A stretch of DNA of 54,139 nt from Spirochaetales bacterium (lineage in GTDB: Bacteria > Spirochaetota > Spirochaetia > PWKH01), in NCBI GenBank assembly GCA_021736605.1, contig JAIPFQ010000002.1, positions 1 through 54,139 of the forward strand, read 5' to 3'. A program made the translations under genes and the position numbers. The notes beneath the pieces were generated by a model. It was not told the origin of the DNA. It searched no databases and saw only the letters and a list, made by a program, of their open reading frames with translations. Of the stretch, positions 1-54,139 are shown one piece after another. Every line of letters starts with the position of its first letter. The stretch's first letter is position 1.

Positions 1-1310
1 GAATACATGGCTTCATCCGCATTGCGTATAAGCTCCATTTCATCCTGAGCGTTGAATTCAGGAAAAGAGACAAGACCAATACTCACGGTGATTTTTATTT
101 GCTGATTTCCATGGGAGCAGGCGCTTTCTTCAATCATATGGCGAATTCTTTCGGCAATGAATTCCGTATCTTCCTTCGAAGCTCCAGGAAGAATCGTCAG
201 AAACTCTTCCCCGCCGTAACGGATAATGAAATCACCTTTTCTCAAAGTCATTTTTGCAACTTGGGTAATTGATACGAGTACTTTGTCGCCCACCGTATGC
301 CCATAGGTATCATTTATCTCCTTGAAATGGTCAATATCAAACAACAGGATGCCGATAGGACTGTCAGTTCTAATAGATCGATTAAATTCCTCATTCAGTC
401 GGGTTAATCCGAATCTTCGGTTGTAAATACCAGTGAGCGGATCATTTGCTGCTAGACGCTGAAGCTGTTCATACGTAACAGCGTTTCGTAATGCCAGGGA
501 AAGGTTTTTCGAAAACATTTCAAACCCGGAACACAGTTCATCATTAAAGGAACGGGAAGAAGCAAGTATAATGACTCCCAAGCTTACTCCTTTATGCATT
601 ATTGCTTCTAGAATAATATCTTTGGGGTGAAAATCAACCAGAGTGCCTTCAATTCGGATATCCGGATCCATCTTGATGTGTTTCCGTCGGGAAGATTTCA
701 GGACTCCCCAGACGGTATCATTTTCGCACAGTTTTTCAGCATTCTTTATGCCGTATGAGCTGGCAAGTTTCAGCTCGCCGTTTTTCTCAATTACCAATGC
801 TCCGGCATCGGCATGCATATAGGAAATTAATTCATCAAGTGCATTCTTGGATAGTATGTCCAGTTCAAGCTGTGAAGAAAGGATTTCGTTAAACTGCTTC
901 AGGGATGATTCTGTTTTTATTGAGAGGGAGAGGGCATGTACAAGATTGTTGAAAGCTTTAGCGCTCTCTCCAATTTCATCCTTTGAATCCACGGGGATAC
1001 TGCACTGCTCCCGAGTGCACTCATCAAGTTCAGCAATACTCATCGAAGTATTCAGTTTCTCTTCGATGTAACTCATTCTTCCAGCTAAAAGCTTAAGCCG
1101 TTTACCGACAACTGTTTTAGCCATAATAATATTTAAAGCACCAACAATGATTCCGGCAAGAATGCATAACGAAAAAAACACTTCTGTAAGGACTAGATTT
1201 GCTGGTATCCCCATAAGGACGACAAAAAATGGAAAAATGATCCCAATGAAAAAACCAAAACTGATCATATAGATGGCAAGATCATTAAAAACTTTTTGAG
1301 TAAGCCTCAT
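1..1310 (-). CDS. Membrane-anchored diguanylate cyclase (2 TM, HAMP-like, GAF-like, GGDEF); the 3' end runs off the left edge of the window
   Basis: It is absent from the ORF track because there is no stop codon inside the window. My reverse-strand translation from the ATG (complement of 1308-1310) reads MRLTQKVFNDLAIYMISFGFF... It continues through DEIGESAKAFNNL (HAMP-like), NDPLTGIYNRRFG and FDIDHFKEINDTYGH. An RKGD I-site lies 5 residues before RYGGEEF. Confidence 0.85.
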   Translation of the reverse strand, partial: MRLTQKVFNDLAIYMISFGFFIGIIFPFFVVLMGIPANLVLTEVFFSLCILAGIIVGALNIIMAKTVVGKRLKLLAGRMSYIEEKLNTSMSIAELDECTREQCSIPVDSKDEIGESAKAFNNLVHALSLSIKTESSLKQFNEILSSQLELDILSKNALDELISYMHADAGALVIEKNGELKLASSYGIKNAEKLCENDTVWGVLKSSRRKHIKMDPDIRIEGTLVDFHPKDIILEAIMHKGVSLGVIILASSRSFNDELCSGFEMFSKNLSLALRNAVTYEQLQRLAANDPLTGIYNRRFGLTRLNEEFNRSIRTDSPIGILLFDIDHFKEINDTYGHTVGDKVLVSITQVAKMTLRKGDFIIRYGGEEFLTILPGASKEDTEFIAERIRHMIEESACSHGNQQIKITVSIGLVSFPEFNAQDEMELIRNADEAMY

Positions 1311-1474
1311 GCTGTGCTCCTTGACTTTTTTTCTTGAAAATTGTGAGTTTTACTTTTTTTGAATTACCTGATCATATCATTAATACACATATTTATAAAG
1401 CAGTATTTATACACTGATGAAAGGCTCTTCGTCGGTACAAGTTTCTACAGTGTTTCAACGCTAAATCATAAATC

Positions 1475-1519
1475 CTGTAAACAAACCTGTAGAAAAACTG
1501 TAGAAAAACTGTAGAAAAG
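1475..1519. repeat. 11-bp phased tandem repeat: ctgtaaacaaac, ctgtagaaaaa, ctgtagaaaaa, ctgtagaaaag. An inverted copy (tttctacag) lies at 1442-1450.
   Basis: Read directly from the sequence. Three near-perfect units start at 1487, 1498 and 1509. Confidence 0.9.
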
Positions 1520-1711
1520 GGGCATTTAATTTTTTTATGCTGATCTTTGACGTATGCAGCTGATAGAATCAAGCTGGTACAAAGTCATTTTCGGAGTTGA
1601 ACAATTTTTTCCAATCCCCTTTGAAAAAACAGCCTCCCCTTGACGAGAGTTAAAAATCATAGCTTAATAGTAAAACAAAACGATATATGCCTGTACTACA
1701 TGGAGAACTTA

Positions 1712-4342
1712 ATGGATGAGAAAGTATTAGTAATAGTAGAGTCACCCACAAAAGCACGGACAATAAAAAAATTCCTGCCCAAAAACTATGTTGTTGAAGC
1801 AAGTGTAGGACATGTTCGTGACCTCCCGCAAAGCGCAGCGGAAATACCCAAGAAATATAAAAAAGAGCCTTGGGCAAGGTTAGGTATCGATGTTGATCAT
1901 AATTTTTCTCCATTGTATGTAACTCCACGCGGTAAGGGAAAGGTGATACAGCAGCTGAAGAAACATCTGAAAGATGCATCCCTCCTGCTGCTGGCAACAG
2001 ACGAAGACCGCGAAGGCGAAAGTATCTCCTGGCATCTTGCGAATGTACTGAATCCAAAGGTGCCCGTAAAACGAATGGTTTTTCATGAAATAACAAAAAA
2101 AGCTATCCTTCATTCCCTTGATCATGGTCGAGATGTCAATATGAACTTGGTGAATGCTCAGGAGACACGAAGAATTCTAGATAGGCTCTACGGATATACC
2201 GTCTCCCCCTTGATATGGAAAAAAATCTCCTACGGTCTCTCAGCAGGCAGGGTGCAGTCACCCGGTCTGCGCTTGATTGTCGACAGGGAAAGAGAGAGAA
2301 TAGATTTTCAGAAGATGTCCTTCTGGGATGCTAAAGCAAAACTGTACAGACCTGAGGACGGCAGCAATACCTGCTTTGAAGCAAAACTAGAAACTTTCCA
2401 AGGCAAAAGAATTGCCGGCAGTAAAGATTTCGACGCAAAAACAGGTAAGTATAAAGAAAAGAAACAGGTGCTGCTGCTTGATAAGGATACACTTACTTCA
2501 ATACTTGCAGAAGCAGAGCAGAAAAAGTGGCTGGTTGATTCTGTTACTGAAAAGCGGTTCAAGACGAAACCGGCACCGCCCTTCATAACTTCAACCCTGC
2601 AGCAGGAAGGGAATAGAAAACTTCATTTATCAGCAAGAGATACCATGAGAACGGCCCAGCGGCTTTATGAAAAAGGTTTTATAACCTATATGAGAACAGA
2701 TTCTCCAAATTTAAGTCAGGAGGGTATTCAGGGTATCCGCAGAATGATTGAAGAACTGTATGGTGAAAAGTACCTCTCTGCTCAGGTAAGACAGTACGGC
2801 AGTAAAGCCAGAAGTGCTCAGGAAGCTCACGAGGCTATTCGGCCAGCGGGTGAAAAGTTTCTTCCTCCTGAGCAGACAGGACTGGAAGGCCGGGAATTCT
2901 ATCTCTATTCCCTCATCTGGAAACGTACCATGGCTACCCAGATGGCTGAAGGAGAGAAGGTTACTACCACAGCAAAAATAACTGCCGGAGAAGCACAATT
3001 CACCACATCAGGAACAAGAATTCTCTTCCCCGGGTATATTCGGGTATATGTTGAAGGGAAGGACGATCCGGAAGCAGCTTTGGATGATAAAGAAGCCTGG
3101 CTCCCGAAGCTGAAAGAGAACGAGGAAGTCACTCTTCACTCCTTGGAACCTGTCAGCCATGAAACAAAACCACCTGCAAGATTTACTGAGGCAAGTCTTG
3201 TGCGGCAGCTTGAAAAAATGGACATAGGCCGTCCTTCAACATACGCATCAATAATAAATACACTATTTCAAAGAGAGTATATTAAAAAACAGGGGAATGC
3301 CCTCGTTCCGACATTTACCGGATTTGCCGTAATTCAGCTTCTGGAAAAGAATTTCCATGAATTGATAACCTACAGTTTTACTTCAGACATGGAAGATGCT
3401 CTGGATGAAATTGCTGTAGGGGAGGTAGACCGGCTGGAGTATCTGCGCAGTTTTTATTTCGGTGATAAGGGCTTAAAAGAGCAAGTAGAGAAACGGGAAA
3501 AAGATATTGACCCCAAAGAATCAAGAATGGTGAAACTTCCGCATATTACGGTTGTTGATGGTATACGGGTGGGAAAATACGGGCCCTATGTTCTCGTCGG
3601 CGGTGATGAGAAAAGTGAAGAGATTCATGCTTCAATACCTGAGGGGGTATCGCCTTCTGAGATCACAAATGAAGTTATTAAGGAACTCATCGAAACACAG
3701 AAAAAAGAGCCTGAACCCATTGGATATCATCCTGAAACCCAGGAAGCCATATACTTTATGACAGGGAGGTACGGACCATATTATCAACTAGGGAAGAAGA
3801 GTGAAGATAATAAGAAACCCAGAAGAGCAAGCCTTCCTGCAGGAAAAAATCCGGAGGATGTCAGTATTGAAGAGATTGTTAAACTGCTCAGTCTGCCGAG
3901 GACTCTTGGGAAGCATCCGGAAACTAAAAAGCTTGTTACGGTAAACAATGGCCGCTTCGGTCCCTATGTGCATCATGATGGTGAATTCCGTTCCTTGAAA
4001 AAAGAAGACGATGTATACACAATTGAATTGGAACGCGCCTTAGAAATTTTATCTGAGCCGAAAAAGGGGCGGGGAGGCTCTGTACGAATAATGAACTTCG
4101 GAAAAAGTTCTGATGGAAAAACCCTTGAAATATATAATGGCAAATATGGTCCCTTCATAAAACATGGGAGTAAAAATGTTTCCCTTCCGAGCAGTTTAAA
4201 AAAAGTTGAAAAAGTGAAGGAATTAAGTAAGGATGAAGTAGAGAAACTTCTGAAAGATAAGGGAAGCTCGAATTCACAAAAAAAATCAAAAACGTTCCAA
4301 ACTTCTAAGACAAAAACTAAGTCAGGTAAAACAAAAAAATAA
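1712..4342 (+). CDS. topA: DNA topoisomerase I
   Basis: Toprim motif VIVESPTKARTIKKFL and active-site Tyr context GFITYMRTDS are present. There are four Cys-less C-terminal repeats (GKYGPY, GRYGPY, GRFGPY, GKYGPF) and a Lys-rich tail. I place the start at ATG 1712, which has GGAG 6 nt upstream. The track's TTG at 1640 looks like a TTGACG -35 box instead. Confidence 0.95.
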   Translation: MDEKVLVIVESPTKARTIKKFLPKNYVVEASVGHVRDLPQSAAEIPKKYKKEPWARLGIDVDHNFSPLYVTPRGKGKVIQQLKKHLKDASLLLLATDEDREGESISWHLANVLNPKVPVKRMVFHEITKKAILHSLDHGRDVNMNLVNAQETRRILDRLYGYTVSPLIWKKISYGLSAGRVQSPGLRLIVDRERERIDFQKMSFWDAKAKLYRPEDGSNTCFEAKLETFQGKRIAGSKDFDAKTGKYKEKKQVLLLDKDTLTSILAEAEQKKWLVDSVTEKRFKTKPAPPFITSTLQQEGNRKLHLSARDTMRTAQRLYEKGFITYMRTDSPNLSQEGIQGIRRMIEELYGEKYLSAQVRQYGSKARSAQEAHEAIRPAGEKFLPPEQTGLEGREFYLYSLIWKRTMATQMAEGEKVTTTAKITAGEAQFTTSGTRILFPGYIRVYVEGKDDPEAALDDKEAWLPKLKENEEVTLHSLEPVSHETKPPARFTEASLVRQLEKMDIGRPSTYASIINTLFQREYIKKQGNALVPTFTGFAVIQLLEKNFHELITYSFTSDMEDALDEIAVGEVDRLEYLRSFYFGDKGLKEQVEKREKDIDPKESRMVKLPHITVVDGIRVGKYGPYVLVGGDEKSEEIHASIPEGVSPSEITNEVIKELIETQKKEPEPIGYHPETQEAIYFMTGRYGPYYQLGKKSEDNKKPRRASLPAGKNPEDVSIEEIVKLLSLPRTLGKHPETKKLVTVNNGRFGPYVHHDGEFRSLKKEDDVYTIELERALEILSEPKKGRGGSVRIMNFGKSSDGKTLEIYNGKYGPFIKHGSKNVSLPSSLKKVEKVKELSKDEVEKLLKDKGSSNSQKKSKTFQTSKTKTKSGKTKK

Positions 4343-4399
4343 AGATTCGACCAGCATTGAGTACCTTGGTGTAAGTTGACCTGCCGGTTGTTGGTTTTC

Positions 4400-5065
4400 C
4401 TACTGTTTGTTTTCTTTTTTCTGTTTTTTGATTATGCGCCGATGTACAGCAAAAGAAAAAACATACAGCGTGATAATGGTAATGATAAGAGAACATGTGC
4501 CGACCCACACGGAAATTCGACTGGGTATAAAGGCTGTTATAAGAAATACTATTCCCACAGCCAGGAATAATTTTCCTGCCATGGCATGTGTTTTATTCCA
4601 GACTGGACGGCTGGCTAGGGTCCATGGAGTTCTGATGCCGAAGCTGTATTCGTATTCAGTATTGGGAAGAAAACTGCTTACGCTGAGGAAAATTATCCCC
4701 ACAATCGTTTTTATGAGAAAATTTGTATTGAGACTGTAGCCTAATCCGCTGAGTATCGTAATCCAGTGAATACCTATAAGAAAAAGTATAAACAAGCCGA
4801 TAATTGTGTTATACGCCTTTTTGTGTTTTTTGAAATTTTCATGCGCAGGATGCAGGGTAGGAACCTTTTTCATAAAGAAAAGAGCAAGCATCGGCAGCAG
4901 AGCAGTAAAAAAAATATAAAACTTCGGATTATATGTATCATGAGAACCATTCCCATTCCACTGGGCAGGCAGCATCTCCGGCAGTTGAGGGTAGATACCT
5001 ATAGTTGCAGCCAAAGAGATAAGCACAGGTATAATGAGAACCATATACCCCATTTTTTTTATCAT
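4400..5065 (-). CDS. Polytopic membrane protein, SdpI/DUF1648-like
   Basis: The N-terminus IPVLISLAATIGIYPQLPEMLPAQWNGNG resembles DUF1648. Several TM helices follow, then a basic tail. ATG at 5065 has GGAG 7 nt upstream. Family assignment is from memory. Confidence 0.5.
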   Translation of the reverse strand: MIKKMGYMVLIIPVLISLAATIGIYPQLPEMLPAQWNGNGSHDTYNPKFYIFFTALLPMLALFFMKKVPTLHPAHENFKKHKKAYNTIIGLFILFLIGIHWITILSGLGYSLNTNFLIKTIVGIIFLSVSSFLPNTEYEYSFGIRTPWTLASRPVWNKTHAMAGKLFLAVGIVFLITAFIPSRISVWVGTCSLIITIITLYVFSFAVHRRIIKKQKKENKQ

Positions 5066-5301
5066 GAAAAACTCCAAATTTTTATCAGCATCTGCTTACA
5101 GAATTTATTATACAGCAAGTCTAATCCTATTTTATTGGAAAAACTATGAGAAATAAAGGCAGAAAAAGGGAAGCATGAAACATCTAAAAAAAATTTGAGG
5201 TCCACTAAGTTCAATACGATTATTGGAGCTCTTAAAAAACCAATATTTTCAGAAAATGGGTTGACAAAAAAAAATAAATAGTGCATTTTCTTTTACGGTA
5301 A

Positions 5302-5375
5302 GGGGGCGTAGCGAAGATGGTTATCGCGCCGGCCTGTCAAGCCGGAGATCGCGGGTTCAATCCCCGTCGCTCCCG
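5302..5375 (+). tRNA. tRNA-Asp (anticodon GTC), CCA not encoded
   Basis: I folded the cloverleaf by hand. The acceptor stem is GGGGGCG/CGCTCCC with one G-T pair. The D stem is GCGA/TCGC. The anticodon stem CCGGC/GCCGG carries the loop CTGTCAA. The T stem GCGGG/CCCGT carries the loop TTCAATC. The discriminator is G. Confidence 0.9.
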
Positions 5376-5380
5376 AAAAA

Positions 5381-5408
5381 GCTGTCTCTTTGGAGGCAGT
5401 TTTTTTTT
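5381..5408 (+). terminator. Intrinsic terminator after tRNA-Asp
   Basis: A 7-bp stem pairs 5382-5388 with 5393-5399 (one G-T pair) around a 4-nt loop. A run of 9 T follows. Confidence 0.7.
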
Positions 5409-5490
5409 GGTCAGTTAAGTACTATTTTTATTCAGCTAATTTAAGTTTTTTTATTGCGTTAATAGCTGAAAAGCCGTTATACTGTTCATT

Positions 5491-7521
5491 ATGAATGAAA
5501 AGAAGAATCTTACTGAGTATAGACCCGTAAATCAAAAACATATTGAAATTCTCAAAAAGAATGGATGCAGCGCAGAAAACTGGGAAACTGTGTTCGTAAA
5601 AGAGGGCTTCCAGGCTGAACTTGTAAGTGCGGTTTCCTTTTTTTCTTCAGTCTACATAGGGCGCTTAGGGAAAACAATAATCAGCTCCTGCGGAAAAAAG
5701 AGAATAAGTTCCCTTTCGGGAGCTGCTCTTGAAAATGTATACATGGAAGATGATGTCTATATCCATGGATACGGCAGCACAATCCAGAATTATATCCTAG
5801 AGCGGGAAGTTATTCTGGAAAATGTTAAGGAAGTCTGTACTCCTGAACCATCAAGTTTCGGCAGCGGTGTAATTATAGAAGCCGTAAATGAGAAAGGCGG
5901 GCGTGATATTCCCATCTTTAACGAACTTAATGCTCATACAGCATACATGTTTGCCATGTACAGACATGATAAGAGACTTATTTCCGAAATGGAGCGTCTA
6001 GCTGAACTGGAAAAGGAAAAGAACTCCTCGGACATGGGAGTTATAAGTCATAATGCATCAATTTTTCATACAGGCAAGCTTCATTCTGTCTGTGTCGGGC
6101 CATATGCAGTAATTGAGGGAGCATCATCCTTCAGTAATGGAACGATCCTGAGTTCAGAAATTATGCCGGTTCGGATCGGATCTTCGGTGTTTGCGGAAGA
6201 CTTCATAATTCAGGAAGGAGTTTCCATAGGATTCGGGGTAAGCTTGATACGAGCGTTCATAGGACAGGGGGTGAAAATTGATACCCAGTTTTCAGCTATT
6301 GATTCTCTGGCATTTGCAGGCTCAGAATTGGCGCATGGTGAAATAGCCTCCGTATTTGCAGGACCCTTTTCCGTAAGCCATCACAAAGGGACCCTGCTGA
6401 TAGCAAGTTATATGTCATTTTTTAATGCAGGAAGCGGTACCAATCAAAGCAACCATATGTATAAACTCGGGCCGACAAGCCAGGGGGTACTGGAAAGGGG
6501 CTGCAAAACTGCATCAAATGTCTACCTGCGTTGGCCGAAGCGGATAGGTGCGGGGACAATTGTCATCGGTTCGCATATTGTTGCCTTTGATACTCATGAT
6601 TTTCCTTTCTCTTATCTAGTTGAGATGGATGAAAAGAGCGTTCTCATCCCCGGCAGAAATATTACATCAATCGGCATAGTCAGGGATACAAATAAATGGC
6701 TGCAGCGTGATCCTCGGGAAGGGGAGAACTTGCGTGATTATATCAATTTTTCTCTCTACAATCCCTTGAGTATGCAGTCAATGTTTCGCGGCCAGCAGCG
6801 TCTGCAGGCAATAAAAATGCATCGCGATGTGGATCAGTATCCCATTACTGGATTTTATTTACGTCAGAAGGATATTCAGAAGGGTGTAGATCTCTATGAA
6901 CTGCTGCTTCGGGCTTACCTGGGCAGAATTGTTGTCAGAAAATTGGAAATGCTTCTGGATGAGCCTAAGAAAAGAGGTGTCAGATTATCATTTGACGAAA
7001 TTATTACCGGACTAATTCCTAAGGAAGAGTATAATTCAAGTGAAAACTGGGCAGATTTATCAGGACTGCTGATTCCTGAGAATCAGTTGAATGATTTGAT
7101 TGACCAGATAAAATCCAATACGTATGCATCATTTGAACACATTAATACTGCACTTCATAAGATTTTTCTCGGTTACGAAGATTATGAATACAGCTGGGTC
7201 TTGAATCACCTGCAGAAAAAGAAACACAAGAGTACCGCAGAATTTTCAGAGGAAGATCTCTTTGTTGTGCTGAGACAGTGGATAGAGGCAGAAAAACGGC
7301 TTTACAGATTACGAAGAACTGATGCATACAAGGAATACAGTGAACTGGCAAAAATCAGTTATGGTATAGATGGAAATGATGATGTTCGAAATGATGATTT
7401 CGAGGCAATACATGGCAAATTTGACGGCAATAAAGCTATAGTACTGCTTGATAAAGATATACAGAATAAAGAAAAAACATTTGAAAAAATGATCGAATTA
7501 CTGGAGAATCTTGAGGAATAG
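5491..7521 (+). CDS. DUF4954-like protein with a left-handed beta-helix region; function unknown
   Basis: The 676-aa ORF has an N-terminus (LTEYRPVNQKHIEILKKNGCSAENWETVFV) and a hexapeptide-repeat-like centre that match my memory of the DUF4954 family. This was not verified by search. Confidence 0.5.
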   Translation: MNEKKNLTEYRPVNQKHIEILKKNGCSAENWETVFVKEGFQAELVSAVSFFSSVYIGRLGKTIISSCGKKRISSLSGAALENVYMEDDVYIHGYGSTIQNYILEREVILENVKEVCTPEPSSFGSGVIIEAVNEKGGRDIPIFNELNAHTAYMFAMYRHDKRLISEMERLAELEKEKNSSDMGVISHNASIFHTGKLHSVCVGPYAVIEGASSFSNGTILSSEIMPVRIGSSVFAEDFIIQEGVSIGFGVSLIRAFIGQGVKIDTQFSAIDSLAFAGSELAHGEIASVFAGPFSVSHHKGTLLIASYMSFFNAGSGTNQSNHMYKLGPTSQGVLERGCKTASNVYLRWPKRIGAGTIVIGSHIVAFDTHDFPFSYLVEMDEKSVLIPGRNITSIGIVRDTNKWLQRDPREGENLRDYINFSLYNPLSMQSMFRGQQRLQAIKMHRDVDQYPITGFYLRQKDIQKGVDLYELLLRAYLGRIVVRKLEMLLDEPKKRGVRLSFDEIITGLIPKEEYNSSENWADLSGLLIPENQLNDLIDQIKSNTYASFEHINTALHKIFLGYEDYEYSWVLNHLQKKKHKSTAEFSEEDLFVVLRQWIEAEKRLYRLRRTDAYKEYSELAKISYGIDGNDDVRNDDFEAIHGKFDGNKAIVLLDKDIQNKEKTFEKMIELLENLEE

Positions 7522-7562
7522 AATCTCGAGGAAATGCTGCAGATTCTTTGAATCATGTGCAT

Positions 7563-8387
7563 CTATGCATCTAGTGAATCCGCAACCAAACGGAGCAGTC
7601 GAGGATTATCGGTAAAAATGCCGTCTGCCCCCATAGAAAGCAGTCTTTCCATCTCTTCACGCTTGTTTATTGTCCAGACTTGAACGTAGAGTCCGGCTTT
7701 CTTGTATGTTCTGATAAGTTTTGGGTTTAAAACCTGTATGTTCCCCTGTTTGACCGGGATCTGAAGAACAGCTCCCGGGAATGAGCTGTTTTGTGTAATC
7801 AAACCCAAACGAGCGCGTATGAGAATGTTAACCACCTCTTTATGAGCAAAGCTTGTTATTATCTGGGGAGCAATTTTGCGTAGATGCACAAGATTTGATC
7901 GATGAAAGCTTGCACCAAGAACTCGGGAAAAGGCTTTTTGATCTTCAATAACTTTGACAAATGCTTTGACCATAGCTGGAGATTCAGTTTTTAAATCGAT
8001 ATTGAACTTCATTTCAGGCAGAGCTTCTAAAGCTTCATGGAGAGTTGTCATGCGGATTCCTCTGTCCCGAAAGGGGTATTCACTTTTTTCGCGGTTTACG
8101 TTATCTTCTCCCGAGAACCAGTACCCGGCATCAAGTTTCTTTAATTCATTTAGCGTGTATTGTTCTACTGGTCCATGTCCGTTTGTGGATCTGTCCAGGG
8201 TGTCATCATGCCAGATAATTACTTCACCATCCTTCGTGCAGTGAACGTCCGTCTCAATGCAGTCTACTCCAATTTTCTGGGCGCTTTCAAAAGCGGGGAG
8301 GGTATTTTCAGGAAAAAATGCTGAATCACCCCGATGGGCAATAACTTTCGGGACTATCTTTAAGAAGGGATGCTTGGAATATTTCAT
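7563..8387 (-). CDS. Glycerophosphodiester phosphodiesterase
   Basis: GDPD motifs are present: VIAHRGDSAFFPENTLPAF, IETDVHCTKDGEVIIWHDDTLDRSTNG. Confidence 0.85.
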   Translation of the reverse strand: MKYSKHPFLKIVPKVIAHRGDSAFFPENTLPAFESAQKIGVDCIETDVHCTKDGEVIIWHDDTLDRSTNGHGPVEQYTLNELKKLDAGYWFSGEDNVNREKSEYPFRDRGIRMTTLHEALEALPEMKFNIDLKTESPAMVKAFVKVIEDQKAFSRVLGASFHRSNLVHLRKIAPQIITSFAHKEVVNILIRARLGLITQNSSFPGAVLQIPVKQGNIQVLNPKLIRTYKKAGLYVQVWTINKREEMERLLSMGADGIFTDNPRLLRLVADSLDA

Positions 8388-8433
8388 AGAATTACTGTAT
8401 GCTGAAAAATAGCCGAAGTCAACATATTCTCGT

Positions 8434-9627
8434 TTGATATTTCCAGTGAAAAAGTATCAGCTTGAATATCAATTAATATATTGTGAGGAATGTATTTTGA
8501 GTCAAGAATTTAAGATAATCGCCGTCGGGCTGAGCGGCGGAGTGGATTCAAGTGCGGCATTGCATCTGCTTCAGCAGCAGGGATATAAACTTGCAGGCTG
8601 CAGTCATGCCATCTGTAGAAATTCTGCAATCTGCAGTGACGAAGCGCTTGCCAGGGCAGAGCAGATATGTAAAAAAATGCACATACCCTACGTGAAAGTT
8701 GATATGTACAATTCTTTTGAAAACCGGGTTATCCTTGATTTTGTCCATGAATATGAGTTGGGCCATACACCAAATCCCTGCGTCAGATGCAATGAACGCA
8801 TACGTTTTACGGAATTTTATCAGCAGGTTAAAACAGAATTGCTGAAGAGAAATAGCTTGGCCCATGATGAGCAGCTGGGTTTTGCAACGGGACACTATGT
8901 TCAGAAAGATGAACTTTTCGGCTTCCCCGTAATCAAAGAGGGGAAAGACAGCCGAAAAGATCAGTCGTATATGCTTTACCGTATTTCACCTGAGATTCTT
9001 CCCAATTTGCGATTTCCCTTAGGCTCATATACAAAAAGTGAGGTTGCTGCCATTGCTGCTGCCCATGATTTCCCAACTTCAAGTGTAAAGGAAAGCCAGG
9101 ATATCTGTTTTATTCAAGGGAAATATACGGATTTCTTGAAAAAATATATTCCCGAAGAAGAAATTGAAAAACCGGGCTACATTAAAGATATAGCAGGAAC
9201 GGTTTTAGGAACGCATAAAGGCTACATGCATTATACCATAGGACAAAGGCAGGGCTTAGGTCTTTCAAATGGTCCTTGGTACGTCAGCAAGTTGGATGCA
9301 GAGGAAAATACGATCTTTGTGGAGAGGGTGGGTGAATACAGGAAGAAAAAGTTTTCCATCGGAGAGGGTAACTTCTTCATCCCCTTAGATCTCCTTATAA
9401 ACGAGCAGAAAAAGCTGAACATGACTGTCAAAGTGCGCTATAATACGTCGAAAGTTCCTTGTCGTATTGAAATCAATAATAAAAATTATCGTAAACAAAT
9501 GCAGGAACAAATGCAGGCTGAAATTACTATTTATACGGATTCACCGGTTACAGTAACTCCAGGGCAATCAGCAGTATTATATCATGATTCTCTAGTGCTG
9601 GGCGGCGGAATTATTCTGGCATCATGA
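8434..9627 (+). CDS. mnmA: tRNA 2-thiouridine(34) synthase MnmA
   Basis: PP-loop GLSGGVDSS and the KDQSYML motif are present. The true start is more likely TTG 8497, preceded by GAGGAA, than TTG 8434. Confidence 0.85.
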   Translation: MIFPVKKYQLEYQLIYCEECILSQEFKIIAVGLSGGVDSSAALHLLQQQGYKLAGCSHAICRNSAICSDEALARAEQICKKMHIPYVKVDMYNSFENRVILDFVHEYELGHTPNPCVRCNERIRFTEFYQQVKTELLKRNSLAHDEQLGFATGHYVQKDELFGFPVIKEGKDSRKDQSYMLYRISPEILPNLRFPLGSYTKSEVAAIAAAHDFPTSSVKESQDICFIQGKYTDFLKKYIPEEEIEKPGYIKDIAGTVLGTHKGYMHYTIGQRQGLGLSNGPWYVSKLDAEENTIFVERVGEYRKKKFSIGEGNFFIPLDLLINEQKKLNMTVKVRYNTSKVPCRIEINNKNYRKQMQEQMQAEITIYTDSPVTVTPGQSAVLYHDSLVLGGGIILAS

Positions 9628-10665
9628 TTTTTTTTCATCACAGTCGTCGGATTTTTCAGATGCGTTTTTCTTATCTTTTTCGCTGGATTTTCTTTCCCGG
9701 AAAATTGTTTTCGGGTTCTGAAGCATAACCATGGTATCCGGACCCACATCATCTTTCAGCCATACATTACTTCCAATGATGCTGTTATTTCCAATATGCA
9801 CATTCCCTAAAATTGTTGCATGAGCATAAATTGTAACATTGTCATCTATGGTAGGATGTCGCTGTACTCCTCGAATAAGATTTCCACAGGCATCTTTTGG
9901 AAAACTTAATGCACCTAAGGTTACTCCCTGATAGATTTTTACATTCTTGCCGATTATAGAAGTTTCTCCAATTACTACCCCCGTTCCATGATCGATAAAG
10001 ACGCTTTCCCCGATTTTGGCTCCCGGATGTATGTCTATGCCTGTTTGAGAATGGGCTATTTCGTTCATCATTCTTGGTATCAGGGGGACTAGAAGGATGT
10101 AAAGAATATGAGAGATTCTATGTATAGCCATTGCCCGGAGACCGGGATAGCTGATTACCACCTCTTCTTCCGACTTGGCTGCAGGATCTCCATCAAAAGC
10201 GGCTTGGACATCAGTTTTCAATACTCTGCGTATTTCAGGTAATTCCGAGAAGAGTTTATCTATTACCCGCTCTGATCGTAATTCACAATTGGGATGCGGA
10301 CAGGATTCGATATCGCATTCATGACGAAAGGCTTTCAGCAGTTGCTCTTCAAGTTTCCATTTAACAGAAGTAAGCAGATCTCCAAGTACATACATAGCAT
10401 TTTCACTGGTAATATCTCTTTTACCGGAGTAGCCGGGAAAAAGGATTTCAATAAGGCCGTCAAGTACTTCCTGGATTCCCTGTACATCGGGAAGTCTTCT
10501 CTCATCAATAAAATTTGTCCCTGCAGATCCATCATAGCTTTTCATTATGTCCTGCAGATATTTGCTGGTTTTACCCGGTAGGTTTTTCAATTCCAAAATT
10601 ATCTCCCCTCTAGGAAAAAAATTTGAATAAAGCCCATAAGCTGCTTTGAAGAGTGTAAATTTCAC
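9622..10665 (-). CDS. cysE: Serine O-acetyltransferase (long N-terminal, EpsC/CysE type)
   Basis: Motifs seen: DVQAAFDGDPAA, and the hexapeptide region GIDIHPGAKIGESVFIDHGTGVVIGETS. The start is uncertain. Candidates are GTG at 10665, or TTG at 10596 preceded by AGGGGAG. The gene overlaps the mnmA 3' end by 6 nt, convergently. Confidence 0.85.
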   Translation of the reverse strand: MKFTLFKAAYGLYSNFFPRGEIILELKNLPGKTSKYLQDIMKSYDGSAGTNFIDERRLPDVQGIQEVLDGLIEILFPGYSGKRDITSENAMYVLGDLLTSVKWKLEEQLLKAFRHECDIESCPHPNCELRSERVIDKLFSELPEIRRVLKTDVQAAFDGDPAAKSEEEVVISYPGLRAMAIHRISHILYILLVPLIPRMMNEIAHSQTGIDIHPGAKIGESVFIDHGTGVVIGETSIIGKNVKIYQGVTLGALSFPKDACGNLIRGVQRHPTIDDNVTIYAHATILGNVHIGNNSIIGSNVWLKDDVGPDTMVMLQNPKTIFRERKSSEKDKKNASEKSDDCDEKKS

Positions 10666-10707
10666 TCAAGTCGGCTTTTACAGCTTTCTGCTTTATTCCG
10701 TTATCAA

Positions 10708-10757
10708 GTAATCAGGTAATCAGGTAATCAGGTAATCAGGTAATCAGGTAATCAGGT
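10708..10757. repeat. Perfect octanucleotide microsatellite (GTAATCAG)x6 plus GT
   Basis: Read directly. The units start at 10708, 10716, 10724, 10732, 10740 and 10748. Confidence 0.97.
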
Positions 10758-10786
10758 TCAAAGACTTAAGATTTTCAGCAAAGAAA

Positions 10787-11524
10787 CTACTTATAAATTT
10801 TTACGGCAGCCATTTTTCTGAAATGCTTTTCTATACGATCCGACTCCTGTTTACTTAAACCTGCTCTGGCAAAAATATCCCTGTAAAACTGACGAAGCTC
10901 AAGCTTCTCCTGCTGTTTGAAAAAATCAATTGATTCAAGGGATTCTACAATAGTATCAACAGTTTTTTCCAGCTGATTCCTCTCAATAGGTCTATATCCA
11001 TCTGTATCGGTCAATCCTCTTCTCAATTCATAAGCAATGATTTGTACAGCCTGCGCTAGATTCAGACTTGGAAAGTCTTTACTTGTCGGTATCCTTACTG
11101 CTGCATCGCATATACTGAGCTCCCTTAAGGTCAATCCGTCAGATTCTCTCCCGAACACAATGGAAACAATACCAGGTCCCAGGGAGTTGATCTTCTCTGT
11201 CAGCTGTTCCGGGAGATAGGAAAAATATTTTCTAAATTTTCCTCTTCTTCTCGTAGCCCCGATAGTCAGAATACTATCAGATACAGCCTCTGAAAGGGTG
11301 GAATATCTCTTGTGCTGTTCATATATATCAAAGGCATGGATAGCCAGCTTTCTAATACTATCTTCATGATATCGTGAATTACTGACAATAGCCAGTCTCG
11401 ATAAGCCCATTGTTTTCATAGCCCTGCATACAGATCCGATATTCTCGTCCGTTTCCGTATCAACCAGGACTATCTGCAGTCTATCTAAATTTGTTTGTTT
11501 ATTATTAAGTTTCTCTAAAGCCAT
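10787..11524 (-). CDS. SpoU/TrmH-family RNA 2'-O-methyltransferase (TrmJ-like)
   Basis: The sequence LQIVLVDTETDENIGSVCRAMKTMGLSRLAIV and the C-terminal knot region LNLAQAVQIIAYEL are typical of TrmJ/LasT. Confidence 0.75.
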   Translation of the reverse strand: MALEKLNNKQTNLDRLQIVLVDTETDENIGSVCRAMKTMGLSRLAIVSNSRYHEDSIRKLAIHAFDIYEQHKRYSTLSEAVSDSILTIGATRRRGKFRKYFSYLPEQLTEKINSLGPGIVSIVFGRESDGLTLRELSICDAAVRIPTSKDFPSLNLAQAVQIIAYELRRGLTDTDGYRPIERNQLEKTVDTIVESLESIDFFKQQEKLELRQFYRDIFARAGLSKQESDRIEKHFRKMAAVKIYK

Positions 11525-11580
11525 GGTCTTAGTATATTAATATATTGCTAGTTTTTCAAAGGTGCTTTATAGTGTAATGG

Positions 11581-12777
11581 ATGGAAAATAATAAGATAAA
11601 AGAAAAAAGTGACAAATTTGAAAAAACTAAACAAATCGCTTTGGGTATTGTATTATTTGTTCTTATTACTTTTGTATTGAAAGCGGCCAATACTATAACT
11701 GTGCCATTGGCGGTATCCTTTTTCCTCTTTCTTATCCTGAATCCCCTAGTGAATCGGCTTGAAAAAAACAGAGTTCCCAGATGGTTAGCCATCTCATTAG
11801 TTATAACTCTCCTTATTTTTATTTTTGCATTGGTCTTTTTGTTTTTAACGGTGGCTATTAACTCATTTATAAATAAAGTGCCAAAATATATTAATAAATT
11901 TGAAGAAATTTTCGGAGGACTAAGTGAGCAGATAACTCCATATCTCGGCTTATCTCCTTCAGATGTCTTTTCTGATCTTGTTGACTGGAAATCTATGTTG
12001 ATTAATACTCTGACATCAGCTTCCGGGTCTGTGGTAAATATTCTCAGCACCTCTTTTCTTATTTTTATTTTTGTACTGTTTCTCCTTTTAGAGCGGCAGT
12101 CGCTTATTCCTAAATTTAAGGTTGCACTTCCCAGTCGCTCAGGAATGAAGGCGGCAATAGTTTTTGAGCGTATTAACAGGCAGATTTCACAGTATCTAAT
12201 ATTAAAATCCCTTATCAGTTTAGGCACCGGTATTCTGTTTTATGTAGGAGCCTTGGCCGTAAATCTCGATTTTGCCGTTATTTGGGGAGTTCTGGCTTTT
12301 CTAATGAATTTTATACCCTCTATCGGTTCCGTTATTATAACTGTGCTTACCATAATTATGGCTACAATCCAGTTTTTTCCTGATTATGTGCAGATAATTT
12401 ATGTAGCTCTGATAATGACGATGATACAGATGATTATGGGTAATATCTTGGACCCCCGTTTTCAGGGAAGCAGACTTAATTTGAGTCCCTTCGTTATTCT
12501 TGTAGCTCTGATATTCTGGGGCTATGTCTGGGGTATTGTAGGAATGTTTCTCTCTGTACCGATAATGGCTGTTACTCAGATTGTCTGTGATAACATACCG
12601 GGCTTGAAGCCCATATCCGTACTTATCAGCAGCGGGAAAAGATATAGAAAACAAATTAGGGAAGAAGATAAAAGAAAAAGGGAAAAATATAAAAAAGAGC
12701 GAGAAGAAAAACGCCGAATGAATAAGGAAAGACGCCTTCAAGCAAAAATCGAACGTCAGAAGAGGAAAAACGCTTAA
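11581..12777 (+). CDS. AI-2E family (PerM/UPF0118) transporter with a highly charged K/R/E C-terminal tail
   Basis: The protein has about 8 TM helices and a conserved end, FIPSIGSVIITV ... PRFQGSRLNLSPFVILVALIFWGYVWGIVGMFLSVP. The last ~45 aa read KRYRKQIREEDKRKREKYKKEREEKRRMNKERRLQAKIERQKRKNA. Confidence 0.8.
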   Translation: MENNKIKEKSDKFEKTKQIALGIVLFVLITFVLKAANTITVPLAVSFFLFLILNPLVNRLEKNRVPRWLAISLVITLLIFIFALVFLFLTVAINSFINKVPKYINKFEEIFGGLSEQITPYLGLSPSDVFSDLVDWKSMLINTLTSASGSVVNILSTSFLIFIFVLFLLLERQSLIPKFKVALPSRSGMKAAIVFERINRQISQYLILKSLISLGTGILFYVGALAVNLDFAVIWGVLAFLMNFIPSIGSVIITVLTIIMATIQFFPDYVQIIYVALIMTMIQMIMGNILDPRFQGSRLNLSPFVILVALIFWGYVWGIVGMFLSVPIMAVTQIVCDNIPGLKPISVLISSGKRYRKQIREEDKRKREKYKKEREEKRRMNKERRLQAKIERQKRKNA

Positions 12778-12834
12778 CAGTTTTCCCTTTCTTGAAACTG
12801 CGATGTTTTTACAAATCCTTTTACAATTATTCGA

Positions 12835-12863
12835 TTGCATGAAACCTTAAATCTCATTATGAT
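12835..12863 (+). promoter_or_regulatory. Sigma70-like promoter candidate for trpS (TTGCAT, 17 nt, TATGAT)
   Basis: The hexamers are at 12835-12840 and 12858-12863, about 28 nt upstream of the trpS ATG. Chance matches are plausible in this AT-rich context. Confidence 0.35.
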
Positions 12864-12890
12864 ACATATATTTCTATAAAAGGATGAATC

Positions 12891-13943
12891 ATGGAAAAGA
12901 AGCGTATATTAACCGGTGACAGGCCTACAGGGAAACTGCATCTAGGTCATTATGTGGGATCCCTGCAGAATAGAGTGCAGCTGCAGAAACAGTATGAATG
13001 TTTTTTTATTATTGCAGATCTGCATACCCTTACAACAAAACCCTCCAAAAAGAATATCGAATCCATTGCAGTTAGTGCACGCGAAATGGTTCTGGATTAT
13101 CTAGCTTGCGGAATTGATCCTCATGAATCAGTTATTTATCTTCAGTCGGCTGTCCATGAAGTATATGAAATGAATCTTCTTTTTGAGATGCTGGTAAGTG
13201 TTCCCAGACTGCAGCGGATTCCAAGTTTGAAGGATATGGCTCGATCAGCTGATTTAAACGAAATGCCATTTGGCCTGCTTGGGTATCCTGTGCTTCAGGC
13301 TGCTGATATTCTCATGCCTAGGGCTAATCTTGTTCCCGTGGGAAAGGATAATGAATCCCACGTTGAGCTGAGCAGGGAAATTGCACGGAAATTTAATTAC
13401 CTTTACGGTGAAGTATTTCCTGTCCCAGATGTTCTCGTTGGTAATGTAGGATCTCTGGTAGGAACCGATGGCAGTGCTAAAATGTCTAAATCCCTGAATA
13501 ATGCCATTTATCTATCGGATGATGCAAAGACTGTGGAAAAGAAAGTAAAGAGCATGTATACCGATCCTAATCGCATACGGTCTGATATCCCCGGCAAGGT
13601 GGAAGGGAATCCTGTTTTTATGTATCATGATACCTTTAATTCAAATAAAGAAGAGGTGTCTGAGCTCAAGGAGCGATATCGGAAAGGTGCGGTCGGCGAT
13701 GTTGAAGTAAAGCAGAAACTTTCATTTGCCCTGAATAATTTTCTGGAACCGATACGTGAAAAAAGACAGGAGTATGCTGATCAAAAAGGTTTTGTAGATG
13801 AAGTAATCTACAATGGAACCCTTCGCATGCGTGAAGAGGCGAGATATACCTTGAAAGAGATGAAGAGGGAAATGGGGCTTTCGGGCATTTGGAATAAAAT
13901 AAGCAGAAAAGCAGAAAAAAGGCAGAAAGCTAAGGATATGTAA
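12891..13943 (+). CDS. trpS: Tryptophan--tRNA ligase
   Basis: The HIGH-type motif GKLHLGHY and KMSKS are present. AAGGA lies 7 nt upstream of the ATG. Confidence 0.95.
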
Positions 13944-13998
13944 AGGACGACAGGACGACGGCAAAAAAACTCATGTTGTTCTAAAGAAAGGAAGCAGG

Positions 13999-14964
13999 AT
14001 GGCTGAAGACTGTAGAAATAGGTTGAATCCGGAAACAGAACTTCCGCTGGATATAATTTCCAGGACAGATTTTCTTATACCTCCATTTTGTGATTACGGA
14101 GATCCGAATAAACAGGATATTGATAATTTTCGTGCTCTCATATATGCCTGCTATTCCAATTTTGGACGAAAATTTCCTTGGAGAGAAACACAGGATCCTT
14201 ATCGAATTCTGCTTTCAGAAATGATGCTGCAGCAGACCCAGACAGACCGTGTTCTGCCGAAATATATTCAGTTCCTTGAAACATATCCGGATATTAAGTC
14301 TTTAGCCGAAGCTGATATTTCTGAAGTCATTACCCTTTGGAAGGGCCTTGGGTATAACAGACGTGCCCTTGCTCTGGTAAGGATAGCAGAGACGGTGGTT
14401 GAAAAATGGGATGGGCAAATACCGGAAGATGAAAAATTACTGCGTTCACTTTATATGGTGGGGCCGGCCACAGCAGCCGCAATACGGGCATTTTCTTTTA
14501 AAAAACCATCTTTGTATTTGGAAACAAATATTCGGAGAGTTCTTCTGTATTTTTTCTTTTATGGAGCTGAAGAGGTAAAAGATGCGCAGCTCTATGACCT
14601 GCTTGAACTTATAATGGATGAAAAAGATCCGAAGCAGTGGTATTATGCTTTGATGGATTATGGTGTGTTCCTTAAAAAAGTAATACCCAACCCAAATCGA
14701 AGAAGTGCTCATTATACCCGTCAGGCACAATTTAAGAATTCAAATAGGGAAATTCGCGGCAAGCTTTTAGACCTGCTTATCTCCAAAGGGGATGTTCAAT
14801 TTGAAGATATCAATGCAGAACTGAATTATACCGAAGAACGCTTGCTGAATTGTCTCAATTCACTAATAAACGAAGGCTTCATTTCTGTTTATCAAAGCAG
14901 GCGGACAGAAGCTGCTGAAGCTGTTTCCAGATACGGGTTGGCAAAAAAAACTTCATGTGAATAA
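13999..14964 (+). CDS. HhH-GPD DNA glycosylase, MutY-like N-terminal domain, without Fe-S cluster cysteines or a NUDIX-like C-terminal domain
   Basis: PWRETQDPYRILLSEMMLQQTQTDRV and LWKGLGYNRRA match MutY. The region equivalent to the 4Fe-4S loop (ALMDYGVFLKKVIPNPNRRSAHYTRQAQF) has no Cys. Confidence 0.7.
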   Translation: MAEDCRNRLNPETELPLDIISRTDFLIPPFCDYGDPNKQDIDNFRALIYACYSNFGRKFPWRETQDPYRILLSEMMLQQTQTDRVLPKYIQFLETYPDIKSLAEADISEVITLWKGLGYNRRALALVRIAETVVEKWDGQIPEDEKLLRSLYMVGPATAAAIRAFSFKKPSLYLETNIRRVLLYFFFYGAEEVKDAQLYDLLELIMDEKDPKQWYYALMDYGVFLKKVIPNPNRRSAHYTRQAQFKNSNREIRGKLLDLLISKGDVQFEDINAELNYTEERLLNCLNSLINEGFISVYQSRRTEAAEAVSRYGLAKKTSCE

Positions 14965-15021
14965 TATTTGTAGTCTTTAATTTTTTTTTGTAGGAATACA
15001 AGAAGAGTCTTCTAGGAAGTA

Positions 15022-15050
15022 TTGAAAAAAGTATAATACTATATTATAAA
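15022..15050 (+). promoter_or_regulatory. Sigma70-like promoter candidate (TTGAAA, 17 nt, TATAAA)
   Basis: The hexamers are at 15022-15027 and 15045-15050. The predicted transcription start is near G15056-G15058. Confidence 0.4.
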
Positions 15051-15056
15051 AATAAG

Positions 15057-15166
15057 TGCCCTGCAATTTCCTGGAACATCGGAGAATTTTTCTCCGACCC
15101 ACCTGTACCTGAACAATAAGTTCAGGCATAGTTCCGGCTCATATGATCCATATGAGCCGGTTTTTC
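15057..15166 (+). ncRNA. Candidate ~110-nt structured RNA (sRNA or riboswitch-like leader): a three-way junction plus a terminator
   Basis: P1 pairs 15071-15077 with 15131-15137 (one U-G pair). P2 pairs 15079-15085 with 15091-15097. P3 pairs 15108-15114 with 15120-15126. The terminator follows at 15134-15166. No class was recognised. Confidence 0.35.
15134..15166 (+). terminator. Intrinsic terminator
   Basis: A 12-bp perfect stem pairs ccggctcatatg with catatgagccgg (15134-15145 / 15149-15160). TTTTTCT follows. Confidence 0.75.
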
Positions 15167-15387
15167 TAATTGTCTGAACTGCAACTACACTAAGCACTTT
15201 TATTCTATTTGCATAGTTTTTATAATCCTCATAAGATTTTTCTTACAGCATAATCCTTCAATACTCCATAAACTTTGTAAAAAAAGAAATATGCTCTGTA
15301 AAAGTCTATCATCCTTTCGGGTGATACCCTCTCCAGCTAATGCGGGTATACTGAAGTAACAAATCACTTAAGGGATGGGAGGTCTAT

Positions 15388-15849
15388 ATGTTTATTACAA
15401 AGGACAACATGATTAAACTGCTGCGTGAAACTGTTAAAGATGAGGGGATGACTTATCAAGTTTTCATTCCAAGTTGGCAATGGGAATTTGAGGTGTACGC
15501 TGCGGAAGCAGGTGCGTCTGCTTCCGGGCTTTTCAGAAATGATATTAAACTTCCATATACAAATTTATGCAATGGGAAAGAGAAAGTAATAGAAGAGATA
15601 GAAAAAGCTCAGGAAAGGCCGCTGATAAGATTTGGGGAAGGTGATCTTCTTTTCCATTATGATATTTATATTTGGGGAGAATCTTGGTATATGGTTTATA
15701 ATCCCTATCTTCAGAAGATTGAAGTTCATGATTTTAATGACTTTTTCAGCCTAATGAAGAGTTCTCTGCTCCCGGAATGGACTAAAAACAGTCAGGAGAG
15801 TCTGGATACGGAACTTGAGCAGGAAACTGCTGAAGCCCAAGTCAGCTAA
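15388..15849 (+). CDS. Hypothetical cytoplasmic protein (153 aa)
   Basis: A strong RBS (GGGAGG) lies 6 nt upstream of the ATG. I recognised no family motif with confidence. The C-terminus is acidic. Confidence 0.6.
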   Translation: MFITKDNMIKLLRETVKDEGMTYQVFIPSWQWEFEVYAAEAGASASGLFRNDIKLPYTNLCNGKEKVIEEIEKAQERPLIRFGEGDLLFHYDIYIWGESWYMVYNPYLQKIEVHDFNDFFSLMKSSLLPEWTKNSQESLDTELEQETAEAQVS

Positions 15850-16000
15850 AAGAGATAATGAAAATAGCTTAAGCTTAAATTTAAGCAGCTGTAAGGGGAG
15901 TTAAACTCTATACTGCAGTTTGCTGCTTTGAATATTCTGAATTTAGAGAATGCTTGTCGTTTTTGTAGACAAAACTTTAATTCGCAAGTACAATATCCGG

Positions 16001-16044
16001 GATTCTGTTGACTGCTAGATAATCAGTCAGCAGAATCTTTTTCT
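16001..16044 (+). terminator. Terminator-like hairpin 40 nt upstream of the hexokinase start
   Basis: A 14-bp stem pairs gattctgttgactg with cagtcagcagaatc (one G-T pair) around a 9-nt loop. TTTTTCT follows. Confidence 0.6.
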
Positions 16045-16083
16045 CAATAAATGAAAATAGCTAATGAAGTGAAAGGAGTTTTC

Positions 16084-17400
16084 ATGGGAACTTTGGATAT
16101 TGTAGAGAAAGTGGATAGTTATCTTAGCGAACATGGTCTGCACCCAGATAATGTTGATATGGACAAAATCTGCGATACCTTTCTCGCAGAAATGGAAAAG
16201 GGTTTACGTAGTGATTCTTCATCTTTAGCCATGCTCCCTACGTATATTCCTGTCAAAAAATATATTGCACCGGATGAGAATGTTATTGTGCTAGATGCAG
16301 GCGGTACAAATTTTCGATCCTGTATTGTTCGTTTTTCTCCTGATGGAGAGGCTAAGATCAGCAAGTTTACAAAACATACCATGCCCGGCAGCAGGGAAGA
16401 ATTGTCGGCAAAAGATTTTTTCTCCAAGATGGTGAACTTTTCCGAAGAAATACTCATGGACAGCAGTAATATCGGCTTCTGTTTCTCGTATCCGACTAAA
16501 ATTACACCTGAAAGAGATGGTATCCTTCTGCATTTTTCAAAGGAAATTAAAGCCTCTGAAGTGATCGGCAAGTTGATCGGGAAAAACTTTCTGCTTGAGG
16601 CTGAATCAAGATTTCCTGATGCTGAATGGAATTTGACAGTCCTGAACGATACCGTTGCAACACTGCTTTCCGGTAAAGCATCAGCAGAAGAACATCGCTA
16701 CAGCAGTTATATCGGATTTATTCTTGGTACTGGTACAAACACTTGTTACATAGAGGAAAACTCGAACATCACAAAGGCTGATCTTAAGGATGTTTCATAC
16801 ACACATCAAGTAGTGAATATAGAAAGCGGCGGGTTTGACATTAAGCTCAGCAAAATTGATAAAGCTTTTTACAAAACAACCGAGGCCTCCGGTACGTATC
16901 ATTTTGAAAAAATTGTTTCCGGCGCTTATCTCGGACCCTATATTCTCTTTGTACTGAAAAAAATTGCCGCAGATCTTCTGGATGAAAATACAGCAAAAAA
17001 TATAAAAAGTATCAAAACTCTTGATACTGTTGCCATGGATACATTTCTCCATGATCCTGAAGCAGATTCGCCCTTAGCTAATGCGTGTTCGGGGTCGGCA
17101 ACAGAGTATCGAAAAGCCTTGTACCATATTTGTGATAAGCTTATAGAAAGGGCGGCTAAACTTACCGCAGTAAATCTGTCAGCGGCGGTTATAAAAAGCG
17201 GTAAAGGTACTCACGAAAAGTTTCCGGTCTGTATAAATGCCGATGGTACAACTTTTTATAAAACACATAATCTTAAAAAATATACCTGCCGCTATATGAA
17301 TGAATTCCTGACGCAAAAACACAAGCGCTACTATGAGATGGTGCATATCGCGAATTCTCCGATTATTGGGGCAGCTATTGCCGGACTCCAGAACCAGTAA
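16084..17400 (+). CDS. Hexokinase-family sugar kinase
   Basis: The hexokinase phosphate-1 motif VLDAGGTNFRSCIV is present, and the later GTGTN element follows in the expected order. AAGGAG lies 6 nt upstream of ATG 16084. The track ORF starts at 16051. Confidence 0.8.
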   Translation: MGTLDIVEKVDSYLSEHGLHPDNVDMDKICDTFLAEMEKGLRSDSSSLAMLPTYIPVKKYIAPDENVIVLDAGGTNFRSCIVRFSPDGEAKISKFTKHTMPGSREELSAKDFFSKMVNFSEEILMDSSNIGFCFSYPTKITPERDGILLHFSKEIKASEVIGKLIGKNFLLEAESRFPDAEWNLTVLNDTVATLLSGKASAEEHRYSSYIGFILGTGTNTCYIEENSNITKADLKDVSYTHQVVNIESGGFDIKLSKIDKAFYKTTEASGTYHFEKIVSGAYLGPYILFVLKKIAADLLDENTAKNIKSIKTLDTVAMDTFLHDPEADSPLANACSGSATEYRKALYHICDKLIERAAKLTAVNLSAAVIKSGKGTHEKFPVCINADGTTFYKTHNLKKYTCRYMNEFLTQKHKRYYEMVHIANSPIIGAAIAGLQNQ

Positions 17401-18316
17401 TACTGAGTTTACTGCCGATGGGAGAGATATCCAGAGCATTCCCAAAATGTGCAAAGTGCCAGGAAGGGTTTTGTGTGCGTAAGCCGCCTAAAGCCCACTG
17501 CAGGTCAAAAGTCATAGCCCAAAAACGAGCTCTATCTGCCATTGCATGAATTTCCGGGTAATAATCACTCATGAGAGCGGTAAAACTCTCTCCGTACTGG
17601 TTCATAATAGTTGCGATATCGTTAGCTGGATCACCAAGGCCTGCTGTTCCGAAATCTATAATCCCAGTGATATCTTTTTCTGAAGGGGAATAGAGAATAT
17701 GATATGCCTGAAGATCTCCATGAACAAGGACTTCTTCAGCATCCATAAACGTATTGTCCCCTATGATATGATGAAATAACTCTTCTATTCGCTGCTGGGT
17801 AAAATTATTCAGGTAGGGGTACAGCTCCTGCTGAACTTCATCAAAGAGAATAAGCCAGTCATTGTATGTGTGGTAGGTAAGGGAACGTTCTATGCCTTTT
17901 TGCTGGATATGTTCTTTGGGAATACTGTGCATCTGTTTTAAGAAAAGCGCCAGCTGCTTCGCCCATTTTTTCTGGATATTTTTTGGCTGAGACAGGATGA
18001 TGCTGCGGGAAAGCGGTTCTCCCGGAATTCGTTCATAGCCGACAAAATTCCCATAAGAAGTCCACCGAGGCACAGACATTTCGGATATATCTTCAAGCAG
18101 ACTCAGGCATTTTTTCTCCTGATCCATTTGTTCCAGTATCCAATCAAATTTTGGGAATCGAAAAATCCGATCCTGATTTATGATGATTATATCATTGAAC
18201 ATACCATCATTATTAATATCGAAATCATCTATTTTGAGATCCGGAATAGCCCTTTTTATTTGATTAATATGTTCATATTCAAGTTTTATTTCATTTAAAT
18301 TCATTCGACGATACAT
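17375..18316 (-). CDS. APH-fold (aminoglycoside/choline/sugar kinase-like) phosphotransferase
   Basis: The catalytic loop is VLVHGDLQAYHILY, with His where the Brenner Asn is expected. The DFG-like segment is IIDFGTAGLGDPANDIA. The gene overlaps the hexokinase 3' end by 26 nt. Confidence 0.7.
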   Translation of the reverse strand: MYRRMNLNEIKLEYEHINQIKRAIPDLKIDDFDINNDGMFNDIIIINQDRIFRFPKFDWILEQMDQEKKCLSLLEDISEMSVPRWTSYGNFVGYERIPGEPLSRSIILSQPKNIQKKWAKQLALFLKQMHSIPKEHIQQKGIERSLTYHTYNDWLILFDEVQQELYPYLNNFTQQRIEELFHHIIGDNTFMDAEEVLVHGDLQAYHILYSPSEKDITGIIDFGTAGLGDPANDIATIMNQYGESFTALMSDYYPEIHAMADRARFWAMTFDLQWALGGLRTQNPSWHFAHFGNALDISPIGSKLSITGSGVRQ

Positions 18317-18379
18317 AGTTTCCCCCTGAGAAAATGATAGTAAAATTATACCACCATCAATTTCTCAATGCATCCATTA

Positions 18380-19858
18380 TCAGCTGAATCTTTTCAGTTT
18401 CTCCGGAGTTTCACCGGTAAGATTCTTACAGAGAGAGATTTCTTCCTGACTGCATTGCTCAGCTCTTTTACCATCATCAAAATCTTTCGTCAGGGTTTTT
18501 AGTTTTTTATGATTCTGGGGTGTGAGGATGAATTTTTTTGAAACAAAAATACCTGTGACCATAAAAATAATCGGCAGCAGGACAAACAGTATACGCAGAG
18601 ACTGTATTGTTGCAGATGATTGTATAACAGTCGTATCAGTGGAGTGGGAAACATAGCCGATAATGTTCAGCAGCAGCCCTAAAAGGGGCAGAACAAGTGC
18701 ACCCTGGATAAGTTTACGCAGCAGAGTCATAGCCCCTGAATAGGTGCCGGCACGGTTTTCACCAGTCATCAGTTCATCTACATCAACAATAAACGGAAGA
18801 AGCTGAAAGGGTATGACAACTCCAGCGGATAAACCGGCTCCAATAAAGAAACAGTTAATAGTCAGGATAAGAAAGCTTGTTTCATTTCCATGAAAGTACA
18901 TGAAAAAAATTGCAGCAGTCCAAATAATTAGTCCGGTTCTGTAGGCGAAGGCATGGCCCCTGGTGTTGGCAAGTCTGACATAGACAGGAAGAGCAGCAAT
19001 CTGGGTGATAAGTATCGTTCCGAGTCCGAGGGTTATAAAACCCGGCTTGTTCAGATAATCCTGCAGATAGAATTTCAGCCATGCCATCATAATATCCATA
19101 GCTGCATAGGAACAGATATACATAGCGATATGTATGCGGAATGCCCTGTTTTCAAAAATTGTTTTAAAGTTTTTAAAAATATCCAATTTCCCGCCGGCAG
19201 TTTTAGGAATACTAACAGGATATTCCCAGGTTCCTAAGAAAACAAATATCCACGGCACTGCAAAAACAACTGAGAAAATAATCCCCATAACTAAATGGCC
19301 AGTCTGTGCTGTACTGAAAGCATCAATTATCGGCTGCACTGCAACTCCAGCTAGAAGGGTACCGAACATAGAAAAGCCCATTCTAAAGCCGGTTAAACGA
19401 TTCCTCTTCTTAAAATCCTTTGTAATTTCAGCACTCAGTGCAAAATAGGGAACCATCACCATAGTAGTCGTTGTATAAAAGAGGATATAGGTGAAGAAAT
19501 AGTATAGAAAAATGGCTAACTGGCTATCAAAAGAGACTGAGAACCAAATCAAACTGAAAGTTGCAATTATTGGGATTACACCAATGAGGAAAAAAATTCT
19601 TCTTCTACCAAAGCGAGATCTTGTATGGTCAGAAATGTATCCCATAAGGGGGTCGGAAAGGGCATCCCAGATTTTTCCCAGCCCTGGTATAAGCCCAGCA
19701 AGAAAAGGATTCAAGCCGACAACATTTACCAGAAAATACATGGCGAATGTACTTACAATAAAAAAAGAACCTCCGCCGTACATATCACCAGAACCATAGG
19801 CGATATAGTTCCATGTCCCCAGGGTCTTTTCTCTTCTGAAGGATTTCGTTTCTGCCAT
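18380..19858 (-). CDS. GPH-family (MelB-like) glycoside/cation symporter, MFS superfamily
   Basis: The GPH signature WDALSDPLMGYISDHTRSRFGRRR is present, with about 12 TM helices. The likely start is the second ATG (19858), which has GGAG 6 nt upstream. The track's TTG start is at 19879. Confidence 0.85.
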   Translation of the reverse strand: MAETKSFRREKTLGTWNYIAYGSGDMYGGGSFFIVSTFAMYFLVNVVGLNPFLAGLIPGLGKIWDALSDPLMGYISDHTRSRFGRRRIFFLIGVIPIIATFSLIWFSVSFDSQLAIFLYYFFTYILFYTTTTMVMVPYFALSAEITKDFKKRNRLTGFRMGFSMFGTLLAGVAVQPIIDAFSTAQTGHLVMGIIFSVVFAVPWIFVFLGTWEYPVSIPKTAGGKLDIFKNFKTIFENRAFRIHIAMYICSYAAMDIMMAWLKFYLQDYLNKPGFITLGLGTILITQIAALPVYVRLANTRGHAFAYRTGLIIWTAAIFFMYFHGNETSFLILTINCFFIGAGLSAGVVIPFQLLPFIVDVDELMTGENRAGTYSGAMTLLRKLIQGALVLPLLGLLLNIIGYVSHSTDTTVIQSSATIQSLRILFVLLPIIFMVTGIFVSKKFILTPQNHKKLKTLTKDFDDGKRAEQCSQEEISLCKNLTGETPEKLKRFS

Positions 19859-19884
19859 CATCGACTCCAAATGCTGCAATAAAT

Positions 19885-19941
19885 GTTACAGCTTGTAACT
19901 AATTTTGAACTCATTTTAGGCCGATAAACCTTCGGCGTCAA
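19885..19941 (-). promoter_or_regulatory. Promoter (TTGACG, 17 nt, TAAAAT) plus a downstream palindrome GTTACA-GCT-TGTAAC for the GPH transporter gene
   Basis: On the minus strand the -35 is the complement of 19936-19941 and the -10 is the complement of 19913-19918. The 6-3-6 perfect palindrome lies at 19885-19899, between the -10 and the RBS. Confidence 0.5.
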
Positions 19942-19984
19942 CAAAAAACAGGAAGAATAGAGTTTAAACTGAACTTGCTGTCTC

Positions 19985-22081
19985 TTATACAGCCGAAGCC
20001 GCAGCTGCAGCATCAGCTTGCTGAATTAATTTTTTATGCCACTCCAATAGCTTCTCTTCCCGATTTCCATCAGCACCCCGAGAATCTGCAAGAACACGGA
20101 AAACAGGCTCTGTCCCAGAACCTCTCATCCAAATATAGGCAGCAGCCGCTCCGTTGTAATCATAAAAAACAATTTTCAAACCGCCCTTTTCCGGAGAACT
20201 GCGGTATTCGGGGCCGAAGCCTGGTATCGATCTAGTACCTTCATAATTAATCTCTTCCCAGGAGCTGATTCCAAGTGAAGCAAAAAAATCATCTTTATCA
20301 ATATCCCAGGTTTCAAGAAAAAGTTTTTCATAAGCTTTTTTCAATTCAGCCTGATTTGATGATTTGATTCTCAGAATTGCCCTATCTTCATAAGCGCTAG
20401 TAGTCGAATAAGCCGGAAGGCTTGAAAGGACATCTTCAAAAAGAAAATAATCACTGTAGGCATCTTCTGCGCCTTTGGCTGAGCACCAAATATGGAAAAT
20501 CCCGGGTATCTGTTTTTCATCCCGAAGAGCAGTCAATTTAATAAGCGCCATCACCGTATTAAGCGGATCACGGACTACAGCAGGATGGCTTATGTTTCCA
20601 CCGTTTGAACCTTCTCCGAGTATACGTACTCGATACCCCTTTTCTCGAAGTTCTTTAGCACGAATAACCGTATTTGCTTCACCAACTTCGGTGCGGAACA
20701 CCTCGGTGCCGAAGGCTGAAGCAATCTCTTCTACCCTCATTGATGTAGGTCCATTCACCACAACTGCATCCATTTTCTTCTTTTTCACTGCTGATGCAGA
20801 AGTATCTGCAAGAAACTTTCCTGCTGTGGAAGAGGCAGAAGAATTTGTGATGATCTCTTCGCGCTTGAGAAAAGCCAGTTCTATCATGACAATCAGGGAG
20901 AAGAGCTGCTGAGCTTCCAGAATTTCTGCTCTGCCTTCCGATTCATTCATATAAACAATATTTCCCCGATCACCGTCATTATCCGGAACGTAACCAAAAA
21001 GAAATGAAGGATCCTGCTCATAAGCCTCCTCCAATGCCTGCTTACATGGTTCAAGGCTGTAACCTTCCGGTACAATTCTATGAGCAATTTCTCCAGGTTT
21101 ATCATTGAGCGTCTTCACAGAAATTCCCAGAGATGAAAGGAGCTCAGTATCTATCGACGTTGTCCTGGCACTGCCGTTGAAATCAATAACAAGACCCAGC
21201 CCGCTGTTCTCTGTATATTCACGAATCTTATTATAGACAGCATCCTGGTTGCATACACATAAACTGCTGGATGCGGTCATCCCAATAAACTGACGATAAG
21301 CATCCTTTGACAGTACAGAAAACTGTTCTCTCTCTGCATCAAGATCAGCAAATACATTCCGGTCATTGCTGCTCAGCGCAGAAGCAATACGCTTTACTGA
21401 AGAGGGATCATGAATATAGGTTTTCATGTTTTCTATAAGTACTTCCGAGTGTTTCCCTCCAATTACTCCCTGCCGTGTTCCAAACTTCAAGCCATTATGG
21501 CCGATTGGATTATGACTGGCTGAAATATAGATAAAGCAGTCAATGTCATAGTCAAGATTACTGTAAGCCAGGACTTCCGGAATCGTGCAAATACCAAGAT
21601 ATCGGATATTCCATGATAAAGAAGCTGCAATAGCTGTCATAGAGTAGGCGATAGCCGATCCTGTATACCGGGAGTCAGATGCAATTACTACAGTTCTTTT
21701 TCCGCTGCTCAATGAATCTCCGGAAGACGAATCTCCGGAAGATGAATCTCCGGAAGATGAATCTCCGGAAGATGAGAAAGAGAAATCATCCAAGCCCTTA
21801 TCGGCAGCTTCTGAAATGAACTCAAGAAAGGTCAGAGCGGCAGCAGCACTTATTATACTGTCCGCTGGAGTGATATCTGCGGTTTTACTTTCTTCCCCGC
21901 CATCTGCGGCAAAAACCTTCCGCCACCCGGAGGCGGAAAGAATCATGGAATTGAAGCTCTTTAAAACTTCTTCATGAGCTGGAAGGTTGTTTTGTAAAGT
22001 CGGAAGCAGTGTATCATGAAGCTGTGATAACTTAGGGTATATGTCATCCTGGCTGTGATAATTTGAATTATTCTTGTTCAT
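19985..22081 (-). CDS. Alpha-D-phosphohexomutase family protein (PGM/PMM-like, 698 aa)
   Basis: The active-site Ser loop ISASHNPIGHNGLKF, the metal loop PDNDGDRGN, GEGSNGG and the phosphate loop RGSGTEP are all present. AGGAGG RBS. Confidence 0.85.
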   Translation of the reverse strand: MNKNNSNYHSQDDIYPKLSQLHDTLLPTLQNNLPAHEEVLKSFNSMILSASGWRKVFAADGGEESKTADITPADSIISAAAALTFLEFISEAADKGLDDFSFSSSGDSSSGDSSSGDSSSGDSLSSGKRTVVIASDSRYTGSAIAYSMTAIAASLSWNIRYLGICTIPEVLAYSNLDYDIDCFIYISASHNPIGHNGLKFGTRQGVIGGKHSEVLIENMKTYIHDPSSVKRIASALSSNDRNVFADLDAEREQFSVLSKDAYRQFIGMTASSSLCVCNQDAVYNKIREYTENSGLGLVIDFNGSARTTSIDTELLSSLGISVKTLNDKPGEIAHRIVPEGYSLEPCKQALEEAYEQDPSFLFGYVPDNDGDRGNIVYMNESEGRAEILEAQQLFSLIVMIELAFLKREEIITNSSASSTAGKFLADTSASAVKKKKMDAVVVNGPTSMRVEEIASAFGTEVFRTEVGEANTVIRAKELREKGYRVRILGEGSNGGNISHPAVVRDPLNTVMALIKLTALRDEKQIPGIFHIWCSAKGAEDAYSDYFLFEDVLSSLPAYSTTSAYEDRAILRIKSSNQAELKKAYEKLFLETWDIDKDDFFASLGISSWEEINYEGTRSIPGFGPEYRSSPEKGGLKIVFYDYNGAAAAYIWMRGSGTEPVFRVLADSRGADGNREEKLLEWHKKLIQQADAAAAASAV
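21714..21775. repeat. In-frame 15-bp tandem repeat x4 inside the phosphohexomutase gene, encoding (SSGDS)n
   Basis: The unit gaatctccggaagat starts at 21714 (one mismatch), 21729, 21744 and 21759. The protein reads SSSGDSSSGDSSSGDSSSGDS. Confidence 0.95.
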
Positions 22082-22465
22082 ACATCCTCCTATAAGTCCA
22101 TTTCGATAAAACGCGGTAAAACATATACACTGGCAAAAAGCTTAGTGATACATGTTTCGGAATGGCTGAATCATCTTTGAGAAGCGTTTTACAAGCTATG
22201 ATCAGCATATCACGAATTTTTTTGCCAGCGTATAGAGCATAAATCCTTCAGCAGCTGAATCATCTTTGAACTTCTATTAGCCTCTTTTGTTCGTAAAGAG
22301 TTACCAAAACAAATTAGCTTTCTTATGTTTTTTTGCCGAACAATAGCTGTTTTCTGTATTTTTACCTATTGTACACGAAAATGTATATGATAATATAGAG
22401 AAAATACGTATAAAATTTCATATAACTTCAGTGCAAGCATACATGCATTTCCATGGGAGAAAGAG

Positions 22466-23344
22466 ATGATAACGAATCCTGTACCAAGAGTAGCTGCCAT
22501 ACATGATATTTCAGGATACGGCAGATCTTCTCTGACAATCGTTCTACCAGTTTTATCCGCTTTGGGAGTACAAGCCTGTCCGCTTCCCACTGCTCTATTA
22601 TCAACCCAGACCAGCGGTTTTACGGACTATTACTACAAGGATTTATCTGATGATATGGAGCAGATTATAAATCACTGGAATACCCTTGATATTGATTTCC
22701 AGGGTATTTACAGCGGTTTTCTGGGATCTCCACGGCAGATTGGGATTGTTTCTGATTTTATTGATACTTTCAGCAGGGGGAATGCCCTTGTGGTTGTTGA
22801 TCCGGTTATGGGGGATGACGGTAAAACCTACGGACCCATTGAAGAAGATCTTGTTCTGGGGATGCGCCGACTGATTGGTAAGGCTGATATAATAACCCCG
22901 AATTATACCGAAGCAGCTCTGCTCTTGGATAGGCCCTACAGTACAGAAATCAGTGTCTCGAAGATAAAAGAGTGGCTGAGAGATCTGACTGATATGGGAC
23001 CCCGACGGGTAATTATCACCAGTGTCCCAATTTCTGCTGCTGAACGCTGCAGTGCTGTTTTTGCTTATGACAGAAAATATGAACGCTGCTGGAAAGTCTC
23101 TTGCGAGTATATTCCGGCATCATATCCGGGAACAGGAGACATGTTTGCCAGTGTGATTGTTGGAAGCCTTCTTAAAGGGGACAGCCTTCCTATAGCCATG
23201 GATAGAGCGGTTCAGTTTGCAGCACTATCCATCAGAGCTTCATTCGGATATGAAGTCCCGCACCGTGAAGGAGTTCTGCTGGAAAGAGTGCTTCCAAACC
23301 TGTACAGCCCCATCACCATGAGTACATATGAGCTGGTGGATTAG
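22466..23344 (+). CDS. pdxK: Pyridoxamine/pyridoxal kinase
   Basis: The N-terminus VAAIHDISGYGRSSLTIVLPVLSALGVQACPLPTALLSTQTSGF is typical of the Gram-positive-type pyridoxamine kinase. The C-terminal GTGDMFAS motif is present. Confidence 0.8.
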   Translation: MITNPVPRVAAIHDISGYGRSSLTIVLPVLSALGVQACPLPTALLSTQTSGFTDYYYKDLSDDMEQIINHWNTLDIDFQGIYSGFLGSPRQIGIVSDFIDTFSRGNALVVVDPVMGDDGKTYGPIEEDLVLGMRRLIGKADIITPNYTEAALLLDRPYSTEISVSKIKEWLRDLTDMGPRRVIITSVPISAAERCSAVFAYDRKYERCWKVSCEYIPASYPGTGDMFASVIVGSLLKGDSLPIAMDRAVQFAALSIRASFGYEVPHREGVLLERVLPNLYSPITMSTYELVD

Positions 23345-23346
23345 GG

Positions 23347-24156
23347 ATGATACTTGTAACCGCAGCCATGCCGGAAGAACTGCAGGCTTTTAAATCTCCC
23401 CTGAACATGCTTGGGAAAAAATATTCAAACCTTACATTTGAGACTTCTGTTTCAGCGCTGCAAAAAGATGCCCAAAGCATTCTACCTGCTGTTATTGGAA
23501 CCGGAAAAGTGATGAGTGCCCTGAACATCCAGAAGCTGTTCGATGCAGCAAGCTTTGAAATGGTGATACATGTCGGTATCTGCGGAAGCCTTCAGAAGGA
23601 ACTGCCACTGTATTCTCTTGTTTTTCCCTATTGGGCACTGCAGCACGATCTCTATATCAAGTCCTTCGGCTTCAAACTCGGCGAAATCCCCGGGGCATCC
23701 ATCGCTGGTGTAGTTTTGAATAGAAAACTGCAGGAGCAATTAAAAAATCATGCTGAAAAAGTATTGAAACGTTATGAAAGAAGGAAGTGGCCGCTTGCAG
23801 AAGTACATCTGGGTGGGGGAGTACTTACTGGTGATGCTTACGTACAGCAAAATGAGAAATCAGCTCTGCAGAAATTATATAAAACCAGTAAAACTTTTCA
23901 AGATACACCTGCAAAGGAAAAGGATGAGGCGTGCTGTGCAGATATGGAAGGCTTTTCCATAGCCCTCGCTGCAAAGCTGCAGGAAATACCTGCTGGAATG
24001 ATACGGGTAGTATCTGATGATGCGACAGGGGGAAAACCAGTTAATTTTGCTGCATTTATGAAAGAGAGTTCAGCCCTCTGCAAACAGATAATAATGGAAT
24101 TCGCAGCTCAAAGCAAGCGCAATCGAATGAACGATCTCCCGCCGGAAGAGCAGTAA
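23347..24156 (+). CDS. mtnN: MTA/SAH nucleosidase family (PNP_UDP_1) protein
   Basis: Motifs seen: MILVTAAMPEEL, GTGKV, CADMEGFSIA, RVVSDDA. The protein carries an internal insertion relative to canonical Pfs. Confidence 0.65.
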   Translation: MILVTAAMPEELQAFKSPLNMLGKKYSNLTFETSVSALQKDAQSILPAVIGTGKVMSALNIQKLFDAASFEMVIHVGICGSLQKELPLYSLVFPYWALQHDLYIKSFGFKLGEIPGASIAGVVLNRKLQEQLKNHAEKVLKRYERRKWPLAEVHLGGGVLTGDAYVQQNEKSALQKLYKTSKTFQDTPAKEKDEACCADMEGFSIALAAKLQEIPAGMIRVVSDDATGGKPVNFAAFMKESSALCKQIIMEFAAQSKRNRMNDLPPEEQ

Positions 24157-24159
24157 ACC

Positions 24160-24555
24160 TCAGACATCACCCAAGGAAAAATCCCCGACTATTTTATAAT
24201 AATTCCCTTCCTGAATTACATGCAGTTCTCGATTAGGAAAGTAGACAGGCAGCAGTTCTTCAATTTTTTCAGCTCCTGCCATAACTATTTTCTCCCTCTC
24301 CTTAACCGGAATCTGTGATAATGTTGATATGGATATATCAATTACATAACCCCGTCCGGATTTGCTTCCATACCCCGGTGAGAACTGCGGCCAGGCGCTG
24401 AAAAGTCCATCATAAGAGACACTCGAAGCGTTACCCCTCTTAAGCCGATTAGGGTGCAGGGGATAAAGTTCCCCATAGGTATCTTCAAGATAGCTGTCTG
24501 TTTCATCCATGAGAGCCCGCAAGGTATCCTCAAAAACTCGTTGTTTGTGATGCAT
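24160..24555 (-). CDS. Hypothetical protein (131 aa), co-oriented 36 nt downstream of the patatin gene
   Basis: The ORF has GAGGGA 9 nt upstream of ATG 24555. The track starts at TTG 24576. No motif was recognised. Confidence 0.55.
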   Translation of the reverse strand: MHHKQRVFEDTLRALMDETDSYLEDTYGELYPLHPNRLKRGNASSVSYDGLFSAWPQFSPGYGSKSGRGYVIDISISTLSQIPVKEREKIVMAGAEKIEELLPVYFPNRELHVIQEGNYYKIVGDFSLGDV

Positions 24556-24591
24556 AGAAAAATCCCTCATAAACAAAATAGTGTAAAGCGA

Positions 24592-25752
24592 CTATTTGAT
24601 CAAATATCTTTTTATAAATTCATTCAAGCTGCTGCGGTGCTCATCAATAATTTCAACCGCAGCTTTTTTCATACGCTCAATATTCTCTTTGCTTGCATCA
24701 TCCATGCGGATAGGAAGGTCTTGAAAATCTGAATGTATACGATGGTAGGTAACATCCGGCATGCACTCAAGTGTCTCATTTACAGTGAAGTACTGACTGG
24801 AAGAGTATATATTCATTAAAGGGACACCCTTTGAGGGAGTTATCCAATCAAAGAAACCCATCCCCCGGACTTTTGAAAGAGGAAGGGTAAATTTTTTCTG
24901 GGAAGTGCTTATAGAAAGAATATGAAAGTGCTCCGCCCAAGGGAAAAGTTTCTTCGCTTCCAGATATGCATACAATGATGGGTTGTTAGCGGCTGTCCCT
25001 CCGTCTATAAAACAGAACTTTTCATTTCTCCCTATAGGATGAGTTATCAACGGGGAAAAGTAGGTGGGCGCAGCAGAAGTGGCTCGCCCAGCTTCCCGCA
25101 TGTAAAAATTCTTTTTTCCGTATGAGGTAAAGAGAAAGGGAGCACCCCGGAGACAGTCATAAGATACAATCAGCAGTTTTCCCAGAGAATCATGCATAGT
25201 AAGATTCCCAAAAAGTTCCTTTAAAAGTGATTCAAGAGTTTCCTCAGAATATTTTTCTATAAACATCTGTTCAAAGGCTTTCAGATGGCCGAAGCTGCTT
25301 CTCGGAAAAATATCTTCCCCCCGTTTTTCGTAGATTTCCAGAATTTTTTCTATGGTAAATGAAGGCAGAATGTTTTTCTGATAATGTTTTGCTCGTCTTT
25401 TTGTAAGAAAAGAAAAAAGTTTACTTGATTCTGCTTTGCTTCTGTCAGCCTTTAAATCTAGATTTCCCGTGTAATCCGCAGATCCAGTTGATTCTTTAGC
25501 TTTTCCAGATTCTTCAAATTCTGCTGAAGATGAAATGGAGGGTGCAGTTAAGCCGAGAGCAATTAATCCTCCAGTTGAAGTACCTGAAATCAAGTCGAAA
25601 TATGAGTATAAAGGGGAATTCAGGCCTTTTTCGGTCATCATCTTCTGAAACTCTTTAAGAATTGTGAGCGGGATAACTCCGCGAATGCCCCCTCCATCAA
25701 TGGACAGAATTGTTATGTGTTTTTTCCCATGATTATTCGTGAATATTGCCAT
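24592..25752 (-). CDS. Patatin-like phospholipase
   Basis: The oxyanion motif DGGGIRG, the nucleophile elbow GTSTG and the catalytic Asp in IDGGTAANNP are present. A Ser/Lys-rich insertion is also present. Confidence 0.9.
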   Translation of the reverse strand: MAIFTNNHGKKHITILSIDGGGIRGVIPLTILKEFQKMMTEKGLNSPLYSYFDLISGTSTGGLIALGLTAPSISSSAEFEESGKAKESTGSADYTGNLDLKADRSKAESSKLFSFLTKRRAKHYQKNILPSFTIEKILEIYEKRGEDIFPRSSFGHLKAFEQMFIEKYSEETLESLLKELFGNLTMHDSLGKLLIVSYDCLRGAPFLFTSYGKKNFYMREAGRATSAAPTYFSPLITHPIGRNEKFCFIDGGTAANNPSLYAYLEAKKLFPWAEHFHILSISTSQKKFTLPLSKVRGMGFFDWITPSKGVPLMNIYSSSQYFTVNETLECMPDVTYHRIHSDFQDLPIRMDDASKENIERMKKAAVEIIDEHRSSLNEFIKRYLIK

Positions 25753-25825
25753 ATGTGTAGTATTGTTTCTAATATTTCAAACATGGTCAATACTAATGTA
25801 AGGTATCGATACACCCAGGGTAAGC

Positions 25826-25970
25826 CCTTGCCAAGGAGGTTTAAACTCCTTGGCCGCCACAAGGGGCGGGGTATTTCCCTTTCGTTCCCTGCTCTCGCTC
25901 GGGAGTGGAAACTTCTCATTGCTTCCGCTCCTCTCGCTCCGTTTGGGAATGAAACCCAAGGGAAATACCG
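25826..25970 (+). other. G+C-rich nested-helix element (candidate ncRNA, or a MITE-like palindromic element)
   Basis: I paired five helices by hand: 25831-25838/25846-25853, 25854-25858/25865-25869, 25870-25881/25958-25969 (12 bp perfect), 25883-25889/25945-25951 and 25901-25910/25923-25932. Three G-U pairs work only on the plus strand. Confidence 0.3.
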
Positions 25971-26014
25971 CAAATCCTAAATCTTTGAATTTTATATTCG
26001 CAGGAAACAGAATT

Positions 26015-26045
26015 AAAAAAATGGCGAGTCATGTTATGACTCGCC
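26015..26045 (-). terminator. Intrinsic terminator of the FMN-bind-like lipoprotein gene
   Basis: A 10-bp stem pairs ggcgagtcat with atgactcgcc (26023-26032 / 26036-26045). On the minus strand A-TTTTTTT follows. Confidence 0.75.
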
Positions 26046-26101
26046 TATCGGCTGGATTTTCAGCCCATTTTACATGTTTGTTACTTAATATTGCTAGTAA
26101 A

Positions 26102-27415
26102 CTATTCAGCTTCAGCTAACGCTTCAGCTGCTAATTCAACAAAATCATCAACATGAATTGAAACTCCGGAAATTGCATCTGTCTTTCCTTCTTCATTATA
26201 GCTTATAGCAGCAGGATCCTGAGTTTCCAGGAGGCGCTGCTCCATCAGGTTTGCTTGAACAGTCCAATCAGACTGTGCTCCTCCGTGTTCTACCATCCCG
26301 TATTCACCAGCTGCATCTACTTCTTTTTTATTTTCGCCGGCTTCATTAACAGCGTTCCAATTTACTGCAACAATAAAACCATTTGCTACAGCAATATCAA
26401 TAGTAGCTTTCCAACCTGATGACTCAGAAAAACTATCCGCTTCTGCATGATAGGTACCATCTTTATAAGGAGCTTTTCCATCTGGTCCGTCATTCAGTGC
26501 TTTTTCAACTAATTCAAAAAAGTCGTTTACGTGAATAGAAACACCTGCAATATCATCTGTGTGTCCTTCATCATCGGAGTATGTGACTGCAGCAGGGTCC
26601 TGGCTTTCAAGAAGAAATTTCTCAGCTTCCTGAGCCTGAACATGCCATTCAGCCTGTGCTTGGCTATTGGCAACCATACCGTAGTCTCCCTCTTCTGAAG
26701 CTGTTTTCTTGGATTCACCTGCTTCATTAACGGCATCCCAGTATGCAGCAACGATTCTGCCGCTTACCACAGTAAGGTCTACAGTAGATTTCCAGCCTGA
26801 TCCAGCAAATTCCATGGCTTGTGCAAAATAGCGGCCATCTTCATAGGGACCTAAACCTGAAGGCCCTTGAGCAAGAGCTTTTTCGGCGAGTTCAAAGAAT
26901 TCAACGACATGGATAGATACTCCTGCGATGTCATCTGTGTGTCCTTCATCATCAGAATAGGTGATTGCAGCAGGATCCTGATTTTCCAGCAGAAATTGCT
27001 CAGCTTTCTCTGCCTGTTCGTACCACTCAGCCTGAGCTCCTGCGATCGCGACCATATTGTACATTCCCATCTTATCGGTGGTCTTTTTATCAAGTCCGCC
27101 TTCGACATTGGCACCATTCCATTCAGCAGAAACAATCTCTCCATCTTCTACTTCCAGGGTAACCATATATTTCCAGCCGGTCTTCTCAGAAAAACCATCT
27201 TCCTGAGCAAAATATATCCCGTCTTCATAATCCGCTGCTTCTACAGTTGGAGCTTCCTCAGTAACTTGTTCCTCAGCTTGGGGTTCAGGTTCTTCAACTG
27301 GTGCAGGGGCTGGTGCTTCTTCCTCTTTTGAGCATTGTGTAAAGAGCAGCATTAGCGCTGCTAGTGAAAAGATAAGAAGAACAGAAATTGAAATTCTTGC
27401 TATTCTTTTTGTCAT
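26102..27415 (-). CDS. Lipoprotein with three tandem ~126-aa FMN-bind-like modules (PplA-like candidate flavoprotein)
   Basis: A signal peptide ends in a lipobox-like LFTQC, followed by an acidic Pro-rich tether. Three modules follow, each starting DG.Y and ending TDDIAGVSIHV (twice) or TDAISGVSIHV (once). The DNA period is 378 bp. GGAGGGAG RBS. Confidence 0.6.
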   Translation of the reverse strand: MTKRIARISISVLLIFSLAALMLLFTQCSKEEEAPAPAPVEEPEPQAEEQVTEEAPTVEAADYEDGIYFAQEDGFSEKTGWKYMVTLEVEDGEIVSAEWNGANVEGGLDKKTTDKMGMYNMVAIAGAQAEWYEQAEKAEQFLLENQDPAAITYSDDEGHTDDIAGVSIHVVEFFELAEKALAQGPSGLGPYEDGRYFAQAMEFAGSGWKSTVDLTVVSGRIVAAYWDAVNEAGESKKTASEEGDYGMVANSQAQAEWHVQAQEAEKFLLESQDPAAVTYSDDEGHTDDIAGVSIHVNDFFELVEKALNDGPDGKAPYKDGTYHAEADSFSESSGWKATIDIAVANGFIVAVNWNAVNEAGENKKEVDAAGEYGMVEHGGAQSDWTVQANLMEQRLLETQDPAAISYNEEGKTDAISGVSIHVDDFVELAAEALAEAE

Positions 27416-27528
27416 AAACTTTCTCCCTCCAAAAAATTAATTCTGAGTAAAATTATAAGTAAAAAATCGTTTTAAAGCAATAGTTTTTGTTTTATTTATT
27501 ATGTAAATATGATATATTTACTATTGTA

Positions 27529-27906
27529 ATGAAAAATGTGAAGTTAGTTGATATTATAATTATATTTTTCACAATAATAACTATAATAATATTTTCCCTG
27601 TTTGTTTATTTGCAGCCGAATGATGCAAAACAGGTAGTTATTGAATCTTCTCATGAAACATGGATATATGATATAAACGATGACATGATAATTGATATAC
27701 CAGGTCCTCTAGGAGAGACAGAGGTCGTCATCCAGAACGGTTCAGTTCATGTTCATGATTCCCCCTGCAGGAATAAAATTTGTGTTTCCACTGGTGAGAT
27801 AAAAAGAACAGGTCAGTGGATTATCTGTCTGCCCAATGATGTGTTTGTAAGAATTGAGGGAAGGGAAGATACCAATGAAGATAAGGTAGATGATGTCGCA
27901 TTCTGA
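27529..27906 (+). CDS. NusG domain II-containing membrane-anchored protein
   Basis: An N-terminal TM helix is followed by ETEVVIQNGSVHVHDSPCRNKICVSTGEIKRTGQWIICLPNDVFVRIEG, typical of the NusG_II family. I prefer ATG 27529 to the track's TTG 27487. Confidence 0.7.
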   Translation: MKNVKLVDIIIIFFTIITIIIFSLFVYLQPNDAKQVVIESSHETWIYDINDDMIIDIPGPLGETEVVIQNGSVHVHDSPCRNKICVSTGEIKRTGQWIICLPNDVFVRIEGREDTNEDKVDDVAF

Positions 27907-29248
27907 AATATCCAAAGCCGACCAAAAAGCTGACAAAAAAAAAGAAAGCAGCATTTCACAGATGAGTGGGGAAGAAACTGCAGAAATTCATGGGAATTTC
28001 AGGCTTGAAACAATAGCTCTCCTTGGAGCATTGGCTCTTTTCCTCTCAACAGTTGAATATCTGGTTCCAAAGCCGGTCCCTTTTATGCGCTTAGGACTTG
28101 CGAATTTAGCTGTAATGATCGGGCTTTCCTTTCTGAATAACCGAGAATATCTACTTTTAGTCGTACTGAAGGTAGTTGGTCAAGGGCTGGTACATGGAAC
28201 AGTTTTTTCATATATTTTTCTATTCTCCCTGGCAGGAAGTACCGCCAGCGGTATCGTTATGCTTCTTTTATTCAGGCTGGTTAATAGCCATGTCTCATTT
28301 GTCGGCATTGGTATTGCTGGAGGGATAAGCAGTAATCTGATGCAGATACTGCTGGCGAGGCTTATTCTATTTGGTGAAAGCGCCTGGCTGATAGCTCCGC
28401 CATTTCTCATATTAGGATTCTTTTCTTCTCTGTTTCTCGGTATACTGGTACAGCGATTCTACAATCAGTCAGCCTGGATACAAAAACACATGTCTCAAGT
28501 CTCTAATGATAGAACACGAATACAAATACTGGAAAAACTGAAAATAGACAGATCGGCATTTTCATTGCGCAGCAGAAACAATCTGCCCATGCTTTTCGGG
28601 CTTTCCATGATTCCCGCCATTGTGTTTACTGATTCAGTTTGGATCCTTTCTGCACAGCTTCTATTTCTTCTTACTCTGCATAAAGTTCAAGGGCGTAAGA
28701 TAAAGTTACTGCCGAATATAATTATGATTGCTTCTATTTCTGTTCTGAATCTGCTTCAGGCGAACGGTAAAGTTCTCTATTACCTGGGTAATTTTCCGGT
28801 TACAGAAGGCGCGCTGGTCATTGGTTTAAGAAAGGCTTTTCTATTAATAGAGTTGATCTATTTATCACAATATATGGTTTCCAGAAATCCGGTTTTCCCT
28901 GGTAAAGCAGGTGCTTTGTTATCTCTGCAGTTTTCCTATTTCAATAAACTCATGAAAAACAGATTTTCTCTGCATCCAGGAAGATTTATGAAAGATGTCG
29001 ATGAAATGATAATCACCATGGAACAGGAACAACTGGAATTAGCGGAAGATGAAGCGGAAGGATCAGCATCAGGTCCTGACGACTTTTCAATCAGCCTGAG
29101 AAAGGGAAAGGGTAGGACTGAGTCCCGTAAAAACAATCTTATTCATGGTCCCGGTTTTCTGCGTGAAGGGGCAGCTGCGATATTTTTTTGGCTGCTTACC
29201 ATTTTACTACCGCTGCTCCTAAGCGAAATACCCAAAGTGTCACCATGA
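27890..29248 (+). CDS. Gx transporter (Hpre_diP_synt_I-type, ECF-S-like) fused to a second polytopic domain resembling EcfT/CbiQ
   Basis: The N-terminal half (LSTVEYLVPKPVPFMRLGLANLAVMIG ... GGISSNLMQILLARL) matches my memory of the Gx-transporter family. Calling the second half (residues ~230-350) T-component-like is a weaker inference. Confidence 0.55.
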   Translation: MMSHSEISKADQKADKKKESSISQMSGEETAEIHGNFRLETIALLGALALFLSTVEYLVPKPVPFMRLGLANLAVMIGLSFLNNREYLLLVVLKVVGQGLVHGTVFSYIFLFSLAGSTASGIVMLLLFRLVNSHVSFVGIGIAGGISSNLMQILLARLILFGESAWLIAPPFLILGFFSSLFLGILVQRFYNQSAWIQKHMSQVSNDRTRIQILEKLKIDRSAFSLRSRNNLPMLFGLSMIPAIVFTDSVWILSAQLLFLLTLHKVQGRKIKLLPNIIMIASISVLNLLQANGKVLYYLGNFPVTEGALVIGLRKAFLLIELIYLSQYMVSRNPVFPGKAGALLSLQFSYFNKLMKNRFSLHPGRFMKDVDEMIITMEQEQLELAEDEAEGSASGPDDFSISLRKGKGRTESRKNNLIHGPGFLREGAAAIFFWLLTILLPLLLSEIPKVSP

Positions 29249-29280
29249 AACTATACCGGAATAGTAGTTCATGGGAGAGT

Positions 29281-30420
29281 TTATAAGTGAATGCTGTAAT
29301 CATCATTATTTAAAGAATAGGTATAAGTCCCTTTATCAGCCGATTCTTCACCATCAGCAGCATCCTTATCAGCATCTTCTGCTTTAATACCCGAAGTAAG
29401 ATGGATCTCTTTTTTATTATCAACAAAAACTGCCTCAATACCGTCCATCTCCTCGATGAAAGAAATGCCTTGTTCCAAGCCCATGGAAAAAACTGCGGTG
29501 GATAAGGCATCAGCAATAAAGGATTCTTCACTTAAAATACTGACACTTTCGATGCTGTTTTCTACGGGATATCCGGTTTCAGTACTGAGGATATGATGAT
29601 ATCGGGAACCTTCCACTGTAAAATACCGCTCATAAGTACCGGAAGTTACAACAGCACCGCTTGTAAAACTGATTACCATCAGGTAATCACCTCGTGGTGA
29701 AGCAGGATCCTGGATTCCAATTCGCCAGGGATCATTTCCCGGTTTGGATCCTACAGTTTGAATATTTCCGCCAAGATTTATTATTGCACCTTCTATTCCT
29801 TCTGAAATGAAAAGATCCCGGAGTATATCGGCAGCGTAGCCCTTAGCGATACCTCCGACATCAATAACCATTCCTTCCCGTTCCAATCCAATTTCATGTG
29901 TTTTATTTTTCTCAAATATAATATCTTTATAGTCGACCAGAGGCAGCAGTTCATCTAATTCGTCATCAGAAGGTATCCGGGCATTGTCTGAGCCGATTCC
30001 CCATGCTTGTACGACTGGTCCAATTGTGGGATCAAATGAAGCTTCACTGATTTCAGAAATATGGACCGCCTCTTTTAGAACCGAAAAAGTATCATCTGAA
30101 ACAGGGACCAGTGAACTTCCTGCAGCCTTGTTAATACGGTTAATTTCACTTTCTTCAATATTCAAGCTCATTAATTCTTCAATCCTATCAAGCTTGTCAA
30201 AAGCCTGTTGAAAAATATGAGATTCTTCAGATATTCCTTCATCATATATACTGATTCTGCAAACAGTTCCCAGTGCTAAATGATTAGAATACACCGGTTT
30301 ATATGTAGTTTTATCAGTATTATGTGAAACATATTCACTTTTACAACCGTTCATATAAAGAAAACATGATAAAATTAGTAAAAATAGCCAGTTTATGTGT
30401 AGAAATCTTTTAAAATCCAT
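29281..30420 (-). CDS. apbE: FAD:protein FMN transferase (ApbE/Ftp) lipoprotein
   Basis: The lipobox is YMNGC. ApbE motifs are present: SEINRINKAAG, SFDPTIGPVVQAWGIG, VGGIAKGYAAD. Confidence 0.9.
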   Translation of the reverse strand: MDFKRFLHINWLFLLILSCFLYMNGCKSEYVSHNTDKTTYKPVYSNHLALGTVCRISIYDEGISEESHIFQQAFDKLDRIEELMSLNIEESEINRINKAAGSSLVPVSDDTFSVLKEAVHISEISEASFDPTIGPVVQAWGIGSDNARIPSDDELDELLPLVDYKDIIFEKNKTHEIGLEREGMVIDVGGIAKGYAADILRDLFISEGIEGAIINLGGNIQTVGSKPGNDPWRIGIQDPASPRGDYLMVISFTSGAVVTSGTYERYFTVEGSRYHHILSTETGYPVENSIESVSILSEESFIADALSTAVFSMGLEQGISFIEEMDGIEAVFVDNKKEIHLTSGIKAEDADKDAADGEESADKGTYTYSLNNDDYSIHL

Positions 30421-30503
30421 GGTTAAATTATGATGAAAAAAGTAAGACTTGACAACTGTCGATTTGGCTATTAGTTTGTATTTGCAGATAAAATTGGGAG
30501 TAT

Positions 30504-32396
30504 ATGATGAATAAAATTAAAATTGTGATTCTCGGCGGCGGGTATGCCGGTGTACATGCAGGAAAAAAGCTGCATAAGAAATTCAAGAAGCTGAAAGACC
30601 GTGTAGAAGTGACCCTTATTGACAAAAAACCATATCATACCTTGATGACGGAACTGCATGAAGTTGCAGGAGGTAGAGTCGGCGAGGAATCTGTAAAAAT
30701 ATCATTTGACAGAATTTTTTCAGGCAAAATGGTCAATGTTGTACAAGACGAAATTAATGATATTGATTTTAATAATCAGAAACTTGTTTCGTCGGATAAC
30801 TCCTATGAATATGATTATCTCCTCATATCTACAGGGGCAGAAGCTTCTGATTTTGGTATTCCGGGAATTAAAGAGCACTCTTTTCCCCTCTGGGGGCTTG
30901 AAGAGGCTTTAGCCATTCGAGAGCATATAGAAGATGTTGTTCGCAGAGCTGCAGTTGAAAAGGATGATCAGAAAAGAAAAGAAATGCTGACCTTTGTAGT
31001 TGCAGGTGCCGGTTTTACTGGTATAGAAATGATGGGAGAGTTAGTAGAATGGCTTCCAGTACTCTGTAAAAAACATCATATTGATATAGATGAGGTTTCC
31101 CTGAAGACTGTTGAGGGCTTAGGTAAGATATTGAATACCTGGCCTGAAAAGCCGAGGAAAAAAGTAGAGAAATTTCTCAAAAGGAAAGGTGTGGATCTGC
31201 ATCTGAATTCTTTCATTACTAAAGCTGAAAAAGATAGACTGGAATTGAAAGATGGAACGGTTATAAAAACAGATACCATTATTTGGACCTGCGGAATAAA
31301 GGGATCTTCTTTCGGTGAAACTCTTGACCTTGAAGAAGGGAAAATGGCCAGAAAGAAAGTTGACGCATACATGAAAAGTCCCAATTATGATAATGTGTAT
31401 CTGGCTGGAGACCAAGTGTGGTTTCTGGAAGAAGAAAGACCGCTTCCGCAGATTGTTGAAGCTGCCGAACAGACGGCTTCAGTTGCTGTTGATGGAATCA
31501 CTTTTAAAGCAAAGGGCCAGTTAGGCTATGATGTAAAGGAACCCAAACCCTTCTCATCAAATTTTCATGGTTATATGGTCTCGATTGGCGGTAAATATGG
31601 TGTATCCTACACCATGGGTTTCTCTCTATCTGGATTTTTCGCTTTGGCGCTGAAGCATCTTATCAACATCTATTACCAGCATACTGTTTGCGGGGTAAAC
31701 GGCTGGTGGAGGTATATTCAGCACGAAATTTTGAATATTAAAAATAAACGCTCATTGATCGGCGGCCTTGCTTCATTTAAAGTGCAGTCCTACTGGACAA
31801 CCTTTCTTCGCATGTTCCTTGGAGCAATGTGGTTTATTGAAGGAATAAAAAAGGTCCTTGAAGGCTGGCTGGCTGATAAAACTGGCGGATACGTCTACTG
31901 GGGAAGCAGCGCAGAAGGGGCAGACGCTACAGCATCAGCATCTGCTGCTGAATGGGGAGAAGGTGCGGCTGAGACAGCTGAAGCAGCAGGTGAGGCTGTT
32001 CAGCAGTTTGCACCGCCCCTGCTTGATAATCCGACTCTGTTATTTCAGTGGGTAAATGAGACTTTTGTTGCACAGGCCCCCTATTTCTTCCAGGTTATGA
32101 TTGTTGTAGGGGAGATCCTTCTTGGACTCTGCTTCCTTGGAGGCTTATTCACATTTCCTGCGGCAGTTGCCTCTATCGGACTCTCCGTTATGCTTCTTAT
32201 TGGAGCGATGGCAGGACAGGAAATTCTGTGGTATATCGCCGTTTCAATTGTGATGCTCGGCGGAGCTGGGCGAGCTTTCGGATTAGATTACTGGGTTATG
32301 CCTTGGATTAAGAAAATTTGGAACAGTACACGACTTGCACATAAGACTTACCTGTATCTTGATGAGCCTGTAATGAAGTGGAAGAAAAGAAAGTAA
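30504..32396 (+). CDS. ndh: Type II NADH dehydrogenase (NDH-2) fused to a C-terminal DoxX-like membrane domain
   Basis: Two dinucleotide folds are present (ILGGGYAGV, VAGAGFTGIE). After ~residue 400 there are TM helices split by an Ala/Glu-rich linker, ending ...GEILLGLCFLGGLFTFPAA...MLGGAGRAFGLDYWV (DoxX-like). Confidence 0.8.
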   Translation: MMNKIKIVILGGGYAGVHAGKKLHKKFKKLKDRVEVTLIDKKPYHTLMTELHEVAGGRVGEESVKISFDRIFSGKMVNVVQDEINDIDFNNQKLVSSDNSYEYDYLLISTGAEASDFGIPGIKEHSFPLWGLEEALAIREHIEDVVRRAAVEKDDQKRKEMLTFVVAGAGFTGIEMMGELVEWLPVLCKKHHIDIDEVSLKTVEGLGKILNTWPEKPRKKVEKFLKRKGVDLHLNSFITKAEKDRLELKDGTVIKTDTIIWTCGIKGSSFGETLDLEEGKMARKKVDAYMKSPNYDNVYLAGDQVWFLEEERPLPQIVEAAEQTASVAVDGITFKAKGQLGYDVKEPKPFSSNFHGYMVSIGGKYGVSYTMGFSLSGFFALALKHLINIYYQHTVCGVNGWWRYIQHEILNIKNKRSLIGGLASFKVQSYWTTFLRMFLGAMWFIEGIKKVLEGWLADKTGGYVYWGSSAEGADATASASAAEWGEGAAETAEAAGEAVQQFAPPLLDNPTLLFQWVNETFVAQAPYFFQVMIVVGEILLGLCFLGGLFTFPAAVASIGLSVMLLIGAMAGQEILWYIAVSIVMLGGAGRAFGLDYWVMPWIKKIWNSTRLAHKTYLYLDEPVMKWKKRK

Positions 32397-32426
32397 TAAA
32401 GTAGTAAGTGAAAGGAAACTGAATAC

Positions 32427-33419
32427 GTGATACATGATTTTTGGAAGGATGCGCCTGAAATTGAAAAAGAACTTGAACGAGTGGATTATGAAATATATCG
32501 TTCAGTTTCCTCGGCTCATGGTTTCATTAAAGAGCATATACAGGACTTAGTAACACAGCAGGGCAAAAAATTACGCCCTGCCTGTGTACTCCTCTCTTAC
32601 CAGATCATTTCAGATAAACTTCCTAACGATACGATATATCGATTAGCAGCAGGTGTTGAATTAATCCACCTAGCTTCTTTAATACATGATGATATTATTG
32701 ATGATGCAGACCGCAGAAGGGGCAAACCTGCGCTTCATGCAAAAATAGGGAATAAAAAAGCGATTGTAGCAGGTGATTTTTTACTTGCAAAAGCCTTTTC
32801 ACTCCTTTCTCGTGAAGAAGTGGATTCATTGAATCCATCAGTAGTCTCCCGCAGAATTACACGACTTTGTGAAAGTGAGATTGACCAGGATAGTGAAATT
32901 GGTGATTATTCCATTTCAAAATCCCATTATCTCAGAAGAATAGCTGGCAAAACCGCATCCCTGTTTTCCCTCAGCTGCTATGTTGGAGCACAGGCCGGGG
33001 AGGCCAGCAGAACCACAGTCATGCAGCTTTCACGACTGGGGTATAATATAGGAATGGCATTTCAGATAAGGGATGATATCCTTGATTACTCAGGTGACAG
33101 TCGAAATCTTGGAAAAGAAATAGGTAAAGATCTGGAATCTGGAATTGCTACATTACCCCTTATCTTAGCTCTTGATAATGAGAAACGTAAAAAAATGGAT
33201 TCTCTGCATGCTCATTTACGTACTTTTACGCAGAGCAATCAAGATTCTAAGAAAAAAATCATAAAGCTTATACAAGACCTTAAGGGAGTTGAAAATTCCC
33301 AGAAAATGGTTGATGACTATTTACGCCTTGCAAAAAGGGATCTGAAAAAACTTACCCCCAATTCCGCCAATAAAACGTTTCAATGGATGCTGAATGCTCT
33401 GCTGGAAAGCAGCTTGTAG
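32427..33419 (+). CDS. Long-chain polyprenyl diphosphate synthase (hepta/octaprenyl type)
   Basis: The first Asp-rich motif is LIHDDIIDDADRRRGKP and the second is FQIRDDILDY. The start codon is GTG. Confidence 0.85.
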   Translation: MIHDFWKDAPEIEKELERVDYEIYRSVSSAHGFIKEHIQDLVTQQGKKLRPACVLLSYQIISDKLPNDTIYRLAAGVELIHLASLIHDDIIDDADRRRGKPALHAKIGNKKAIVAGDFLLAKAFSLLSREEVDSLNPSVVSRRITRLCESEIDQDSEIGDYSISKSHYLRRIAGKTASLFSLSCYVGAQAGEASRTTVMQLSRLGYNIGMAFQIRDDILDYSGDSRNLGKEIGKDLESGIATLPLILALDNEKRKKMDSLHAHLRTFTQSNQDSKKKIIKLIQDLKGVENSQKMVDDYLRLAKRDLKKLTPNSANKTFQWMLNALLESSL

Positions 33420-33576
33420 CTATCAGGATCTGCATTTAGCTATCAGGAGCTGGATTGAATTTGGTGAGAAGATGCTAAGCACCTCTGTAACCTTCAAATG
33501 ATTTTACTGTTTACTAATTAAAGTTTGAAAATTTTCTGTCTCAATACTGCATTACCAATCACAAAAGAGGATATTT

Positions 33577-34743
33577 ATGTTCAGGAAAAGTATTTTACTG
33601 CTCTTTGCATTCAGCACATTAACTGGGTTCAGCATGCACTCACTATCTGCTCTTGATTCGTTTTCTTCAAATCCGGGTGAGGCTAGAATCATGGGTTTGT
33701 CAGGAGCTTATACCGCTGTTACCGATGACAGTAACGCTTTATTCTACAATCCTGCCGGTTTGTCTGAGCTTCAGAATGGTAACACAAAGGTTCAGCTGGA
33801 CTATGAGGATGCAGTAACCATGAATGGACTGGAAATTGATAATATGGATCATTTTTTTTCAAAGCCCTTGATAACTCCAAAAATTCTGTATACAGCACCC
33901 AATTGGGGCATATCTCTCTATTCAGGATATCAGTCAGATATTATTGATGCAGAAGGAAGTTCTTCTGATGAAGTGGTTTTGGATATTACTAAAAAAAATG
34001 TTTTGGAAGCCGGTTTCAGCTTTGATTTAGGTTCCATTTCTCTCGGTTTGGGTTTTCGGTCTTCAAAAGAACTTAACGCAGAATCAATAACATTAGAAAA
34101 AAATATTTCAACGGAAAATCTCTATATTGAACTGTTCCAGAATGTTCTTCTAGGTGATTATTCTTCCCAGAACGGTGAAAACGAAGAACTGATGGTAAGC
34201 GGCGGATTTTTAGCTGATTTAGGGAGTTTTTCTGTGGGGGTGTATAATGACTCCTTAATTGATCTCATTTCTCTGACAAATGAGGGAGATATTCTTAATT
34301 CCTTCTTTAAAGACATAAATATTGGAGCTGCTTTTCGTACAAGAAACTATGATGATTACGGCAACATTAAACTGCTGAGATTCCTTTGGGCTCTTGATAT
34401 TGACAATGCAGCCTTGGGAATTTTTGAAGAAAATGAGGATCCGGACAAGGATCAGAGAAAACTGCAGATTGGGTTTGAAACAGGACTCTATTTTTCAGAA
34501 AAGGCTAATTTAGCAATTCGTGCAGGATACAGTGAACCGCTTCCAGATTACAGGGACCTGCTTTTTGGTTTGAATATCAATGAGGGAACTTTCTCCTTCG
34601 GACTCGGGCTGAACTTATTATTTACAACTTTTGATGTAGGAGTACAGGTTCCTCCAGATGCTTTTGTCCTGCTTATTGACCCTGAATATGACTACACCGG
34701 TGAACCCGTACAAGGAAGAATCACCATGGGAGTTTCTTTTTAA
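33577..34743 (+). CDS. Putative outer-membrane beta-barrel protein (UPF0164/FadL-like or PorV-like)
   Basis: A signal peptide is followed by ARIMGLSGAYTAVTDDSNALFYNPAGLSEL, alternating beta-strand-like segments and a C-terminal ...GVSF. AAGAGGA RBS. Confidence 0.5.
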   Translation: MFRKSILLLFAFSTLTGFSMHSLSALDSFSSNPGEARIMGLSGAYTAVTDDSNALFYNPAGLSELQNGNTKVQLDYEDAVTMNGLEIDNMDHFFSKPLITPKILYTAPNWGISLYSGYQSDIIDAEGSSSDEVVLDITKKNVLEAGFSFDLGSISLGLGFRSSKELNAESITLEKNISTENLYIELFQNVLLGDYSSQNGENEELMVSGGFLADLGSFSVGVYNDSLIDLISLTNEGDILNSFFKDINIGAAFRTRNYDDYGNIKLLRFLWALDIDNAALGIFEENEDPDKDQRKLQIGFETGLYFSEKANLAIRAGYSEPLPDYRDLLFGLNINEGTFSFGLGLNLLFTTFDVGVQVPPDAFVLLIDPEYDYTGEPVQGRITMGVSF

Positions 34744-34768
34744 GGTGTTTTAAGATTTTTAAGATACT

Positions 34769-34797
34769 GGGCGGCACAAAGCTTTTTGCCGCCCTTT
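34769..34797. terminator. Hairpin terminator between convergent genes (GGGCGGCA, 10-nt loop, TGCCGCCC, then TTT)
   Basis: The 8-bp GC-rich stem pairs 34769-34776 with 34787-34794. The T tract on the plus strand is short. Confidence 0.5.
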
Positions 34798-34934
34798 CCA
34801 TATGCTGAATAAGTAAAACAGAAAAGTGTGAAATTCTTTTCTATCTTGAAAGGTCTATATGTCTATCAAAAGGATTTTCTTTGAAGGAGGGGGTAAACGT
34901 ATCCCCCCCTAGACACCTTGATTCTGCCCCAATT

Positions 34935-36149
34935 TTATTCCGGCAAGCCGTAAGTTTCATAGACATAATCTATGTCTTTGTCTCCCCGCCCTGAAAGATT
35001 TACAAGTATAGTTTTATCCTTCGGCAGTTTCTGGGCCAGTTTGATTGCAAAAGAAATTGCATGAGCTGATTCAAGGGCAGGAATTATTCCTTCAGTTCTC
35101 GATAATTCATAAAAAGCTGTAATGGCTTCAACATCGTTGGCTGTTGTATATTTAACACGCTTGATATCCTTCAAGTAACTGTGCTGAGGCCCTACTCCGG
35201 GATAGTCAAGTCCGCTGGCGACTGAGTATACTGGAAGTGGTTCTCCATCATCATCTTGGAGGAGATAGCAGGAGAACCCGTGGATTTTTCCCGGTTTCCC
35301 ATAAGTAAGTGTTGCAGCATGCTCTCCGGATTTAAAACTTTTTCCAGCAGGTTCGACACCATACATTTGTACCTCTGTGTCATTTAAGAATTCAGTAAAA
35401 AGCCCGATTGCATTTGAACCGCCGCCGACACAGGCGATCAGGTTGTCAGGAAGAGTATTTGTTAAGTCTTTGAACTGCTGTTTAGCCTCCTTTCCGACAA
35501 TGGACTGAAAATCTCTGACCATCATAGGAAAGGGATGCGGACCCACTACTGATCCAATTGCATAAAGCTGTGTATTAGGATCTTTCATGTAAGCTTCAAA
35601 TGCTGCGTCCACAGCATCTTTGAGCGTTTTTGTTCCACGGTCTACAGGAATTACGGTAGCACCTAATATTTTCATGCGAATGACATTGGGATGTTCCTTA
35701 ACGATATCTATCTCACCCATGTAAATATCGCACTCCAGTCCAACGAGGGCCGCTGCAGTAGCAAGGGCTACTCCATGCTGCCCGGCTCCTGTTTCAGCGA
35801 TAATTTTCTTTTTTCCCATTTTTTTTGCTAAAAGAGCTTCACCAATACAGTGATTGATTTTGTGAGCTCCAGTATGGTTGAGATCTTCTCTTTTGAAATA
35901 GATTTGTGCACCTCCAAGTTTATCTGAAAGGTGTTTTGCATAATAAATTGGTGAAGGTCTTCCAACATAATGTGTATAGTAGTAGGCTAGTTCAGTTGTA
36001 AATGCTTCATCCTTGCGTATATCAGCGTATGCATCTCGGATCTCATCAATAATGGTCTGCATTTGCGGAGGAAGATAACTTCCGCCGTAGTCTCCAAAAA
36101 AACCTTGTTCATTAGGTAAATTGCTTAAATTATCCTTTACTGTTTTCAT
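34935..36149 (-). CDS. trpB: Tryptophan synthase beta chain
   Basis: The PLP-Lys motif [10 protein letters not shown] is present, with GAGQHG and [13 protein letters not shown] 36149 is preceded by GAGGAG. No trpA is adjacent. Confidence 0.9.
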
Positions 36150-36414
36150 TATCAATCTCCTCAATTAAATGTTTGCAAATAGAATCCGGCTGTTTCAGTA
36201 TTTTAGATCCCCGGGTAATTTTACAGAGACTTATTCCCAAGTCGTGCGCTATCTCTCTTTGGGGAACCTTATGTTTCAAGTCTTTCATAAGGCGCCAACG
36301 CAGTGCAAAATCATATTTTTCTTTCATGGTAAACAACTCTTCAAACAGTTTCTGCATTTGTTCGTAACTATTGACGGATGCAAAAATCTGAATAACTTCT
36401 TCAATGTCTTTCAT
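36130..36414 (-). CDS. TrpR-related (YerC/YecD-like) small HTH protein
   Basis: The 94-aa protein reads ...[38 protein letters not shown]. It overlaps the trpB start by 20 nt. AGAGGG RBS. Confidence 0.7.
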
Positions 36415-36481
36415 GGTGCCCTCTGTCTGTTTATGAAATCCGCCTCAATGGCTGATTTTTTATGTAAATGTTTCTTCAAGC

Positions 36482-36534
36482 AGTAACATTGGTCTATATC
36501 TGCCAATGTTACTATAAATAGTAACATGTGTAAA
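36482..36534 (-). promoter_or_regulatory. Candidate promoter (TTTACA, 17 nt, TAACAT) overlapped by three GTAACAT half-sites
   Basis: The inverted repeat agtaacattgg (36482-36492) / ccaatgttact (36503-36513) has an 11-bp perfect arm. A third copy, agtaacatg, lies at 36520-36528. The -10 is the complement of 36506-36511 and the -35 is the complement of 36529-36534. Confidence 0.4.
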
Positions 36535-36561
36535 GAGTTAAATTCATTTTTTACAAAATAT

Positions 36562-36601
36562 AACATTTTATACGAGGATAAAAACATTTTATACGAGGAT
36601 A
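36562..36601. repeat. 19-bp perfect direct repeat aacattttatacgaggata x2 at 21-bp period
   Basis: The copies are at 36562-36580 and 36583-36601. Confidence 0.95.
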
Positions 36602-36664
36602 TAAACAGAGGTTTCAGATTGGGATAAAATTGTTCATAGAAGTGTTTTACTGGAAGGCTTCCCC

Positions 36665-36693
36665 TTGACTTTTTATAGAACGGTGACTATAGT
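36665..36693 (+). promoter_or_regulatory. Sigma70-like promoter (TTGACT, 17 nt, TATAGT) for the small zinc-ribbon gene
   Basis: The hexamers are at 36665-36670 and 36688-36693, 58 nt upstream of ATG 36751. Confidence 0.5.
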
Positions 36694-36750
36694 TTTCAGG
36701 AACTTCACCATAAATTTTTTTAAATATAGATTATTACATAAGGAGAACAT

Positions 36751-36945
36751 ATGGCTAAATCACATAGAGGTTCCGGAATCAGGGAAGAATTGAATCAGGG
36801 TCGAGGTACGTGCCCTATTTGTAAACGTACAGGTATTAAACTTTTCTATGAACATGAAGTGAATGATAAGAAGATAATGGTTTGTAAGCAGTGCCACTCA
36901 GCTATAAAAAAGGGAAAATTCAAAGACGCACTTAAAGCTGTATAA
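36751..36945 (+). CDS. Small basic zinc-ribbon protein (64 aa, CxxC...CxxC)
   Basis: AAGGAG lies 5 nt upstream of the ATG. The cysteine pairs are CPICK and CKQCH, 22 residues apart. It has its own promoter-like site. Confidence 0.6.
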   Translation: MAKSHRGSGIREELNQGRGTCPICKRTGIKLFYEHEVNDKKIMVCKQCHSAIKKGKFKDALKAV

Positions 36946-37044
36946 AAAGCATCCGTTACATACAGGCTTAATGTTGAATAAAGATTTCTGTATAATTAAC
37001 TGCATGTACCATGCAGGCTTTGATTACCTATTTGACAGGGAAGT

Positions 37045-38526
37045 ATGAATTATTATTTTGTAGGGATATGCGGAACAGGTATGTCGAACCTTGCGGTTAT
37101 TCTGCATCTTCTCGGCCATACTGTTTCTGGTTCTGATGCAGATTCTTCTTTCTATACGTATGCTGATTTAAAACGTTTTGAAATACAGGTTTTTACAGGA
37201 TTTTCTGAAAAGCGCATCACTAATGATATTGATGCGCTTATTTATTCTTCTGCTTATAAATCCGCCAGAACAAAAGAGTTGAACATCCCGGAAAATAGTG
37301 AAATTCTTGAAGCAGAAAAAAAGAATATAAAAACTTACTCCTATGCTGAAATGGCAGGTGTTCTTTCTGCAAAGTACAGCACCATAGCGGTAGCTGGTAC
37401 GCATGGTAAAACCACAACAACTATGATGTTGGCGTATGCTATGCGTGAACTGCACATTCCTGTGCTTGTATTGGCAGGAACTTCCATCGAACAGGAGAAA
37501 TTTTTGTTTCCTGAAAAAAATCAGTCTTCAGCTAATAAGGGGCTGTCCCCTGTTCTTATCCTTGAAGCCTGTGAATATCAAGAGCATTTTCAATTATATT
37601 CCCCGGACCTTCTTGTGCTTACGAATATTGATTATGATCATGTCGATTATTACCCTAGCGTTGAAATGTACAGAAAAGCTTTCTTAAAATTAGTCTTGAA
37701 GATGTCTCATGAAACCGAGGGAAAAACTGTCTTGTTTAATTTCGAAGACATCGGTTCACAGAAAGTGTTTGAAATGGCGAATACTCAAGATGATTCAATA
37801 CAGTCTGTATTTTACGGTGTAGATTCAAAAAATCACAGCCTTATATGGTATAAGGGAGAATCCCAAAAATCCCGAATTACAGAGAAGATACAGAGAATGC
37901 ACCTATCATCCTCCGTTTATACTGGAGGGAAAGCGCTTCAGCTTGATGCAGCAGCTGCTTTTGCTTCCTGCTGGATGTATCTGCAGCAGAAGGGGATAGA
38001 ATTAAAAGAAGCTGCTCAAGTCATTGCCCAGGGTATCTCTTCATATCCTGGAGCTCGAAGAAGATTAGAAAAGCTGGGCGAAGCTGGCGAGGTTCTCTTC
38101 TTTGACGACTATGCGCATCATCCGAAGGAGATTCAAGCAGCCTTGGAGGAACTCCGTTCTGCCTACCCGCAGCGCCGTCTGGTAGTAGATTTTATCCCCC
38201 ATACTATAAGCAGGACAAAAGCCTTTGAGAAGGATTTTGCAGAAGTTCTTTCTGAGCATGCCGATATCATCTTTCTTCAGGAGATTTATGCCTCCATACG
38301 GGAAGCCGATATTTCTGCAGATTATTCATCCAGGGCACTTGCTGAAAGAATTGAAAAAGCGGTATTTTTTCAAAACTATACAGCGGCAATGGAAAATATT
38401 CCTTCCAGCTTGAAGAGAGGTGATTTGTTCATTACCATGGGAGCCGGCGATAACAGGGAACTAGGTATCAGAATTTTTAAGGCTCTAAAACAAAAAGAAA
38501 TGGAAAAGGAGAGGACGAATATATGA
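37045..38526 (+). CDS. murC: UDP-N-acetylmuramate--L-alanine ligase (Mur ligase family; Mpl not excluded)
   Basis: The N-terminal Rossmann segment is YFVGICGTGMSNLAVILHLLGHTVSGSD. The P-loop is AVAGTHGKTTTT. Confidence 0.75.
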   Translation: MNYYFVGICGTGMSNLAVILHLLGHTVSGSDADSSFYTYADLKRFEIQVFTGFSEKRITNDIDALIYSSAYKSARTKELNIPENSEILEAEKKNIKTYSYAEMAGVLSAKYSTIAVAGTHGKTTTTMMLAYAMRELHIPVLVLAGTSIEQEKFLFPEKNQSSANKGLSPVLILEACEYQEHFQLYSPDLLVLTNIDYDHVDYYPSVEMYRKAFLKLVLKMSHETEGKTVLFNFEDIGSQKVFEMANTQDDSIQSVFYGVDSKNHSLIWYKGESQKSRITEKIQRMHLSSSVYTGGKALQLDAAAAFASCWMYLQQKGIELKEAAQVIAQGISSYPGARRRLEKLGEAGEVLFFDDYAHHPKEIQAALEELRSAYPQRRLVVDFIPHTISRTKAFEKDFAEVLSEHADIIFLQEIYASIREADISADYSSRALAERIEKAVFFQNYTAAMENIPSSLKRGDLFITMGAGDNRELGIRIFKALKQKEMEKERTNI

Positions 38527-39389
38527 AAAGTATGACAGGATATGCCTATCAGGAATTCCAGAATGATGAGGTGCAGCTTCTAGTAGAAGTTAAATCATAT
38601 AATAATAGATATTTGGATATGACGCTGAATATACCCGCTTTCCTGAATCCTCTGGAGCCTAAAATTCGTTCACTAATAAAAGGGACTGTCTTAAGAGGCC
38701 ATGTAGATGTAACTATCCGTCTTAGGAGGCTCTCTATTGATTCAGAACTCTATGTGGACAAAGATGCGGTACTGAAATACAAGCAGTCATTTCAGGAAAT
38801 TGCTCAGATAGCAGATATTGATGAAACTCTGCGGCTGTCACACTTCATGCATTTGGATGATATTATTAAACCTGTTAAAAACCAGGATATCGAAAAATAT
38901 GCTGAAATTATCATACCCATGCTTCAGGAAGTAGTAGGAGAGTATGAGGAAACTCGCCGAAAAGAGGGAGAACTGACAAGGAAGGATATCATTACACAAC
39001 TTACCGATTTTCGTCAGTCTCTGGAGGATGTTAAAAATTCAGCGATGCTTCTTGAAGATCGTATTAAAACTACACTGTTGGAAAAATTTGAAGAGCTGTT
39101 GGGAAAAGATTATGATGAGAACCGTTTTATGTCCGAAGTAGCAGTTCTTATGGTAAAATACTCAGTTAATGAAGAACTTCAGAGAATTGAAAGCCATCTG
39201 CATCAATTTGAAGCGTTTTTAGAGGAAAAAAATGCGGTGGGCAAAAAAATTGATTTTCTCTGTCAGGAACTGAATCGTGAAATTAATACCATAGCTTCTA
39301 AAAGCAGCATGGTGGAAGTAAACCAAGCGGTTGTAGTCATGAAGGATCGTCTGGAAAATATTCGGGAGCAGCTGAGAAATGTTGAATAA
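38523..39389 (+). CDS. yicC: YicC-family protein
   Basis: The N-terminus MKSMTGYAYQEF...VEVKSYNNRYLD and the C-terminal region KIDFLCQELNREINTIASKS are present. Confidence 0.9.
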   Translation: MKSMTGYAYQEFQNDEVQLLVEVKSYNNRYLDMTLNIPAFLNPLEPKIRSLIKGTVLRGHVDVTIRLRRLSIDSELYVDKDAVLKYKQSFQEIAQIADIDETLRLSHFMHLDDIIKPVKNQDIEKYAEIIIPMLQEVVGEYEETRRKEGELTRKDIITQLTDFRQSLEDVKNSAMLLEDRIKTTLLEKFEELLGKDYDENRFMSEVAVLMVKYSVNEELQRIESHLHQFEAFLEEKNAVGKKIDFLCQELNREINTIASKSSMVEVNQAVVVMKDRLENIREQLRNVE

Positions 39390-40011
39390 AAAGAGTGATA
39401 AAGCGGAGTCATCCAGTGGTAAAGACTTATTCGGTGATACAAAGTCTGAGCCGAATGAAATTAATACTAATATGGGGAAAAAGAAGTATCATCAGATTGC
39501 AATTTCGGGAAAAAGCGGCTGCGGTAACAGTACGGTTAGCAGACTAGTGGCAGAGAAACTCAAAATTGATGTAATCAATTATACATTTCGAAACATGGCC
39601 GAGGATGAAGGAATCTCTTTTCTTGAATTATGCAGACTAGCAGAAGAGACTGATGCATACGATATTAAGCTTGATAAGAAGCAAGTTGAACTGGCTTCCC
39701 AAAAGAACTGTGTCCTCGGTTCACGACTTGCAGTTTGGATGCTGAATAAAGCAGATATAAAGGTGTATCTTGAAGCTTCCTTGGAAACCAGAGCAGAGCG
39801 TATTAATTCACGCGAAGGTGGAAGCTTTGAGGAAAAGCTTCAGGAAACACTTGAGCGGGATCGAAGGGATACACAACGGTATAAGCGTATTTACGGTATT
39901 GATAATAACGATTACCATTTTGTGGATTTGATCATTAATACTGATATAAGCAACCAGTTTGAAACAGCTGAAAAAATTGTTGAGGCTTATTACGCTTTAC
40001 AAGTAAGGTGA
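39379..40011 (+). CDS. cmk: Cytidylate kinase, archaeal/AAA-type
   Basis: The P-loop is IAISGKSGCGNSTVSRLVAEKL. LGSRLAVWML and LETRAERINSREG match the archaeal-type Cmk layout. Confidence 0.65.
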   Translation: MLNKKSDKAESSSGKDLFGDTKSEPNEINTNMGKKKYHQIAISGKSGCGNSTVSRLVAEKLKIDVINYTFRNMAEDEGISFLELCRLAEETDAYDIKLDKKQVELASQKNCVLGSRLAVWMLNKADIKVYLEASLETRAERINSREGGSFEEKLQETLERDRRDTQRYKRIYGIDNNDYHFVDLIINTDISNQFETAEKIVEAYYALQVR

Positions 40012-40162
40012 AAATCGATATACTAAGCTGACTGAAAACGCATCAGAAAAAGCACCATTGTCATGTATCATAATTCTCATGAGATAACAATACAGACACA
40101 AGCATGCTGTTTTTTTGTAATTTTTTTCTTACTTTTTCAGTATTATCAATTATTTCTGATGA

Positions 40163-40381
40163 ATGCCGGGAGGAACACCAGTGGCAATACCGATAGATAT
40201 CTTGATCAATAAAGATTCAAACGTGTATGAACTTACAAGCGCTTCAATAAAGGAAGCAGCCTTTATCACAAAATATGGGGACACGGAAGTTGAAAAACAT
40301 AACGGAAAAGTTGTATCCACCGCAATAACTCAGGTGCTGGAAAATCGTGTCAAATACTTTTTTAACAAAAAAGAGAGCTGA
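40163..40381 (+). CDS. rpoZ: Probable RNA polymerase omega subunit
   Basis: The 72-aa protein has the core NVYELTSASIKEAAFIT. Its position after yicC and a nucleotide kinase is the common yicC-gmk-rpoZ context. Sequence similarity is judged by eye only. Confidence 0.45.
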   Translation: MPGGTPVAIPIDILINKDSNVYELTSASIKEAAFITKYGDTEVEKHNGKVVSTAITQVLENRVKYFFNKKES

Positions 40382-41312
40382 TCCCTTCTCATTGTATCCT
40401 GTCCTTTTAATTTTTGGTCCTACTGCTGTAGGGAAAACCCAGTTAATTAATAGTTATTTTCATACAGGATATGAAATTATTAGCGCTGATTCAATGCAGG
40501 TATATACTGGGCTTGATATTGGAACAGCAAAACCCTCTCAGAAAGAATTATCAATAGTTCCCCACCATCTCATTAATGTACAAAATCCTGATAAGCAGTT
40601 CACCGTGGGGGATTTTGTGCTTTCTGCTGATGCCTTAATTGCTGATATAACCGCTCGGGCTAATGTGCCCCTTATATCAGGCGGTACTGCATACTATTTT
40701 AAGCATTTCCTCTTCGGTCTCCCTGGAACTCCTAAGGGAGATCCCAATATCCGAAAAAGGCTTGAAAACAGCATGGCTGAGACAGGGTTAGAGGCAATGC
40801 ATAGAAGACTTGCGCAGGTTGACCCTGAATCTGCTGAAAAAATCTCCGGTCAGGATGCTTATCGCATTATTCGGGCATTGGAAGTCTTTGAGGTTTCAGG
40901 GTTTCCCCTTTCATCCTATAAAGTTCAACAGACTTTACGTTCTCATATCGATCCATTAATTATTGGTCTCTATAGAGAGAAAAGCGAGCTTGAAAGCAGA
41001 ATTGAACAGAGAGTGGAAATCATGATGAAGCAGGGACTTACAGAAGAAATCAAGCGATTGATCAGCCTTGGCGCCCATGAGGAGTGGCCCGGTATGAAAG
41101 GTATCGGTTACAGGGAATTCTTTTTGTGGAGAAAAAGAGGGGAGGCTTCCTTAAGAACTATTCAGAATCTCATCATAAAGAACAGCTGCAGATATGCCAA
41201 GCAGCAAATGACTTTTTTCAAATCTCTTCCGGGGGTGCAGTGGTTTCACCCCGATCAGACTGATCTGATCTATCAAGCGGTTCGGCAGAAATTTCCTCAA
41301 TTGAATCTATAA
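40347..41312 (+). CDS. miaA: tRNA dimethylallyltransferase
   Basis: The P-loop LIFGPTAVGKTQL and ISADSMQVYTGLDIGTAKPS are present. The start is uncertain: GTG 40347 overlaps rpoZ, and TTG 40392 is an alternative. Confidence 0.9.
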   Translation: MSNTFLTKKRADPFSLYPVLLIFGPTAVGKTQLINSYFHTGYEIISADSMQVYTGLDIGTAKPSQKELSIVPHHLINVQNPDKQFTVGDFVLSADALIADITARANVPLISGGTAYYFKHFLFGLPGTPKGDPNIRKRLENSMAETGLEAMHRRLAQVDPESAEKISGQDAYRIIRALEVFEVSGFPLSSYKVQQTLRSHIDPLIIGLYREKSELESRIEQRVEIMMKQGLTEEIKRLISLGAHEEWPGMKGIGYREFFLWRKRGEASLRTIQNLIIKNSCRYAKQQMTFFKSLPGVQWFHPDQTDLIYQAVRQKFPQLNL

Positions 41313-42690
41313 TATAGTGATTGTTTACCTTTTTAAGTTTCAGCTCTTCTACAAAACGAGTACTTGCGGGGAATTCAAACTTTTCAGTCTGCGCAGTCTG
41401 ATCAGGTTTCTCCTGATTTGCTGATGCTCCGTTATCAGCAAGTTCCGGATCAGGGTACCAGAGAATATACTCTGCAGTAAACGTATTTGGTCCAGTCTTT
41501 TTTATTTCCAGATCCGTAATTCCGTAAACCAGGGAGTACTGTTCCAGCTTAGGTTTGCCTTGATCAAGCCAGTCCTGAGCTTTGAGAAGTCCTTGCTGAG
41601 AACCATAGGCCGTTCGTACTGCATTTGTTACATAAAGATAGACCATCTGGTTTTCACGACTGTTTTTTACGGATTTGGATAAAACTGTATCAAATTCATT
41701 CATGTTCAGATCATTCTGGAGCTGGTAATAGTATTCGACAACTTTTTCCGGCGGCCAGCCTTCAGTTATAGGCGGCTGCAAAGAACGGTATATCGCTGTA
41801 GAGCCCCCTATAACGATAAAAAGAAGTAGAGCAGCGCCTATAATCAGCATTGTGCCTTTTTTTCTGAAGAAAAGCGAACGTCTGGCCTTTTTCTGAATCA
41901 TACGTAAGTATTCTTCTTTCTGTGCTTCCGCATTTTCCACAGCTTTAGTATCAGCATGTTGAGTAAGACATTCCTTATTGCTTTCGATCCATTCAATCAT
42001 TTCCTGTAATGCAGGGTAATCCGTTTTTCCTTCAAGCCAGTTGTTTATTTTCTCGGAGCATTCTTGAGTTATTCCCGGGCAGAGGTATTCAACAGGAATT
42101 GGATGATACCCGCTGTCTCGGATTATTTGTTCCTTCAGGGGGGCTTTTCCTGTAAGAGCACCATACAATAGACTGACTAACTGATAAGAGAAAGCTTTAT
42201 TGTCGGATAGGCCGGGTTTTACCCAATCCCTCTTATAACGATTCTCTTCTTCAGTAGAAAGGGACTGCTCCATGAACTGTACAACTGTAACGGGTAGAAC
42301 CAGAATTCCTCTGTTTGGTATAAGCCAAATAGAAAGTAATGGGCGTGTGAGCTGCAGTGAGATAGATATTTCCATTTCAGAAAGAAATTTGTTCAGCTTT
42401 TTATATACAAAGGCCAGTCGCTGTATTCTTGTTCCTGCGGAAGCTGCAGAATTTTCCGCAAGAGTGCTCAGCGGCTGGAGTTTATCTATATCACTGTATA
42501 GATATCGTGTCCCCTTTATTGTTGTAATGCCTTCCCAATACCAGGGACTGATTGTTTCCGGTGTTATCAGATAACCTGGTTCCTTTTCCCCTTGAAACAT
42601 CTTTCTTGGAAGTGAAGTTTCGGTTTTAGCAACGGGAATTCCACACTTTGCTTTGTCGTTTATAGTGAATTTCTTTGCTGATAATTTCAT
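41218..42690 (-). CDS. Single-pass membrane protein with a degenerate kinase-like N-terminal region and an extracytoplasmic C-terminal domain
   Basis: YQLVSLLYGALTGKAPL resembles the protein-kinase C-lobe helix, but no catalytic loop was seen. The TM helix is LIIGAALLLFIVIGGSTAIY. The 3' end overlaps miaA by 95 nt. Confidence 0.5.
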   Translation of the reverse strand: MKLSAKKFTINDKAKCGIPVAKTETSLPRKMFQGEKEPGYLITPETISPWYWEGITTIKGTRYLYSDIDKLQPLSTLAENSAASAGTRIQRLAFVYKKLNKFLSEMEISISLQLTRPLLSIWLIPNRGILVLPVTVVQFMEQSLSTEEENRYKRDWVKPGLSDNKAFSYQLVSLLYGALTGKAPLKEQIIRDSGYHPIPVEYLCPGITQECSEKINNWLEGKTDYPALQEMIEWIESNKECLTQHADTKAVENAEAQKEEYLRMIQKKARRSLFFRKKGTMLIIGAALLLFIVIGGSTAIYRSLQPPITEGWPPEKVVEYYYQLQNDLNMNEFDTVLSKSVKNSRENQMVYLYVTNAVRTAYGSQQGLLKAQDWLDQGKPKLEQYSLVYGITDLEIKKTGPNTFTAEYILWYPDPELADNGASANQEKPDQTAQTEKFEFPASTRFVEELKLKKVNNHYIIDSIEEISAEPLDRSDQSDRGETTAPPEEI

Positions 42691-42851
42691 TTGATTTCCC
42701 TGCTGGTATATTGAGTGAAACTGCTTTTTATTGCATAAGCTATTGCTTAAGCAGTAGTATTGTTCAAAATCTACTTATCCGAATATATATTAAAATAAAT
42801 TAAAATGAAAGCTAATGCAAGTTGGGATTACCGCGAAAAGGTATATAGATA

Positions 42852-43958
42852 TCATGGAATACTTCTACTTATAAAACTTGAAAAATGTGCAGCGTAAGCA
42901 TCATCATAATATGTATATTCAGAAAGTTCAGCATATACAGTTGAACCAATTTCTGCTCTTCTCAGTGCTTCCAGAGCCAGTGGGCAGCATATAGTAAGCT
43001 CTTTTTTCCTGTAAAGTTCAAGCAAAGGGTATTTCTTTCGAAATAATTCATCTTCAGTGAGCCATTTTTTTGCTAAGGAGGCATGTTTTTGTGCCTGTTC
43101 ACAAAGTTCATAGCCAGTAAGATTGGCTGAAACTGCATAGATGGTGTCCGGACTATCTATACGACTGATTACTGAGGCTAAGGTTTTTGCATCCTTGGAT
43201 TTACTGCTGCCGCAGAAAATAGGTACGATTGGGATTCCTGAGAAAAAGTATTCAATAAATGGGAAATTCAGCTCAAGGGCGGGTTCCTCAAATATAAACA
43301 CCCAGTCACGGTAAACCTTAGAGCCGCTGACAGCAGAATTTGAGTAGGTATCAGAAGGGGAGGTATCTGAAGGAGATGTATCTGAAGGAGATGTATCTGA
43401 AGGAGATGTATCTGAAGACGATGTACCTGAAGTCAGAGTCGGATCTGATGTAGCGCTGTTTTTTCCTGGTTTCATTTTCGGATTTTTTCTTAGATCTGTA
43501 AATTCTTTTAGAATAAGTTCAATTGACGGCCTATGTATTGAAATTGTACTGCTTAGAGTCTCCAATTCTTCCATATCAGGAATGAATAATCCTTCAAGCC
43601 CTTCCGGATGCGGCTCGTGGACAGGCAGCAGCAGAACAATTTTTTCGGGTTTTGCCGGCTGAGCAGCTGTTATTCCAGCTGTTTCGTCATCTCCCTGTCT
43701 GTTTGCTTCCTGGCTTGAATGGGTGTTTGAAAAGTTATTGAAAGCAGCACTCCAAGCATGAGCTAAAAGTGGAGCAATAAAATCATAAGAAGCATGAGGG
43801 ACAATGATTGTTCTTGAATCAGGGTCTGAAAAATGGGAATATACACCCTGAAGAGTATCAGCTAGCGCCGCCGCTTTTTTTTGTACGTCTTCAGCAGAGT
43901 CCGGATATAGGATGCCGCTGCTTATAAGTTTGAAGTTCTGCCTGTTTTCTGCACTCAT
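42852..43958 (-). CDS. MEMO1/AmmeMemoRadiSam-B family protein with a low-complexity insertion
   Basis: GILYPDSAEDV... and IVPHASYDFIAPLLAHAW match the Memo N-terminal motifs (PHAGY type). The insert reads SDTSPSDTSPSDTSPSDTSPSDT. Confidence 0.6.
   Translation of the reverse strand: MSAENRQNFKLISSGILYPDSAEDVQKKAAALADTLQGVYSHFSDPDSRTIIVPHASYDFIAPLLAHAWSAAFNNFSNTHSSQEANRQGDDETAGITAAQPAKPEKIVLLLPVHEPHPEGLEGLFIPDMEELETLSSTISIHRPSIELILKEFTDLRKNPKMKPGKNSATSDPTLTSGTSSSDTSPSDTSPSDTSPSDTSPSDTYSNSAVSGSKVYRDWVFIFEEPALELNFPFIEYFFSGIPIVPIFCGSSKSKDAKTLASVISRIDSPDTIYAVSANLTGYELCEQAQKHASLAKKWLTEDELFRKKYPLLELYRKKELTICCPLALEALRRAEIGSTVYAELSEYTYYDDAYAAHFSSFISRSIP
43348..43437. repeat. In-frame 15-bp tandem repeat (about 6 units, 3 perfect) encoding (SDTSP)n
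   Basis: The unit gtatctgaaggagat is perfect at 43363, 43378 and 43393. Degenerate units flank these copies. Confidence 0.9.
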
Positions 43959-45535
43959 GATGAAATCCTGTCTCCATTGAATAGTTTATCAATTCGTTTC
44001 TTGTCCAACTCAATATGCATGTTTTTTTCTTGAGTAGGAATGACAAGTCCTAGTTTTCCGTGTTTTGCACGTCTGAGATGTTTTACTTGCGTCCAGTAAA
44101 GGTCAGCTTTTCCATTAGAACGCCCCTTAGAAAAGAATAATGCCAAATTCCCTGCATCAAGAAGGGTATCTAGAGGTACAGATTTATTTTTCTGATACTT
44201 AATAAAAACATAGCCTCCCGGATAATCTCTTGTATGGAACCAGTAATCATTTCCTCTTGTGAATTTTCTTAAAAGAATATCATTCTCCTTGGCTGTTCTT
44301 CCTAAAAGAATGGTATAGCCTCCGGATGAGAATTGCAAACCCGGAGGGCCGCCGTTATCCTTGTTATCTGAAGACTGCTTGCTCTTTTCACTGCGGTACT
44401 GTGAAATCAGTTCCTGCAGGCCTTGAACAGATTCTTCAAGCTTTTTCAGGGCTTCTTTCTGATGTTTTTCACCAGTTGATGGGGATAAATTCTTATCTTT
44501 GACCAAGTTTTTTCTTTGAGCTTTATCATCTTTTTCAGGTAGTGAAAAGTTTCTGGAATGCAATTCACTAAGCAAAGCCATTTTTTCTCTATCCATCCGT
44601 ATTCTTTTAAGCAGACGTCGGCAGTTTTCAGTCTCCTGATCTATATGCTTACCGGCAGATTTCTGTTTACGGTACTCGCGGTAGAATTTTTCAGTATTTT
44701 CCGAAGGACTCAGGGATGGATCCAGAGGGATCTGAATTTTCCTATTGTCATGATAGAAGTCATCAAGTTCGACGGATGTATCACCTTTTTTAACGCGATA
44801 CAGGTTAGCAGAGAGGAGATCACCCAGCTCCTTTCCGCGATTCGAATGAGAGACTGCTGAAGCTTTTTTTTCCAAACCGGAAAGCTTTTTTAAAAGTTGT
44901 GCTTCTTTGGAGCTTATTAGGGCTGCAGCTTGCTCCAAGAGCTGCTTGCGAGCGTCTTTAAGCTCTTTTATCCGATAGAAATAGTCAATATAGGTATTGA
45001 AGGATGAATAACCAGGATGTTCACGTATGCTGAATCGATCTGGTGAATCTGTATCTTCCTCTGGTGAACGTATCTCAGGATTATATATTGCACCGGATGT
45101 CTCTTCTTTTTTCGGCCTCCTGTAATAGGAATCGATAATTACATGATTTTTATCAGTTACAATGATATTTGAAGCACCGCCCCAGAGACGGATATACAAA
45201 CAATAGGTATCTCCTCCATGATGTATTGTCAGTTTCACGATTCTATCATGAAAAAGGTGGACTGCTTCGGTAATTTTTCCGCCAATAAGTCTGGAGCGGA
45301 GCATTTGGGGAAATCTCTGAAGTTTTTTTTGGTTTTTTTTCTGAAGTACAGCAGTTTCATGAAGACGTGCCCAATTCTGGGAAAGATCAATGTAAAGGAC
45401 ATAACGGCCTTTATCAGGGTGATAGAGGATACATGACATGGAGTGAAAGGTGTTCTGAACAACACCCTGAATGTGAGAACGCTCTAGGGGGAGTTCTTTA
45501 AGAATGAGATCAATTTCTTTCCAATTAAGCGACAT
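43955..45535 (-). CDS. NFACT-family protein (FbpA/RqcH-like, with C-terminal DUF814/NFACT-R)
   Basis: The N-terminus is MSLNWKEIDLILKEL. The C-terminal region is GYTILLGRTAKENDILL...DYWFHTRDYPGGYVFI. The stop overlaps the Memo-like start by 4 nt. Confidence 0.7.
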   Translation of the reverse strand: MSLNWKEIDLILKELPLERSHIQGVVQNTFHSMSCILYHPDKGRYVLYIDLSQNWARLHETAVLQKKNQKKLQRFPQMLRSRLIGGKITEAVHLFHDRIVKLTIHHGGDTYCLYIRLWGGASNIIVTDKNHVIIDSYYRRPKKEETSGAIYNPEIRSPEEDTDSPDRFSIREHPGYSSFNTYIDYFYRIKELKDARKQLLEQAAALISSKEAQLLKKLSGLEKKASAVSHSNRGKELGDLLSANLYRVKKGDTSVELDDFYHDNRKIQIPLDPSLSPSENTEKFYREYRKQKSAGKHIDQETENCRRLLKRIRMDREKMALLSELHSRNFSLPEKDDKAQRKNLVKDKNLSPSTGEKHQKEALKKLEESVQGLQELISQYRSEKSKQSSDNKDNGGPPGLQFSSGGYTILLGRTAKENDILLRKFTRGNDYWFHTRDYPGGYVFIKYQKNKSVPLDTLLDAGNLALFFSKGRSNGKADLYWTQVKHLRRAKHGKLGLVIPTQEKNMHIELDKKRIDKLFNGDRISS

Positions 45536-45605
45536 GTTTATTATCTTACCTTTTTCCGATAACTGAATGATTGTTCTTGGTGAATTAAGTTATTGAAAAA
45601 TGCTT

Positions 45606-46151
45606 TTACTTTAGTTTGAGAGCATCTAAAAATATCTTCTCATCCTTTTCTGAAAAAAAGACAAAGTACACCTTCTCAATATATTCTGCCTCATTCTGCA
45701 AAAATTCTTTTACACTCTGCCATGCTAATCGGGCTGCCCGGTCTTTTGGGAATCCATAAACGCCGGTTGATATAGCAGGAAAAGATACGCTTCTGCACTT
45801 AAGCTCATCCGCTGCAAAGAGTGAATTTTTATAGGCATTCCTTAAAGTTATGTCTTCTTCCTGCTTGCCGCCGTGCCAAACAGGTCCGACGGTATGGATA
45901 ACCCATCTGGCTGGCATTTTCCCTGCTGTAGTTGCCGCTGAAGCTCCGGGAGGAAGACCGTCTCGATACTCATTAGTCCGAATTTTTCTGCAAGCTTCAA
46001 GTATTTCAGGTCCCCCGGCTCGATGGATAGCTCCGTCCACACCACCGCCCCCCAATAGGGTGGAGTTTGCCGCATTAACCACGGCATCCGTTTCCATTTT
46101 TGTGATGTCTGCAACTGTTGAAAAAATCCTATGGCTAAGCAGTTCTTTCAT
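45606..46151 (-). CDS. Macro domain protein (O-acetyl-ADP-ribose deacetylase, YmdB-like)
   Basis: DAVVNAANSTLLGGGGVDGAIHRAGG and SFPAISTGVYGFP are present. Confidence 0.9.
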   Translation of the reverse strand: MKELLSHRIFSTVADITKMETDAVVNAANSTLLGGGGVDGAIHRAGGPEILEACRKIRTNEYRDGLPPGASAATTAGKMPARWVIHTVGPVWHGGKQEEDITLRNAYKNSLFAADELKCRSVSFPAISTGVYGFPKDRAARLAWQSVKEFLQNEAEYIEKVYFVFFSEKDEKIFLDALKLK

Positions 46152-46386
46152 AATTTCATAAACCCCTACTATGAGTATTCCAAATAAGAAATGACGACAT
46201 CGAATACGTATTATTTTCTAAAAAAATGCAGTTTCTCAGTTTACTATCGACGGAAACAGTATAACACGGGAATATGTGCATTTCATCCTTTTGAAGCCTT
46301 GTATGCATATTCTTTTGAATTTTCTTCGTGTATTTAATAAATCAGCACAAGGCTTTGTGCACTCTGAAATTTTTTATATTGACACT

Positions 46387-47754
46387 TTACTGATTTTTCA
46401 GGCAGGAGTATATTTCCGCTGCCATATAAAATGAACCTGTTACAAGAATTCCTTCACTGCTGCTGTATAGAAGCTCTCTGCTTCTCTGTAAAGCTCGGGA
46501 AGGAGAATGTTCAAGAAGGAGAATAGGCGGGGCTGACAGGTGCCCCTCACTTTCAAGATTATGTGAAATCTCAGAAAAAAGATTAAATAACCCCTCAGGG
46601 TCACTTGGTTTGAAACTGCCGGGGGTAGATATAATAATACGATTGAATTCTCTGAGGATTGTCTCAGCCATTCGTGCATGATCCTTTCCTTTAACAGCCC
46701 CGAAAATAATTGCACCTCCGGAAGGATACATGCTGCGATATGATTCAATTATTTTTTCCATGGAACGCTGCGTATGGGCACCGTCTATAATAATCGGGGG
46801 CTCAGTTCCAATCACATCCATTCTTCCAGGAATATCAGCTTCCGATAAGCCCTTCAGCAAAGCCGCTTCTGCCGACTCATCTTTCAGAAAGCCCAGTGTT
46901 TTTATTGTCAGAATCGCAAGCGCTGCATTTTCAGCCTGAAAATTGCCATGAAGCCGTAATCGGAATTTCTGCACATGGCCGGAATTCCAATGAAGACATA
47001 CATCAGTTCCCTGCAAGTGTGTTTTGGATTCACTGTGATACAGATAATCAGTTAATGTAAGCATAGAAGATGCTCGTTTTTCAGCAATTTCAGCAAGAAC
47101 ACGTTTTGCATCCGGATGCTGTGCTGCAGAAAGAACCGGGACCCCATTCTTTATGATACCGCCTTTCTCAGCCGCTATTTCAGCATAGGTAGAGCCGAGA
47201 ATTTGTGTATGCTCCAATTCTATTGGTGTGATTACGGAAATCAATGGAGCTGCAACGTTAGTAGCATCGAGCCGACCGCCTAAACCTGTCTCAATAACAG
47301 CATAATCACATTCTGCCTTCTGAAAGAGAAGAAACCCAAGCAGGGTTAGCAATTCAAAAGTTGTTGGAGATGTGAATCCCTCTTTTTCCGGGAAAGAAAA
47401 AGTTGAAAGTTCATCTACCATGAAATTTATGGTTTCAAGAATCTGCTCTTCAGGAAAGAAAGTACCTGCCAAAGTAAAGCGTTCAAGGTAAGTAGAAACA
47501 TGAGGGGAACTGTAAAGCCCAACGGTAAATCCCATTTTTTCCAAGGCCTTTGCAATAAATATGCAGGTAGACCCTTTCCCCTTAGAACCGGCGGTATGAA
47601 TTACAGGACAGGAACGCTCCGGATTTCCGAAGAAATCGAGAAGCTGATGCATTCGGTCAAGTCTGTACGTCCTGACCGTATAATGCATAGTTTTTTCAAG
47701 ATTTGTGAAGGACTCGATATAAGTAAATGCTTCTTCAATATGTGTAAATTTCAT
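46387..47754 (-). CDS. folC: Folylpolyglutamate synthase / dihydrofolate synthase
   Basis: The P-loop is HTAGSKGKGST. ETGLGGRLDATN is present. I prefer ATG 47754; the track's TTG is at 47763. Confidence 0.85.
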   Translation of the reverse strand: MKFTHIEEAFTYIESFTNLEKTMHYTVRTYRLDRMHQLLDFFGNPERSCPVIHTAGSKGKGSTCIFIAKALEKMGFTVGLYSSPHVSTYLERFTLAGTFFPEEQILETINFMVDELSTFSFPEKEGFTSPTTFELLTLLGFLLFQKAECDYAVIETGLGGRLDATNVAAPLISVITPIELEHTQILGSTYAEIAAEKGGIIKNGVPVLSAAQHPDAKRVLAEIAEKRASSMLTLTDYLYHSESKTHLQGTDVCLHWNSGHVQKFRLRLHGNFQAENAALAILTIKTLGFLKDESAEAALLKGLSEADIPGRMDVIGTEPPIIIDGAHTQRSMEKIIESYRSMYPSGGAIIFGAVKGKDHARMAETILREFNRIIISTPGSFKPSDPEGLFNLFSEISHNLESEGHLSAPPILLLEHSPSRALQRSRELLYSSSEGILVTGSFYMAAEIYSCLKNQ

Positions 47755-48174
47755 AGCTTTCAACTTTAGTACAGCTTAAAATCTTGGTCAATTATCATTT
47801 TCTTCTTTACCAGTATTTTAGGACTGATTTATGATATATCCGCTACTGAAAAGTTTGAACCTATGCAGTAAAGCAATTTATTGATATCAACCATGTAAAA
47901 GTCATAATTTTTATACAGTATTATATTGAGTTTTAACTTGCGCATTCTCATAGAATAAATTACAGTATAATTCAAAGTGTAAATAAAAGATAACTGAAAA
48001 CTGCTGGAGATCAGCGTTTCAGAAAGCTTTATGGCTTTGATTGTTTCTCTTTTCTCCTAAATCAAGTATTGCAGTTTGATTTTTAAGCGTTTTCAAACTT
48101 AACTGATAGATTTAGGAAAATGATTCAGTTTGAATTTAAAAATAAGTGTAATCAAGGCCGCCTGAGGAGGAAAC

Positions 48175-49911
48175 ATGGCAAGAACAAAGGATTCTCTGAC
48201 CCCATGGAAATTTCTGGATGAGTATAAAAAAGATTTTTTCACCGGTGAATGGCCGACTCTGCCGGAAATGTTTAATATTACTGTTGAACGATATCCTGAA
48301 AACAGGTGTTTCACTGCATTTTCTCCGGAGAATTTTGCACTTACCTATAAGGAATCTCAGGATACGATTCTGGAAATATCAAATTACCTGGTTGGGAAAG
48401 GCGTTAAACCTGGTGATAAAGTTGCTGTCACTGGAAAAAACAGTCCTGAATGGGCTTTAGCCTATTTAGCAGTTCTGTATGCTGGTGCTGTGGTTGTTCC
48501 TCTTGATTATCAGCTTACTCCCGAGGAGATGGACAATTTGATGAAATTCTCCTCAGTTAAGATCCTTTTTGTGGATCAGGAAAAAAAAGATTTGGTGGGG
48601 AAGAATACAGAACTTGAGGAGAAAATATGTCTGGAGAAGGGAGGGACTGACTACATTCTAGAAAAACGTCAGAAAAAGTACCTGGACCGTAAAATGCCTG
48701 TAGAGAATGATTTAGCCGCCATTCTTTATACATCAGGAACTACAGGAACTCCGAAAGGTGTTATGCTGACTCATCAGAACCTTGTAAGTGACTGTTACCT
48801 TGCTCAGGCAAATATGAATTTATCTGCCGATGATGTTTTTTATGCTCTCCTGCCTATCCACCATTCATATACGATGCTGGCAGTTTTTATTGAGAGTATT
48901 TCCGTTGGTGCTGAACTGGTCTTTGGTAAAAAATTGGTAATAAAGCAGATATTCAAGGATCTTGAGAAAGGTAAAGTTACTATGTTTCTCGGAGTCCCGA
49001 TGCTTTTCAACAAATTGATAAAGGGTGTTATGAATGGTATAAGGGAGAAGGGGATTCTTGCCTACGGCCTAATTCGTTTTCTCATGAGTATCAGCGGAAC
49101 CATAAAAAAACTTACAGGAAAGAATCCGGGAAAGAAGATGTTCTCTGGAATTTTGAAAAAGATTTCCCTGGACACGAATAGAATTTGTATTTGCGGAGGC
49201 GGCCCTCTTCCGTCTTCAACATTTAAGCTTTTTAACCAGCTTGGAATTGATTTTGTTCAGGGATACGGACTGACTGAAACTTCACCGATTCTAACACTTA
49301 ACCCGATTTATGCATATAAGGAAGCCTCTGTAGGGAAGGTAGTCCCCAGGGTTGAAATGAAAATAATGGACCCGGATGAACGTCAAATTGGTGAAATTGC
49401 TGTGAAAGGACCTATGGTCATGCAGGGATACTACAGGAATAAGGAAGCCACTGAAGAGGTTCTTACCGAGGATCGTTGGTTGTATACAGGAGATGTAGGA
49501 TATCTGGATAGAGAGAACTACCTCTACCTCACAGGAAGAAAGAAGTCTCTTATTGTTACTGAAGGCGGGAAAAATGTATTTCCTGAGGCCATTGAGGATA
49601 TGTTTCAGCTATATGAAGAGATTGATCAGATTCTTGTGCTTGGATATCTTCTTGATAAAAGGCAGAAAACCGAAGGCATTCAGGCCCTTATTTATCCGGA
49701 TGAAGCCTATATGGACAAGATGAAGAAGCAGTACAGCGGAAAGGATTTGGATGAGCAAGTTGAAAAGCGTATGAACGAAATTATTGAAGATGTGAATAAG
49801 CATATGCTCCCCTATAAGCGAATATCCAAAATCCATGTTCTGAAAGAACCGATGGAGATGACCACAACAAAGAAAATCAAGCGCTTTAAGTACGCCCAGG
49901 AATACAAGTAG
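48175..49911 (+). CDS. Long-chain fatty acid--CoA ligase (AMP-forming)
   Basis: The AMP-binding motif ILYTSGTTGTPKGV, GYGLTETS and YTGDVGYLD are present. The RBS GAGGAGG is strong. Confidence 0.85.
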   Translation: MARTKDSLTPWKFLDEYKKDFFTGEWPTLPEMFNITVERYPENRCFTAFSPENFALTYKESQDTILEISNYLVGKGVKPGDKVAVTGKNSPEWALAYLAVLYAGAVVVPLDYQLTPEEMDNLMKFSSVKILFVDQEKKDLVGKNTELEEKICLEKGGTDYILEKRQKKYLDRKMPVENDLAAILYTSGTTGTPKGVMLTHQNLVSDCYLAQANMNLSADDVFYALLPIHHSYTMLAVFIESISVGAELVFGKKLVIKQIFKDLEKGKVTMFLGVPMLFNKLIKGVMNGIREKGILAYGLIRFLMSISGTIKKLTGKNPGKKMFSGILKKISLDTNRICICGGGPLPSSTFKLFNQLGIDFVQGYGLTETSPILTLNPIYAYKEASVGKVVPRVEMKIMDPDERQIGEIAVKGPMVMQGYYRNKEATEEVLTEDRWLYTGDVGYLDRENYLYLTGRKKSLIVTEGGKNVFPEAIEDMFQLYEEIDQILVLGYLLDKRQKTEGIQALIYPDEAYMDKMKKQYSGKDLDEQVEKRMNEIIEDVNKHMLPYKRISKIHVLKEPMEMTTTKKIKRFKYAQEYK

Positions 49912-50151
49912 AAGCGGATAAAACAGTAAATAGAGTTTTTTACAGTCTGCAGCTTTAGTTGTCAGTGAGCCTGAAGCTGTAGGATTAGATATTACTTATT
50001 TACTATATGCCTCCTGAGTACAGATTGAGAATTCGAAAATTCCAAAGGAGACGAAAAATCTGAAGAGCTAATTTGTCTAAATACAGTTCCTCAGAATATT
50101 TTTTATTTATCGGGGATATGAATTCTATCCATTCTATGGTATATATAAGCT

Positions 50152-50451
50152 ATGGATAGTAAAAAGCGGAAAATGCTGGAAAAAAAGGCACACAATTTAA
50201 AACCAGTGGTAATGATTGGGAAAAACGGACTTACAGATGATGTTACAGCGGCGCTTGATGACGCCTTGACTCATCATGAACTGATAAAAGTTAAGTTTAT
50301 TGACTTTAAAGATGAAAAACGAAACATCATGACAAGTATCTCTGAAAAAACTGAATCAGATGTCATCTCTGTAATTGGGAATATTGGAATACTTTTCAGA
50401 CAGAACCGAGATCCCGAAAAAAGAAAAATTACCGGCATATCCTTTAATTAA
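50152..50451 (+). CDS. yhbY: YhbY/CRM-domain RNA-binding protein
   Basis: The sequence reads LEKKAHNLKPVVMIGKNGLTDDVTAALDDALTHHELIKVKF. Confidence 0.85.
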   Translation: MDSKKRKMLEKKAHNLKPVVMIGKNGLTDDVTAALDDALTHHELIKVKFIDFKDEKRNIMTSISEKTESDVISVIGNIGILFRQNRDPEKRKITGISFN

Positions 50452-50520
50452 ATGACACATACATTCATCCGAAAGAACTGCAAAACAATCTTCTGAAATT
50501 TTCAGCCTAAGGAGCGAGGT

Positions 50521-51744
50521 ATGGAGGCTTTTACTTTTTCCAGAATTCCAAAACTGCTTTTCGGGAACGACCGATTGTACGATTTACCAAAGCTAGTAAA
50601 AGAGTCAGGCTGCGACAGAGTAGGAATTATTACCGGCGGCTCCTCTTTGAAAAGCAGCGGGATACTGGACAGTTTAATCAGACTTTTTCAGGATAATGAT
50701 ATTCTTGCAGGACATTTTTCTGTTGAGCATGAACCTTCCCCTGCTGATGTGGATGCTGTGGCTGAGGCCTGCAGAACAAGCGGCCTAAAGTGTATTATTG
50801 GTATAGGCGGCGGTAGTGTAATTGATACCGCTAAAGCAGCTGCTGCCATGATTAATATGGAAGGAAGCGTAAAGGATTATCTTGAAGGTGTCGGCACCAA
50901 AAAGCATCCTGGATCAAGAGTTCCATTGCTAGCTGTTCCGACTACTTCAGGAACAGGTTCGGAAGCAACAAAGAATGCTGTTATCAGTGAAGTTGGCTTG
51001 AATGGTTTCAAGAAATCTCTCAGGCATGATAATTTTATTCCGGATATTGCGGTACTTGATCCCAAACTCATGGTCTCCTGCCCCCCCAGTGTGACTGCGG
51101 CTTCTGGACTTGATGCTATTACACAGCTGCTGGAATCCTATGTTTCCTCAAATGCTTCTATTTTCTCAGATTCCCTGGTTCGGAAAGCTCTGAATGCGGC
51201 GGGTAATAATTTTGAGCTTGTCCTTGCTGATGGAAGTAATCTGAAGGCTCGGGGAGCAATGGCATATGCCGCGTATATTTCTGGTATAAGCTTGGCCAAT
51301 GCGGGCCTGGGAGTAGTACACGGAATAGCAGGAGTTCTCGGCAGTACCATTAATATCCCTCATGGGACTGCTTGCGGCACGCTTCTAGCAGAATCAAGTA
51401 AGATGATTATTGATAAAGCCTTGTCTCAAGGGAAAATTGAGGCGTACAGAAAATACGCTGATGCCGGATTAGCCCTCATGGGCAGCGGAGAAGCTGCGGT
51501 TTACGATTCCGGCGATGTCTGGAATAACAAGGCCGAAAACTCGAATGAACAGATTAGCCGGGGTATAGATTATCTACTGGAAAGGCTATATTCCTGGCAG
51601 GAACTTCTTGAAAAACCGCGGCTGTCAGATTTCGGACTGGAAGCAGATGCCATCGAGGTCGTGGCAAGAAAAAGCGGTACAAAAAACACGCCAGTCAAAC
51701 TCGACCCCGAAGACATCATCAAAATTCTAGAAATACGCTTCTAA
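50521..51744 (+). CDS. Iron-containing (group III) alcohol dehydrogenase family protein
   Basis: GIGGGSVIDTAKA and PTTSGTGSEATKNAV are present, with His-rich metal-site regions (VVHGIAG, IPHGTACG). AAGGAG RBS. Confidence 0.85.
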   Translation: MEAFTFSRIPKLLFGNDRLYDLPKLVKESGCDRVGIITGGSSLKSSGILDSLIRLFQDNDILAGHFSVEHEPSPADVDAVAEACRTSGLKCIIGIGGGSVIDTAKAAAAMINMEGSVKDYLEGVGTKKHPGSRVPLLAVPTTSGTGSEATKNAVISEVGLNGFKKSLRHDNFIPDIAVLDPKLMVSCPPSVTAASGLDAITQLLESYVSSNASIFSDSLVRKALNAAGNNFELVLADGSNLKARGAMAYAAYISGISLANAGLGVVHGIAGVLGSTINIPHGTACGTLLAESSKMIIDKALSQGKIEAYRKYADAGLALMGSGEAAVYDSGDVWNNKAENSNEQISRGIDYLLERLYSWQELLEKPRLSDFGLEADAIEVVARKSGTKNTPVKLDPEDIIKILEIRF

Positions 51745-51768
51745 AATAGAATGTTTCTGGTCAAAATT

Positions 51769-52809
51769 TTACATAGATCGCGGCCTCATAGAGAATAAGT
51801 CCAGTACATCCCCATTCCTGTACTGAAATGTCTTTACAGCTGAGCCGTTTCCAAGAGTGATTTCTAAACGCAGGTAGTCTTCAGAATCTTCATAAGAACC
51901 CCAAAGAAGCCTGCATAGGTTTTTAAAATCCTCTGAATCCTCTGTTCCTTTTGAATCGTAATATCTTGATGATACTCTATCCATGATTTGTTCATAATGG
52001 GACCCGGATATAGTTGTATCGATATCCTTAACTTTCAAAGAAAAAGCAATTTGGCTATATTCATAGTTGCCGTCTATTTTTTCAGCGATGGAGGCTGCAA
52101 GGCTGAGGTCAGTCTCCATAAATACATCTACGCTGTTATCATTTCCGTTATATCTAATTGATGAGATAAGGCGGGAATTATCCTTGTACTCTGCCATCTG
52201 CATCTCATCAGCGTTAAAGAAGGATGCTTGAAGATCTGTATAGTGCGAGAAACCCAAATCGGCTTCAGAATTGCTTATTATGGAGTCTAAAGAACTTTCG
52301 GAAGAAGTGCTGCCATCACTCTGCAAGGCATGTATGATATCTTGAAAAAAGTCTCCATTATTTGCTGCGGCGCCTTGTAAGGATATATGATACTCATCTA
52401 TCATCGCATCAGCGTATCCTCCGTCAATGCTCAAGGGACTTACAATAAATTCTTCATCAATGACAGCCATTTCTGCACTGGCTTTCGCGCTGATGCTTCT
52501 CTGCGGACTGAAGCCATATGCATCATAGATACTCCTGTATGTGACGGTGCTATATCCAAGCAGCTCAGAAATGACGGCATTAAATTCATATGCCATATCA
52601 TCTTCCGTCATATTGTTTATTTCATCATCAGGAATTGCCGGGTCATAGTCTAAGTCCTCCAGATCTTCAATAGAAACAGTACCTGCAGAATCAGGTATTT
52701 CTGAATTTACAAATAAAGCTGATTCGTTTTGATCCTCATTAAACAGATTACAGCCAGCTAATACGGCTGTTAAAACAAAAGCAAGTAATAACTGATTTAG
52801 CTTTCTCAT
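51769..52809 (-). CDS. Hypothetical acidic lipoprotein
   Basis: ATG 52809 is preceded by AAGGAGAGG and gives MRKLNQLLLAFVLTAVLAGC (lipobox). The track's upstream start at 52902 is unlikely. No family was recognised. Confidence 0.6.
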   Translation of the reverse strand: MRKLNQLLLAFVLTAVLAGCNLFNEDQNESALFVNSEIPDSAGTVSIEDLEDLDYDPAIPDDEINNMTEDDMAYEFNAVISELLGYSTVTYRSIYDAYGFSPQRSISAKASAEMAVIDEEFIVSPLSIDGGYADAMIDEYHISLQGAAANNGDFFQDIIHALQSDGSTSSESSLDSIISNSEADLGFSHYTDLQASFFNADEMQMAEYKDNSRLISSIRYNGNDNSVDVFMETDLSLAASIAEKIDGNYEYSQIAFSLKVKDIDTTISGSHYEQIMDRVSSRYYDSKGTEDSEDFKNLCRLLWGSYEDSEDYLRLEITLGNGSAVKTFQYRNGDVLDLFSMRPRSM

Positions 52810-52973
52810 TTTACTATCCTCTCCTTCAATAAAAAGTTTATGTGAACAGCCTAAAATAGATTGTTTTATATGTCTACAAGTTTTCCTAGATTGATTTTTC
52901 ATTCAGTTAGGATTGGGATGTATGGGAATTTAAATTAAGAAAGATTGTTAAAAGTTTTGTAATAACCCGTTAT

Positions 52974-53004
52974 AATAAAAAAACGGGACATCAATTTGTC
53001 CCGT
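52974..53004 (-). terminator. Intrinsic terminator of pfp
   Basis: An 8-bp stem pairs acgggaca with tgtcccgt (52983-52990 / 52997-53004). On the minus strand a run of 9 T (52974-52982) follows. Confidence 0.75.
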
Positions 53005-53057
53005 CTTAAATAAAAACAAACATGAAAATTATTCACAAACGGTTATACATAGATATA

Positions 53058-54139
53058 CTATGATTGTTCCAGTTTCAAAGTGATGGTCGGCTGGTTGCAG
53101 ACTTCATCAGGTCCGTAATATTGAATAGCTCCCGGGAAAACAAAAGCTGTTGTCCGAGCCCACTCTTCACGATGTGATGCGAAGGTCTTAAATGGTGCAG
53201 AATCCAGTTCAACCAAGGCTTTTTTGATTACTGGTTTTTTCTTTCCATGACGCTGTTCAAGATTCATCATCATGGTGATGGGAATTCCGCCGGCTCTCCA
53301 TTCCTCAGCAGGAGCAGAGAGATTTGTTACAGATGAGATATATCCCGTCAGTCCTGAAGCTATCAGCATAAAAGCATTGTAGCCTAGGGAATAGCAGTAG
53401 TCAGCATCAAAGTTTGAAGGGAAGGCGCATCGTCCCTCATAGCCGAAAAAGTGATGCTGGGTACTGAATTTACCAGTGTAATTACCATTTTCATGTAGAG
53501 CATCCAGTTTTTCTGTAACCATTTCAATAAGCAGTTTTTCAGTCTCAATCCGAGAGACCTGCACGTTGCCATGGGGGTCTCTATCCATTAAAAGCTGCAT
53601 CTGGATATTCTGAGGCAGGGAGGAAAATACTTTCCTGTCTTCACCCTGCAGTTTCTCAGTTACCCATTCAATTTTTTCAACAGAAGTCTTCAGTTGAGAA
53701 AATGCATTCGCATGTTCTGCCAAGAGGTCATTCAGGTCGCCGATAAGGATATTCATCTCAGGGATGAATTCGATCAGCCCTTCTGGAACCAGTACAACAC
53801 CAAAATTCTCTCCCTGTCTGCTGCGGTGTACAACCTTTTCAACAAGGTCATCCACAATCTGAGCAAGTGTCTGCTTCTTCTCAGCGACTTCCTCAGAAAT
53901 GATTGCTGCAGTAGGCTGGGTCTGCAGAGCGCATTCCAAACAGATATGTGAAGCGCTGCGCCCCATCAGTTTAATAAAATGCCAGTATTTTTTTGCAGAA
54001 TTTGCATCCCTTTCAATATTACCAATCAATTCAGAATAGGTTTTTACAGCCGTATCAAAACCGAAAGAGACCTCAATATGCTCATTCTTTAAATCACCAT
54101 CAATCGTTTTAGGCGCCCCAATAACCGCAATACCTGCAT
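53058..54139 (-). CDS. pfp: Pyrophosphate--fructose-6-phosphate 1-phosphotransferase (PPi-PFK); the 5' end lies beyond the right edge
   Basis: Extending the ORF to the window edge gives [30 protein letters not shown]... (PKTIDGD motif). [15 protein letters not shown] follows. Confidence 0.85.

Follow-up and report, generated by a model that had tools for sequence, protein, structure and literature searches.

Positions 26102 to 33419 of the window (the whole 54,139-nucleotide stretch of DNA analysed here) probably hold a spirochaete, Sphaerochaetaceae-like version of the Listeria-type system for flavin-based extracellular or extracytosolic electron transfer (FLEET/EET), which was first described in Listeria. 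Six genes are co-conserved: they encode a lipoprotein with three FMN domains, a NusG_II protein, a PF07456 fusion, an ApbE lipoprotein, an NDH-2 fusion, and a long-chain polyprenyl synthase (Table 1). Judged by homology, these neighboring genes mirror the Listeria EET locus almost in full, EetA and EetB included: putative equivalents of Ndh2, a PplA-like protein, FmnB, DmkB, EetA, and EetB are present, and a DmkA-type prenyltransferase alone appears to be missing. The system itself is not new, having been known and catalogued before; the cluster is a further example of it. In its published operational definition, an EET system is an NDH-2 with transmembrane (TM) helices at most 5 genes from a lipoprotein ApbE; the window cluster has both and falls under this definition.

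Table 1. Features of the cluster and its surroundings (positions in the window)
Feature	Position	Strand	Evidence or remark
Terminator-like hairpin, 10-bp stem, 6 G-C pairs, T-run	26023..26045	-	consensus scan only
PplA-like extracytoplasmic lipoprotein, three FMN-bind1-type domains	26102..27415	-	NCBIfam, PDB profile matches
Predicted flavinylation motif 3, DAISGVS, aa 413-419	26159..26179	-	
Predicted flavinylation motif 2, DDIAGVS, aa 287-293	26537..26557	-	
Predicted flavinylation motif 1, DDIAGVS, aa 161-167; Ser = predicted FMN acceptor	26915..26935	-	
EetA homologue, N-terminal TM helix and NusG_II domain	27487..27906	+	Pfam NusG_II 9.1e-25
EetB domain (PF07456, ECF-S-like; predicted FAD-export substrate-binding module)	27890..28504	+	Pfam 2.9e-35
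C-terminal membrane domain fused to EetB	28505..29248	+	family of ~200-aa proteins without Pfam match
ApbE/FmnB-type FAD:protein FMN transferase, lipoprotein	29281..30420	-	Pfam ApbE 8.8e-92
NDH-2 catalytic part	30504..31703	+	Pyr_redox_2 8.2e-35
NDH-2 C-terminal membrane domain, weakly DoxD/DoxX-like	31704..32396	+	DoxD 4.8e-4, DoxX 0.013
Long-chain trans-polyprenyl diphosphate synthase, DmkB-like	32427..33419	+	polyprenyl_synt 2.7e-64; HepT-like 6.3e-65
Secreted protein, possible PorV/FadL-like outer-membrane barrel	33577..34743	+	outside conserved system

Components of the cluster

All seven open reading frames listed in an earlier note on this DNA are present at the positions given. Pfam/HMM assignment confirms NusG_II, PF07456, ApbE, Pyr_redox_2, and polyprenyl_synt; the DoxD/DoxX match is weak, and the lipoprotein misses Pfam FMN_bind.

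The lipoprotein begins with a signal peptide carrying Cys28, a lipobox residue kept in most orthologues, and continues through an Ala/Pro/Glu-rich tether into three repeats of about 125 aa each that are 53-64% identical. These repeats gave no match to Pfam FMN_bind, even at E<=10. Despite this, they are homologous to FMN-binding domains: the lipoprotein is matched by NCBIfam PplA at 4.2e-26 (91.8 bits, far below the equivalog cutoff of 325 bits) and its repeats by PDB entries 2kzx (9e-37), itself a Pfam FMN_bind member, and 3o6u (0.003). The canonical flavinylation motif is D-x-x-[S/T]-G-A-[S/T]; the derived motif here, missed by Pfam FMN_bind, is D-x-I-[AS]-G-V-[ST]. All three window motifs have Val in place of the canonical Ala and Ser as acceptor, and the acceptor Ser/Thr is retained in every FMN repeat of 23 orthologues. 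In model substrates, Ala-to-Val replacement and a Ser acceptor each reduced flavinylation, which counts against the EET reading. The terminator-like hairpin sits immediately 3' of the lipoprotein gene.

The EetA homologue has a single TM helix (aa 23-41); translation probably starts at ATG 27529, and the orthologue in one relative (L002) is 125 aa long. PF07009 (NusG_II) is labelled EetA in Data Set S1 of Rivera-Lugo et al. 2023 (PMC9973259), and PF07456 is EetB, an ECF-S-like FAD exporter needed for PplA flavinylation (same source). The earlier note had seen no recognisable EetA or EetB and had described the locus as not matching that of Listeria; under these labels the NusG_II/PF07456 pair is EetA/EetB, so the supposed replacement, and with it the contrast, falls.

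Hpre_diP_synt_I (PF07456) covers aa 45-189 of a 452-aa protein, which is therefore a fusion. In Foldseek, the EetB domain as modeled by AF2 (pLDDT 82) matched the ECF-S components RibU and FolT (prob 1.0, TM 0.65-0.75). The fused C-terminal domain, which has no match in Pfam, belongs to an unannotated membrane family of 844 representative clusters that is found fused to EetB or next to it; among the 150 family matches listed of these clusters, most are stand-alone and some are fused behind EetB. This domain may be ECF-T/FmnA-like. Its best Foldseek match was EcfT 7nnu_D (prob 1.0, E 0.04), and the A4 profile matched EcfT at 0.0024; the match was absent with the deeper profile A5, hhalign gave a probability of 18%, and no conserved Ala-Arg-Gly coupling motif was evident in the alignment consensus.

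The ApbE protein, whose lipobox Cys is conserved across orthologues, has Listeria FmnB (7esa, 1.8e-76) as its best PDB match, with Treponema pallidum Ftp (4ifu, 2.7e-57) behind. Two dinucleotide-binding motifs of the form GxGxxG occur in NDH-2, one at aa 11 and the other at aa 168; its PDB matches are the NDH-2 structures 4nwz from C. thermarum (7e-55), YjlD from B. subtilis, and that from S. aureus. Its C-terminal domain, with at least three hydrophobic helices by hydropathy and a variable Ala/Glu-rich insert, is highly conserved among orthologues; 83 of the 84 scanned sequences have it, Clostridia included. The polyprenyl synthase gene starts 30 bp 3' of the NDH-2 gene. As the earlier note held for DmkA, no UbiA-type (DmkA/UbiA) prenyltransferase gene was found in the 54-kb window, so the quinone supply is presumed, which counts against the EET reading; UbiA, UbiD, and UbiX adjoin the cluster in relatives, two of which (L001 and L027) carry an NMT1-UbiX-UbiA-UbiD block.

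Conservation of gene order

The synteny scan was anchored on NDH-2 and covered 84 sequences, namely the window and 83 loci. The full block, which runs lipoprotein, EetA, EetB, C-terminal domain, and ApbE on one side and NDH-2 and polyprenyl synthase on the other, is found again in no fewer than 13 genomes of Sphaerochaetaceae type (L002, L006, L007, L008, L015, L019, L020, L021, L027, L031, L035, L040, and L069), and truncated copies occur in L014, L018, L033, L062, L073, L077, and L081. Of the seven-gene cluster proposed earlier, the six-gene block stands and the link to the barrel gene does not.

Proposed mechanism

The genes observed, the families they belong to, their conserved motifs, and their synteny suggest a pathway in which we infer all biochemical steps, which way electrons flow, and what accepts them. 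Cytoplasmic NADH would be oxidised by NDH-2 and a membrane quinone reduced; the isoprenoid tail of this quinone would be made by the adjacent polyprenyl synthase, and the fused DoxX-like domain would presumably anchor NDH-2 and handle quinone. EetA and EetB, the latter an ECF-S-like FAD-binding module with its fused membrane domain, would export FAD to the periplasm, where the ApbE/FmnB lipoprotein would attach FMN from FAD covalently to the motif Ser of all three lipoprotein domains. The tri-flavin lipoprotein would then accept electrons from the quinol pool and deliver them to some periplasmic or external acceptor. Homology and synteny support the route that had been proposed for this DNA, in which electrons would pass from NADH through quinone to an extracytoplasmic lipoprotein flavinylated by ApbE. 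A fermentative cell would in this manner gain an additional NADH sink; in lactic acid bacteria, which are fermentative, both NAD+/NADH and the flux through fermentation are raised by the homologous system.

Alternative explanations

The block could instead be two independent modules lying side by side: a stand-alone membrane NADH:quinone reductase (NDH-2 and polyprenyl synthase) that feeds another quinol oxidase or reductase, and a general periplasmic flavinylation service (EetA, EetB, ApbE, and lipoprotein) for other substrates such as Rnf or periplasmic reductases, like that of Treponema Ftp. About 35 NDH-2-anchored loci have NDH-2 and polyprenyl synthase only, flavinylation genes being absent up to 10 kb away, and therefore the two modules can occur separately. 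The pair is near-universal, with the synthase in the NDH-2 flanks of 75 of the 84 sequences and directly downstream wherever present; ApbE (34), FMN proteins (31), and EetA and EetB (27 each) are far rarer. In public genomes, moreover, eetB colocalises most commonly with Rnf and EET systems. Sphaerochaeta sensu stricto (L001, L005, L009-L013, and L023) speaks both ways: ApbE and EetAB lie elsewhere or are absent, but the FMN lipoprotein still directly adjoins NDH-2. In Clostridia, loci that share this NDH-2 anchor also carry FMN_bind, EetA, and EetB, a linkage shared with the experimentally studied Listeria locus, and the window holds no Rnf or reductase genes; we thus regard two separate modules as unlikely. 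Somewhat less likely still, the cluster would act in the periplasm to reduce ferric iron or quinones for nutrient acquisition or detoxification (iron assimilation, for instance, or dealing with exogenous quinones) and not as an electron sink that balances energy or redox state. Flavinylation clusters are repeatedly tied to iron reduction and to iron transporters (Meheust et al. 2021, PMC8238504), and a prenyltransferase-free window is compatible with reliance on exogenous quinones, as in L. plantarum; however, iron transporter genes are neither in nor beside the cluster, and a dedicated polyprenyl synthase favors an endogenous isoprenoid quinone.

The host is diderm, and "extracellular" transfer would therefore require an outer-membrane route; none was found. 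That the barrel candidate carries electrons, or a flavin or quinone shuttle, through the outer membrane is very improbable. Its gene lies on the same strand as the polyprenyl synthase gene and 157 bp 3' of it, without an intervening terminator-like site. A PorV/FadL-like N-terminal signature (PorV_fam, PorV/PorQ-like N-terminal, 1.1e-8, aa 34-87 only, 54 aa) and a C-terminus ending ...GVSF weakly suggest the outer-membrane barrel of the earlier call, but the AF2 model is unusable (pLDDT 38), and a database of 5.8e9 proteins yielded 5 homologues only. The gene occurs in just 4 of the 84 sequences, the window and its close relatives L002, L003, and L006, and is missing from the other full-block genomes. 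In L002 and L006 the unrelated Patatin and PALP flanks are shared as well (L003 is too short to show them), so the implied tie between barrel and cluster is not supported.

Relation to known systems

One of the known systems closest to the window cluster is the Listeria monocytogenes FLEET locus, which comprises Ndh2, PplA, FmnB, DmkA, DmkB, EetA, EetB, and FmnA (Light et al. 2018; Rivera-Lugo et al. 2023, PMC9973259). The two loci share EetA (NusG_II) and EetB (PF07456) proteins, a polyprenyl synthase, and two lipoproteins, one an ApbE and the other FMN-binding with ApbE-type motifs; in both, the NDH-2 carries an additional membrane domain. PplA has two FMN-bind1 domains, whereas the window lipoprotein has three, with the derived A/S-G-V-S motif. 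The window also lacks DmkA, differs in gene order and strand layout, and has no recognisable CbiQ-type FmnA, a membrane domain being fused to EetB instead. No ECF ATPase genes lie near the cluster; Listeria likewise encodes them elsewhere in the genome. The ECF-type FAD exporter is EetB-FmnA-EcfA-EcfA' (Rivera-Lugo et al. 2023, PMC9973259); the window EetB shares a modeled ECF-S fold and a physically coupled second membrane module, but by sequence its partner domain falls outside the CbiQ family of ECF-T proteins.

A near-identical core has already been catalogued in another spirochaete. Genes 99-104 of Sediminispirochaeta bajacaliforniensis NZ_KB899413.1 are listed as EET (Meheust et al. 2021, PMC8238504, Supplementary file 1), in the layout 4-TM protein, PF07456, small ORF, and ApbE lipoprotein, with divergent NDH-2 (Pyr_redox_2 and DoxD) and polyprenyl_synt. 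Core and orientation are the same as in the window, where PF07456 and the 4-TM protein are fused. This entry, together with the published definition, removes the novelty claimed for the cluster; the further claim, that the system is uncharacterised in spirochaetes, agrees with our literature search, which gave no experimental characterisation there. Compared with the clusters of that survey, the window has a directly adjacent FMN lipoprotein, one that Pfam-based screening would miss. A Clostridia UBA701 EET cluster adds UbiA, UbiD, UbiX, PplA, NusG_II, and PF07456 (Meheust et al. 2021, PMC8238504); relatives L001 and L027 share its NMT1-UbiX-UbiA-UbiD block, and the window has no Ubi genes in 54 kb.

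The window ApbE shares with T. pallidum Ftp (TP0796) the phylum and the nature of a homologous periplasmic lipoprotein, but is closer to Listeria FmnB, and its NDH-2/quinone/EetAB context is not treponemal. The treponemal Ftp context is Rnf-centred. "Beads-on-a-string" proteins with three FMN-bind1 domains (Huang et al. 2024, PMC11334425; Meheust et al. 2021) resemble the window lipoprotein in their three tandem domains of about 120 aa with short linkers, their extracytosolic location, and their association with a transmembrane electron-transfer component. The window protein differs in having Val for Ala, in having Ala at the first position in two of its three repeats, and in being missed by the Pfam FMN_bind model of those surveys. 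Local peculiarities of the window system are the derived flavinylation motif, the membrane domain fused to EetB, and the diderm host.

A probable flavin-based electron transfer locus in a spirochaete

The window encodes counterparts of Ndh2, PplA, FmnB, DmkB, EetA, and EetB, proteins of the flavin-based electron transfer (EET, or FLEET) system of Listeria. The list includes EetA and EetB because the adjoining NusG_II and PF07456 genes are what the literature calls by those names. Rivera-Lugo et al. 2023 (PMC9973259) define eetB homologues by Pfam PF07456, and their Data Set S1 labels NusG_II (PF07009) genes "EetA" and PF07456 genes "EetB"; eetA and eetB colocalize in 3,328 genomes, and eetB and apbE in 2,169. 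EetB is described there as an ECF-S-like, FAD-binding subunit required for the FAD export that serves PplA flavinylation. The earlier note had seen no recognisable EetA or EetB and had set the cluster against the Listeria locus on that account; this contrast does not hold. The Listeria parts list was taken from later papers and general knowledge, and direct sequence comparison with Listeria proteins was confined to the PDB entry of FmnB.

The cluster also fits an existing catalogue. Meheust et al. 2021 (PMC8238504) define EET by an NADH dehydrogenase of type K03885 that has 1 or more transmembrane (TM) helices and lies no more than 5 genes from an ApbE or FMN_bind gene with a signal peptide or lipobox. 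In the window, the type II NADH dehydrogenase (NDH-2) is TM-bearing, the gene of an ApbE lipoprotein lies 83 bp away, and we infer K03885 from the equivalent NDH-2 gene of Sediminispirochaeta bajacaliforniensis, which carries it. Supplementary file 1 of that study tabulates the cluster of this spirochaete as "EET": its left arm reads 206-aa 4-TM protein / PF07456 / 93-aa ORF / ApbE lipoprotein, and its divergent arm NDH-2 (Pyr_redox_2+VKG_Carbox+DoxD) / polyprenyl_synt. Core and orientation are alike in the 2 clusters. The same work (PMC8238504) records an EET cluster in Clostridia UBA701, ordered UbiX-UbiA-UbiD-ApbE-PplA / NDH-2-NusG_II-PF07456-polyprenyl_synt.

System type, parts, and occurrence in Spirochaetota are thus already in the literature, and the novelty once claimed for the cluster falls away. 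The statement that the system is uncharacterised in spirochaetes stands: literature searches gave no paper discussing or testing it in Sphaerochaeta or other spirochaetes. The new features are local: a tri-FMN lipoprotein that escapes Pfam and carries a derived motif, a family of EetB partners lacking annotation, and a quinone prenyltransferase lost or relocated outside the 54-kb window.

The closest relatives of the window are Sphaerochaeta/Sphaerochaetaceae spirochaetes. These are diderm, whereas Listeria EET was first described in a Gram-positive, monoderm envelope. A protein of the "Spirochaetia bacterium" MAG GCA_021736505.1, where gene order is identical, shares 97% identity with the NDH-2; Sphaerochaeta, Sphaerochaetaceae, and Pleomorphochaeta proteins share 60-69% with it along the full length. 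G+C content is about 40% along the whole window, and a search by G+C found no compositional island in it.

ORF listing returned all 7 ORFs of the earlier note at the positions it gave them. The layout of transcription units was read from the sequence and a consensus scan only. The EetA gene and the EetB fusion gene overlap by 17 bp, and 30 bp separate the NDH-2 gene from the synthase gene; the ApbE gene converges on the EetB fusion and diverges from NDH-2. The consensus scan placed a strong terminator-like hairpin 3' of the lipoprotein gene (26045-26023) and found no terminator-like site in the 157 bp between the synthase and barrel genes.

Genes and predicted flavinylation motifs of the cluster and its neighbour
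Feature	Position	Strand	Basis
PplA-like lipoprotein gene	26102-27415	-	ORF listing
Predicted flavinylation motif 1	26915-26935	-	repeat end
Predicted flavinylation motif 2	26537-26557	-	repeat end
Predicted flavinylation motif 3	26159-26179	-	repeat end
NusG_II/EetA gene	27487-27906	+	ORF listing
EetB fusion gene	27890-29248	+	ORF listing
ApbE lipoprotein gene	29281-30420	-	ORF listing
NDH-2 gene	30504-32396	+	ORF listing
Polyprenyl synthase gene	32427-33419	+	ORF listing
Barrel candidate gene	33577-34743	+	ORF listing

The FMN lipoprotein

Pfam and NCBIfam scans bore out the earlier assignments of NusG_II, PF07456, ApbE, Pyr_redox_2, and polyprenyl_synt. The exception is FMN_bind: none of the 3 repeats of the lipoprotein matches the Pfam model (PF04205, 22-bit cutoff), even at E<=10, and homology comes instead through the PplA model and the structure 2kzx. 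The NCBIfam PplA model (NF041941) matches the lipoprotein with 91.8 bits (E 4.2e-26). Among solved structures, the matches are 2kzx (9e-37) and 3o6u (0.003), the latter being the literature's type example of a flavinylated "FMN-bind1" domain. Since the 2kzx sequence itself scores 31.8 bits on Pfam FMN_bind, above threshold, these matches place the repeats in the FMN-binding superfamily by transitive homology. We rejected the stricter assignment of a PplA equivalog, given a score far from the curated cutoff of 325 bits and 3 domains versus 2 in PplA.

The protein has 437 aa, and its repeats share 53-64% mutual identity. Cys28 follows a hydrophobic signal sequence and precedes an Ala/Pro/Glu-rich tether; a clear lipobox is present in most orthologues. 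Each repeat ends in D-D/A-I-A/S-G-V-S, overall D-x-I-[AS]-G-V-S, where the canonical flavinylation motif is D-x-x-[S/T]-G-A-[S/T]. Over 23 orthologues with 2-5 repeats each, the consensus is [AS]-G-V-[ST], and no repeat lacks the predicted acceptor Ser/Thr. In model substrates, Ala-to-Val and Thr-to-Ser changes lowered flavinylation and did not abolish it. PF04205 probably fails because this motif, the most conserved stretch, has diverged; neighbours of homologous NDH-2 genes that carry canonical TGAT motifs (loci L038, L072, and L082, fetched from other genomes) do pass PF04205. The window thus has the extracytosolic FMN-domain lipoprotein of the EET parts list, its ApbE motif in variant form and 3 copies.

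The family varies in repeat number and anchoring, as seen in 2 orthologues with 5 and 4 FMN repeats, respectively (L031 5074-7044 and L069 3125-4984), whose signal peptides have no lipobox cysteine.

The EetB fusion and its membrane partner

EetA is represented by a protein with a NusG_II (PF07009) match of 9.1e-25 and 1 TM helix, whose gene adjoins that of EetB. Its listed TTG start (27487) is probably too far upstream; the ATG at 27529 fits, since the product in the 97% relative has 125 aa.

In the 452-aa EetB fusion, PF07456 (Hpre_diP_synt_I; 2.9e-35) covers aa 45-189 only. The same architecture is found in 64 clusters of homologues (290-470 aa), most of them from Treponema and spirochaete MAGs. 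From an alignment of 42 sequences, AlphaFold2 (AF2) gave a confident model (pLDDT 82, pTM 0.79), whose N-terminal half Foldseek matches in the PDB to RibU (3p5n, 5kbw, and 5kc4) and FolT (4huq_S) with probability 1.0 and target TM scores of 0.65-0.75. The Pfam match and these ECF-S folds mark the protein as the EetB counterpart, and FAD binding is predicted.

Several lines bear on whether the C-terminal domain is an ECF-T subunit, the equivalent of FmnA. The top Foldseek match of the fusion overall is a folate-transporter ECF-T (7nnu_D; probability 1.0, E 0.04, TM 0.41), and a first profile of the domain, A4, matches EcfT 5d3m_D (E 0.0024) over its N-terminal membrane part. This signal is lost in the deeper profile A5, made from 106 stand-alone family members, which gives no EcfT match at E<=10; aligned to the EcfT fragment by hhalign, A5 reaches a probability of 18%, though in the same register. 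Pfam CbiQ matches neither the fusion, nor 42 homologues, nor any scanned member of the C-domain family, and a phmmer search of the loci with the EcfT fragment found nothing. A bona fide ECF-T/FmnA is therefore not established.

The family to which this domain belongs has 844 representative clusters at E<=1e-3: membrane proteins of about 200 aa and about 4 helices, with no Pfam model. Among the family matches listed (150 of 844), most are stand-alone proteins of that size and some are fused behind EetB. Fusions occur in the window and in L002, L062, L073, and L077; otherwise, the partner is encoded immediately downstream of EetB. An iterated HMM scan found the family absent from Clostridial loci. 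We conclude that the domain is a dedicated EetB membrane partner in spirochaete-type clusters. The family shows the conserved signature G-K/R-x-hairpin-T-x-G-A-L-x-x-G-L...L-P-G...D (window 28505-29248; proteins P0190-P0333).

NDH-2, flavin transferase, and polyprenyl synthase

The NDH-2 matches Pyr_redox_2 (8e-35) and has 2 GxGxxG motifs, GGGYAG at aa 11 and GAGFTG at aa 168. Its catalytic part matches structures of NDH-2 from C. thermarum (4nwz, 7e-55) and S. aureus and of B. subtilis YjlD; the 2 Rossmann motifs and the homology to characterised enzymes place it in the class. The C-terminal domain has at least 3 hydrophobic helices and is weakly DoxD/DoxX-like. Within this membrane domain, an Ala/Glu/Ser-rich, low-complexity insert (aa ~468-500, window ~31905-32000) varies among orthologues from 0 to about 60 residues. 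At aa 315-323 (window 31446-31472), orthologues share an invariant P-Q-I/T-V-E-A-A-E-Q, at what we take to be the position of the AQxAxQ quinone-site motif of canonical NDH-2 enzymes. The stretch could point to a separate quinone site in NDH-2 of the EET type.

The FmnB counterpart is the ApbE protein, with a Pfam match of 8.8e-92 and a lipobox; its best match among solved structures is Listeria FmnB (7esa, 1.8e-76); T. pallidum Ftp (4ifu, 2.7e-57) ranks lower. The HepT-like synthase (polyprenyl_synt, 2.7e-64) corresponds to DmkB.

Conservation of the block and the quinone genes

Synteny was assessed with NDH-2 as the anchor, in 80 species-representative loci drawn from genome_contigs and 3 more, by tblastn with the window proteins and then by iterated HMMs; HMM scan counts refer to the window plus the 83 loci. 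Of the 84 sequences, 83 have an NDH-2 with the C-terminal domain, and 75 have the polyprenyl synthase in the NDH-2 flanks, immediately downstream of NDH-2 in each. The full block, which runs lipoprotein-EetA-EetB-C-domain-ApbE / NDH-2-synthase, recurs in L002, L006, L007, L008, L015, L019, L020, L021, L027, L031, L035, L040, and L069, and contig ends cut it in L014, L018, L033, L062, L073, L077, and L081. In Sphaerochaeta sensu stricto (S. pleomorpha L001, S. halotolerans L005, L009-L013, and L023), the lipoprotein gene is divergent from NDH-2-synthase, and no EetA, EetB, or ApbE gene was found at these NDH-2 loci. In about 35 loci, including Oceanispirochaeta, Treponemataceae, and several Bacillota, NDH-2 and synthase stand alone within 10 kb.

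Given the recurrence of the block, 6 of the 7 genes of the earlier note are co-conserved. The seventh, the outer-membrane barrel candidate next to the synthase gene, is not: it is present in the window, L002, L003, and L006 only (4/84), all close relatives, and has 5 homologues in a database of 5.8 billion proteins. L002 and L006 also keep the unrelated Patatin and PALP flanks, and L003, at 5.4 kb, is too short to reach them. The protein has a signal peptide, a C-terminal end ...GVSF, and long strands over most of the chain of an AF2 model too poor for a fold search (pLDDT 38). Its match to PorV_fam (PorV/PorQ barrels) spans aa 34-87 only (54 residues) and scores 35 bits, the cutoff being 90. 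On its distribution, we reject the barrel gene as a member of the system.

The earlier note had also seen no DmkA-type prenyltransferase, and rightly so: the 54-kb window has no UbiA, UbiD, or UbiX, which leaves DmkA as a part with no counterpart there. UbiA, UbiD, and UbiX lie beside the cluster in L001, L027, L049, L056, and L061. In S. pleomorpha (L001 4374-8196) and a Sphaerochaeta MAG (L027 1911-5800), NMT1_2-UbiX-UbiA-UbiD stands directly upstream of the FMN lipoprotein gene. This Ubi order is that of the UBA701 cluster in the Meheust table, and the shared order suggests that the whole locus may have been exchanged laterally between Clostridia and Sphaerochaetaceae and that the quinone may be made via UbiA/UbiD/UbiX rather than DmkA.

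Proposed pathway and significance

A FLEET-type pathway is the best-supported reading of the cluster, each step drawn from synteny and from homologous parts of the systems in Listeria and lactic acid bacteria. NADH would be oxidised by NDH-2, and electrons would pass to a polyprenyl quinone whose tail comes from the adjacent synthase. EetB, its partner domain, and EetA would export FAD, from which ApbE would move FMN onto 3 serines of the lipoprotein. The tri-flavin lipoprotein would then pass electrons from quinol to some periplasmic or external acceptor. The weak points of this reading are the window's missing prenyltransferase, the non-canonical motif, the NDH-2/synthase pair that stands alone in many genomes, and a diderm envelope, across whose outer membrane no route was found.

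A more ambitious reading, which we consider rather unlikely, holds that diderm Sphaerochaetaceae have re-purposed FLEET as a purely periplasmic flavin wire with a self-contained FAD exporter. The wire would be a lipoprotein on a long tether, with 3 to 5 FMN groups and an A-G-V-S motif specific to the lineage, loaded via that exporter. In the exporter, the ECF-S-like EetB would be fused to or paired with a minimal, hitherto unrecognised ECF-T-like membrane family (~840 representative clusters), and the exporter might work without a canonical CbiQ. If true, this reading would give ECF-type exporters a new partner family and fermentative spirochaetes a periplasmic electron sink based on flavin.

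Under the FLEET-type reading, an active cluster would let fermentative, cytochrome-poor spirochaetes dump NADH electrons outside the cytoplasm. Anaerobic digesters, sediments, and electrode or iron-reducing enrichments commonly harbour such spirochaetes. In lactic acid bacteria, the homologous system exports NADH electrons and alters fermentation yields. The locus also exposes 2 blind spots of Pfam-based surveys, a spirochaete FMN lipoprotein invisible to PF04205 and a recurrent EetB membrane partner with no family assignment; neither overturns present understanding.

Other features of the window

A 154-aa antisense ORF within the lipoprotein gene (26867-27331, +) is of low complexity, has no support, and is almost certainly spurious. 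Elsewhere in the window, a 676-aa protein (5491-7521, +) combines DUF4954 (1e-152) and DUF6819 (7e-36), and another protein (16051-17400, +) matches the Pfam models of the two-domain hexokinase, Hexokinase_1 and Hexokinase_2; in bacteria, ROK-type glucokinases are more usual than the hexokinase type. Directly after the cluster (34935-36414, -) come a TrpB-like PALP enzyme and a small ORF, whose L002 orthologue is a Trp-repressor family protein; this pair is conserved with the cluster in the closest relatives only.
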